Source: Candidatus Acetothermia bacterium (GTDB lineage: Bacteria; Bipolaricaulota; Bipolaricaulia; M55B111). From it: a stretch of 47,076 nucleotides of DNA. Under the pieces are notes generated by a model that saw only the letters and a program-made list of their open reading frames with translations, was not told the DNA's origin and made no database searches. The translations under genes and the position numbers were made by a program. Where the stretch lies: assembly GCA_046543285.1 (NCBI GenBank), contig JBKGZS010000003.1, forward strand, positions 1 through 47,076, in the 5' to 3' direction. Below, one piece after another: positions 1-47,076 of the stretch (positions are counted from its first letter, which is position 1; the number at the start of each line of letters is the position of its first letter).

Positions 1-57
1 CCATATACCTTTTTTCTGTCATGTTCTTCTCCCGCTAGATCTGGTTCGGAGATACCA

Positions 58-1845
58 CTATACCTCGCTGGGCTTGAACTGCAATTTGTGAAACTCGAAA
101 AATTTGCCCTCTTCCTCCATAAGCTGTCGGTAAGTTCCCTGCTCCTTGATCCTTCCCTCCTCGATGAACAGGATTTGGTCCGAGTTTACCACTGTGGACA
201 GCCGGTGGGCGATAATGATAGTGGTCCGCCCCTCGCTTACTCTATCGATTGCTTCCTGGATTAGCTGTTCCGTATAGGAATCGACGGACGAGGTGGCTTC
301 GTCCAGAATGAGGATTCCGGGATCCTGGAGAAGGGCTCGGGCAATAGATATCCGCTGGCGCTGACCGCCGGAGAGCTTCACTCCTCGTTGACCTACCTCG
401 GTATCGTAACTGTCGGGAAGCTCGTTGGCGAAGGTGTCCACGTTTGCTTCTCGGGCAAAATGGAGGATTTCTTCCATAGGAGAGTCGGGGTCTCCGTAGG
501 CGATGTTTTCTCTGATAGTTCCGGAAAAGAGGAAGTCATCTTGCATCACCATGGAAACGTTATTTCGCAGAGATTTGAGATCCCAGTCTTTTACATTTAC
601 TCCTTCGACGGTCACTTTCCCCCGGTCCACGTCGTAAAAGCGAGGAATCAACTGGGCGATGGTAGTTTTTCCCGCTCCGCTGGGTCCTACCAAGGCAACC
701 GTTTCTCGGGGGTTCACGCTGAAACTGAGGTCCTTCAGTACTTGTTCGCCGCCCTGGTATGTGAAGTCGACTTTGTCGAATGTGATCTCCCCCTCAAATT
801 CTCCTGGATCTTTTCTGAAAGATCCAGGAGTGAGTGCGATGTCAGGCTTGAGGTCGATGTGGGAGAAGAACCTTTCTGTGCTGGCAAAAAAACGGCTGAG
901 CCGTTCCCCGATGCGCACCAGTCGCAGGATGGGAGCCCTAAAGCGCATAAGATACGTATAAAAGGCCACCACTGTCCCTGCCGTCAGGTGGCCTGCCGCC
1001 ACCAGGTATCCCCCGTAACCCAGGGTCAATACCAGCCCGATGCTGTTGAGGAAGAAGGACACCGGACCCAGGGTGCTGAAATATTTTATTGCAGCAGCCC
1101 GGGCATGATAGTGCTCTTCATTCCTATCGATGAACCGTTCTTGTTCGTAATTTTCATTGGCAAAAGATTTGATAACTTTCATCCCGGAAAGGTTGTCTTC
1201 CAGGCGATCATTCAACCTGGCTTTTGCCTGCCGGTTCCTGCGAAATGCCTTGTGCATTCGCTCGATCAAGACAGTGGCAAATATCGCGAGAAAAGGGGTA
1301 AAGGAGAGCGCGATCAGCGTGAGGGGGACATTTAAGGTGAACAGTATTACCAGAACGCCAAGGATGGTGGTTCCCGCTTCTAACACGCCTTCCGGACCGT
1401 GATGAATAAACTCCTGCATGAGGTTCAGGTCGTCAATGACCCGGGACATCAATTCTCCCGTCTTGCGGTTGTCGTGAAATCTCATTGGGAGTTGCTGGAA
1501 GTGGTTGTAGAGGTCGTTGCGCATGTCAAATACTATCCGCTGGGCTATCCGGTGGCCGAAATAATTTCGAAGAAACCTTATTAAACTGATGCCGGTAAAT
1601 GTTCCCAGGGCGTAGAGGGATAGAGTTATTACTTCGCTTATATTTCCCGAGGGAATGGCGGTATCGATCATTTGCCGGAGCAAAAGCGGGGGAATTAATC
1701 CCACCAGAGCACCTAGAACGTGGAGCGACTGAATGGGCAAGTAAGTCTTTAAATTTGGCCGCAGATAGTCGTGAATAAACCTTCTTAGCAGGTATGATCT
1801 GTCGTCATTCTGATCGTATTCCTCTTCACTGCTGCGATTTTGCAC
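58..1845 (-). CDS. ABC exporter, fused TMD + NBD (MsbA/Sav1866-like half transporter)
   Basis: N-terminal multi-TM domain; Walker A GPSGAGKT, signature LSGGQRQR, Walker B LILDEATSS, H-loop IAHRLST; GTG start preceded by AAGGAG. Confidence 0.93.
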   Translation of the reverse strand: MQNRSSEEEYDQNDDRSYLLRRFIHDYLRPNLKTYLPIQSLHVLGALVGLIPPLLLRQMIDTAIPSGNISEVITLSLYALGTFTGISLIRFLRNYFGHRIAQRIVFDMRNDLYNHFQQLPMRFHDNRKTGELMSRVIDDLNLMQEFIHHGPEGVLEAGTTILGVLVILFTLNVPLTLIALSFTPFLAIFATVLIERMHKAFRRNRQAKARLNDRLEDNLSGMKVIKSFANENYEQERFIDRNEEHYHARAAAIKYFSTLGPVSFFLNSIGLVLTLGYGGYLVAAGHLTAGTVVAFYTYLMRFRAPILRLVRIGERLSRFFASTERFFSHIDLKPDIALTPGSFRKDPGEFEGEITFDKVDFTYQGGEQVLKDLSFSVNPRETVALVGPSGAGKTTIAQLIPRFYDVDRGKVTVEGVNVKDWDLKSLRNNVSMVMQDDFLFSGTIRENIAYGDPDSPMEEILHFAREANVDTFANELPDSYDTEVGQRGVKLSGGQRQRISIARALLQDPGILILDEATSSVDSYTEQLIQEAIDRVSEGRTTIIIAHRLSTVVNSDQILFIEEGRIKEQGTYRQLMEEEGKFFEFHKLQFKPSEV

Positions 1846-2376
1846 TATTTAGCTCCTTTTCAAGCGTTGTAAATGCGTTTTGAATTTTGAAGCCGGGTTG
1901 GAACAGGGATGGTTGGAGCCTCCTGATTGCAGAGGGAGTCCGGCCAAAGAAGGCAATCGTGTTATAGTTTTTCATGAGCTAGCAAGGGGACCGTTTGTTG
2001 TTCTCGATCAAAAAAATTATTCCGCCACACTTAAGTGTGAGGCCTGACGAATACATACTCAATACCTAGTTCTGGAAATTTTGAATTTCAGCGCTTTTCT
2101 TCAGCGGAGCGGGGAATAGTCCGGAGACCCTTCGGAGTTTCCGGTAGAGAGCCCTGCCCGAGTAGCCAGCAGGGACTTTCTACGACCCTTCTTTTCTGTC
2201 CGATTTGTCGTACCGGGTCCTATTTGATAGAGTTGATGCGGCCTATCGGAGCTGCTGCTGGCTGGGTGAGGGGTTCTGAGATATTCCAATCTTCACCCTG
2301 GTGAACAGTGTTCCATTACTAGTTCCCTTAGCAGACTAATCTATCCCTGATGAATGGTGAAAATTCGTAATCGATA

Positions 2377-5300
2377 ATGGTTTTGAGAAAGCTGGATAGG
2401 TATATTATCAAGCAGCTGGTTTATCCCTTTTTGTTTTCCGTGGTAGGCCTGATAATTTTTGTATCGCTTTCTCTTGCAATACAGCTTTCTGACCTGTTGC
2501 TTTCCCGCGGTACCTCGTTTTTGGGGTTGTTTTATTTACTGGGATTGAGACTCCCTGAATTTTTGGTATTTGCTCTTCCTATCGCCGTTCTGTTTGCGAT
2601 TTTCACGGTTTTCGCTCGCCTTATCCACGATCAGGAGATCCTCGGTTTCCAGCTGGGCGGTTATTCTATCCAGCGAATCGTGGTTCCCATTATCCTGTTT
2701 GGCCTTATGGCCAGCCTGTTGGGTCTTGCCGTGAACTGTTATCTTGCTCCCTGGGCCAACTTTCGTTACCGGGAGACGCTCTACCGGATTGCCCGAGGCG
2801 AGGAAGAGTTTGAAGTTCAATCAGATGTCTTCTTTAAAGGCCCGGAAGGCCGTACGTTTTACGTAGGGCACTATCAACCGGAAAGCGATAAGTTGGAAAA
2901 CGTGCTGATTTTTGACCCCGGTGGTTTGGGAATCACCGATAAGGAGAATTCCGACGACTTTCCGCAGCTAATAACCAGTAAAGGCGCGATCGTTCGCGGT
3001 GACAAATGGGAGCTCAAGGACGGATATTCTCTACGTCTGGACGAAAAAGGTCAGGTAAGTCATACCGTCGCTTTTGAAACCATGGAATTTGCTGTGGGCC
3101 GGGAGACGGAGGATCTGCTGCTGGAGAATAAACAGCCTGATGAAATGCCCCCTCTTGAATTAAGAAGACAGATCCGGAACGCTGAACTGGGCGGATTAAA
3201 TGTCGATGATCTGAAGCTGGCCCTGCACACCAAATTATCCCTTCCTCTGGCTGCCCTGGTCTTTTCTCTTTTTGCCGGACCTCTCAGTTTGTTATTTCGT
3301 CATCGAAGCCGGGCTGTAGGAATTCTTTTGAGCGTGGTCCTCGCAGGAGGCTATCAGGGCTTGTTGCTTTGGATCAGGACTCTGGTCAACCAGGCTAGCT
3401 TTGATCCGATTCTGGGCGCTTGGTTGCCCGACTTGATTTTCGGCGGAATGGGGACAGTTTTGTTCCTTGCTCTGGCGACAATAACCACTCACAGACTGGC
3501 GAAGTGGAAGAAAAACTTACGCAACCGCCTTCCTTTTTGTTTCATGCTGGCCATCACTCTTGCTCTATTTGGCATTTTGGCTTGTGTTAACCGGGCAACC
3601 GCAACTGAAAAGGAAGAGTCGGGACTCCCCTTTCGTCTAGAAGCTGAGCGTATTGAAATGACGAGAGAAGGTACTGAGGCCCGGGGCGGGGTGATAATTT
3701 CCTCTGGTGAGTGGCAAATAGGGACAGACTTTCTGTCTTTCCGGTCCACTAAAGAGGACCTGTATATGGTCGAGGGTGATCGAGAAGTGAGGTTCCAGGC
3801 CCCGGACCTGTCCTTTGATGCAGATTCTTTCTCCGCCCTTCTCCGGCGAGAGGAAGATGGAATTGTTCCCCTTAACCTCGATCTGGAGAGTGTGAGAGGG
3901 AGAACCGAAGATGTATTATTTTCGGCCGCGGAGGCAACTATCAATCTGGAAGATGGAAAAGTGGAGCAAATCATTTTATCTGCCGAAGCGATCCTGGAGT
4001 ACGGAGACGAGAGATTGAATGCGGAAGAAATCTCGATTTTCCGTTCCCAGAAGGGTTGGGAAATACATGCCGAGCATCAGGTCGATTACCGGCGGCCGGG
4101 GACCAGCCTGCAAAGCAAAGACCTTAGGATAAATTTAAGAGAGCAGTCTGGAAAGCTCCAGGCCCAGCGACTGCAGCTGATGGAGTATGAAGGCAATCTG
4201 CCTTTACGTACCGAGGAGGGCAGAGTGGATCTGTTTTTTCAGGCTGACCGCGGTTATCTGAAATTTGACGATCAGGGCAAGTTCCATTCGGCGGAATTGG
4301 AGAATGTTTGGTTTACCCACTGCAGTTGTTGTGGTTTGATAGAGGAGCGACCCTATGGAATCCGTGCTAAGGAGCTTAAAATAAGAGGGAGGGAAGCTGT
4401 ACTGGCTTTTTCTGTCACGATCAAGGCCCTGGGTCGCTCGGTTGGATGGCTTCCGTTTTACTTCATCCCCCTTGATGAATTGCAGGAACGGCTATATTTT
4501 CCGCGTTTCGGCTACGATGAACAGCGGGGGCTGTTCAGTAACTGGGAAGTCCCCCTACGGTTAGGGGAAGGCAGCTATGCTGTTGCGAAGCTGGGCTACT
4601 ATCACCGCAACAGGGCTCTGGGCCTCGGCCTACAGGGTACCGTGCGGGACGGGATACAAGAGGGAGAGTTTGACCTTTACGCCCTATTGAGGGGGGCTGG
4701 TGAAAATTACTACCGTTTCGTAGTCGAGGATCGCTGGGTCAACAGTGAACTCTTCGACTTCATAGGAAAGTTGAAATATCGCCAGGGTCCGGCGCCGGAC
4801 GGAAAAGGCCCGGAAAATCTGTGGGAGACCGTGGTGAGTCCCAAAAGTCTGCCCGCCCTCGATTTGCTGGTCAGCAGGGAAGAGGGGACGGTGAAAGAAA
4901 AAGCAGTGAAGCAAAAGTTCATTCTCCACCGGCTTCCGGAACTAAGATACTCTTGGAAGGGAGAACCTGACAGTTTTGCATTAGGTGAATATCGTTTCGA
5001 TTTTTCTGCCGGCCATTATTCAGAAACCCCTGCTGAAAATTCCAAGATGGTGATTGGGAACAAGCTCGCTCTGAATTCGGAGTTCGAGTCCCTTTCTTGG
5101 GAGCTGGGGCCGGTTTCCGGAGGTGTGGAAGGTTCCGGGGGAGTGGATAAATATTTATCCTCCAGGGACTTTGGAAACTCCGGATGGAGGTACAGATACG
5201 GTTTTCAGCCCTATTTGACTTTTGGAAAGGAGGCACTGGCTCTTCAGTTTGCCCATCGGTTCGTAGAGGGAAGTTCCCCTTTTGTTTTCGACCGGAAGGA

Positions 5301-5880
5301 AAGTCTGGATCGGTTGTCCATCAGTTACAGGGGGGAAAACAAGAGAATGAAGCATCAGCTGCAATTTAGCTATACGTTCTTTCCTGCCGAGGAAGCTGGA
5401 CCCTCTCCCCTCACCTATTCCCTGAAAGTTGATGAACCTTCCTACAAACTCACCGGGAAAGTAGATTACCGGATCCCCAAAACCCGATTTTATCTTTCCG
5501 ATTTATCTCTGCAAGCCAGCGAAGAAGAGGTTACCTCTCGCCTGAACTGGGGGTATGATTACGACGAAGATCGCTATCGAGAGCTGGATCTGAGCCTCAG
5601 CTTCCCCTCCTTTCGAGGACCGGCGAGTGCGGGGCTAAAAATTGATCTTCAGGCTGGGAAATTCACCACCCTTTCCCTGGAAAAGGAAGTCCGGCTGAAT
5701 AACAATTGGAGAGGATCAGTTGGATTGGAATACGATCTGAGCAGTGGTGAGATACCTGGCTATTCCTACAGTCTCTATCGTGACTTTCAGGATTGTTTGC
5801 AACTGGGCTTCAGGGGTGATCAGAGCGGAGTGAGTTTCGGCGTCAACCTGTTGAACTTCACTCAGAACCAGGAGGGCTGA
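2377..5880 (+). CDS. LptF/LptG (YjgP/YjgQ) permease fused to OstA/LptA-like beta-jellyroll region and LptD-like C-terminal beta-barrel
   Basis: N-terminus matches LptF/G (LDRYIIKQLVYPF, LRLPEFLVFALP, DQEILGFQLGGYS, LHTKLSLPLA, LGAWLPDLIF). Middle has the LptD motif FTHC..P.YGIRAKEL..WLPFYFIP..RLYFPRFGYDEQRG. The remainder has alternating beta-strand pattern ending YRDFQDC..FGVNLLNF. Confidence 0.85.
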   Translation: MVLRKLDRYIIKQLVYPFLFSVVGLIIFVSLSLAIQLSDLLLSRGTSFLGLFYLLGLRLPEFLVFALPIAVLFAIFTVFARLIHDQEILGFQLGGYSIQRIVVPIILFGLMASLLGLAVNCYLAPWANFRYRETLYRIARGEEEFEVQSDVFFKGPEGRTFYVGHYQPESDKLENVLIFDPGGLGITDKENSDDFPQLITSKGAIVRGDKWELKDGYSLRLDEKGQVSHTVAFETMEFAVGRETEDLLLENKQPDEMPPLELRRQIRNAELGGLNVDDLKLALHTKLSLPLAALVFSLFAGPLSLLFRHRSRAVGILLSVVLAGGYQGLLLWIRTLVNQASFDPILGAWLPDLIFGGMGTVLFLALATITTHRLAKWKKNLRNRLPFCFMLAITLALFGILACVNRATATEKEESGLPFRLEAERIEMTREGTEARGGVIISSGEWQIGTDFLSFRSTKEDLYMVEGDREVRFQAPDLSFDADSFSALLRREEDGIVPLNLDLESVRGRTEDVLFSAAEATINLEDGKVEQIILSAEAILEYGDERLNAEEISIFRSQKGWEIHAEHQVDYRRPGTSLQSKDLRINLREQSGKLQAQRLQLMEYEGNLPLRTEEGRVDLFFQADRGYLKFDDQGKFHSAELENVWFTHCSCCGLIEERPYGIRAKELKIRGREAVLAFSVTIKALGRSVGWLPFYFIPLDELQERLYFPRFGYDEQRGLFSNWEVPLRLGEGSYAVAKLGYYHRNRALGLGLQGTVRDGIQEGEFDLYALLRGAGENYYRFVVEDRWVNSELFDFIGKLKYRQGPAPDGKGPENLWETVVSPKSLPALDLLVSREEGTVKEKAVKQKFILHRLPELRYSWKGEPDSFALGEYRFDFSAGHYSETPAENSKMVIGNKLALNSEFESLSWELGPVSGGVEGSGGVDKYLSSRDFGNSGWRYRYGFQPYLTFGKEALALQFAHRFVEGSSPFVFDRKESLDRLSISYRGENKRMKHQLQFSYTFFPAEEAGPSPLTYSLKVDEPSYKLTGKVDYRIPKTRFYLSDLSLQASEEEVTSRLNWGYDYDEDRYRELDLSLSFPSFRGPASAGLKIDLQAGKFTTLSLEKEVRLNNNWRGSVGLEYDLSSGEIPGYSYSLYRDFQDCLQLGFRGDQSGVSFGVNLLNFTQNQEG

Positions 5881-6000
5881 TGGGCAGTTATCCTGAGTTG
5901 AAAATAAAGTCTTGTCTAGGATAATTTTCGAAATACACGGCTTTTGGGTCTGTGTTTTTCGCTAGACTAAATCGAGATTATCATTCTCTGGGGGTCGGAC

Positions 6001-7293
6001 ATGCGCAACGTTTTAGTGGTAGGCAGCGGCGGTCGCGAACATGCACTCTGTGAAAAGCTTAAGGTGGACCAAAACGTGGGGACTGTATTCTGTGCACCCG
6101 GCAACGGCGGAATTGCCTCTTCTCCGGGATTAGAACAGGTATCCTATGATTCTGCGAAGGGTCTTTATCGCAAGGTTCGAGACTATTCCATTGATCTGGT
6201 GGTAGTGGGTCCTGAAAAGCCGCTAGCCGAAGGACTTGGCGACTTCTTAAGGGAAAAAGGTGTGAAAGTTTTTGGTTTTTCCACAACAGCCGCGAAGCTG
6301 GAATCCAGCAAAGTATTTGCGGATCGTTTTAAAAGCAGGCACCAGGTCGCCTCGCCGGACTTCGAATTTTTTAACAGTTTTTCCGGGGCGCAGGAATATC
6401 TGGAGTCCATTTACGCGGATACCCCTGGGGAGAAGTTCTGGGTCAAGGCCGATGAACTGTGCGGGGGAAAGGGCGCAATTGGCATATCTTCCCTGGAGCA
6501 GGGACGGGAAGCCCTAACCGCTCTGTTCAAAGAAAAAAAATGTGGAGAGGGTGAGAGCGTGGTAATCCAGGAACACGTCACCGGTCAGGAGTTGACTATT
6601 CAAACCGTGACCGACGGTGACCAATATCTCCTTTTACCCAGCTCGCAGGATCATAAGGCGGTTTACAATGGAGGAAAAGGTCCCAATACCGGCGGTATGG
6701 GTGCGTACGCACCGGCTCCGCTATTCAATTCGTCTTTGAATGAGGCCTTCCAATCTGAAGTTTTGCGGCCCACGGCCCAGGGTATGGAGAAGGAAGAAAT
6801 TGATAGTCAGGGGGTCCTCTACTTTGGCTTGATGGTCAGCAGTAAGAAAGAGCCCCGGGTATTGGAGTACAACGTTCGGTTTGGCGACCCAGAAGCACAA
6901 GTGGTTCTGGAGCTGTTGGAAACCGATTTATATCCTATTCTTCGTGCAGCTTCCGTGGGCTCGCTATCTGAAATTTTGGACCACGTGAGTTGGAGGAACC
7001 AGGCCGCGGTCATCGTGATTCTCGCTGTGGAGGGTTACCCCGTCGATTACGGGGGCGAGAACTTGCCCATCGAGGGTCTCTCGGAACTGGAAGACCTGGA
7101 GCGGGTCAGCGTCTATCATGCTGGAACCAGGTACTCCGAAGGAAACCTCTACACCGCGGGAGGGAGAGTTCTGGGAATAACAGCCAGAGCAGAGACCATA
7201 CCGCAAGCTCGAGAAAGGGCTTACGATGCCGTAGACAAAGTTCGTTTCAAGGGAATGCACTACCGTACCGATATCGCGCAAGGAGTGTCTTAA
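6001..7293 (+). CDS. purD: Phosphoribosylamine--glycine ligase
   Basis: VLVVGSGGREHAL, VVGPEKPL, LESSKVFA, QDHK, GPNTGGMGAY, EYNVRFGDPE, GGRVL. Confidence 0.97.
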   Translation: MRNVLVVGSGGREHALCEKLKVDQNVGTVFCAPGNGGIASSPGLEQVSYDSAKGLYRKVRDYSIDLVVVGPEKPLAEGLGDFLREKGVKVFGFSTTAAKLESSKVFADRFKSRHQVASPDFEFFNSFSGAQEYLESIYADTPGEKFWVKADELCGGKGAIGISSLEQGREALTALFKEKKCGEGESVVIQEHVTGQELTIQTVTDGDQYLLLPSSQDHKAVYNGGKGPNTGGMGAYAPAPLFNSSLNEAFQSEVLRPTAQGMEKEEIDSQGVLYFGLMVSSKKEPRVLEYNVRFGDPEAQVVLELLETDLYPILRAASVGSLSEILDHVSWRNQAAVIVILAVEGYPVDYGGENLPIEGLSELEDLERVSVYHAGTRYSEGNLYTAGGRVLGITARAETIPQARERAYDAVDKVRFKGMHYRTDIAQGVS

Positions 7294-7340
7294 TTTTGGT
7301 GAGTAGACTTCTGAATTGTGGATTACATTTGTGGTGAGCT

Positions 7341-10301
7341 ATGAACACCATTCGCGTTAAAAATAGAGAAGCTGAGCCCAGGAGCCGAGCGGTGGTTGAA
7401 CGGGCCCGGAAATGGTTGGGAGTGGATATCGTCAGTGCTATGACTGTTGATCTCTATTTGATTGATTTTTCTCTTTCCTCTGAGCAACTGAGCCTGGTAG
7501 AAGGGGAAATACTTGTTGATCCCGTCATCCAGGAAGGTTTTAGGAATTACCGGGGAGCTGATTTTCTCAACCAGTTCGATTGGTTGATTCAGGTTGGATT
7601 GAAATCGGGAATGAAAGACGGCGAAGGGGAGAGGGCCAAATCTGCCATAGAGGACCTGTTAGGCGACTCTTTTGAAGGCAAGGTCTATACTGCCACCGAA
7701 TACCTTTTGAGTGGCAACCTTACCAGAGAAGATTGTCAGCGAGTCATTGACGAACTGCTTGCCAACCCCCTGGTTCATCGTACCACCCTTTTGTCAGTAG
7801 GGAAGGATGTCAGTTACAGTGAATCTTTGAACGAGGTGCCCAGAGTTTCCTCCGATGGGGAAAGAGAAGTTCGTTCCTTCGCTCTGGATTCCCTGTCCCG
7901 GATTGCCGACCGAAGAAATCTTGCCCTCTCAGAAGATGACATACAGGCCATTCGCCGCTACTATCAGGATCCCGAGGTTCAAAGCGCTCGGGCGGAACGG
8001 GGACTATCGGAACAGATCACTGACGTGGAGCTTGAAGCGATAGCCCAGACGCAGTCCGAGCATTGTAAGCACAAAATCTTCAACGCAGAAATCGATTATA
8101 GACCCCCGGGGGAAGAGGACCCTTATCGCATAGATTCTTTGATGGATACTTATATCAAGGCCGCTACCCGCGAGATGGATAGAGACTGGGTTTTATCTAC
8201 GTTCTGGGACAATGCAGGGGTGGTGGAATTTGATGAAGATCACGCGGTGGCCCTCAAATTCGAAACGCACAATTCCCCCTCGGCAAAGGAGCCCTACGGA
8301 GGGGCCATTACGGGGATAGTGGGAGTCTACCGGGATCCCATGGGGACCGGTCAGGGGTGCAAAATTATCGCCGGGGCTTACGGGTTTTGCACGCCGGATC
8401 CCTTCTATGATGGTGATCTCAACCCGGAAATTAAGCCCCGCAGGTTGCTGGAGGGAATAGTGGATGGAGTTAAAGACGGTGGAAACAAGTCAGGTGTTCC
8501 CACCATAACCGGTTATTCCAAATACGACAACTCCTTTTTGGGTAAACCTCTGGTATACGTCGGTGCTCTCGGTTTAATGCCCAGGGAACTAGACGGCCAA
8601 CCGGCCTGGCATAAGGACGTCGAAAACGAGGATCGCATAGTCATGATCGGGGGAAGAGTAGGCCGCGACGGAATTCACGGGGTCACCGAATCTTCATTGG
8701 AGTTCGGAGAACACATAACCTCGGGCCACGTGCAGATCGGAGATCCATTTACTCAGAAAAAAGTACAGGATCTAATTCTGGAGGCCCGGGATCGCGGACT
8801 TTACAAGTTGATCTGGGATCTGGGGGGAGGGGGGCTTTCCTCTGCGGTGGGGGAGACAGCAGAGTTTTCTGACGGGTGTCTGCTTGATTTGTCTCGGATC
8901 CCTCTGAAATACGAGGGCCTAAATCCCTGGGAAATTCTAGTATCCGAATCCCAGGAAAGAATGCTGCTAGGCGTTTCCCCCGATCATGTAGGAGAATTAC
9001 GAGATCTCGCCCGGAAACACGACGTAGAGATTACGGATATCGGCAAATTCACGGATAGTGGTAAATTTCACATCAAAGACGGGGAACAGACTGTAGCCTA
9101 TCTGGACCTCGACTTTCTTCACAACGGTTTCCCCGGATATCAATTGCCGGCCTCCTGGAGTGAGCCCGATCTTCAGGAGCCCGACCTTGATGAGCTAGAA
9201 GATCAGGAAGAACTTTTGTTGCGGATGCTTTCCAGGGAGAACGTCTGTTCCAAAGAGTGGATACAGCGGCAATACGACCACGAGGTTCAAGGAACATCGG
9301 TGATAAAGCCCCTGGTGGGAAAAAACCCTGTTCAATCGGATGGTTCAGTTATTCAGCCACTTGCTGAAAAAGATCTGGGGATCGCACTAGGTCTAGGCAA
9401 TTCCTTCAAGTATTCTCAGATCGATCCTTACTGGATGGCCGCCTCGTCTCTGGATGAGGCGATCCGGAGAGTTTTAGCCGTCGGGGGCAGCCTTGACCAT
9501 CTGGCTCTGAACGATAATTTCTGTTGGCCTAATTCCATCTACGATCCAGATGAAAACCCCGAAGGCGAGAGAAATCTAGGAGCTCTTGTACGAGCCAATC
9601 AAGCCCTTTACCGATTTACCAAGGCCTTCCGGACTCCCTGTATTTCCGGCAAGGACTCCATGTTTATCGACGGAAATCTCCGGGATTCAAAAGGAAATCT
9701 CCACAAGGTATCCGGTTTACCGGCACTACAGTTCTCGGCCATAGCCAGGGTTCCCGACGTGAACAAATCCGTGGATCTTGTTCCTCAAAGGCCTGGTGAT
9801 ATCGTGTACATCCTAGGCGTGACACGTGACGAATTAGGGGCTTCCGAGTACTATGAAATGCTGGGGCACGTTGGTGCCAATGTTCCCCGCTTGAGGGAAG
9901 GGGAGGCAGAATCGGTTTATCAGACTCTCGAAAAGGGGATCCGTGAGGAGGCGATTGCTTCCTGTCACGGCTGTTATCGGGGCGGTATCGGGACAGCTCT
10001 TGCCCAGATGGCCATCGCGGGTGAAGTTGGGATTTTCGTGAAACTGAAAAACTGTCCCACCGACGAGCACCTGCGAACTGAAAAGGTTCTCTATTCCGAA
10101 TCGCCGGCCAGGTTTCTGGTTACCGTTCCTCCTTCCCGAGAAGATGAATGGAAACGAATGACCTCCAATGTTCCCTGCAACAAGATTGGTGCGGTGGTTG
10201 GTGATAGTCTTACGGTCAAGGGTACTGAGGGGTCCAAACTGATAGATCTACCGGTTGAAAAATTGGTTAAAACCTACCAATCCACCTTTGAGGAGTTTTG
10301 A
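7341..10301 (+). CDS. purL: FGAM synthase PurL with N-terminal PurS-like repeats (no glutaminase domain)
   Basis: AQTQSEHCKHKIF, KFETHNSPS, GGRVGRDGIHG, VQIGDPF, DLGGGG, SESQERM, QYDHEVQ, ISGKDSM, LYSES. Confidence 0.95.
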   Translation: MNTIRVKNREAEPRSRAVVERARKWLGVDIVSAMTVDLYLIDFSLSSEQLSLVEGEILVDPVIQEGFRNYRGADFLNQFDWLIQVGLKSGMKDGEGERAKSAIEDLLGDSFEGKVYTATEYLLSGNLTREDCQRVIDELLANPLVHRTTLLSVGKDVSYSESLNEVPRVSSDGEREVRSFALDSLSRIADRRNLALSEDDIQAIRRYYQDPEVQSARAERGLSEQITDVELEAIAQTQSEHCKHKIFNAEIDYRPPGEEDPYRIDSLMDTYIKAATREMDRDWVLSTFWDNAGVVEFDEDHAVALKFETHNSPSAKEPYGGAITGIVGVYRDPMGTGQGCKIIAGAYGFCTPDPFYDGDLNPEIKPRRLLEGIVDGVKDGGNKSGVPTITGYSKYDNSFLGKPLVYVGALGLMPRELDGQPAWHKDVENEDRIVMIGGRVGRDGIHGVTESSLEFGEHITSGHVQIGDPFTQKKVQDLILEARDRGLYKLIWDLGGGGLSSAVGETAEFSDGCLLDLSRIPLKYEGLNPWEILVSESQERMLLGVSPDHVGELRDLARKHDVEITDIGKFTDSGKFHIKDGEQTVAYLDLDFLHNGFPGYQLPASWSEPDLQEPDLDELEDQEELLLRMLSRENVCSKEWIQRQYDHEVQGTSVIKPLVGKNPVQSDGSVIQPLAEKDLGIALGLGNSFKYSQIDPYWMAASSLDEAIRRVLAVGGSLDHLALNDNFCWPNSIYDPDENPEGERNLGALVRANQALYRFTKAFRTPCISGKDSMFIDGNLRDSKGNLHKVSGLPALQFSAIARVPDVNKSVDLVPQRPGDIVYILGVTRDELGASEYYEMLGHVGANVPRLREGEAESVYQTLEKGIREEAIASCHGCYRGGIGTALAQMAIAGEVGIFVKLKNCPTDEHLRTEKVLYSESPARFLVTVPPSREDEWKRMTSNVPCNKIGAVVGDSLTVKGTEGSKLIDLPVEKLVKTYQSTFEEF

Positions 10302-11107
10302 TGAGCGAGAAAAAGATTGCCGTGTTGTTTGGCCATGGAATTAACTGTGACTGGGAGACCGCTCAGGCGCTGCGCGATGCAGCAGCCCAGGTAAATGCAC
10401 AGGAGGCTATAGACGTCCAGCGGGTTCACACCAATCGGTTCATCTCCGGTCCTCGGAACCTGCGGGAGTATCAAATGGTCGTAATCCCCGGGGGTTTTTT
10501 GCATGCCGATGACGTTGCTGCGGGAAAGATTCTCGCGGGCAAACTCAAATCCAATCTTTCGCGGGAGATAACCAATTTCGTGGAGGACGGCAAGCTGATC
10601 TTGGGTATCTGCAATGGATTTCAAGTATTGACCAAGTACCCCCTGCTCAGCGAGGAGAGGAAATTTACCCTTGCGGCAAACGATTGCGGTCGCTATCAAG
10701 ACCGCTGGGTTAACCTGAAAGTCAACTCCGATACCCCCTGCGTTTACCTGAGGGGGATCGACGAGATTTGTTTACCAGTTCGGCATGCCGAGGGAAAGTT
10801 CGTTGCCGGAGAAGCCGCCTTGCTGAGTTTGGAAAACCGAGGAGCGGTTGCTCTTCGATATTCCACGGCCGAAGGAGAGCCGGCGGAAGGTCGTTTCCCC
10901 CACAATCCCAATGGTTCTCTCCACGATGTGGCAGGTGTTTGTGACCGAACTGGCCGAATTTTCGGATTGATGCCCCACCCTGAAGCCTTTATCACCCCTT
11001 ATCAGTATCCAGGTTGGACCCGTTATCGAAGAGAGAACGGTTTGCCCGAGCCTCAGGGCTTGAAAATCTTCGTCAACGCCGTGAATTACATCCTGGAGGA
11101 AATGTGA
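10301..11107 (+). CDS. purQ: FGAM synthase glutaminase subunit
   Basis: GINCD, IPGGF, LGICNGFQ, HAEG, NPNGS, GLMPHPE; ATG overlaps the purL stop (TGATG). Confidence 0.96.
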   Translation: MSEKKIAVLFGHGINCDWETAQALRDAAAQVNAQEAIDVQRVHTNRFISGPRNLREYQMVVIPGGFLHADDVAAGKILAGKLKSNLSREITNFVEDGKLILGICNGFQVLTKYPLLSEERKFTLAANDCGRYQDRWVNLKVNSDTPCVYLRGIDEICLPVRHAEGKFVAGEAALLSLENRGAVALRYSTAEGEPAEGRFPHNPNGSLHDVAGVCDRTGRIFGLMPHPEAFITPYQYPGWTRYRRENGLPEPQGLKIFVNAVNYILEEM

Positions 11108-12213
11108 TGACCGAGGAAGAGGACTACCGAACCTACGCCGATGCCGGCGTCGATATCTCGGCTGGAGATCGATGCAGTCATATTGCATACCGGGCTTGCC
11201 TGCAAACTCACTCCAATCGGAAAGGAAAGATCGGCTGCCCTGAAGGAGGAAAGACGGAAGGTGGGTTTTCTTCTCTGCTGAGCCTGGACGGTTTTGGCGA
11301 GAGGGACTACCTGGTTAAGAACTCGGATGGAGTGGGAAGCAAGGCTTTAGTTGCCCAGAGACTCAACTCTCACTCTACTCTGGCCTATGATCTCATAGCT
11401 ATGACCGTCGATGATACGGCGGCCATGGGAGCCGAACCCCTCGTTGGAACAAACATCTTGGACGTTCGGGAGGCCCGGCCCGAAATTGTTTCCGAATTGA
11501 TGGACGGTCTAGTTGAAGCCTGTAATAGGGCTGGTATCGCAATGGTGGGGGGCGAAATAGCGGAACTATCCGACCAGGTTAAAGGTTACAGTTCTCCCTA
11601 TATCTGGAATGCTGACGTGATCGGCGTTCTTGAGAAAGATAAACAGGTCGACGGAGCGGAAATTGACCCGGGTCAATCTGTCATTGCTTTCAAAAGCAAC
11701 GGCATCCGCTCCAATGGTCTAACTCTAGCCCGGGAGATTTGTCGCTCCGAATTCGGAACGGATTGGGACTCGAAGTCTTTTCGATCCGGGGAAACCTGGG
11801 GAGAGGTGCTCCTTCGCCCTTCGCTCATTTGTGCGCCCGCCCTGGTGGAAATGTTCGGCTCTCACGGAGAGCCGGCTGAAGTAAAGCTTACGGGAATCGC
11901 CCATTTGACCGGTGGAGGGATTACCAATCTACGCAGGATATTGCCCCAGGGAAAGGGGGCTGAACTGGACGATCTGTTCCCTCCTCCTCCTGAACTCCTG
12001 GCTCTGCAGGAGGTAGGCCCCGTTCGAGACATGGAAGCCTACAGGACCTGGAATATGGGTCAATGTATGTTGGTGGTCAGCGAACGTCCCCGGCCGGTCC
12101 TGGAAATAGCCTCCCGGCACGACATCGAAGCAAAAGTATGTGGGAAGATTACTTCGGGGGACGAGATACTGGTCCAAAGTCGAGGAAAAGAAGAAGATAC
12201 TCTTTTATTTTAA
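11107..12213 (+). CDS. purM: AIR synthetase (phosphoribosylformylglycinamidine cyclo-ligase)
   Basis: YADAGVDI, SDGVGSK, GGEIAEL, SNGIRSNG, AHLTGGG, TWNMG. Start moved to ATG 11107 (GGAGG upstream, overlaps the purQ stop). Confidence 0.94.
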   Translation: MTEEEDYRTYADAGVDISAGDRCSHIAYRACLQTHSNRKGKIGCPEGGKTEGGFSSLLSLDGFGERDYLVKNSDGVGSKALVAQRLNSHSTLAYDLIAMTVDDTAAMGAEPLVGTNILDVREARPEIVSELMDGLVEACNRAGIAMVGGEIAELSDQVKGYSSPYIWNADVIGVLEKDKQVDGAEIDPGQSVIAFKSNGIRSNGLTLAREICRSEFGTDWDSKSFRSGETWGEVLLRPSLICAPALVEMFGSHGEPAEVKLTGIAHLTGGGITNLRRILPQGKGAELDDLFPPPPELLALQEVGPVRDMEAYRTWNMGQCMLVVSERPRPVLEIASRHDIEAKVCGKITSGDEILVQSRGKEEDTLLF

Positions 12214-12236
12214 CGTAGTTCTCCCTCTAAGCTCAT

Positions 12237-13034
12237 CTATCTAGCGGTCCTAATTTTTTCTCCTTTGAGGTCGTAGTAACCCTGCACGATTTGACCCCCC
12301 ATATCAAACACGATCCCCGATTTGGCCTTGGTGCCTACCACTCCTCGAGCAATTAGCTGGAGAGCCTGATCCAGGCAGGGGCCGTCTCCTTCCCATTTTA
12401 ACCACTCTTGAAGGGCATCTGCGTAGCCCCGAATTTTCTCCGGGGCCTTTTCTTTGAGCACCTCGACAAGTTCAGTTTCCACGGGTAAGGGGCGCGAGAC
12501 GGCCATAAGAGCCCCTTGGTCCACTTGTTCGGAAACGATGTGGACCGAAGATCTCAAGTGTTCCTCTCCGGCCTGAACGGCGTCATATACAGTATCATCT
12601 CCAACAAACTTTCTCTTCCCACCTTCTTCTATCCGCAGGTCTGCGGGATGAACGTTCAAGATTCGATTGCGGAAACCAGAGAGGAGCGGATCGGTCACGA
12701 TCTGCATAAAACCTGATAGCACAATCAAATCCGGATTGTAGGCTTTGAGCTTCTCGTAGAGGGCTTCGAAATAATGTTCGCGTGCATCGGGGGTGATTTT
12801 CCCTTCTGGGTAAAAATCTGCCCGGGCCACGACTTCGACGGGCACCCCTCTTGATTCGAGTTTATCTACACCAGGGACGTTTCTCCGGTCGCAAAAACCG
12901 ACAATAATTCGGTACAGGTCTCCCAGTTCAGGAGATCTTTCAAGCAAATACTCCACTCCCGAAGCCCCGCCGGAAAACAATGCTGCCACTCGCATAGGGT
13001 TCTGATCGTCAAATAAAGGAGCAAAATCGACCAT
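12237..13034 (-). CDS. purN: Folate-dependent formyltransferase, divergent GAR transformylase (PurN-like)
   Basis: ALFSGGASG, DLIVLSGFMQI, ILNVHPADL, SSVHIVSEQVDQG; abuts purM convergently. Confidence 0.75.
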   Translation of the reverse strand: MVDFAPLFDDQNPMRVAALFSGGASGVEYLLERSPELGDLYRIIVGFCDRRNVPGVDKLESRGVPVEVVARADFYPEGKITPDAREHYFEALYEKLKAYNPDLIVLSGFMQIVTDPLLSGFRNRILNVHPADLRIEEGGKRKFVGDDTVYDAVQAGEEHLRSSVHIVSEQVDQGALMAVSRPLPVETELVEVLKEKAPEKIRGYADALQEWLKWEGDGPCLDQALQLIARGVVGTKAKSGIVFDMGGQIVQGYYDLKGEKIRTAR

Positions 13035-13112
13035 GAATTATCCACTCGGGTTGAGTTTTTTGATGATGCAACGAAGCATTTGTTGCTGGATCACTTCACG
13101 TATCTGATCGGG

Positions 13113-13352
13113 TCAAGTAGTGTAGGCTTTCTCATCAGGTTCTTCGTGGTAACCTACGATATAGCGTTGATTTAGAGTAACCTTTCTCCTCTCTTCCATG
13201 AAATCGGTAGTGATGTTGATATAGTTGTTGTCAAACCAGTTGATAGTCCCTCTAATTTCTTGTTTGCCTGCCAGCTTCCGGCTCAGGGTAAATCTCAATA
13301 AAGTGCCGGCCTGTATGGCCTCTTCTAGCTCAGTCTCTTGATCTTTCATCAT
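13113..13352 (-). CDS. Small Sm-fold protein, Hfq/LSm-like
   Basis: N-terminal helix (QETELEEAIQAG) followed by Sm1-like LRFTL..IRGTINWFDNNYINI and Sm2-like VTLNQRYIVGY; AGAGG SD upstream. Confidence 0.55.
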   Translation of the reverse strand: MMKDQETELEEAIQAGTLLRFTLSRKLAGKQEIRGTINWFDNNYINITTDFMEERRKVTLNQRYIVGYHEEPDEKAYTT

Positions 13353-13433
13353 TGGTTTTGTGACCTCTTTGATTCACAGGGTATCAAGGATTCCGCCCCT
13401 TTTTCAATAAGTGACGGGAGTTCCGCCCGCCCG

Positions 13434-14762
13434 TTAACTCGACAGCAAGCCTCCGTGTACCACTGTTAGGTTATCCCACCCTCGCTGTTGCAAAAAACTG
13501 GCTGCGGTCATGGAGCGGAGCCCGCTGCCACAGACCACGTAGAGGGGGTCGACTTGCGGAACTTTGTCAAGGTTTTTTGGTAGTTGGGTCAAGTGAATGT
13601 TTGTAGCGGAGGAGAGTTCGGAGCCCTCTTCCAATTCCTCGGGATTTCTAACGTCCAGAATAGGGGGCTCTTCCTGAAGCATCTCTTGAAAACGGCTGGC
13701 GGAGACCACGTTTATGTGATCCGTTTCCCTTCCCGATCTGTGCCAGGTGAAAACCCCCTGAGGGAGATAACCGAGCACGTCGTCAAATCCCAACCGGAGG
13801 AGCTTTTTCTTCAATTGCAGATTATCTCCTCCGTATTTGACCAAGACGATTGGTTTTTCGTAGGAGAGAAACCAACCCGCAAAGCTTGGAACTCCTTCCT
13901 CCCAGATGCTCAGGCTGCCTGGGATGTGTGCCGCGGCGAACCCCAATGGATCTCGTACGTCCAGGATTTGATAACGTTCCAGGTTATCCTGGATCTTCCC
14001 CGGCGAAATTGGCTGGAGAGCTTTCGGTTTGCCCAGTAACGGCGCACCCTGGAGGTTAAGCCTTTCCATCTCTCGGAAATAAGGAGGCCGCTCAAGTTTT
14101 TTGGCGACCTTTGTCACAAATCCATCACGTTCGTCGTATTGCAGGTAAGGGTTCAAGTTTTTTTCCAGCCCAATGGTGGTCCAAACTCTTTCTGCTATCA
14201 TGCTCCCGCACACCGATCCGGGCCCATGGGCAGGGCAAATGATGACGCCGTCTCCCAGGGGCAAGAGGGTTTTGAACAGTGTTTCATACATCTTCCCGGC
14301 CAATTCCTCCGCTCTATCCATGCCGAGAAGGTCTACTCGACCCACATCGCCTGCGAAGAGGCTATCCCCGGTGAATACCATCCAAGGTTCCCCGCCCCCT
14401 TCGGTTAAAACGTAGGACATGTGGCCGGGCGTGTGTCCCGGGGTATGAAGTGCTTTTATCTGCAGTTGACCCAGCTCCCAGATTTGGCCGGCCTCTACCG
14501 GCTTGCCGTATTGGTAATTCCACTGATTGTCGGCGTGCCAGATTTCCGCCTCCGTGCGAGCTGCTAGTTCGGTAGACCCGATTACGTAATCTTCGTTGCG
14601 GTGTGTTTCTAAGATATCTGTGATTTGTAACTCGTGGCGATTGGCTCTTTGGACGTAAGTTCTACAATCTCTTCTGGGATCTATAACTATCGCTTTGCCC
14701 TTCTGTCCGATCATGTAGGAATAATGAGCTAACCCTTCTGATTCTATCTTTTCAAAAATCAA
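13434..14762 (-). CDS. MBL-fold hydrolase / persulfide dioxygenase-like domain with two rhodanese domains (CstB-like architecture)
   Basis: IDPRRD, ETHRNEDY, HTPGHTPGH, FTGDSLFAGDVGR, PAHGPGSVC; rhodanese LDVR twice, with active-site CGSGLRS in the second; TTG start with GAGGAGG. Confidence 0.88.
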   Translation of the reverse strand: MIFEKIESEGLAHYSYMIGQKGKAIVIDPRRDCRTYVQRANRHELQITDILETHRNEDYVIGSTELAARTEAEIWHADNQWNYQYGKPVEAGQIWELGQLQIKALHTPGHTPGHMSYVLTEGGGEPWMVFTGDSLFAGDVGRVDLLGMDRAEELAGKMYETLFKTLLPLGDGVIICPAHGPGSVCGSMIAERVWTTIGLEKNLNPYLQYDERDGFVTKVAKKLERPPYFREMERLNLQGAPLLGKPKALQPISPGKIQDNLERYQILDVRDPLGFAAAHIPGSLSIWEEGVPSFAGWFLSYEKPIVLVKYGGDNLQLKKKLLRLGFDDVLGYLPQGVFTWHRSGRETDHINVVSASRFQEMLQEEPPILDVRNPEELEEGSELSSATNIHLTQLPKNLDKVPQVDPLYVVCGSGLRSMTAASFLQQRGWDNLTVVHGGLLSS

Positions 14763-14964
14763 GCTAATCCCTCCTCAACTATCATAACATATCCCCGGGG
14801 TGTTGGGTAGCTGCCCGTGAGATGGAACCCATTGTCCCTGTAGGCGTCTCTCCTGCGATCCGTGCTTCCCTCTGCCGGCAAGGCTTCTCTGCACGGGAGA
14901 GGATGGGAAGAATGGATCGAACTCGGCAAGGCGGCTCATGTCTGGGAGTCGAAGGTTTGCCTGT

Positions 14965-14993
14965 TGGACAATGGTTTTTCCAGGACGTATTAT
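14965..14993 (+). promoter_or_regulatory. Putative sigma70 promoter of the ferritin-like gene
   Basis: TGGACA-17 bp-TATTAT, about 55 bp upstream of the start. Confidence 0.5.
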
Positions 14994-15049
14994 TATATTG
15001 TTAGACTAACGGACAGGATATTTTAGAGAAAATCGAGGAGGTTTTTACC

Positions 15050-15559
15050 ATGGGTATAAGCGCAGAGTCGGTTCAACTTGCTGTTGATCTGGAAAAAGAG
15101 GGCTATGAATACTACCGTGAGCACGCTGAGAAGACTGACAATTCCCTAACGGAGACCGTTCTCAATAGCCTGGCTTCTCGCGAGCTGGAACATATAGAAG
15201 TGGTGAATCAAATTGCCGAAGGCAAGAGCGTTTCTTCTGCTTCTCTGGAAAAAGTAGATATCGAGGGGCAGATCAAAGACGTCTTCCAAGACTTCTCTGC
15301 GAAAGAGCGGGAGGGCTGGAAGAAGGAGGAAGAAGAAGTTTACGAACACGGGCTGGAGCTGGAACAAAAGCTCTACGATCTCTACGAAGATTTGAAAGCT
15401 GATGCCGAAAATCCAGATCAGCGGGATTTCTTCGATGCCCTGATGAAGGAAGAGAACAAACATTACGAGTCACTTCAAAATGTAATTTATTACCTAACCG
15501 ATCACGACCGCTGGATGGCCGAAGAAGAAGGGAAAGTCTGGGGCTGGATGAACGTGTAA
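15050..15559 (+). CDS. Ferritin-like / rubrerythrin-family diiron protein
   Basis: Two E..Y / ExxH units (LEKEGYEYY..RELEH; LEQKLYDLY..EENKH); GAGGAGG SD. Confidence 0.85.
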   Translation: MGISAESVQLAVDLEKEGYEYYREHAEKTDNSLTETVLNSLASRELEHIEVVNQIAEGKSVSSASLEKVDIEGQIKDVFQDFSAKEREGWKKEEEEVYEHGLELEQKLYDLYEDLKADAENPDQRDFFDALMKEENKHYESLQNVIYYLTDHDRWMAEEEGKVWGWMNV

Positions 15560-15602
15560 AGTTTTTCTGTTCCCCGGCCCGCGGTTTTGAAATGCCCCAC
15601 TC

Positions 15603-15645
15603 AATAAAAAATAGGAGACCGCATGTTTATGCGGTCTCCTGATTT
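15603..15645. terminator. Intrinsic terminator between convergent ferritin-like and csp genes (U-tract on the minus strand)
   Basis: 12-bp perfect stem AGGAGACCGCAT-gttt-ATGCGGTCTCCT (15613-15640), with an A-run on its left. Confidence 0.8.
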
Positions 15646-15689
15646 CCGTTTTGGGATTGTAGTAATCAAGATGCCAAGCCAGGCTTGAA

Positions 15690-15890
15690 CTAGACTACGG
15701 ACACGCTTGAAGCTTTCGGACCTTTGTCCCCTTGCTCGATCTCAAATTCGACCTCTTGGCCTTCACTCAAGGACTTAAAGCCTCCGCCTTCAATAGCGGA
15801 GTAATGCACAAAGACATCTTCGCCTTCTTCTTGCTCGATGAATCCGTAGCCTTTGTCATCGCTGAACCATTTGACGGTCCCCTTAGCCAT
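15690..15890 (-). CDS. csp: Cold-shock protein (CspA family)
   Basis: [28 protein letters not shown]; true ATG at 15890 with AAGGAGG SD. Confidence 0.97.
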
Positions 15891-16074
15891 ATGTGCTACC
15901 CTCCTTGTCTGCATGGGATTTGACTGCGTTATACCATCCCTGCTCAAACAAGGCCTGCTAGGGGTCCTCTGTGTACAGCAGTGATGGAGCAACAAGTCAG
16001 TGCGCATAAATCATACGGTATTTCAGTGAAAAAGCATGGTAAAGGTTAAACTATCTGGTAAATACAGACAATCG

Positions 16075-16103
16075 AGTATACTGAGAGCCAGAGGTTAAGT
16101 CAA
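16075..16103 (-). promoter_or_regulatory. Putative sigma70 promoter of csp
   Basis: Minus strand TTGACT-17 bp-TATACT. Confidence 0.65.
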
Positions 16104-16198
16104 ACTATCATCGAATAAAATCCGGGCTATTTTCTCCGGGATGTGGGCTCGCGCGGAAAGCCCTTTACGCGGAGCTCTGCTTAAATATATTGGTTGGG

Positions 16199-16226
16199 TT
16201 GACTGGAGATACACGTCAGGTACAAT
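16199..16226 (+). promoter_or_regulatory. Putative sigma70 promoter of the purC operon
   Basis: TTGACT-16 bp-TACAAT. Confidence 0.55.
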
Positions 16227-16318
16227 GGTTCTAATGTAGGAAAATAGCTGGTTGCCGTTGCTTCTCGTTGGATTTCAAAACTCGATTTCCTAATTACTAA
16301 AAAGAGGATTGGTAAGCT

Positions 16319-17347
16319 ATGTTTTCTGTGAAAGATCTCAGGATTGAACGTGAACCGACCCCGGGCGCTCTGGGGGAAGGTTATTTCAATTTCAGTGACA
16401 GGTACTCCGTCTTTGATTGGGGCGAGATGCCCGATTTGATACCAGCTAAAGGTCAGGCGCTGGCCATGATGGGCGGTTACAATTTCGAACTTTTGGAGGA
16501 AGCCGGTCTTTACACTCACTACCGGGGAATGGTTGAAGGCGGGGATTGTCGACTAACTACCCAGCTCTCCTCACCTTCCGATCGCATGGCCGTCAGTCTG
16601 GCCTGGCGACCGGAGTTAACTTACGACGAAGGTTATCAGTATCCGGATCTGGAGGAAGTTGACAATTATTTGATTCCCCTGGAAGTGATTTTTAGAAACT
16701 CGATTCCCGAAGGTTCCTCTATCCGCAGGAGATATGATCCTCAGGATCTGGGGTTCGATATAGGCCAGTGGCCTGAGGAGGAACTGCCGCTTTCCGAGCC
16801 CCTTGTCGAATACTCCACGAAACTGGAAGAGAAGGACCGCTATCTGGAGATTGAAGAAGCTTTCCAAATTTCCGGGTTGACCGAAGGCGAGTTCGATCAG
16901 CTAGAAGAAGTAGCTGAAAAGGTAAACGCTATCCTCACTGATCATGCGGAAGCACAGGGCTTTGATCATCTGGATGGGAAGATAGAATGTGTATATTCCA
17001 AAGGGAAAATCCTGGTTGCCGACGCCGTAGGAACTTTTGATGAAAACAGGTTTTCCTGGAGAGATTTCCAGATTTCTAAGGAGGTGCTGCGCCAGTGGTA
17101 TCGTGAAAACGATCCAGATTGGTATCGGTCTCTGGATGAAGGCCGAAAACTGGCGAAGCAAAAGGGTTCTTCTGACTGGAAGAGTTTTGTCGAAAGAGAC
17201 CCTAAACCCCTGACGCCGGATTTTCTCGACCTCGTTTCCAAGATGTACAGGGCCGGGACGAACCATTGGCTGAACAAAAAAATCTTCGACGTCGAAGAGT
17301 TAGCTAAAGTTACGGAGGAGATCAAACAATGGGTAAAGATTCACTAG
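16319..17347 (+). CDS. purC: SAICAR synthetase, long archaeal-type form
   Basis: SVKDL..FSDRYSVFDWGEMPDLIPAKG, IPLEVIFRN, YSTKLEEKDRYL, DGKIE, ADAVGTFDENRF, SKEVLRQWY. Confidence 0.92.
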   Translation: MFSVKDLRIEREPTPGALGEGYFNFSDRYSVFDWGEMPDLIPAKGQALAMMGGYNFELLEEAGLYTHYRGMVEGGDCRLTTQLSSPSDRMAVSLAWRPELTYDEGYQYPDLEEVDNYLIPLEVIFRNSIPEGSSIRRRYDPQDLGFDIGQWPEEELPLSEPLVEYSTKLEEKDRYLEIEEAFQISGLTEGEFDQLEEVAEKVNAILTDHAEAQGFDHLDGKIECVYSKGKILVADAVGTFDENRFSWRDFQISKEVLRQWYRENDPDWYRSLDEGRKLAKQKGSSDWKSFVERDPKPLTPDFLDLVSKMYRAGTNHWLNKKIFDVEELAKVTEEIKQWVKIH

Positions 17348-17841
17348 TAGTAATTTTTATGGGGTCCGAAAAGGATCTCGATCATGCAGAAGAAATCGTT
17401 GAAGTATTGGATCGCTTCCAGGTTGAGCACGAAGTCCGAGCTCTTTCGGCCCATAAGCTGGCGCGGGTGGTGCTGGAAGAACTGGAAAACTACGACGAAA
17501 GTTACGAGCAGGTAATCTATATTGCCGTGGCAGGCAGGTCAAATGCACTGGGCCCGATGATTTCTGCCCATACTACGAATCCCGTTATCAATTGCCCTGT
17601 TATCGGCAGTTTTCAGGAAGACCTCTTTTCTTCTCTGCGAACTCCTTCCGCGGTTCCCTGTTCTACAATATTGGATCCGGGAAATGCCGCAATTCATGCT
17701 GTTCAAATACTCGGTCTTTCCGATCAGGATTTGAGCGCCAGACTCCGAGAGTGGCGAGCTCAGGTAGTCGAATCTCTAAAAGAGACCGACCGGAAGGTCC
17801 AGGAAAAGGGCGACCAACCCCAAAGAGGCCGGGTGGTTTGA
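17329..17841 (+). CDS. purE: AIR carboxylase PurE, class II-like
   Basis: VVIFMGSEKD, SAHK, IAVAGRSNALG, PVINCP, DLFSSLRTPS. Confidence 0.9.
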   Translation: MGKDSLVVIFMGSEKDLDHAEEIVEVLDRFQVEHEVRALSAHKLARVVLEELENYDESYEQVIYIAVAGRSNALGPMISAHTTNPVINCPVIGSFQEDLFSSLRTPSAVPCSTILDPGNAAIHAVQILGLSDQDLSARLREWRAQVVESLKETDRKVQEKGDQPQRGRVV

Positions 17842-18953
17842 TGCCTTTAGCCGTCGATGAGCTGAAATCCGTGGCAGAAAGTTATAAAGTCGAAGACCCC
17901 ACCGATTTGACCATAGGTGTTCTGGGTTCTCATTCAGCCCTGGAAATCGGTTCAGGTGTCAGGGACGAGGGAATGAACACAGTAGTGGTCTGTCAGAAGG
18001 GAAGAGAGGAAACTTATACCAAGCATTATCGCAATCTTTTCGATCACTACTTGCTGCTTGATGATTTCCAGGAGATGGCATCCCCTGAAAATCAGCAAAA
18101 ATTACGAGATTTAAACACCGTCTTCATCCCCAATCGCTCGTTCTCATGTTATGTAGGTTACGATCGGATCGAAAACCAACTCCGAATACCGATGCTGGGC
18201 AACCGTTTTCTACTCCGCACTGAAGAGAGAGACGTGGAGAAAAATCAATATTACCTACTGGATCAGGCGGATATCAGCAGGCCCCGGGAACTGAGCAGTC
18301 CCCAGGAAATCGAGTCTCTGTGTATCGTGAAATTGCACGAGAAAGAGCGATCGGTAGAACGCGCTTTTTTCTATGCTTCCAGTTTCCAGGAGTTCCAACG
18401 GCGGGCCCAGGAGCGCATTGATAAAGGAATCATTGCCGAGGATGATCTGCGTGAGGCCACTATCGAAGAAGTGGCTTTAGGGGGGCTCTTTAACGCCAAT
18501 TACTTCTGGTCTCCCTTGGATGACGAAGTCGACTTACTGGGTTTTGATCGGAGGATCCAATCAGATCTGGACGGGTTGCTGCGCTTGCCCGCGGAAGAGC
18601 AACTGGAAGCCGGCGTGGAACATCAAAACGTGGAAGTGGGGCACTACGGAGCGACCATGCGGGAGTCCCAGCTGGAAAAAATATTCCGAGCCGGACGCAA
18701 GTTCATCGAAACCTGCCGGGAGGAATACCCTCCGGGTATGGTTGGTTTGTTCGCTTTACAGGGGGTGCTGACCAAAGATTTGGAGTTTCAGGTGTTCGAT
18801 GTTTCCCCTCGAATTCCTGGCTGTCCCTGTGTCGAGCCCACTTCACCCTACATGAAGTACAAGTACGGCAAAGAAGTAGGGCCCGGCAGAAGGGTTGCCA
18901 TGGAACTGAAGCATGCAGTTCGCACAGGCGAGCTTTCGGAGGTCATAACCTAA
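17841..18953 (+). CDS. purP: Formate-dependent AICAR formyltransferase (FAICAR synthetase) family, ATP-grasp, paralog 1
   Basis: LGSHSALEI, FIPNRSFSCYVG, GNRFLLRTEER, RESQLEK, FDVSPRIPG, GRRVAMEL; start ATG 17841 overlaps the purE stop. Confidence 0.88.
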   Translation: MPLAVDELKSVAESYKVEDPTDLTIGVLGSHSALEIGSGVRDEGMNTVVVCQKGREETYTKHYRNLFDHYLLLDDFQEMASPENQQKLRDLNTVFIPNRSFSCYVGYDRIENQLRIPMLGNRFLLRTEERDVEKNQYYLLDQADISRPRELSSPQEIESLCIVKLHEKERSVERAFFYASSFQEFQRRAQERIDKGIIAEDDLREATIEEVALGGLFNANYFWSPLDDEVDLLGFDRRIQSDLDGLLRLPAEEQLEAGVEHQNVEVGHYGATMRESQLEKIFRAGRKFIETCREEYPPGMVGLFALQGVLTKDLEFQVFDVSPRIPGCPCVEPTSPYMKYKYGKEVGPGRRVAMELKHAVRTGELSEVIT

Positions 18954-19957
18954 TGGCATACGAATTCCCAACCGTCGCTACTTTATGCTCTCATTCGGCC
19001 CTTCAGATTTTCCACGGAGCAAGGCAGGAGAATCTGGGTACCCTCGGGGTCTGTACTCCCGAACGCAAGACTCTTTACAGCTCTTTCCCCCAGGCTTCTC
19101 CTGACGAACTCGTAGAGGTAGAGAGTTTCCAGGAGATACTAAACGAAGACCTTCAGGCCCAGCTCAACTCAGAGAACGCAATTCTGATTCCGCACGGTTC
19201 CTTCGTTGAGTACGTGGGGGCCGAGAAAGTGATGAACTCTCTTTCGACCCCGATCTTCGGCAATAGAGATACTCTCGAGTGGGAATCGGATCGGAACAAA
19301 GAGCTCCGCTGGTTGAAAAAGGCCGAGATTCAAGTCCCCGATGAATACAGCTCGCCGGAGGAGATTGAGGGTCTCGCAATCGTCAAATTTGGTGGAGCCA
19401 AAGGGGGAGCCGGCTTCTTTCTAGCCGGATCCACTGAAGAATTCTACGAGAAAATTGGAGATCGCTCTCCTGAACAGGCCACCATCCAGGAATGGATCGC
19501 TGGGACCCGTTACTATCCTCACTACTTCTATTCTCCGCTTGACGACAGGCTGGAAATCCTCGGTATTGACCGCCGCGACGAATCCAACGTAGACGAATAT
19601 TATCGGTGGGAGAAAGGGCCAAAGAGTTTTGTGGTCGTTGGAAACAAGCCTCTGGCGGTAAGGGAGTCGCTGCTTCCCAAGCTCCACCGAATGGGAAGAC
19701 GCCTGGTTGAGGTTTCTCAGAAAATGTTTCCGCCCGGCTTGATGGGTCCTTTCTGCCTGGAAACCGTCTGTACTGACGGTCTCGAGTTTGTGACCTTTGA
19801 AGTGTCAGCTCGAATCGTGGCCGGTACCAATCTCTATCCCATGGGTTCGCCCTATTCCTGGTACTATTACAACGAGCCGATGAGCACTGGGCGCAGAATT
19901 GCCCGAGAGATTCGGCAGGCAGTGCGGAGAGACCTGCTTGATAAAATAACCAGCTAA
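18953..19957 (+). CDS. purP: Formate-dependent AICAR formyltransferase (FAICAR synthetase) family, paralog 2
   Basis: [67 protein letters not shown]; TAATG coupling to paralog 1. Confidence 0.9.
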
Positions 19958-19980
19958 ACCGTAGAGGAAGTGATTGAGGC

Positions 19981-21510
19981 GTGGATAAACTGTTAGTGCT
20001 CGATTTCGGCGGTCAGTACTCTCATTTGATTGCTCGTCGGATCAGGGAGGTCGGTGTCTATTCGGAGGTTCTCAATCCGGACCGGGATGACCTCCTGGAA
20101 ATCAGCGAACTGGAGGAGATCAAAGGGCTGGTTCTGTCCGGCGGGGCTTTCTCCGTTTACGACGAGGGAGCTCCGGAGTGCAGCGAGGAAGTTCTCGAAC
20201 TTGCCTGCCCGGTGCTCGGAATCTGTTACGGCCATCAGCTACTCGCCCAACTTGTCGGCGGAGAGGTTTCACCTGGAGAGTCCGCTGAATACGGTAATAC
20301 GGACCTCACAATCCGCCGTCACAACCATCTGCTTTCCGGGTTGGAAGAGACTGAGACCGTGTGGATGAACCACAAGGACACCGTGTTGAGCATGCCGGAT
20401 CGCTTTTCGATCCTGGCCACTACCGATCACTCACCGGTTGCCGTATTCGCCGACCCAGGTCGCGATCTTTACGGGGTCCAATTCCATCCGGAAGTAAGCC
20501 ATACTGACAAAGGTAAAAAAGTGCTGGAAAACTTTGCGGTTTCCATCTGCGGGGCCAATCCCAGTTGGGATCCCAGGGTGGCGGGCGAGGAGATGGTAGC
20601 GGAAGCAGAAGAAGCCCTTAAAGGACGTCGCGCCGTGATAGGGCTTTCCGGAGGGGTCGATTCCTCGACGGCTGCTGCCATTACCAGTCGGGCCATCGGC
20701 GATCGATTGCACGCAGTCTACGTTGATACTGGACTGATGAGGCGGGGTGATACCCGATTTATCCAGGAAACTTTCTCCGGTTCTTCGCTCAATTTACACA
20801 TTGTGGACGCCAGCGATCGGTTTTTCAAAGCCCTGAAGGGGGTAAGTGATCCGGAAGAGAAACGGAAAGCGGTTGGTGCCACGTTTATCGACGTGTTTGA
20901 TGAGGTGGCCCGGGAAGTCCAAGCCGACGTTCTGATCCAGGGCACTATCTATTCTGATAGAATCGAAAGTGGGATAACCGAACACTCCGCCACCATCAAA
21001 TCCCATCATAATGTAGGAGGTCTTCCGGAGGAGATGGATCTCGAGGTTTATGAACCTCTCCGGAATCTCTACAAGGACGAGGTCCGTCAGGTGGCCGAGG
21101 AGTTTGGCCTGCCGGAAGTCACCCGAACCAGACATGTTTTTCCTGGTCCTGGATTAGCCATCAGAATTGTGGGGGAAGTTACTCCTGAAAAGGCCGAAAT
21201 AGTCCGCTCCGCCAGCTATATCGTGGAGGACGAACTTCGGAATGAAGGCCTCTATACTGATTTTTGGATGGCTTTTGCCGTTCTCTTATCTATCAGAAGC
21301 GTAGGAATCCAGGGCGATGCGCGCAGTTATAAATATCCGATTGTGGTGAGGGTCATCGAGTCCGAAGACGCGATGACCGCAAATTTTGCCCGCCTTCCTT
21401 ACGACCTGCTCCAGCGGATCTCAACTAGAATCACAAACGAAATCCAGGAAGTAAATCGTGTCGCTTACGACATTTCCAATAAACCTCCTTCTACCATGGA
21501 GTGGGAGTGA
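19981..21510 (+). CDS. guaA: GMP synthase (glutamine-hydrolysing)
   Basis: LDFGGQY, LGICYGHQ, QFHPEV, LSGGVDS, IKSHHNVGGL, FPGPGLAIR, KPPSTMEWE. Confidence 0.97.
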   Translation: MDKLLVLDFGGQYSHLIARRIREVGVYSEVLNPDRDDLLEISELEEIKGLVLSGGAFSVYDEGAPECSEEVLELACPVLGICYGHQLLAQLVGGEVSPGESAEYGNTDLTIRRHNHLLSGLEETETVWMNHKDTVLSMPDRFSILATTDHSPVAVFADPGRDLYGVQFHPEVSHTDKGKKVLENFAVSICGANPSWDPRVAGEEMVAEAEEALKGRRAVIGLSGGVDSSTAAAITSRAIGDRLHAVYVDTGLMRRGDTRFIQETFSGSSLNLHIVDASDRFFKALKGVSDPEEKRKAVGATFIDVFDEVAREVQADVLIQGTIYSDRIESGITEHSATIKSHHNVGGLPEEMDLEVYEPLRNLYKDEVRQVAEEFGLPEVTRTRHVFPGPGLAIRIVGEVTPEKAEIVRSASYIVEDELRNEGLYTDFWMAFAVLLSIRSVGIQGDARSYKYPIVVRVIESEDAMTANFARLPYDLLQRISTRITNEIQEVNRVAYDISNKPPSTMEWE

Positions 21511-21547
21511 CTTAATTCTCAGACTTTGACTGGCTAACCTTTGGTTC

Positions 21548-22894
21548 TCAGTAATAAGTCATGTACTTGTCGATCTCCCAGTCCGTAACTATGGTATTGT
21601 ACTCTTTGGTCTCCGTCCGTTTTGCTTTGAGGTATTTCGGGTAGATGTGGGGACCAAGGGTTTCCTGAATTAATTCATCTTTCTCCAGGTGATCCAGGGC
21701 TTCTCCAAGGGTTTGGGGTAAGGTGTGAATTCTTCTCTCCTTTTTCGTTTCACTGGCCATATTGTAAATATCTTCATCAACCGGTTCCGGTGGTTGAAGT
21801 CCCTTCTCAACACCTTCCAATCCTGCTCGCAATATTGCAGCGAAGGCCAGGTAGGGGTTTGCCGTGGGGTCCGGGCTCCGAAGTTCAATTCTGGTTGAAA
21901 CCTCCGGAGTATTGGTGGAAGGAATCCTGATCAATGCTGATCGGTTTACCTGTCCCCAGGAGACGTTAACTGGAGCTTCGTAGCCTGGGACCAGTCTCTT
22001 GTACGAATTGACAGTTGGGTTTGCGAGTGCGGTGATGGCGTCTATGTGATCTATGATTCCCGCGATGAAGTGCAGGCCCATATCGGAGAGATTATAGGGC
22101 TTGTTCGGGTTGTAGAAACAATTATCACCATCCTTGAACAGGGAGATGTGAGTATGCATACCCGAGCCGTTTTCTTGAGGAAGCGGTTTTGGCATAAATG
22201 TTGCGTGCAATCCTCGTTGAAGTGCTATTGTCTTGGTGGTGGTTTTGAAGGTACTTAAGTGGTCGGCGGTATGTAAGGCTTCTTCGTACTGGAAATCTAT
22301 TTCGTGCTGGCTGGGGGCAGCTTCGTGATGAGCTGTTTCAACATGAAAGCCCACTTTTTCCAGGTCAATGACTATGTCCTTGCGAGTTTGTTCTCCTTTG
22401 TCTACTGGTATTAGGTCGAAGTAACTTCCCCGGTCCGTCAAAATTGGAGAAGAGCTTTTCGGGTCACGTTCGAACAGGAAAAACTCGGGCTCCGGCCCAG
22501 TGTACATTTTGTAACCCGACTTCCGTGCTTTTTCCGCCACCTGCTTCAGGCACCAGCGGGGGTCGCCGTTAAAGTGAGTGTCGTCGGGCTGGTAAACATC
22601 ACAAATTACGCCGGCGTTTTTGTAGGTGAGCCCATTTGAGGTTGAAGATTCCCAGGGGTAAACCAATACGTTTTCCGGGTCCGGTTTTAGGTACATGTCC
22701 GATTCCGATATGCGGGTGAAACCTTCGATGGAAGAGCCATCGAAAGGAACCCCTTCCTCGAATGCCTTTGGCAGCTCCTCGATCGGGATTTCGACGTCTT
22801 TGGGGATGCCGAGGATGTCGGTGAACTGCAGTCGAACGAATCTGACGTCCTGCTCTTTGAGATCGGCGGTTATGCTCCTGACTTTGTCTTCCAC
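21548..22894 (-). CDS. glnA: Glutamine synthetase type I (GSI-alpha-like)
   Basis: RLQFTDILG, FDGSSIEGF, GPEPEFFLF, HHE..PSQHEI, TFMPKP, NGSGMH, SYKRLVPGYEAP, RIELRSPD; start moved to GTG 22894 (GGAGG SD). Confidence 0.96.
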   Translation of the reverse strand: MEDKVRSITADLKEQDVRFVRLQFTDILGIPKDVEIPIEELPKAFEEGVPFDGSSIEGFTRISESDMYLKPDPENVLVYPWESSTSNGLTYKNAGVICDVYQPDDTHFNGDPRWCLKQVAEKARKSGYKMYTGPEPEFFLFERDPKSSSPILTDRGSYFDLIPVDKGEQTRKDIVIDLEKVGFHVETAHHEAAPSQHEIDFQYEEALHTADHLSTFKTTTKTIALQRGLHATFMPKPLPQENGSGMHTHISLFKDGDNCFYNPNKPYNLSDMGLHFIAGIIDHIDAITALANPTVNSYKRLVPGYEAPVNVSWGQVNRSALIRIPSTNTPEVSTRIELRSPDPTANPYLAFAAILRAGLEGVEKGLQPPEPVDEDIYNMASETKKERRIHTLPQTLGEALDHLEKDELIQETLGPHIYPKYLKAKRTETKEYNTIVTDWEIDKYMTYY

Positions 22895-23107
22895 TAAATT
22901 TCGCCTCCGATAATAAAAAATGAGTGTATTCAAGTATAAAGATCATTCGCAATATTTCAACCTAAAGGTCAATTAAACTTTAAAGGATGAATCTATGAGG
23001 TTACTAAGGTTTATTAATTACAGAAAATCAGCGGTATTAATTTATTTATTCAATATAGCTATTACGAGTTTGCAAGTCCTCGACGAACTTGTTATTCTGG
23101 ATTTGTG

Positions 23108-23557
23108 ATGAGCGTAAATGCTTTGGACCTGAAAATTATCCGCCACCTGCAGGTAAATAGCAGGGCTTCGCTGAGCAAAATTGCTGAAGAGCTGGATATT
23201 TCTCCAACCACTGTCAGTAACAGGCTTGAAAAGCTCAGAGAGGACGGGATTATAGATAAATTCAGCCTTAAGCTCAACTTGCCCGCCCTCGGCTTTGGGC
23301 TCACTGCCGTGATCAAAATCAAGGCCAAGGGAACCAATATTCGCCAGGTAGTCGAGGAGCTGCAGGACTATCCTCATTTGACTCACATATACGAAATCAC
23401 CGGTGATTTCGATATTTTGGTGATCGGGAAGTTTAAAAGCAGAGAAGAAATGAACGAGGAGATCAAGCGCTTGCTCCGGAATTCCAAGATTGAGGAAACC
23501 AATACCTCGGTGGTTCTCTCCACAGTCAAAGAGTACGAAAACTCCGAACTAATTTGA
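23108..23557 (+). CDS. Lrp/AsnC family transcriptional regulator
   Basis: LDLKIIRHLQVNSRASLSKIAEELDISPTTVSNRLEKL HTH; ITGDFDIL RAM domain. Confidence 0.93.
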   Translation: MSVNALDLKIIRHLQVNSRASLSKIAEELDISPTTVSNRLEKLREDGIIDKFSLKLNLPALGFGLTAVIKIKAKGTNIRQVVEELQDYPHLTHIYEITGDFDILVIGKFKSREEMNEEIKRLLRNSKIEETNTSVVLSTVKEYENSELI

Positions 23558-23596
23558 TTTTCCGCAGGATCTATTCTAAAATGGTATCGATTTGTA

Positions 23597-24271
23597 ATGA
23601 CAGAGCTCCGAGATTTCAAAATATTTAGTGAATTAAACGAGAGGGATCTAGAAAACCTTCGTGAAAGCGTCAAAGCCATCGATTATGGGAAAGGGGAGAT
23701 AATATTTCAGGAAGGAGCTCCCTCCTTTGGCTTTTATTTGATTTTTGAAGGCCTGGTAAAACTGGTAAAAAGGACGCTCCGAGGAAAAAAACAAATATTG
23801 AAGCTTGCCGGGCCAGGTGAATTTCTCGGTGAAGCCACGCTTTTCGACAAAGGCACTCACGTCGCTTATTCTAAAACCCTGACCGACTGCGAGGTTGGTT
23901 TCGTGGAGCGTGGGGATTTCTTTTATTTTTTAGAAAAGCACCCCCAGACCATCTTTCGCATTTTTGAAAAAATGTCCGAGGAATTGAAGGCATTTCAGAG
24001 TAAACTTGCCGAGCGCTCCTACAACAGCAGCAAAGAACGCCTCGCTCGCTTCATCCTCAGTCTGGGCCAGAAAGGGATCGAGCTCTCGCGTGCGGAGCTG
24101 GCCGAATTGGCCGGCGTCTCCTCCAAAACGGCAATTAGGACTCTGGGCGAACTTGAGGATCGAGGATTTATAAACATCAAGGACCGCAAGATCGAGATAC
24201 TGAGCGAGGAAAACATCGCCAATCTTGCTGAACCATTTCCCGTTTCACTCGACGACAACCTTATTATCTGA
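23597..24271 (+). CDS. Crp/Fnr family transcriptional regulator
   Basis: KGEIIFQEG..FYLIFEGLVK..GPGEFLGE cNMP-binding fold; LSRAELAELAGVSSKTAIRTL HTH; no FNR cysteine cluster. Confidence 0.92.
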   Translation: MTELRDFKIFSELNERDLENLRESVKAIDYGKGEIIFQEGAPSFGFYLIFEGLVKLVKRTLRGKKQILKLAGPGEFLGEATLFDKGTHVAYSKTLTDCEVGFVERGDFFYFLEKHPQTIFRIFEKMSEELKAFQSKLAERSYNSSKERLARFILSLGQKGIELSRAELAELAGVSSKTAIRTLGELEDRGFINIKDRKIEILSEENIANLAEPFPVSLDDNLII

Positions 24272-24442
24272 TAATTCAGAAAGCCAAGTGATGGTTGTCC
24301 TTGCCACCCTTCCTGAAATCTGCTAATTTTGAAGTTGAATGCGAGTGATTGGGTTCGTGATTCGTTTCTCCGCACATCCATAATATCTTAGCTGGCCTGG
24401 TAGCCGGACGGCGTAAGGTTTGAGCTGCTAAGCCAAACGGAA

Positions 24443-26224
24443 GTGGTTCGTTTGACCAAACGTGCTGCATTATTCGTTGCCACCTATATACTGATCTTCA
24501 TTCTAATTTACGCTCTCGAATTGACTAACCCCTTTCTGTTAGGTTCGCTAGTAGTTTTGCCGGGCCTGTTGGGCGCAGCTCTTTTGGGATTCAGGGCTTC
24601 AGTGAGGAACACCGCTGACCGTTTTCAAGGCTGGGGGACGCACAAATACGCGGAGAAAATCTTCCAAAATTCTTCGAACATGCTCTTCGTAGTCGATCGG
24701 GAGGGTAACGTCTTGCGCCGCAACAGGGCCTCTCGAGAGACTCTTGGCAGGGCAGGCAGGGATAATTTGAATGTGGCCGAAATCGTGCACCCGGAAGACC
24801 TCGATAGAGTAAAAAGCGAACTAAAAAGGATGTTTGATGGGGGGTATATCAGGGATCTCCAGCTTCGAGTAATTCCCGAGAAAAGTCTATCGGAAGCGGA
24901 AGAAACCATCCCGGTCGTTATGCAGGGTAACTCCGTGACCGATTATGCGGGTGTCATCGAATTTGCCAACCAACAGGAGCAACATCGACTGAGGCGAAAG
25001 TTGCGAGAATCCGCCGCCCGTTACCGCTATCTGATTGAGGACGCCATCGATACACTTGATTCGGGAGTCGTTCTCATAGACAAGAATCGAGAAGTAGTGT
25101 GGTTGAACGAGACCATGGAACATTTCTTCGGGATTGATAGAGAAAATATCATCGGCCTTTCCGCCAATCGGGCCTTACGGACCTATGTGGATTCTTTTGA
25201 CTCGCCCGAAGATTTCCTGGAAGTTGCGGAGGGGGCCTACGCCAGTGACGAATATGTGGGGAACCACACTTGTTATTTGACTGACGGTCTGGGAAAAACT
25301 CAGCGGATATTGGAATATAGGAGCATTCCGATTGAGACCGATCGATATGCAGGAGGACGGATTGAGCACTACATCGATATTACCGAAGTAAAGAGACTGG
25401 AACGCAACTTGAGAGAGAAAACTCGCAGATTGAAAAACAGCAACGAGAAACTTGAAGAGTTTTCAAGAGGTATTTCGCATGACCTGAAGGCGCCCCTGCA
25501 GACTCTTGAAGGTTACAGTCAGATGCTTCTTGAGGACTACTCGGAGGAATTGGGTGAGGACGGGCGGAGCAAACTCGAAGCTTTGAGTCATACCTCTCAA
25601 CGGCTGAGAGATCGCATAGAAGGTCTGTTGACTTATTCTAGCATTGAGGTACGGGAAGATTCTTTTGAAAGAGTAGATCTGGGTCGACTGCTGTCGGAGC
25701 TGAGGGAAGATTTGGAATACGTTCTGGAGGACGTGGATCTCCGCGTTCCTGACGAGTTTCCTCCTTTGCGCGGGAATCCCACGTTGATCACTGAACTCTA
25801 CAGCAACCTCATTTCCAACGCCGTTAAGTACAATGACAAAGAGGTTGCCAAGATCGAAATCGGGTGGGAAAATAGTGACGGTATCCGGAATCTGCTGTGG
25901 GTCAAGGATAATGGTCAGGGTATCAAAGAGCGTTATTTGGAGAAAATCTTCAAAGTCTTTGAAAAGTTGAATCCGCGCGAAAATCCGGAGGGAACGGGTA
26001 TCGGTCTCGCGCTTTGCAAACGTATCGTGGAAGAGCATGGGGGGCGAATCTGGGCGGAGTCCGAGGTGGGCGAAGGAACAACTTTCTACTTTACCCTACC
26101 TGGAGACCAGATTCGAGACCAGTCCTCGTATCGCCACTACGGTGACGGCGAGGGGTCGGAAATGTACGACCTCGAGAACGAGGGTAATGGAAAACACACA
26201 GAGGAGGTTAAGCCGGCGGGATAA
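24443..26224 (+). CDS. Membrane-anchored PAS-PAS sensor histidine kinase
   Basis: Two N-terminal TM segments, PAS motifs (VHPED; GVVLID..WLN), H-box SHDLKAPL, N-box NLISNAVKY, DNGQGI, GTGIGL, GEGTTFYFTLP. Confidence 0.92.
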   Translation: MVRLTKRAALFVATYILIFILIYALELTNPFLLGSLVVLPGLLGAALLGFRASVRNTADRFQGWGTHKYAEKIFQNSSNMLFVVDREGNVLRRNRASRETLGRAGRDNLNVAEIVHPEDLDRVKSELKRMFDGGYIRDLQLRVIPEKSLSEAEETIPVVMQGNSVTDYAGVIEFANQQEQHRLRRKLRESAARYRYLIEDAIDTLDSGVVLIDKNREVVWLNETMEHFFGIDRENIIGLSANRALRTYVDSFDSPEDFLEVAEGAYASDEYVGNHTCYLTDGLGKTQRILEYRSIPIETDRYAGGRIEHYIDITEVKRLERNLREKTRRLKNSNEKLEEFSRGISHDLKAPLQTLEGYSQMLLEDYSEELGEDGRSKLEALSHTSQRLRDRIEGLLTYSSIEVREDSFERVDLGRLLSELREDLEYVLEDVDLRVPDEFPPLRGNPTLITELYSNLISNAVKYNDKEVAKIEIGWENSDGIRNLLWVKDNGQGIKERYLEKIFKVFEKLNPRENPEGTGIGLALCKRIVEEHGGRIWAESEVGEGTTFYFTLPGDQIRDQSSYRHYGDGEGSEMYDLENEGNGKHTEEVKPAG

Positions 26225-26241
26225 CGTTGGCTCTATGATCA

Positions 26242-26682
26242 ATGGTCAAAAACAACGGTAAACGGCTTAGGATTCTGCTTGTAGAAGATGACGAGTACGA
26301 TGTCCAGCTCACTGAGCGGGCCCTTTCAAAAAGCGATGTGGACTCCGAACTCTACGTGGTCTGGGATGGAGAGGAGGCCCTGGATTTTTTGTACCAGCGG
26401 GGGGAGTTCGAAGATTCCCCTGAACCCGATCTGGTATTACTGGATCTGAAATTGCCCAAGATTGGCGGCCACGAAGTGCTTGAGAAGGTGAAGGAAGACG
26501 AAAGTCTGCGTCATATCCCGGTGATCGTTTTGACCGTTTCGGAACGCGAAGAGGATATGGTCAAGGCTTATGACAGCGGTGCCAGCAGTTACATTCACAA
26601 GCCAGTTAAGCCCGATGAGTTCGGGAAAGTCATTCAGACCGTGCAAGAGTACTGGAAAATGTCCGAACTGCCCCCCCGCTGA
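26242..26682 (+). CDS. Single-domain response regulator (Rcp1-like receiver)
   Basis: ILLVEDD, PDLVLLDLKLPK, VIVLT, YIHKP, C-terminal EYW; no output domain. Confidence 0.93.
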   Translation: MVKNNGKRLRILLVEDDEYDVQLTERALSKSDVDSELYVVWDGEEALDFLYQRGEFEDSPEPDLVLLDLKLPKIGGHEVLEKVKEDESLRHIPVIVLTVSEREEDMVKAYDSGASSYIHKPVKPDEFGKVIQTVQEYWKMSELPPR

Positions 26683-26745
26683 TTTCTTATCCCCTACCGG
26701 GCCTCAGCGGGGATTGATAGCTGCACTTCGTTCCCTGGTGATGAG

Positions 26746-26899
26746 TTTCCCTGGAGCGTTCTACCTTGCTCACCCCTCCCGGTGATGAACAAGTTTAATT
26801 AACCCACCACAATTCCTTTCTGTGTTACCAGTTTCAGATCATAATAAATCGGATCAGGATAAGAAGGGAATGCAACCAACCAAGGAACGCGCAGGATTT
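26746..26899 (-). ncRNA. Candidate structured small RNA (6S-like long irregular hairpin)
   Basis: Ends pair through three short helices; inner helix uses G-U pairs on the minus strand; GATAAT -10-like box just upstream. Family not established. Confidence 0.3.
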
Positions 26900-27032
26900 T
26901 CAAATTATCCAACGATACCCCTTCGTTGTTTTACCCGGGGAGGCGGGTATATATCCCCCGAATGACTTTCATACCTCGGTAGCTCCTGAACCTAAATCCC
27001 GCCTTCCCTCCAGCCCCTTACCAATTTGATTT

Positions 27033-27060
27033 TCCCCCTCCGGAGATCTCCGGAGGGGGA
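27033..27060. terminator. 28-bp perfect palindrome just downstream of porB, probable terminator
   Basis: TCCCCCTCCGGAGA-TCTCCGGAGGGGGA, followed by TTTATGATTT on the plus strand. Confidence 0.6.
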
Positions 27061-27089
27061 TTTATGATTTAGGAAAGTAGCTGAGCGCG

Positions 27090-28016
27090 TCAGCTAGCTT
27101 TTTTCTTAAGCTTTTCCCAATCGTGGTCGACGAGCTCTTGAACTTCCTCTACTACGTGTTGATTCTGAGGATTAAATAGGTGGGCAAACCGCTTTTGAGG
27201 TTTTAACCACTCTGATACCGGGAGTTTTTCTTTCGGTTCGTAGTTTATTTCGTAGTTGCCCTCATCGACTTCGTACAGCGGCCAATAGCAGGTATCTACT
27301 CCGGCCTGAGCGATGTTTACTGCTTCACTGGGGGGGACGCGCCAACCCAACTGACAGGTGGCGAGGACGTTTAAAAAGGCGGGTCCGTCTTTTTCCACTG
27401 CTTTCTCCACCTTGTTCGTTAAATCGGTCAGGTTGGAAATTGAGGCCTGTCCCACAAAAGGAACATCGTGAGCGGCGACTATTTCAGTTAGGTTTTTCCT
27501 CCAGTGTCTTTCGCCGTAACTCTGTTTCCCCGCCGGGGTAGTTGTGGCCGAGGCACCTTTGGGTGTTGCACTCGAGCGCTGTATTCCTGTATTCATGTAG
27601 GCTTCATTGTTTAGACAGACGTAGAGAAAGTCGTGGCCGCGTTCCAGCGCCCCTGACAGCGATTGCAGTCCGATGTCGTAAGTTCCCCCATCTCCCGCGA
27701 AAGCCACGAACTGAATTTCCTTATCGATTTTCCCTTTTCTTTTCAGCACCTGATAAGCTGATTCCACGCCACTGATCGTCGCAGCTGCATTTTCGAAGGC
27801 GTTGTGAATCCAGGGTATGTTCCATGCAGAGGTTGGGTAGCGGCTGGTCGCGACTTCCAGACAACCGGTGGCGTTTGAGGCAACCACATCGTCTTCTATA
27901 GAATTTAAAATATTGCGTACTGCTATTGGCAGGCCACATCCGGAACACAGAGAATGGCCGCTTTCGAATCGTCGTTTTTGTTCTTCTCTTTTTGCTAACG
28001 CTTTTGGGCTTGCCAT
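27090..28016 (-). CDS. porB: Pyruvate (2-oxoacid):ferredoxin oxidoreductase beta subunit
   Basis: GHSLCSGCG, NATGCLEV, TPP motif GDGGTYDIG..NNEAYMNTG. Confidence 0.92.
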   Translation of the reverse strand: MASPKALAKREEQKRRFESGHSLCSGCGLPIAVRNILNSIEDDVVASNATGCLEVATSRYPTSAWNIPWIHNAFENAAATISGVESAYQVLKRKGKIDKEIQFVAFAGDGGTYDIGLQSLSGALERGHDFLYVCLNNEAYMNTGIQRSSATPKGASATTTPAGKQSYGERHWRKNLTEIVAAHDVPFVGQASISNLTDLTNKVEKAVEKDGPAFLNVLATCQLGWRVPPSEAVNIAQAGVDTCYWPLYEVDEGNYEINYEPKEKLPVSEWLKPQKRFAHLFNPQNQHVVEEVQELVDHDWEKLKKKAS

Positions 28017-28032
28017 ATTAGTATACCTCCAG

Positions 28033-29211
28033 TTATTCCCGGACGCCTATGTATCTCATCTTCTTTTCCAGGCTTTCGTCCTTGATCTCCTTTAGGACGG
28101 CGATCAAATCATCAGTGGTGGTGTCCCTGCCGCCCAGTCCGTAGGTGTAATTGTAAAGTCTCGGGGTTGATGAGAGATCTGAGAGCGCCGAGCTTATCTC
28201 GAGATATAGGGGGCCGGCGCTGCCAAAGGACATAGAGCGGTCTAGAATTGCAACAGATTCCTTGTCCGCCAGGGCCTCTTTTATCTCTCCCCCGGGGAAA
28301 GGTCTGAACAGCCAGGGTTTCAAGAGACCCACTTTTTCGCCCTCTGCTCTTAGTTCATCGATGGCCTGTTTTGCAGTACCAGCCGTGGAACCGAGAACTA
28401 CGAGAGCTTGCTCCGCGTCCTCCATTCGGTAGTCGTCGTACAGTCCCTCATATTTTCGATCAGAAAGTTCATTAAACTCCCGCTGGACTTGGAGAAAAGT
28501 TTCGGGAACGTTTTCAATTGCGTCCACGTGCTGCCGTTTGTGCTCGAAGTAGTAGTCGGGCATATCGAATGGTCCTTGAGTAGTAGGGTTATCGGTGTCC
28601 AGCAAGGGATAAAGTGGATCGTATTCCCCTACGAAATCGGAAACGATTTCGTCGTCCAGCAGTTCTGCCACTTGCGCTGAGTGAGTAAGGGTAAAGCCGT
28701 CAAGGGTCACCATGGCCGGAAGCAGCACGTCTTGGTCTTCGGCAAGCTTTTGAGCCATAATCGTGAAATCGTAGGCTTCCTGAGCGTCTTCTCCGTAAAT
28801 CTGGATTACCCCGCTGTCCCTGGCTGCCATGGAATCGGAGTGATCACAGTGAATATTAATGGGGCCGCTTAAAGCACGGTTGCAAATCGCCATTACGATT
28901 GGGGCTCGCATTGAAGCTGCGATGTACACGATTTCCATCATCAGAGCAAGCCCTTGGGAGGCGGTTGCGGTCATTGTTCTGGCTCCCGCGGCAGCTGAAC
29001 CTACGCAGGCACTCATGGCCGAGTGTTCCGATTCCACTGTGACTACGTCCGAGTCGACTTCCCCATCTGCCACGTACTGAGCGAAGTACTCCATAATTTC
29101 AGATTGAGGAGTAATTGGGTAAGCTGCAACCACATCCGGTTCTATCTGGCGCATGGCGTTTGCTACGACTTGATGACCGGTCAAGACTTCCCGATTATCT
29201 TTGTTACTCAT
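28033..29211 (-). CDS. porA: Pyruvate (2-oxoacid):ferredoxin oxidoreductase alpha subunit
   Basis: AAYPITPQ, VESEHSAMS, TATASQGL, NRALSGPINIHCDHSD, GLGGRD. Confidence 0.93.
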   Translation of the reverse strand: MSNKDNREVLTGHQVVANAMRQIEPDVVAAYPITPQSEIMEYFAQYVADGEVDSDVVTVESEHSAMSACVGSAAAGARTMTATASQGLALMMEIVYIAASMRAPIVMAICNRALSGPINIHCDHSDSMAARDSGVIQIYGEDAQEAYDFTIMAQKLAEDQDVLLPAMVTLDGFTLTHSAQVAELLDDEIVSDFVGEYDPLYPLLDTDNPTTQGPFDMPDYYFEHKRQHVDAIENVPETFLQVQREFNELSDRKYEGLYDDYRMEDAEQALVVLGSTAGTAKQAIDELRAEGEKVGLLKPWLFRPFPGGEIKEALADKESVAILDRSMSFGSAGPLYLEISSALSDLSSTPRLYNYTYGLGGRDTTTDDLIAVLKEIKDESLEKKMRYIGVRE

Positions 29212-29506
29212 CCTCCCCTCCCTCTTCTTCTGGTTTCATGCTTATGGCGTCCACCGGGCAGATCTCGGCGCAGATTCCACATCCTTTGCAATGTTCGTAA
29301 TCTATGCCAGCAATTTCCTCTTCATCGAGGAAAAAGGCTGCATCGGGGCAATTTTGCCAACACTGGAGACATTGAATACAAGTATCTTCATCCCATATCG
29401 GACGTTCGGATCTCCAGTCGCCGGTTTTATTTAACTCCGGAGTTGCTCCTCCGGTTATAACTGCACCGATTGGAACCTCGTCGTACTTTTTCAGTTCTAT
29501 TGCCAT
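29204..29506 (-). CDS. porD: POR delta subunit, 2x[4Fe-4S] ferredoxin
   Basis: KTGDWRSERP, CIQCLQCWQNCP, CKGCGICAEICP. Confidence 0.93.
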   Translation of the reverse strand: MAIELKKYDEVPIGAVITGGATPELNKTGDWRSERPIWDEDTCIQCLQCWQNCPDAAFFLDEEEIAGIDYEHCKGCGICAEICPVDAISMKPEEEGGEDE

Positions 29507-29524
29507 AATTCCTCCTCGGGTTTA

Positions 29525-30085
29525 TTAGCTGATCTGTGATTCCAACTTCTCATATCCGGCTCGCAGTGCTTCCAGGTTTTTGGTTACTACTTCCTCCGGT
29601 AACTTTTTGGATAAAGCCGTCCTGACTTCTTCTTTGGCTATTTCGAGATCGGTTCCCAGGATGCAGGCCAGAGCACCTAAGACCGGTATATTGGCGTAAC
29701 CACTTCCCGCCTCGTCTGCGATCGTGTTAGCATCAAAGGCATAAATGGTTCCTTCAAAATCAGTTTCCCCTCTAATCGTTTCGGCATCCTTCGTGGTGTT
29801 AACTAAAAGAGTGCTTTCCTCAGTTAGCCCCTCCGTCGGATTGGCCGCTGTTAACAAAGTAGGGTCAATGACCGCGACAATATCCGGTTCATACACCCCG
29901 GAGTGAATCTGGATGTCGTCTTCGGAGACCCGATTGTAAGCTTTTATCGGTGCCCCGCTCCTCTCCGGGCCGTACTCGGGAAAAGATTGAACGAATTTTC
30001 CTTCCTCCAGGTTTATATCTGCAAGCAGCTGGGAAGCCGTTTTCGCTCCTTGTCCGCCTCTTCCATGCCATCTAATCTCCTTCAT
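29525..30085 (-). CDS. porG: POR gamma subunit
   Basis: MKEIRWHGRGGQGAKTA, SFPEYGPERSGAP; start moved to ATG 30085 (GAGGGG SD). Confidence 0.92.
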   Translation of the reverse strand: MKEIRWHGRGGQGAKTASQLLADINLEEGKFVQSFPEYGPERSGAPIKAYNRVSEDDIQIHSGVYEPDIVAVIDPTLLTAANPTEGLTEESTLLVNTTKDAETIRGETDFEGTIYAFDANTIADEAGSGYANIPVLGALACILGTDLEIAKEEVRTALSKKLPEEVVTKNLEALRAGYEKLESQIS

Positions 30086-30183
30086 AAAAACCCCCTCTGG
30101 TTGAAAGGTCATTAAAATAAGAAAAACAAATGGAATTGCTGAGATTGGATAAAGTCATAAGAAGGTTATTCTCAATCATTAAA

Positions 30184-30212
30184 ATTGTAACTTAACCCAG
30201 TAACCCAATCAA
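30184..30212 (-). promoter_or_regulatory. Putative sigma70 promoter of porGDAB
   Basis: Minus strand TTGATT-17 bp-TACAAT; the spacer carries a TAACCCA direct repeat. Confidence 0.55.
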
Positions 30213-30297
30213 CTACCATCTTTCCGGATGCACGTTGGGCTGTGGGTATTGAGTTCAAGCCGTCGGTCAGATAGTAAAAGGATAGTACGCGAGATCT

Positions 30298-30672
30298 TTA
30301 CTCCACTACTTTAAGTACCTCATCTTGCAGTTCCCCCGGCGAAACCAGATCCACATATTCTTGAGTTTCCTTTTCCAGTTTTTCTCTCGCCTGGGATTTG
30401 AACTCTTCGGGTACCACTAATAAAACGGGGATATCGTGCATTCGACAGGCAAATAATCTGTCGTCGATGGATATATGCTCCATTCCTGAAACGGGAGTCA
30501 GTTTGTGTAAATATGCAATTACCGCTGAAACACCGTCGGCAGCAGTAAGATGCGCGATATATTTTCCGTGACCGTCCGCTCCGTTGCCCAGTGGTAAAGT
30601 CTCGTGCCCCTGGGCACATAAGGTGCTCAACAAGTCAGGGTTCGTGCCTTCCATATAGCCGATCAGTGCCAT
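30298..30672 (-). CDS. Hypothetical alpha/beta protein (124 aa)
   Basis: Strong SD AAGGAGGAGG before ATG 30672; globular, acidic composition; no motif recognised. Confidence 0.7.
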   Translation of the reverse strand: MALIGYMEGTNPDLLSTLCAQGHETLPLGNGADGHGKYIAHLTAADGVSAVIAYLHKLTPVSGMEHISIDDRLFACRMHDIPVLLVVPEEFKSQAREKLEKETQEYVDLVSPGELQDEVLKVVE

Positions 30673-30908
30673 GTCGACCTCCTCCTTGATTTCTGGTGAG
30701 AGCCGAAAATCGACGTACATTAATATTGCCATCTGCCTGGATGTTTTGCAACATGTGATCAATCGGGAGAACTTAACTTGAATTTGGGAGGAGGGGGTAA
30801 AGGCTGCCGTCCCCTCTACTCGTACGGTCAGGGAGTCCTTCGTATTACGATTGTCTAACTCCTGCCCGAAGCAAGTCCTTCGCAGTACCTACCTTTGTAG
30901 CTACTCTT

Positions 30909-32645
30909 ATGACGAGTATGACTCCTTTATCCGTATTCTGGCTATCTTTGGTTGTGGTCCTTTCTACCGTTCTGCTGTTTCGTGATTTCTCAAGGGGCCT
31001 CATAACACTTGGCGTAGCCGGCGTGCCCTTGATATTATTGGTGGTCGTGGGCTTCAACTGGGCAATTATCGGCCTGGCAGCGGGTCTGGGCCTGTTGAGT
31101 GTGTCCAATCTCCCGGGTTATAAGTCAGCGATTCCTTTCGGCTCGCTCAAAGGATTGGCTCTCGTTTCTGCAGGCTTGGTTGCTTACTGGGCCGGGTTTC
31201 GAATTCAATTTGCGAGCCTGGCCTTTCAAAGCGATTACTTGTATTTCTCCTGGTTGAGCCTGCCGCTGACTTTAGGATGGCTATGGGTTATTACCCGTTC
31301 CGTGGAGTACGTTTACGGAGAACTGGGGAGAAGGAGTTGGTCCCTATTTCTGACTACGGTATTTACAGTAACCTTTGCCTTTTTAGTGCTTGTTGCAGTC
31401 CAGGCCGATCAAGGCCTTCAGCTCGGTTTGAATTTAGGTCTGGTCCTGCTGGCACTGTGTCTTGGCTTGGTATTTGTCAAAGGTGATGGCGGGGTAAGGC
31501 CTGTTTTAGCCCGTCAGCTGGGGTTCATGCTGGCAGCTCTTGCCATTTCTGGAGTCGTGAAGTCCTTGACTGCTTTCGTCTTGATTGCTCCCGTGGCCTC
31601 CCTGGTGGTACCGGTGTCCAGTAAATCCTGGGCGCTAGTCCGGGGGACTTTCGTCCAATCGGAACAACGGGATCTTTTATCCTGGATAAGCGAATACACC
31701 GGATCCAGACAGCTCAGCGTCGTAGCCATGTATTGTGGCCTTAGTTACCTTGGATTGGGGTCTGCTTGGTATATTTGGGATCCTTCTCCCATCCCTTTCA
31801 CCATCCTGGCTTCCTCCGGTTTTCTGCTGCCTTTCATGATTTGGTTGACCAGAGGAGTTGTAGAATTTCTGCAAGGGTATTCTAAAAGTATTTTCTCGAC
31901 GCCCCGGAGCGTTAGCATTTTTGGGGTACGGTTTTGTAGGACTGATCTGACCGAGACCACCGATAGATTACTGGACCTGATCTCCGGGCCGGGAACCAAG
32001 TACGTTGCCACTCCTGATGTCACTGCTGTAATGAAAGCAAAGAGCAATATGCTGCTGAGACGCGCCTTTTCCAGTGCCGATATAGTAACCCCTGATGGTA
32101 CTGGCCTGGTTTGGGCCAGTCAGGTAATGGACGCTGATTTGCCGGAGAGGGTTGCGGGGATCGATGTGTTAGCCGACCTGTTTGATTCGGCTGGAGGCCT
32201 GGAGGTCTTTCTCTTAGGCTCTCGCCGCGAAGTGGTCAAAGAAGCCGGTGCCCATATCGTCAGCTCCTATCCCGGAGTGGAGGTCGTAGGTACCCACCAT
32301 GGCTACTTTTCCAAGGGGGAGGAAGACCAACTTGTTCAGGAGATCAATCAAGTCTCGCCTGATGTGGTATTGGTAGGAATGGGTGTTCCGCGGCAGGAGC
32401 GTTGGATCTTCGATAACATGGAGGATCTCGACACGGGCCTACTCATGGGGGTAGGAGGCAGTTTCGACGTTTTATCTGGTAGGTTGCCCAGAGCCCCACA
32501 GTTGCTCCGTAAGCTGGGCCTAGAATGGTTGTACAGAATCTGGTTGGAGCCGAGTCGGCTGTGGAAAGCTCGGCTGATCCCTCTGTTTATGTCAAAGGTT
32601 GCACGGGAGAAGTTGCTGACAACTTTAAAGGACCAGGTCCTCTAA
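30909..32645 (+). CDS. WecG/TagA/CpsF glycosyltransferase fused to an N-terminal MraY/TagO-like membrane domain
   Basis: C-terminal VATPD, PDGTGLVWA, ERVAGID, HHGYF, VGMGVPRQE, GVGGSFD, GLEWLYR; N-terminal TM region resembles GT4/TagO helices. Confidence 0.85.
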   Translation: MTSMTPLSVFWLSLVVVLSTVLLFRDFSRGLITLGVAGVPLILLVVVGFNWAIIGLAAGLGLLSVSNLPGYKSAIPFGSLKGLALVSAGLVAYWAGFRIQFASLAFQSDYLYFSWLSLPLTLGWLWVITRSVEYVYGELGRRSWSLFLTTVFTVTFAFLVLVAVQADQGLQLGLNLGLVLLALCLGLVFVKGDGGVRPVLARQLGFMLAALAISGVVKSLTAFVLIAPVASLVVPVSSKSWALVRGTFVQSEQRDLLSWISEYTGSRQLSVVAMYCGLSYLGLGSAWYIWDPSPIPFTILASSGFLLPFMIWLTRGVVEFLQGYSKSIFSTPRSVSIFGVRFCRTDLTETTDRLLDLISGPGTKYVATPDVTAVMKAKSNMLLRRAFSSADIVTPDGTGLVWASQVMDADLPERVAGIDVLADLFDSAGGLEVFLLGSRREVVKEAGAHIVSSYPGVEVVGTHHGYFSKGEEDQLVQEINQVSPDVVLVGMGVPRQERWIFDNMEDLDTGLLMGVGGSFDVLSGRLPRAPQLLRKLGLEWLYRIWLEPSRLWKARLIPLFMSKVAREKLLTTLKDQVL

Positions 32646-34361
32646 TTTAAGCTGCAGACAAGTGTCATTCCAGGAATCCTCTTCCAGTTGAAAAACGAGA
32701 TTATACCTTTCTCGTTCTTTTATCTGTTCCAGGGCCCCCGCCATGTTAAAACCTATGCAATCGAAGGTTTCGGTCTCCAGTTCCAGGTCCATTTTCAGAT
32801 GATTCTTCCGCTTGCCCACCTTTCGAAGATTGCTTACCGGGGCCTCCTCGAGCAAGAAGATAGGGGGAGGGTTGCCCGGACCAAAAGGTCTCAGCTGGTT
32901 GACCTCATCCAGTAGCCTCTCTTCAATTTCGTGGGGGTTTATAATTGCATCGATTTGCTTTTTGGCCGCTTGTGGCTCGCTCTTCTCTCGATCTTTAAGT
33001 ATTTGGCTTGACCATTGGCCGATACACTCTCGGAACTGACCGACCTGGTGCGGTTCCAGCTGAAATCCGCCGGCCATTTCGTGACCTCCAAAGCGGGTGA
33101 GATAGTCAGAGCACCGCGTGAGGCCCTTAATGATGTTTAATCCCTGAACGCTTCTCACGGAGCCTTTATATCTAGGTCCGTCCCTGGTCAACACGCAGGC
33201 GGGCAAAGAATACTGGTTGGCTAATTTAGAGGCAGTTAACCCAATTATGCCCGGATTCCACTCCTCATCCTTTATGAACACTACTCCCTCCTCTTGAGGA
33301 GTGATTTTTCTATCTTCTAGTTTTTGTTTGGCCTCTTTGGTGGTTCGTTGCTGGAGATCGGAGCGATCTTCATTGTAATCTACCAGTACTTCGGCGAGAT
33401 ATTTAGCTCTGGCCGCTTGCCGGGTGGTTAACAACAGGAAGCCCACTTTTGGGTCACCCACCCTATTTGCGGCATTTAGTTTGGGGGCAATTTGAAAGCT
33501 GATAGTACGGGCCGTCAACGCTTTCTTCTTCAACCCCAATCTCTCAATTAAAGCATCCAAACCCACCGTAGGCGACCGATTGAGGGCAGTTAATCCCATT
33601 TGAACCATCCTGCGATTCTCGTCTTCACTTCCGCTTATCAGAGGCACCATGTCGCCGACGGTACCCAGGGCGGCCAGCTGTATTAAGGCCCCGTCAGTTC
33701 CAGGTTTGTCTGGAGACGAATTTTTGAGGGCCGAGGCCAATTTGTAGGACACTCCGGACCCTGCCAGGTTTCTGTTGGGGTATGTGGAGTCGGAACGTTT
33801 TGGATTTACTATCGCGGTGGCGGGGGGCAGGTCATTTCCCGGAGTATGGTGATCGGTGACTATTACGTCCACCCCGTGTTTTTGCAAATGCTCGATCTCC
33901 TTTGTTGCTTTGACCCCACAATCGGTGGTTATTAACAGTTGAAAATCTTCATCTATGATCCGGGCGGAGTTCGAAGGATCAAGGCCATGGCCGGACCCTC
34001 GGTCCCCCAGCTCAACTTTGACGCTAACTTCTTCTCGGCAGGCAATTTCGGTTAGAGTTAAGTATAATATCGCAGCACTGCAGAGACCATCAACGTCGAA
34101 ATCGCCATGAATGAATATACGCTCCCCTTTATCTAAAGCATCCTGAATGCGATCCACGGCCTGGCTCAGCCCTTTGAGTTTGTGGGGATCGTGGAGAGAG
34201 CTTGAAGAGTCACGAAATACGAGAGGGTACTCTTCGCCGAATCTACTAGCCAGTAGGCGGGCGAAGGGTTTGGAGCAGTTCAATTGGTTTTGGACTCGCT
34301 CTACCACATCCTGGTTCGGATGGGACAGAGACCATTTCCGGGATGAAATCAAGGAATTCAT
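32625..34361 (-). CDS. recJ: Single-stranded DNA exonuclease RecJ
   Basis: IHGDFDVDG, ITTDCG, VTDHH, ALGTVGD, NAANR, GSVRS, FGGH..AGG, PFGPGNP. Confidence 0.95.
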   Translation of the reverse strand: MNSLISSRKWSLSHPNQDVVERVQNQLNCSKPFARLLASRFGEEYPLVFRDSSSSLHDPHKLKGLSQAVDRIQDALDKGERIFIHGDFDVDGLCSAAILYLTLTEIACREEVSVKVELGDRGSGHGLDPSNSARIIDEDFQLLITTDCGVKATKEIEHLQKHGVDVIVTDHHTPGNDLPPATAIVNPKRSDSTYPNRNLAGSGVSYKLASALKNSSPDKPGTDGALIQLAALGTVGDMVPLISGSEDENRRMVQMGLTALNRSPTVGLDALIERLGLKKKALTARTISFQIAPKLNAANRVGDPKVGFLLLTTRQAARAKYLAEVLVDYNEDRSDLQQRTTKEAKQKLEDRKITPQEEGVVFIKDEEWNPGIIGLTASKLANQYSLPACVLTRDGPRYKGSVRSVQGLNIIKGLTRCSDYLTRFGGHEMAGGFQLEPHQVGQFRECIGQWSSQILKDREKSEPQAAKKQIDAIINPHEIEERLLDEVNQLRPFGPGNPPPIFLLEEAPVSNLRKVGKRKNHLKMDLELETETFDCIGFNMAGALEQIKERERYNLVFQLEEDSWNDTCLQLKLEDLVL

Positions 34362-35251
34362 TATTCCTTGGCCAAATATTTATCCCAGAGATAAACCACG
34401 GGAGCGGCTATGTAGATGGAGGAATAAGTTCCAACTAAAACTCCTATGAGGAGCGCCAAGGAGAAAGCCTTGAGAACTGGCCCGCCGAAAAGCACCAGGG
34501 CCAGAACGGGAACAAAGGTGGTGGCCGAAGTGCCCAGAGTGCGAGGCAAGGATTGATTGATGCTTTTGTTAATTAGCTCAAAAGTAGTTAAAGCTCTGGC
34601 ACTTCTCTTGGAGGTATTTTCTCGGATCCTGTCGAAGTAGACGATAGTATCATTCAGGGAATAACCCACAATAGTCAAAAAGGCCCCGATAGTGGGGAGA
34701 TTGATCTCCACCTGGAACAGGGAAAACAAAGCCAGAGCGATGGTCACATCGTGAACCACGGCAAGGACAGCACCGATGGCATAGCGTAGGCGAAACCGCC
34801 AACTCAGATATATTAAGATGACCACCAAAGCCAAAATCACGGCTTGCCAGCCCTTGTTCTGAAGCTCCCTACTAATTTGAGTACCTACAGACTTCCTGCT
34901 GATTCCGCCTTCAGGTATTGAGAAAGACTGATATAAGGTCTTTTCAATGTCTTCTATAGTGTCCTGGTTCTCGCTTACGTTTAGCTTGGTGGTGATCGTT
35001 TTCCAGTTTTCGCCCCGGACCTCTTGTATTTTACTGTTGGACAGCGCAGTGTCCACATCAGTTAGCTTGGAGCGAATTTCCCCGGTTGGTATTGAATCCT
35101 CAAGCTCCACGGTAAATTCCGTTCCACCCGCGAAATCGATTCCCATGTTCAAGCCTCCGAGGAAAATTAATAGCCCTCCCCCGAGGATCAGAACTATGGA
35201 GAGGCTGAGCCAGAATTTGAACTTTCCCAGCAGATCGTAGTCAAAATCCAT
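34361..35251 (-). CDS. secF: Protein translocase subunit SecF
   Basis: GLNMGIDFAGG, HDV, GYSLNDTIVYFDRIRE, GTYSSIYIA. Confidence 0.95.
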   Translation of the reverse strand: MDFDYDLLGKFKFWLSLSIVLILGGGLLIFLGGLNMGIDFAGGTEFTVELEDSIPTGEIRSKLTDVDTALSNSKIQEVRGENWKTITTKLNVSENQDTIEDIEKTLYQSFSIPEGGISRKSVGTQISRELQNKGWQAVILALVVILIYLSWRFRLRYAIGAVLAVVHDVTIALALFSLFQVEINLPTIGAFLTIVGYSLNDTIVYFDRIRENTSKRSARALTTFELINKSINQSLPRTLGTSATTFVPVLALVLFGGPVLKAFSLALLIGVLVGTYSSIYIAAPVVYLWDKYLAKE

Positions 35252-35302
35252 TCCGCCCCCTTTTCAATTCATATAGCTGGAACCCATACGAAAAATCACG
35301 AA

Positions 35303-35566
35303 TCAATCGAGATTATTAATTTGCCTCATCATTTTGGATTTAATTCGATCAGCTTTGTTCTGGTGCAATGGTCCTTTTGCAGCTGCTCGATCCGCAAATT
35401 TCATCAACTCGGGTATTTTCTCCCGGGCTTTTTTCTTTTCTTTGTTTTTAATAAGATCTTCAATCTCATTTATTTTGCGTTTAAGGGCCTGTTTACGATT
35501 TCTATTCCGCTTACGCCGTTTTTTCTCCTGGCGCATCCGTTTTTCTGATGACTGAATAGTTGGAAT
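35303..35566 (-). CDS. rpsT: 30S ribosomal protein S20, probable ATT start
   Basis: (M)PTIQSSEKRMRQ..NR..K..DRAAAKGPLHQNKADRIKS; GGAGGTG SD 7 nt before ATT at 35566. Confidence 0.9.
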   Translation of the reverse strand: MPTIQSSEKRMRQEKKRRKRNRNRKQALKRKINEIEDLIKNKEKKKAREKIPELMKFADRAAAKGPLHQNKADRIKSKMMRQINNLD

Positions 35567-35610
35567 GATTTTTCACCTCCAGCTTGAGCATTAAGTGTCA
35601 GACAGTGGGA

Positions 35611-35639
35611 ATGGTAACTAATGATGAAGTGGAAATCAA
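35611..35639 (-). promoter_or_regulatory. Putative sigma70 promoter of rpsT
   Basis: Minus strand TTGATT-17 bp-TACCAT. Confidence 0.5.
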
Positions 35640-35721
35640 GGAAGCCAGCCTACCTTAAGAGAGTTGTAGAGGCAGAAAACGGGGTTTGATTGATTAGAAA
35701 AGGAAAAGAAAAAACATGGAC

Positions 35722-35982
35722 TCAGCTACACTCCATTTCCTTTACCCAGGCCAGATTGTTTTTCGCTTCCCTCAGGTTTTTCGCAAGCCGCGGGCTGGAG
35801 TTATCTTCGTGAGCCTTTTCGATCTCATCGATCCATTCGTCGACCTTCTGTTGTACCTCGTCAAGCCTTTCCAGGGCCAGGTCGCTTTCGCCGCGGTTGA
35901 AGGCCTGCAGGCACTGTTCAAGTTCTCCTACCAGGGCTGAAATTTCTGCGGCAAGCAGGATAAGGTCTGGTTGCTGAGACAT
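35722..35982 (-). CDS. Small acidic helical hypothetical protein
   Basis: GGAGGAAGG SD, 20 bp after the sigma factor stop; amphipathic helices. Confidence 0.65.
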   Translation of the reverse strand: MSQQPDLILLAAEISALVGELEQCLQAFNRGESDLALERLDEVQQKVDEWIDEIEKAHEDNSSPRLAKNLREAKNNLAWVKEMECS

Positions 35983-36002
35983 TCTCCTTCCTCCATTTGG
36001 GA

Positions 36003-36827
36003 TTATTCCTCTTCTTCGGGATTTTTAGACAGGTCCTCTTTGAGATAGTTTTCAATTTGCTTCAAAACCCGTTTTTTAATTCTAGATACCTGGCGCTGTG
36101 AAACCCCGATGTCATCCCCGACCTTTTCCTGTGTGTCTTCATCAAAGAACAAGCCTTTAACCACTTCTTGTTGAACTTGAGTAAGTTTTTCAATTGCCTG
36201 AGCAATACGTACTTTGTACTCGATAGGTAGATCCTCTTCATGTTTGCTGCGGATCTTCTCGTAATCAATGTACTCGGGGCGAGGATCGGATTTTCTGCGC
36301 TGCTCATCTATGGAGACGTAGGTCATTGAATCGCGGGCTTTAAGAACTTCCCGGATGCCATCTTCTTCGATATTTAGTTCCTCCGATAATCGCTGGATGG
36401 AGGGCAACTCACCGGTTTCATTGTATATTCTTTCCTGGGCCTCTTGAACATCCTGATTTAACTCCGATATCCACTGTGGAACGTGAACAACCGGCGCGTT
36501 GTCTCTAATGTGGTGGCGGATCTCGCCTTTGATCAGATAAGTTGCATAAGTACTAAATTTAGTGCCCCGACTGAGATCAAAATTTTCGGCTGCATTCAGT
36601 AACCCCAGATAGCCGGCTTGCATGAGATCATCGAATTCGAAACCCGAATGCAAGTAATCCTTTACTATGGACTTCACCAGGCCAATATTTTGTCGGGCCA
36701 GCTGGTCTTTTAAGCCCCCCAGCTGATTTTTGATACGTTCCTCTTCGCCCCCAGAAGTCCCGCCAAGTTTATCTTCAAGCCGTTGAATCTCCTGAAGCAA
36801 CTGTTCGTTTGATTCATCAGGTGTCAT
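36003..36827 (-). CDS. Group 3 sigma70 factor (SigB/SigF/SigG-like)
   Basis: NIGLVKSI, DDLMQAGYLGL, FD..RGTKFSTYA, IKGEIRHHIRD, TQEKVGDDIGVSQRQVSRI. Confidence 0.9.
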   Translation of the reverse strand: MTPDESNEQLLQEIQRLEDKLGGTSGGEEERIKNQLGGLKDQLARQNIGLVKSIVKDYLHSGFEFDDLMQAGYLGLLNAAENFDLSRGTKFSTYATYLIKGEIRHHIRDNAPVVHVPQWISELNQDVQEAQERIYNETGELPSIQRLSEELNIEEDGIREVLKARDSMTYVSIDEQRRKSDPRPEYIDYEKIRSKHEEDLPIEYKVRIAQAIEKLTQVQQEVVKGLFFDEDTQEKVGDDIGVSQRQVSRIKKRVLKQIENYLKEDLSKNPEEEE

Positions 36828-36847
36828 ATCGGGTCACCTTACTCGAT

Positions 36848-38239
36848 TTACTTTCCCACGCAGAAACGGGAAAAGATTCTATCCAGCACTTCCTCGGAGA
36901 GATCTTCCCCGAGCAGCTTCCCCAGGGATTTTCGTGCAGAGCGAATGTCCAGTTCGGCCAAGTCAAGAGGATGGCCTCCTCCAATAGAGTCTAGCGCCGC
37001 ATTAATGTCCCTTTTAGCCTCCTGTAGCAGTTGTTTCTCGCGGATATTGAGAAGGTAGATATCTTCCTTTCGATGGATCTGACCTCCCCAGACCAAGTTA
37101 GTCATGGCACTTTCCAGGTTCTCGATGCCGAGACCCGTTTTGGCGGATATTTTCAGTATCTCGGCCCAGTTTTCACCCAACTGCAAGGAGGCACTCGCTT
37201 TCGACAACATTCTATCCAAATCGATTTTATTCAGCAACAGAATCGTTTCCCGGGGCTCGAGGGATTCGGCTATTTTCAAATCGTCTTCGGTCAACTCCTT
37301 GCTTGCGTCGACCAGAAACAACGAGAGTTCGGCTTCTCGGCCCTGTTCTTTGGCTTTCTGAATACCGTATTCTTCCACCTCACTCTGAGGTTTGCCTATC
37401 CCGGCGGTATCCATTATCCGGAAGGGGATCCCATCGATTTCCAGCTCCTCTTCTATTACGTCCCTAGTGGTTCCCGGCTGTGGAGCTACGATGGCTCTAT
37501 CTTCTTTTAACAACGTATTGAGCAAGGTTGATTTTCCCACGTTGGGTTTGCCCAGTATGGCTACCTTGTGTCCCTGACGCAATATTTTGCCGTCCCGGCT
37601 TTTTTCTAGAAAATCTTCGATTTCCCGCTGGATATCCAGGAGAATACTCGCAAGATCCTCGGTTTCGACGATTGAGTCTTCGTAATCTGGGAAATCTATC
37701 GCCACCTCGATTTCTGCGAGCAGGTCCGTCAGATCCTCACGAAGCGAATTGACGAAATCGCTGAATCGGCCCTGTAACCGATCTAAGGCTAGATCCAAGG
37801 AAAAAGTGGTCTTGGCTTCGATAACCTCCCGGACGGATTCGGCCTGATCGAGGGTGATTCTTCCGTTGAGAAAAGCTCGTTTGGTAAATTCCCCGGGCTC
37901 CGCCGGTCTGGCACCGTGTTCGAAGGTCAATTCCAGCACTTCCCGTAGCGGAACGACCCCGCCGTGACAGTTTATTTCCACAATGTCTTCCCGCGTGTAA
38001 GTTTTAGGAGCTCGCATAATTGAGAGCAGCACTTCGTCAATGGCTTCCCCGCCGTCCTTGATAAAACCGTAATGAATAGTATGAGAGGATGCCTGCTTGA
38101 GCTGAATGTTCTGGGGCGAGTGGAATATTTCGCCGGCGATCTCGATCGCCCGAGGGCCTGACAGGCGGACTATTCCTATTCCACTTTTTCCTATGGGCGT
38201 CGAAATGGCTGAGACGGTATCCTGTTTTTGCTCGTTCAC
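36848..38239 (-). CDS. mnmE: tRNA modification GTPase MnmE (TrmE)
   Basis: DTVSAISTP, TYTREDIVEINCHGG, PGEFTKRAFLNG, GKPNVGKS, GTTRD, DTAG, NKID, FCVGK; GTG start overlaps the jag stop. Confidence 0.97.
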   Translation of the reverse strand: MNEQKQDTVSAISTPIGKSGIGIVRLSGPRAIEIAGEIFHSPQNIQLKQASSHTIHYGFIKDGGEAIDEVLLSIMRAPKTYTREDIVEINCHGGVVPLREVLELTFEHGARPAEPGEFTKRAFLNGRITLDQAESVREVIEAKTTFSLDLALDRLQGRFSDFVNSLREDLTDLLAEIEVAIDFPDYEDSIVETEDLASILLDIQREIEDFLEKSRDGKILRQGHKVAILGKPNVGKSTLLNTLLKEDRAIVAPQPGTTRDVIEEELEIDGIPFRIMDTAGIGKPQSEVEEYGIQKAKEQGREAELSLFLVDASKELTEDDLKIAESLEPRETILLLNKIDLDRMLSKASASLQLGENWAEILKISAKTGLGIENLESAMTNLVWGGQIHRKEDIYLLNIREKQLLQEAKRDINAALDSIGGGHPLDLAELDIRSARKSLGKLLGEDLSEEVLDRIFSRFCVGK

Positions 38240-38715
38240 TCTGCGTTGTCTTCGTCCCCAGTTGGTTCGATGATTACCCTCCTCTCGCTGCCTTCTCCTA
38301 CGCTGTAGGTTCGAACTCCCTCGACTTCTGCAAGTGTGACATGGATCCATTTGCGCGTTCGCGAAGGCATAGGGTTGAGCCGTATTCGGCTGTGTGAAGA
38401 ACGAGCTTTCGAGGCTGCCCGCCTGGCAAAGGCTTGTAGCTCTTGGAGTTTCCGTTTCTTATTGCCGTTGACGTCTAGTGAAACTCTGCCCTGAATATTG
38501 TGTTTTCTTCGTAAGACAATCTCGAGGAAAGTGACCAGATGCTCAAAGGCCTCTTCCCCCTGAGTGAAGATTCGGGGAGATCCCCGTAAATCGAGGTATA
38601 CCTCGTTGGTGGGGGGTAGCGAAGCCTTTACGGTAACTCGCTCTCTCAGGATCTCGCACAACTCCTGAGTGTAGTCTCGTAGCTCTTCTAAAACCTCGTT
38701 AGAGATTTTTTCCAT
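38236..38715 (-). CDS. jag: Jag/EloR/KhpB-like RNA-binding protein (KH-like + R3H), lacking the Jag_N domain
   Basis: R3H motif PM..RTRKWIH..GVRTYSVGEG.ERRVII; lies between yidC and mnmE; KH GxxG loop not recognisable. Confidence 0.8.
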   Translation of the reverse strand: MEKISNEVLEELRDYTQELCEILRERVTVKASLPPTNEVYLDLRGSPRIFTQGEEAFEHLVTFLEIVLRRKHNIQGRVSLDVNGNKKRKLQELQAFARRAASKARSSHSRIRLNPMPSRTRKWIHVTLAEVEGVRTYSVGEGSERRVIIEPTGDEDNAE

Positions 38716-38720
38716 GGTTT

Positions 38721-40277
38721 CTAAGTGGCTTCAGCTTCCGATTCCTGTTTTTCCATTTCCCAGTTTATAAAGGACTGTTGGCCGACTTGGAACAGAGTGG
38801 TAAGAAAGTAATAAAGCCACAGTCCGGCGGGGAAATTGTGCAGCATCACGCCCATGAATAATGGAAACACCAGTCCCATCCACTTGTTTTGGCCTCCTCC
38901 CCCTCCGGGAGTTTGCATAAGTTGTTGCTGCACGATCATTATTCCCACGGTCAGAGCGACCAGAATGTAGTAAGGGTCGTGTAGGCTAAGGTCATTTAAC
39001 CACAGGAACCCGGGAGAGAGGTGAATCTGCTCGGCGCTGTACAGTATGGCCCGCCAGAGCAATATCAAGATGGGCAACTGGATAAACATCGGTAGGCAGC
39101 CCCCCATGGGATTTACTCCCTCTTCCTTGTACAATTCCATCATCGCCTCTTGTTGCTTCTGGCGGTCGTCTTCGTATTCCTCGCGGATTTCTTCCATTTT
39201 GGGTTGCAGTTCCTGCATCTTTCCCATGGAACGGTACATATTTTTCATTAGAGGGTAGAGGAGAATTCGAATGAGGACTGTAAACATTATAATGGCCCAT
39301 CCGTAGTTGCCGGTCCACTTGTAGAGCTGATTCAGAAAACCGATCACGGGCACTAATAACTTGCTGAACAGGCCGATTTCGTCTATGGATGCCAGCCCTA
39401 CGTTTGAAAGTAGTACGTGACGCCGTCGCCCGCCGTAAATGGTGAACTCGTGCTTTTCCGCATCACCGGCCCCAAGTTCTTTCTCGCCCAGGTTAAAGCT
39501 CAGGACACCGTCGGAAAAATTGGGGGTGGTCTTTATCGCTTTTTGGGTATTGTTTTTAAAGAAGAATACAAGGTCTTCGCCTACTAAACCAGCGCCGCCA
39601 AATTTTTCGTAGGAGCCCGAAGCCAGAATACTGTTGCTTACTTCGCCGTCAAAGATATATCTGACATTGGGGTCGCTCAAATAACTTACGTCATCGGTGC
39701 TTTCCCGCGCTCCAATTTCATCTACGATGAGGCGATTATCGTCTCCCATAGTTAGGGGTTCTTCGGATAGGTTGGTCAAAGAAATGTCTAATTCGATGGT
39801 GTAGTTGGGATTATTGTGGATCACGTAAGTCTTTTCGACCCTCAAGTCATCAGTTTCCCCGACGAAGGAGATGGTGGCCTGGTCATATTTTTTCTCCGAA
39901 GGAAGCTGGACTTGGTAAGAACTGGGAAGCTGGTCTTCTTCTGCGGAGGTTAACTGTCCGGGGAATACGGCGTCTTGATCGTAGGAACGCTCCATGGTTT
40001 CCGGGTTGGTTGCAGTTCCCGAAACGAGTTCTGCCTGCTTTGATCCATAGGAGGCGAAATGGAGGAAGATGCTCCTTATGGAGCCGTCCTCCGTCGAGAA
40101 CAGGTAATTTGCCAGTTCAGTGCGGACTTCTACCACAGGGCGGTCTTCGTGACGGGTAATTTCTATTTCCTTCTTGTGTTGATTCTGGGAATAAGCATTT
40201 GTGGCGCATAAGAAAAAAAACGCGCCAATTAGCGCAAGAATAACGGACGACCTGATCAATGTTGTTCTGAAATTCAC
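38721..40277 (-). CDS. yidC: Membrane protein insertase YidC with large periplasmic domain
   Basis: GNYGWAII..IRILLYPL, KMQELQP, GVNPMGGCLP, FLWLNDLS.HDP, PAGLWLY; start moved to GTG 40277 (GAGGAGG SD). Confidence 0.96.
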   Translation of the reverse strand: MNFRTTLIRSSVILALIGAFFFLCATNAYSQNQHKKEIEITRHEDRPVVEVRTELANYLFSTEDGSIRSIFLHFASYGSKQAELVSGTATNPETMERSYDQDAVFPGQLTSAEEDQLPSSYQVQLPSEKKYDQATISFVGETDDLRVEKTYVIHNNPNYTIELDISLTNLSEEPLTMGDDNRLIVDEIGARESTDDVSYLSDPNVRYIFDGEVSNSILASGSYEKFGGAGLVGEDLVFFFKNNTQKAIKTTPNFSDGVLSFNLGEKELGAGDAEKHEFTIYGGRRRHVLLSNVGLASIDEIGLFSKLLVPVIGFLNQLYKWTGNYGWAIIMFTVLIRILLYPLMKNMYRSMGKMQELQPKMEEIREEYEDDRQKQQEAMMELYKEEGVNPMGGCLPMFIQLPILILLWRAILYSAEQIHLSPGFLWLNDLSLHDPYYILVALTVGIMIVQQQLMQTPGGGGGQNKWMGLVFPLFMGVMLHNFPAGLWLYYFLTTLFQVGQQSFINWEMEKQESEAEAT

Positions 40278-40311
40278 AAAGGGCCCTCCTCGCAAGGCTC
40301 AGTGTCAAATG

Positions 40312-40340
40312 ATTTTACATAAAGCAGGGTTCTATTTCAA
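40312..40340 (-). promoter_or_regulatory. Putative sigma70 promoter of yidC
   Basis: Minus strand TTGAAA-17 bp-TAAAAT, about 35 bp upstream of the yidC start. Confidence 0.55.
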
Positions 40341-40474
40341 TCCAGTTGCGCTCTAAAGCCGAATTTGAAATTGTCGGTGCCCCTTGCCTGGCTCGTTAGA
40401 GGAAGCAAGCCGGGTGTCCTCCTCCACCTTTGTAAATGTTTTCTGGCCTGAGAGCACCTGTTGGATTGACGCGG

Positions 40475-40503
40475 TTGCACTGGTTGTCCTATTTAGGTAC
40501 ACT
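40475..40503 (+). promoter_or_regulatory. Putative sigma70 promoter of the rib-hisS operon
   Basis: TTGCAC-17 bp-TACACT. Confidence 0.45.
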
Positions 40504-40601
40504 AATTTCGCTTAATCCCGTTCACATGGTGGCTTTTGCCGATAAAATACTTTGGATAAAGTTTTTCGGGCCAGAAGAGAAGACGTTTGTGAGGGGTGTG
40601 A

Positions 40602-41189
40602 ATGTTCACGGGAATGATCGAGGAATTGGGAGAGCTGAAGAATAGAGCTCGGCACAGGTTTACGTTTTCCTTTCCCGGAGACATGAAAGCGTTGAAGATC
40701 GGGGGAAGTATTTCGGTCAACGGTAGCTGTCTGACGGTAGTTGAAATCCGGAGGGACAAAGGAGCTTTTGAGGTGGATCTTTCCGCTGAAACTCTGCATA
40801 GGACCACCTTGAGCAAGATCCAGCCGGGGGATAAAGTCAATATGGAGCTTCCTCTGGAAGCCAGCTCTCTTTCCAACCGATTAGAAGGCCATTTTGTACA
40901 AGGTCACGTGGATGATATCAGTCGTGTTCTGGGGATCTCCAGAAAGGGTAATGACTACATTTTTCGTTTTGCATTGCCGGCGCAATATCGCGATCTGGTG
41001 GTCGAAAAAGGGTCAATTGCCATAGAAGGAATTAGCCTGACTCCTTATGAAGTATCGCGTAGTTCGTTTTTGACTAGCGTCGTACCACATACTTACTCTC
41101 AGACCACCCTCCAGTATAAACGGCCGGGTGCGGAGGTGAATCTGGAGTTTGACGTCTTGGCCAAGTACGTTCAAGCAAACGGTCCTTGA
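40602..41189 (+). CDS. ribE: Riboflavin synthase (alpha-chain type)
   Basis: MFTGMIE, SISVNGSCLTV, GHFVQGHVD, KGSIAIEGISLT, VNLEFD. Confidence 0.94.
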   Translation: MFTGMIEELGELKNRARHRFTFSFPGDMKALKIGGSISVNGSCLTVVEIRRDKGAFEVDLSAETLHRTTLSKIQPGDKVNMELPLEASSLSNRLEGHFVQGHVDDISRVLGISRKGNDYIFRFALPAQYRDLVVEKGSIAIEGISLTPYEVSRSSFLTSVVPHTYSQTTLQYKRPGAEVNLEFDVLAKYVQANGP

Positions 41190-41253
41190 CTCGGTCTATG
41201 CAGTATTTCCACTGTTTTTGTTCCTGAAATGTTCCTAAGAGGAGTGGGGTTCC

Positions 41254-42453
41254 ATGTCTTTCGATAAGGTCGAAGCCGCGATCGAATCCTTTGGGAAGGG
41301 TGAGATGGTGATTATTGCAGATGGTGAGGACCAAAACAGTCAGGGGGACTTGGTGATGGCCGCGGATAAAGTTGATCCCGAAGACGTCAATTTTATGGCA
41401 AAAAAAGCCCGTGGTCTAATCTGTGTAGCGCTGGAACCGGAGAGAATTTCGGAGCTGAATCTGGAGCCTATGGCTCAGGAAAATGCCTCCGCGGAAGTGC
41501 AAAATTTTACTGAATCAGTGGATGCCCGGGAAGGGGTTACCACCGGGATTTCCGCTTACGACAGGGCCCATACCATCTCGCTCCTGGCGAACCCGGACAC
41601 CGAACCATCGGATTTGATGCGACCCGGTCATATATTCCCCCTACAGGCCGAAAAAGGAGGAGTACTTCGTCGGGCCGGCCGTACGGAAGCGGGTATAGAT
41701 CTGACCCGGTTGGCCGAGGTCAGACCTGCAGCGGTTTTGTGTGAGATCATGGATGAAGACGGCTCGCTGGCCAGGTTCCCCCACCTTCGAGAGTTTTCAG
41801 ACAAGCATTCCCTGCCCCTGATCAGTATAGCTCAACTGATCAGGTATAGAAAAAAACACGAAAAACACGTAGAACGTTTCACGGAGACGAACCTGCCCAC
41901 GGAGTTCGGAGATTTCAAAATGCTCGGTTATTATGATTCCCTGGATGATTCACGGCATCTGGCGCTATTAAAAGGTTCGGTCGAGGGAAAAAAAGACGTC
42001 CTGGTTCGTGTTCAAAGCCGGTGTCTTCCCGGTGACATATTTGGTTCGTTGAAATGCGATTGTGGTCAACAGCTGAAAAGGGCCATGAAAGTGATCGAGG
42101 AAGAGGGCCAGGGGGTCCTGCTGTACATGAGGCCAGGTGAGGGGGGTCTGGGGGAAAACAGGGAAATTTGCGCCTATGATTCGAACTCAAACCCAAATTT
42201 TTCGAAAGAGAGCTCAGGAAAAAGCGCTGATCTTCGCGATTATGGAGCAGGGGCTCAAATTCTGTCCGATCTGGGTCTCAGCTCCATCCGCCTGTTGACC
42301 AATAATCCCCGGAAGGTAGTGGGTTTGAAGGGTTACGGGTTACGAATTTCGGAAACCGTCCCCCTGGAGGTCGAGCCCAACGAGCATAACAGGAGCTATC
42401 TCCGAAGAAAGAACCAGTTGGGCCATTGGCTGTCGAACGTAGGTAAGGAGTAG
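41254..42453 (+). CDS. ribBA: Bifunctional DHBP synthase / GTP cyclohydrolase II with degenerate catalytic motifs
   Basis: Overall RibBA architecture (GLICV, TGISAYDRA, PGHIFPL, CDCG, RDYG.GAQIL, LLTNNPRK), but several invariant residues are substituted. Confidence 0.88.
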   Translation: MSFDKVEAAIESFGKGEMVIIADGEDQNSQGDLVMAADKVDPEDVNFMAKKARGLICVALEPERISELNLEPMAQENASAEVQNFTESVDAREGVTTGISAYDRAHTISLLANPDTEPSDLMRPGHIFPLQAEKGGVLRRAGRTEAGIDLTRLAEVRPAAVLCEIMDEDGSLARFPHLREFSDKHSLPLISIAQLIRYRKKHEKHVERFTETNLPTEFGDFKMLGYYDSLDDSRHLALLKGSVEGKKDVLVRVQSRCLPGDIFGSLKCDCGQQLKRAMKVIEEEGQGVLLYMRPGEGGLGENREICAYDSNSNPNFSKESSGKSADLRDYGAGAQILSDLGLSSIRLLTNNPRKVVGLKGYGLRISETVPLEVEPNEHNRSYLRRKNQLGHWLSNVGKE

Positions 42454-42502
42454 TTTTGCCGGAGATCGTTTTTTTGCGAGTGGTCATAAGGAGGGTAATT
42501 AA

Positions 42503-42973
42503 ATGTCCGAGGAAGTTGAAGGCTATTTAGACGGTTCAGGACTGGAGATTGGTATAGTGGTCAGTCGTTTCAACAACCTGGTCACCGGAAACCTTCTTGA
42601 GGGAGCCAGGGACAGGCTGCAGAGATTAGGGGTGGCCCCGGAGCAGATTACCACAGTTTGGGTTCCAGGTGCCTTCGAGTTGCCCCGAGGGGTGAAAAGT
42701 TTTGCCAGTTCTCGAAATTGTGACGGAATTGTAGCCCTGGGAGCCGTAATTAGAGGAGAAACTCCTCATTTTCAATACGTTGCCAGCGAGGTCTCTAAGG
42801 GTCTGGCCAAAGCCAACCTGGAACTTTCCGCGCCGGTGAGCTTTGGTCTTATCACCTCCGACACCATGGATCAAGCTATCGATCGGAGCGGCGGAAAACA
42901 GGGAAATAAGGGGGCCGAAGCCGCGGAAAGTTTGGTGGAAATGATAAATTTAGAATGCGAACTAAGCGAGTGA
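42503..42973 (+). CDS. ribH: 6,7-dimethyl-8-ribityllumazine synthase
   Basis: IVVSRFN, VPGAFELP, GAVIRGETPHF, GNKGAEAA. Confidence 0.97.
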   Translation: MSEEVEGYLDGSGLEIGIVVSRFNNLVTGNLLEGARDRLQRLGVAPEQITTVWVPGAFELPRGVKSFASSRNCDGIVALGAVIRGETPHFQYVASEVSKGLAKANLELSAPVSFGLITSDTMDQAIDRSGGKQGNKGAEAAESLVEMINLECELSE

Positions 42974-42982
42974 CTTTTTGCG

Positions 42983-44245
42983 ATGAAATATCACGCCCCT
43001 AAAGGTCTCTCCGATATTTTGCCCGAGGAAATCCCTTACTGGCAGGAGGTGGAACGGGGGATCAGGAAGAAGATGGAAGCTTATAGATATCGGGAAATTC
43101 GGACCCCTGTAATGGAACAGAGCCAAGTTTTTGCCCGTGGAGTTGGGGAGGACACGGACATAGTTTCCAAGGAAATGTATACCTTCGAAGACAAAGGAGG
43201 CCGCTCTATTACTCTGCGACCCGAGAACACGGCCTCCGTGGTCCGCGCTTACCTGGAACACAAAATTTCCGGTCGAGAGGAGTTGTCCAAATTTTACTAC
43301 ATTGGCCCCATGTTTCGTTATGAGGCCCCCCAAAAAGGTCGCTCCAGACAGTTCCACCAGTACGGAGCGGAGGCGCTAGGTTCTGCAGACCCTTCTCTGG
43401 ATGTGGAGTTGATAGAATTAAGTCTATCATTGCTTGACTCCTTCGGGGTTACGGACGTAGGCCTGGCCATGAATAGCATTGGCTGTTCAGAGGACAGAGA
43501 GCAGTACGTGGAAGAGCTGGTGGGGTATCTCCAGCCCCGAGAGGACGACCTTTGTGCGGATTGTCGAAGACGGCTGAACTCCAACCCTCTCAGGATTCTG
43601 GACTGTAAAGAAGAGGGGTGTCGAGCCGCGGTCAATTCCGCCCCCGTCATAACCGATTACCTGTGCGAGGAATGCGAGCAACATTTTGACGGTGTTCAAT
43701 CCTATGCCGACCAGTTGGGAATAGATTACCAGCTGGATCACACCCTGGTCAGAGGGCTGGATTATTATACCAAAACAGTTTTCGAACTCTTTTCCTCTGC
43801 CCTTGGTGCTCAGGATGCTTTGATCGGTGGAGGTCGATACGATGATCTAGTTGAGTTGCTGGGTGGCGAACCTACGCCGGCAGTGGGCTTTGCCGCGGGC
43901 ATGGAACGCCTGATATTGATTCTGAGCGAAGGGGATGAGGACCAGCCTTCCCTGGATCAGCTCGAAATTTATATTGCGACACTGGATGAACGAACAAAAT
44001 TTACTGGCTTTGAGTTATTGCGAGAGCTTAGGGACCGAGGATTAAATGCGGAAATCGATTATCTGGACAAAAGCCTGCAGGGGCAGCTGGGTTACGCGGA
44101 CCGTTATGGAGCCAGTTACTCCGTTATCATCGGCCCTCAGGAGCTTTCGAACGACGAACTTACCCTCAGGGACATGGAAAGCGGTGAGCAGCAGACACTT
44201 CCTCTATCTACCGCTGCCGAACAGCTGGCGGAGCTAGTTGCTTAA
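42983..44245 (+). CDS. hisS: Histidyl-tRNA synthetase
   Basis: KEMYTF, LRPENTA, MFRYEAPQKGR.RQFHQ, LVRGLDYY, GGGRYD, GMERL. Confidence 0.97.
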   Translation: MKYHAPKGLSDILPEEIPYWQEVERGIRKKMEAYRYREIRTPVMEQSQVFARGVGEDTDIVSKEMYTFEDKGGRSITLRPENTASVVRAYLEHKISGREELSKFYYIGPMFRYEAPQKGRSRQFHQYGAEALGSADPSLDVELIELSLSLLDSFGVTDVGLAMNSIGCSEDREQYVEELVGYLQPREDDLCADCRRRLNSNPLRILDCKEEGCRAAVNSAPVITDYLCEECEQHFDGVQSYADQLGIDYQLDHTLVRGLDYYTKTVFELFSSALGAQDALIGGGRYDDLVELLGGEPTPAVGFAAGMERLILILSEGDEDQPSLDQLEIYIATLDERTKFTGFELLRELRDRGLNAEIDYLDKSLQGQLGYADRYGASYSVIIGPQELSNDELTLRDMESGEQQTLPLSTAAEQLAELVA

Positions 44246-44308
44246 TTTTCCTTGGAGGGGCTAGATGGCCCGCAGAACAAAACGGTGCTTACAGCTGGCG
44301 GGGAACCT

Positions 44309-44776
44309 TCAGAGGTTTTCCCTCTGGTATCTCCCCTGGTAACTGTTTTCCGCCGTTTTCTCCAATTTTAAGAACAGGATCTGGCCGATTCGCGCGTCTT
44401 TTTTGAGGTGGATTCCGTGAGGATTTAGGATCTGTAGGAGCCCCTGACCCCGTCCTTCGTATCCCGGCTCCCATACTGCCGATACGAGGTTTGCGCCGTT
44501 TCTCATCAGCGAGGATCGGGGATATACCAATCCTGCAGCATGTTCGGGGACTTTGATCACCTCATTATAGGTTACACGGTAAGCTTTTCCGCCTTCCAGG
44601 TGCCTGGAACCTAAGGGCTGAGCTTCAGCGATTTTCCTGGTGCTATCGTCAAAGTCCATCTGGCCTGCTTCTTTGAACTCCTCCACGGTTCCAACCGTCA
44701 GGTCAATTCCGGCCGGCTGGGTTTGAATATCGGAATCAACCAGTTCCCGGACGTAGGATTCGGGTGAAATTAGCAT
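44309..44776 (-). CDS. Trimeric dUTPase, archaeal-type (dCTP deaminase/dUTPase family)
   Basis: QPAGIDLTV, PRSSLMR, AVWEPGYEGRG, ARIGQ, YQGRYQ. Confidence 0.82.
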   Translation of the reverse strand: MLISPESYVRELVDSDIQTQPAGIDLTVGTVEEFKEAGQMDFDDSTRKIAEAQPLGSRHLEGGKAYRVTYNEVIKVPEHAAGLVYPRSSLMRNGANLVSAVWEPGYEGRGQGLLQILNPHGIHLKKDARIGQILFLKLEKTAENSYQGRYQRENL

Positions 44777-45095
44777 GTTAAAAGTGCCTCCTGGTTTCTT
44801 CTTAACTGTATTGGCCTAAAGCGGAACCCTTGATTCTTATAAGGTTCTGCCAAAGTGTAAATATAAGTACACAAGGTTCAAATCTTGCTTCTTATCAAGT
44901 GTTTTGCAGTGCCCATTCCCAGAAGTGAATTCAGTGGATTACAAAGACTGGTGATTCAGGTGACGCTTGGATAATCGGGGTTTAGTTTCCTACACTAATC
45001 CTGTAAAATCTCCGAACGATTGCAAGTTCTACTCCTTACCTGGTTTTCCTAGGTGAGGGAAGAGGTAACTGCTTCCGCGCTTGGAGGTGTGTGAC

Positions 45096-45587
45096 GTGGA
45101 TTTATTCGAATCCATTTTTGATCGCAGGTCCGTTCGCAAGTTTACGGAGGAGCCGGTAACGGATCAGCAGCTAGAGAAAATACTCGATGCCGGGCGTTGG
45201 GCCCCCTCTGGGAAAAATACTCAACCCTGGAGTTTCGTAGTGGTTCGAGATCCAGAAGTTCAGAAAAAACTGGAAAATCATTCAGGTCAGGGCATCATCG
45301 AGAGCGCACCTATAACAATTGGCCTTCTCAAAGACACTTCTCGAGGATATGACGAGTTGAAAGATGCTCAGGGAATCGGTGCCTGTGCCCAAAACATTCT
45401 TCTGGCCGTTCACGGTCTGGGCCTCGGTGCGTGCTGGCTGGGATTGACCAGGGATTCTTTCGTGGAGGAACTTTTGGGAGCCGAAGAAGACGAGGAGTTG
45501 ATGATGCTTATCTCCGTGGGTCGTCCTGCGGCTGAAGAGAGATCTTCGGATAGAAAACCACTAGAGGCGCTGACTCGCTATATCTAA
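45096..45587 (+). CDS. Nitroreductase family flavoprotein
   Basis: RRSVRKF, APSGKNTQPWSFVVV, QNILLA..LGLGACW; GTG start after GGAGG. Confidence 0.9.
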   Translation: MDLFESIFDRRSVRKFTEEPVTDQQLEKILDAGRWAPSGKNTQPWSFVVVRDPEVQKKLENHSGQGIIESAPITIGLLKDTSRGYDELKDAQGIGACAQNILLAVHGLGLGACWLGLTRDSFVEELLGAEEDEELMMLISVGRPAAEERSSDRKPLEALTRYI

Positions 45588-45647
45588 ACGGGTGGATGAG
45601 CCGTAACTGTCTAAACACTTAGAATGAAGATCTTTTGTTAGCCGGGG

Positions 45648-46670
45648 TTAGGAAGAGGGTTCAATTCTCATTTTCGGGATCAGGGGATCGTCAGCCGATA
45701 CCGGCCTGACATCGAGCTCTTCTCCCTCTCCGTTTTTTCGAATTTGAACCGTTACCCAATCTTCCGGATCGGCGCCGCTGTAGCGGGCGGTAAGTCGAGC
45801 TGCAATTTGTTTATCGCCGGGTTTTGGCTGGCCGGGTAATATTGTGGTTGGGCCCGGACGGTCGGCAGCTTCCAGTCTTAATTTCCCCTCCGCGTATTCG
45901 TGAAGTACCTCGTTTTCTTCTTCGTTTCGCCCGATGATGGCCTTCGAACCCTGAGGTAGGCGAAAGTGACGACCGTGTTGGAGCAGGATTAGGTCCTGTT
46001 CCTGCAGCTGGTCCGGGTCTTCCTGTTGAATGAATTCCTCAAGTCGATGGCCGAAATTGGGATCGGCCAGGAGGCATCCCCCGGCGGGCTGCTGATACTC
46101 CGTGATTCCGTATTCTTCTGCCAGGCTTAGTTGAACTTTTCGTGATCTTCCCTGAATCCCGTAAAGTTGGTCTCTGTCGATCCAGCCCTTTTGTTCTGCT
46201 ACAGTAGGGGGGAGCAATTTCGCCGACAGGGGCCTGACCAGGTAGCCCTCCAAACCGCTTTCCCCATCGACAAGCGATAAGAGGTTTTTGTTTCGCTGGG
46301 TCATGGGTCTTTGTCCCAGTACCTCCCCGGAAATTACAAAATCAGCACCCGTTTGTTCCAGATAGGCTTTGGCCCGTTTGAGCATGTAGATTCGGCAATC
46401 CAGGCAGGGATTCATCGCGGATCCGTAGCCGTGTTCCGGATCCCGAATCAACTCGAAGTATTCCTGGTCAGCGGGCTCAATTTCTATATCGATTTCTAGT
46501 TCTTCTGCTGCTCTGTGTAGCTGCTCCTGGTGGCCGGAGGAGGTGTGAAGACCTGTGTCTAGGTGAAAGCCCCTGAGCTCCAACCCTTGATCTTTAGCAA
46601 CGGCAGTTGCCAGAGTGCTATCCAGGCCACCAGAAAAAAGGACTACTGCACTGATTTCTGGGTTAACCAC
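45648..46670 (-). CDS. PP-loop tRNA sulfurtransferase (ThiI/MnmA-related, no THUMP domain)
   Basis: FSGGLDS, NPCLDC, SGEVLGQRPMTQ, GRSRKVQ, PAGGCLL, GRHFR..IGRN. Confidence 0.8.
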   Translation of the reverse strand: MVNPEISAVVLFSGGLDSTLATAVAKDQGLELRGFHLDTGLHTSSGHQEQLHRAAEELEIDIEIEPADQEYFELIRDPEHGYGSAMNPCLDCRIYMLKRAKAYLEQTGADFVISGEVLGQRPMTQRNKNLLSLVDGESGLEGYLVRPLSAKLLPPTVAEQKGWIDRDQLYGIQGRSRKVQLSLAEEYGITEYQQPAGGCLLADPNFGHRLEEFIQQEDPDQLQEQDLILLQHGRHFRLPQGSKAIIGRNEEENEVLHEYAEGKLRLEAADRPGPTTILPGQPKPGDKQIAARLTARYSGADPEDWVTVQIRKNGEGEELDVRPVSADDPLIPKMRIEPSS

Positions 46671-46735
46671 TTATCTTTTCACCTACCTTGTCTCTACAGC
46701 TCGGAATTCTTCGTCAGTAATTCGGGTTGCGAAAC

Positions 46736-47063
46736 GGAGAAGAGGTTAAGCCGGATTCTGTGCCAAGAAGCCATCAATCTAAGCGGCCTACCCGGAGGTT
46801 AGCGGAGCGAGCAGCTCCAAACCCTCCTTATTTGGCCTTGCTCCAGCCGGGGTTTGCCCTGCCTTCGCGCCTCGCGGCGGAAGCGGTGAGCTTTTACCTC
46901 GCCGTTGCACCCTTACCTCAATTGGGAAATTGAGGTGGTCTAGTTTCTGTGGCACTTTCCAGGGATTGCTCCCTCTAGCCTTCGACGGCATCTCGGCTAG
47001 CGGCTCGCTCTACGGAGTCCGGACTTTCCTCGGCCCTGAGGCCGCGGCTTCATCCTCCTCTCC
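46736..47063 (-). ncRNA. rnpB: RNase P RNA, bacterial type A, lacking P18
   Basis: Minus strand GAGGAAAGTCCGGAC..GAAAGTGCCACAGAAA..GGGTGCAAC..GGAGCAAGGCCAAATA..GGGTAGGCCGC..ACAGAATCCGGCTTA; P1 formed by GGAGAGGAGG / CCTCTTCTCC. Confidence 0.95.
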
Positions 47064-47076
47064 AAGAAATTCTAAA

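Follow-up and report, generated by a model that had tools for sequence, protein, structure and literature searches.

A probable signal peptide retained between the permease and LptD-like halves of a fused Lpt protein from a Candidatus Acetothermia bacterium

The stretch of DNA analyzed here, referred to as the window, comprises 47,076 nucleotides from a Candidatus Acetothermia bacterium (assembly GCA_046543285.1, contig JBKGZS010000003.1). A single open reading frame near its start encodes an LptF/LptG-type (LptF/G) permease followed by an LptD-like jellyroll and barrel (Table 1), and the question that this locus raises is what happens to the polypeptide at the joint between the two. If the joint is cut, the protein would belong to an ordinary two-protein Lpt system that is made as a polyprotein; if it stays uncut, the product would be a covalent chain that spans the envelope. 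An earlier note on this DNA had placed a signal of the signal peptidase I (SPase I) type in mid-protein, between the LptF/G and LptD-like halves, and had offered either cleavage or a tether as the outcome.

Table 1. Parts of the fused open reading frame, in window positions (aa, amino acid residues).
Feature	Position	Strand	Basis
Whole ORF: LptF/G permease, signal-peptide-like linker, LptD-like jellyroll and barrel, 1167 aa	2377..5880	+	
LptF/LptG permease domain, aa 8-364, six TM helices with periplasmic jellyroll (strands 149-239)	2398..3468	+	Pfam PF03739, AF2, Foldseek
n-region, aa 372-384, HRLAKWKKNLRNR, basic cytoplasmic loop after TM6	3490..3528	+	sequence
h-region, aa 385-404, LPFCFMLAITLALFGILACV, seventh hydrophobic segment	3529..3588	+	sequence; AF2 helix 374-404, low pLDDT
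c-region, aa 405-409, NRATA; predicted SPase I site after A409 (nt 3603/3604)	3589..3603	+	(-3,-1) rule, ATA/TEK
Long beta-jellyroll, aa 420-647, LptD_N/LptA-like, ends at conserved TxCxC, invariant C649	3634..4317	+	AF2 strands; PF03968 in relatives
LptD-like beta-barrel, aa 660-1158, invariant C1140	4354..5850	+	AF2, Foldseek

The N-terminal half was readily recognized. The Pfam LptF_LptG profile matched residues 8-364 (E 2e-78; 264.4 bits against a cut-off of 27.9), and the domain scored 268.7 bits in the genome search. Since the match stops at residue 364, the segment at residues 372-409 does come after the last permease helix, and the anatomy that had been described there (a basic n-region, a hydrophobic core and NRATA before a Thr) proved accurate. 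The permease missed the NCBIfam equivalog cut-offs both for LptF (182.7 of 230) and for LptG (149.6 of 240), so that this half cannot be assigned clearly to either. In residues 372-410 (nucleotides 3490-3606), the sequence is HRLAKWKKNLRNR, LPFCFMLAITLALFGILACV and NRATA, followed by T410-EKEES. Six Lys/Arg residues are found in the n-region and 20 uncharged hydrophobic residues in the core; the n-, h- and c-regions of an SPase I-type signal peptide and the small residues at positions -3 and -1 are thus all present. Starting as late as residue 372, the segment is internal in the fused frame; in the split homologs described below it is N-terminal.

The C-terminal half was harder to place. A Pfam scan of the window protein gave no match to PF04453 or PF03968 at E values up to 1, and a profile search of the genome gave none either. 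A full search of 1.84 billion representatives returned 47 relatives at E values up to 1e-3, and the weakest matches of the query include a genuine PF04453 LptD (P0111, E 5e-4) and an LptD_2 protein. LptD_N (PF03968) was matched by 13 of the 42 relatives scanned. The genome contig collection, which was searched with the single protein P0001, yielded no relative. We built an AlphaFold2 (AF2) model of the window protein on a 42-sequence alignment, with a mean pLDDT of 86.3. Its permease part has six helices, and a periplasmic jellyroll sits between TM3 and TM4. A further helix covers residues 374-404, after which come a long jellyroll (420-647) and a large barrel (660-1158). Confidence was lowest at the segment, where the 10-residue blocks over 371-420 had means of 56, 59, 54, 35 and 46. 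When the model was compared with the PDB by Foldseek, the top match was full-length LptD (4q35_A; E 7e-25, 776 columns, TMt 0.57, 13% identity), and LptG and LptF structures came after it (for LptG, 6mit_G with a TMt of 0.80 and 6mjp_G with 0.76). As modeled, the C-terminal half is an N-terminal jellyroll joined to a large barrel and is LptD-like in its predicted fold. Only three columns, C649, P693 and C1140, are invariant across the 42 sequences.

Relatives that lack the permease provided information on the origin of the segment. Nine such proteins of 770-808 aa (P0069-P0071, P0073-P0077 and others) each open with an ordinary signal peptide, such as MHYSRRTK-AITLSLLLIILTTLLFY-PVKPSSGA/TLEAD (the slash marks the predicted cleavage site). 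These signal peptides align on the internal segment of the window protein, their c-regions on NRATA included, and in both cases the first jellyroll strand comes next. Many of the stand-alone barrel proteins have ...GF at their C-terminus. Another group of stand-alone barrels from sister genera is longer, at 884-942 aa (L099/G003, G006, G014; P0068, P0072), and the N-terminal jellyroll of the query matches these proteins twice, which suggests a duplicated jellyroll unit.

We also surveyed 30 related genomes together with the window's own, and an LptF/G match was found in 23 of these 31. The frame is fused (985-1198 aa) in 10 genomes, namely that of the window and nine from five other families of the class. 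A split lptF/G frame of 370-443 aa is present in 12 genomes, 11 of which belong to the window's own family, and in the remaining genome the LptF/G frame is interrupted by a contig end. Ten of the 12 split genomes have lptF/G immediately in front of the barrel gene, with both genes on one strand. At the two junctions that were read (L094 and L097), the lptF/G stop codon occupies 1397-1399 and the barrel gene starts at 1402, 2 nt away and in another frame; in the lptF/G product only some 20 residues of tail follow TM6, and the barrel gene begins with the n-h-c segment. Because the split barrel genes start with it, the seventh hydrophobic segment can be assigned to the barrel gene, and the existence of split pairs in close kin implies that a covalent link between the halves is dispensable there. 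The homology to stand-alone signal peptides and the split gene pairs together bear out the mid-protein signal claimed in the earlier note, and by this sequence evidence residues 372-409 are almost certainly a Sec-type signal peptide that an LptD-like outer-membrane protein has kept.

To describe the segment across the fused family, we clustered the 135 fused proteins that have a complete permease domain at 60% identity, which gave 51 representatives, and delimited hydrophobic cores by charged residues. All 51 carry a hydrophobic core no more than 65 residues after the LptF/G domain, and the loop before it is basic (median 14 residues with 4 Lys/Arg). The cores of the fused segments range from 9 to 24 residues around a median of 14, and 31 of the 51 have at most 15. 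For the 19 stand-alone signal peptides the median is 15, which does not differ from that of the fused segments by a Mann-Whitney test (p 0.41), whereas the cores of TM1-6 have a median of 19 in the 35 proteins with six cores found (p 6e-6), a control on TM length that is imperfect in that TM5 and TM6 are short by the same measure (medians 10 and 14). A loose (-3,-1) rule was uninformative, as all 51 segments conform to it. A narrower rule (A/G/S at -1, A/V/S/T/G/C at -3, no Pro, 2-9 residues past the core) identified a site in 35 of the 51 fused segments and in 9 of the 19 stand-alone peptides, compared with 32 of 105 outward ends of TM1, TM3 and TM5 in the same proteins (Fisher p 6.5e-6 for the segments against these ends). 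The strict A-x-A rule applies to just 19 of the 51, and some members have no clean A-x-A. The core of the window protein, at 20 residues, is among the longest of the family and long enough to remain a TM helix, and an Arg occupies position -4. Both features weigh against cleavage of the window protein itself.

These features bring in the alternative of an uncleaved signal anchor. The segment would then be a seventh TM helix and a single chain would run from the inner membrane to the outer-membrane barrel, forming a covalent trans-envelope Lpt bridge in which this helix might stand in for the LptC anchor of E. coli. A core of 20 residues can span the bilayer, and the modeled jellyroll is long (228 residues); both speak for such a bridge. 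However, the model links the segment helix to the jellyroll by just ~15 residues, the cores of 9-15 residues in the 31 members mentioned above are too short for a stable membrane-crossing helix, and two separate genes suffice in sister genomes. The window genome also encodes a candidate for a separate anchor. On contig C27 of this genome (L004, 639-1496, + strand), the gene for a protein of 285 aa whose N-terminus carries a membrane anchor ends 1 nt before lptB; the match of this protein to LptC is weak (E 0.0032) and, at 17.5 bits, below the cut-off of 21. With this LptC-like anchored protein beside lptB, a separate bridge component exists and a tether is not needed to make the bridge. Lgt is encoded just downstream of lptB on the other strand.

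Published proteomics on Thermotoga maritima bear on both outcomes. Sexton et al. (PNAS 2023, PMC10160955) gave the protein G4FGC1 (Tmari_1743) the name "pABC permease", described it as a fusion of LptF/G, LptA and LptD domains, drew it as an envelope-spanning permease (Fig. 2B) and reported it as enriched in the toga; the part of the text available to us mentions neither cleavage nor a signal peptide. We identified G4FGC1 as our P0242, whose sequence fits the peptide coordinates. In the protein table of that study, G4FGC1 accounts for 0 spectra in the inner-membrane samples and for 38 and 77 spectra in the two toga samples (PMC10160955). Peptides were counted from the Lys-preceded rows within the first 9,152 of Dataset S4, which give 16 of the 25 and 25 of the 37 unique peptides in the two samples, with fully tryptic peptides of 7-25 residues as candidates; the Arg-preceded block, to which 6 N-half candidates belong, lies beyond these rows. 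Among the toga rows listed, 24 of the 34 candidates located after residue 400 were observed and 0 of the 7 located before it (Fisher one-sided p 8.7e-4), and all seven unseen N-half candidates sit in the soluble periplasmic domain at 129-273. The coverage that these rows do not account for (about 111-122 residues) can come from the 16 Arg-preceded candidates of the C-terminal half (170 residues). Peptides of the LptF/G half were not found in the inner-membrane fractions of the available data either (PMC10160955).

From this portion of the data set, the toga species of G4FGC1 appears to be without its permease half, which supports cleavage between residues 274 and 410 of that protein and names neither the protease nor the exact site. 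Such a pattern could also come from another protease or from breakdown during preparation, and G4FGC1 is a distant relative of the window protein, at 21% identity. For an uncleaved tether, these data cut both ways. The drawing of the protein as envelope-spanning and the lack of a separate inner-membrane species of the LptF/G half in the data available from Sexton et al. are in its favor, and the absence of LptF/G-half peptides among the toga rows listed counts against it (PMC10160955). Between the two outcomes that the earlier note had left side by side, the fission in close kin and the Thermotoga peptides favor cleavage, and we regard an uncleaved covalent tether as unlikely. Longer fusions are found in Kosmotogaceae and in "Thermotogales bacterium 46_20" (P0192, P0193, P0197, P0203, P0205); at 1455-1467 aa, these have ~350 residues beyond the other Thermotogota forms.

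If the halves are separated, the agent might be something other than SPase I acting at A409: a different protease could cut elsewhere in the linker, or cut and uncut forms could occur together. The break in the Thermotoga protein is placed by the available peptides only between residues 274 and 410 (PMC10160955), and the low count for the strict A-x-A rule given above leaves room for such an agent. The n-h-c anatomy and the homology to genuine N-terminal signal peptides nevertheless make SPase I the simplest agent, and the enzyme is encoded in the window genome (145 bits against a cut-off of 47), as are Omp85/BamA and LptB. We consider separation by these other routes highly unlikely.

Two further suggestions in the earlier note concerned how the barrel half might arise without a cut at A409, by internal initiation at the ATG at position 3544 or by processing of a lipoprotein at a lipobox-like ILAC. 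The ATG and the ILAC string both exist in the window. However, the 24 bases ahead of ATG 3544, cgcaaccgccttcctttttgtttc, contain neither GGAG nor GAGG and hence no Shine-Dalgarno sequence, and a start at this codon would remove the basic n-region. Nor is a Met conserved across the 51 representatives, of which 10 have one in the first 8 core residues and 13 in the last 12 residues of the loop. As a signal for SPase II, ILAC was rejected because it is unlike the pattern [LVI][ASTVI][GAS]C and its Cys is not conserved: the lipobox pattern occurs in none of the 51 representatives and a Cys near the end of the core in 3. An origin of the barrel half by either path is barely credible.

We propose the following course of events for the cleavage reading, which we judge to be the best one and probable. 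An lptF/G gene would have been fused in frame to the downstream gene for an LptD-like barrel, with the signal peptide of the latter kept. The LptF/G domain would end in the cytoplasm after TM6, and the basic loop would keep the n-region inside. The hydrophobic core would insert as a hairpin with TM6 and start translocation of the C-terminal 758 residues, upon which signal peptidase I would most likely cut after A409 (ATA/TEKEE). The cut would leave the signal segment on the LptF/G permease, as a seventh helix at its C-terminus, and would release the LptD-like jellyroll and barrel as a free precursor bound for BAM. The fusion would then act as a polyprotein for 1:1 co-synthesis rather than as a covalent bridge. 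For the window protein, we infer cleavage itself, its exact site and SPase I as the enzyme as the most likely combination. There is a small chance, which we rate below that of a generally uncleaved tether, that a share of the molecules escapes signal peptidase. These molecules would have six-plus-one inner-membrane helices and an outer-membrane barrel, and would staple both membranes as a single-chain Lpt bridge. If true, such partial escape would provide a single-polypeptide bridge in a lineage that yielded no LPS synthesis genes.

The genome context gives some indication of the cargo. LpxC, LpxB and KdtA were not found in the window genome, which is 79% complete, so the cargo is probably not LPS; LpxC was found in 1 of 31 relatives. 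A single LptF/G gene per genome, as seen in 22 of the 23 relatives with a match, points to an LptF/G homodimer. An MsbA-like ABC exporter (ABC_membrane plus ABC_tran, 595 aa; window 58-1845, - strand) is encoded divergently, ~530 bp upstream of the fused lpt gene, and may be the flippase partner for the same lipid cargo. Farther along the window, a bacterial purine cluster contains tandem DUF1246 plus DUF1297 genes (17592-18953 and 18953-19957, + strand), which we take to be PurP-like, an archaeal-type purine step. The listed start of the first of these genes overlaps purE (17329-17841), and its true start is probably later. The best genome matches of GuaA (19981-21510, + strand), at 64% identity, are labeled Nanoarchaeota and Woesearchaeota, and the bacterial matches listed have 45-51% identity. 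This pattern could reflect gene transfer or mislabeled bins. HisS has its best named relatives, at 65-70% identity, in Candidatus Bipolaricaulota/Acetothermia, and the organism probably belongs to Bipolaricaulota.

The fusion itself is already known, having been published for Thermotoga (PMC10160955), and it is widespread in Thermotogota and in the window's class; the description of the arrangement as unusual in the earlier note was therefore overstated. New here are two things, namely that sister genera in the window's family divide the frame by a stop and a start codon, and how the detected peptides are distributed along the Thermotoga protein; together they make the question of the joint directly testable in cultured Thermotoga or Pseudothermotoga. 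In our literature searches, no paper turned up that discusses cleavage of Lpt fusions or a signal peptide inside them. According to one survey, in the passages available to us, lptD has never been found in "atypical diderms" (PMC8871954). Searches at the Pfam level miss the LptD-like barrel in these lineages, and recognizing the fused gene corrects this picture of lptD for Bipolaricaulota and Thermotogota.

The closest comparison is with the split gene pairs of sister genomes (G013, G004 and eight more; proteins P0268/P0070), which have the same halves in the same order and on the same strand, and carry the n-h-c segment at the N-terminus of the barrel protein. They differ in having a stop codon and a start codon in another frame in place of the in-frame joint. 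G4FGC1 of T. maritima is a member of the same alignable family and has the same succession of LptF/G permease, hydrophobic segment after TM6, LptA/LptD_N-like jellyroll and LptD-like barrel; as in the window's bacterium, LPS synthesis genes were not found in T. maritima. The two proteins share 21% identity (alignment A3), and G4FGC1 is shorter overall (1061 versus 1167 aa), in its core (LFFVAFIFTVSSLF) and in its jellyroll. In the material available to us, Sexton et al. treated it as one envelope-spanning protein (PMC10160955), whereas we read the window protein as probably cleaved.

More distant is the canonical LptB2FGC-LptA-LptDE system of Proteobacteria (4q35, 6mit). The predicted folds of the two halves of the window protein match LptG/LptF and full-length LptD, respectively. 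E. coli LptD has an interdomain disulfide, and the placement of C649 at the end of the jellyroll and of C1140 near the C-terminus of the barrel resembles it. The window system departs from the canonical one in that it has no Pfam LptD or LptD_N match and a single LptF/G gene, and in that LPS is an improbable cargo. To our knowledge, bacterial polyproteins that are split at an internal signal peptide are rare. One is FbcH of Bradyrhizobium, a cytochrome b-c1 polyprotein that is split in this way. Its family is unrelated, but its layout is the one seen in the fused protein: a bacterial membrane protein, then an exported partner in the same frame, with an internal signal sequence between them.
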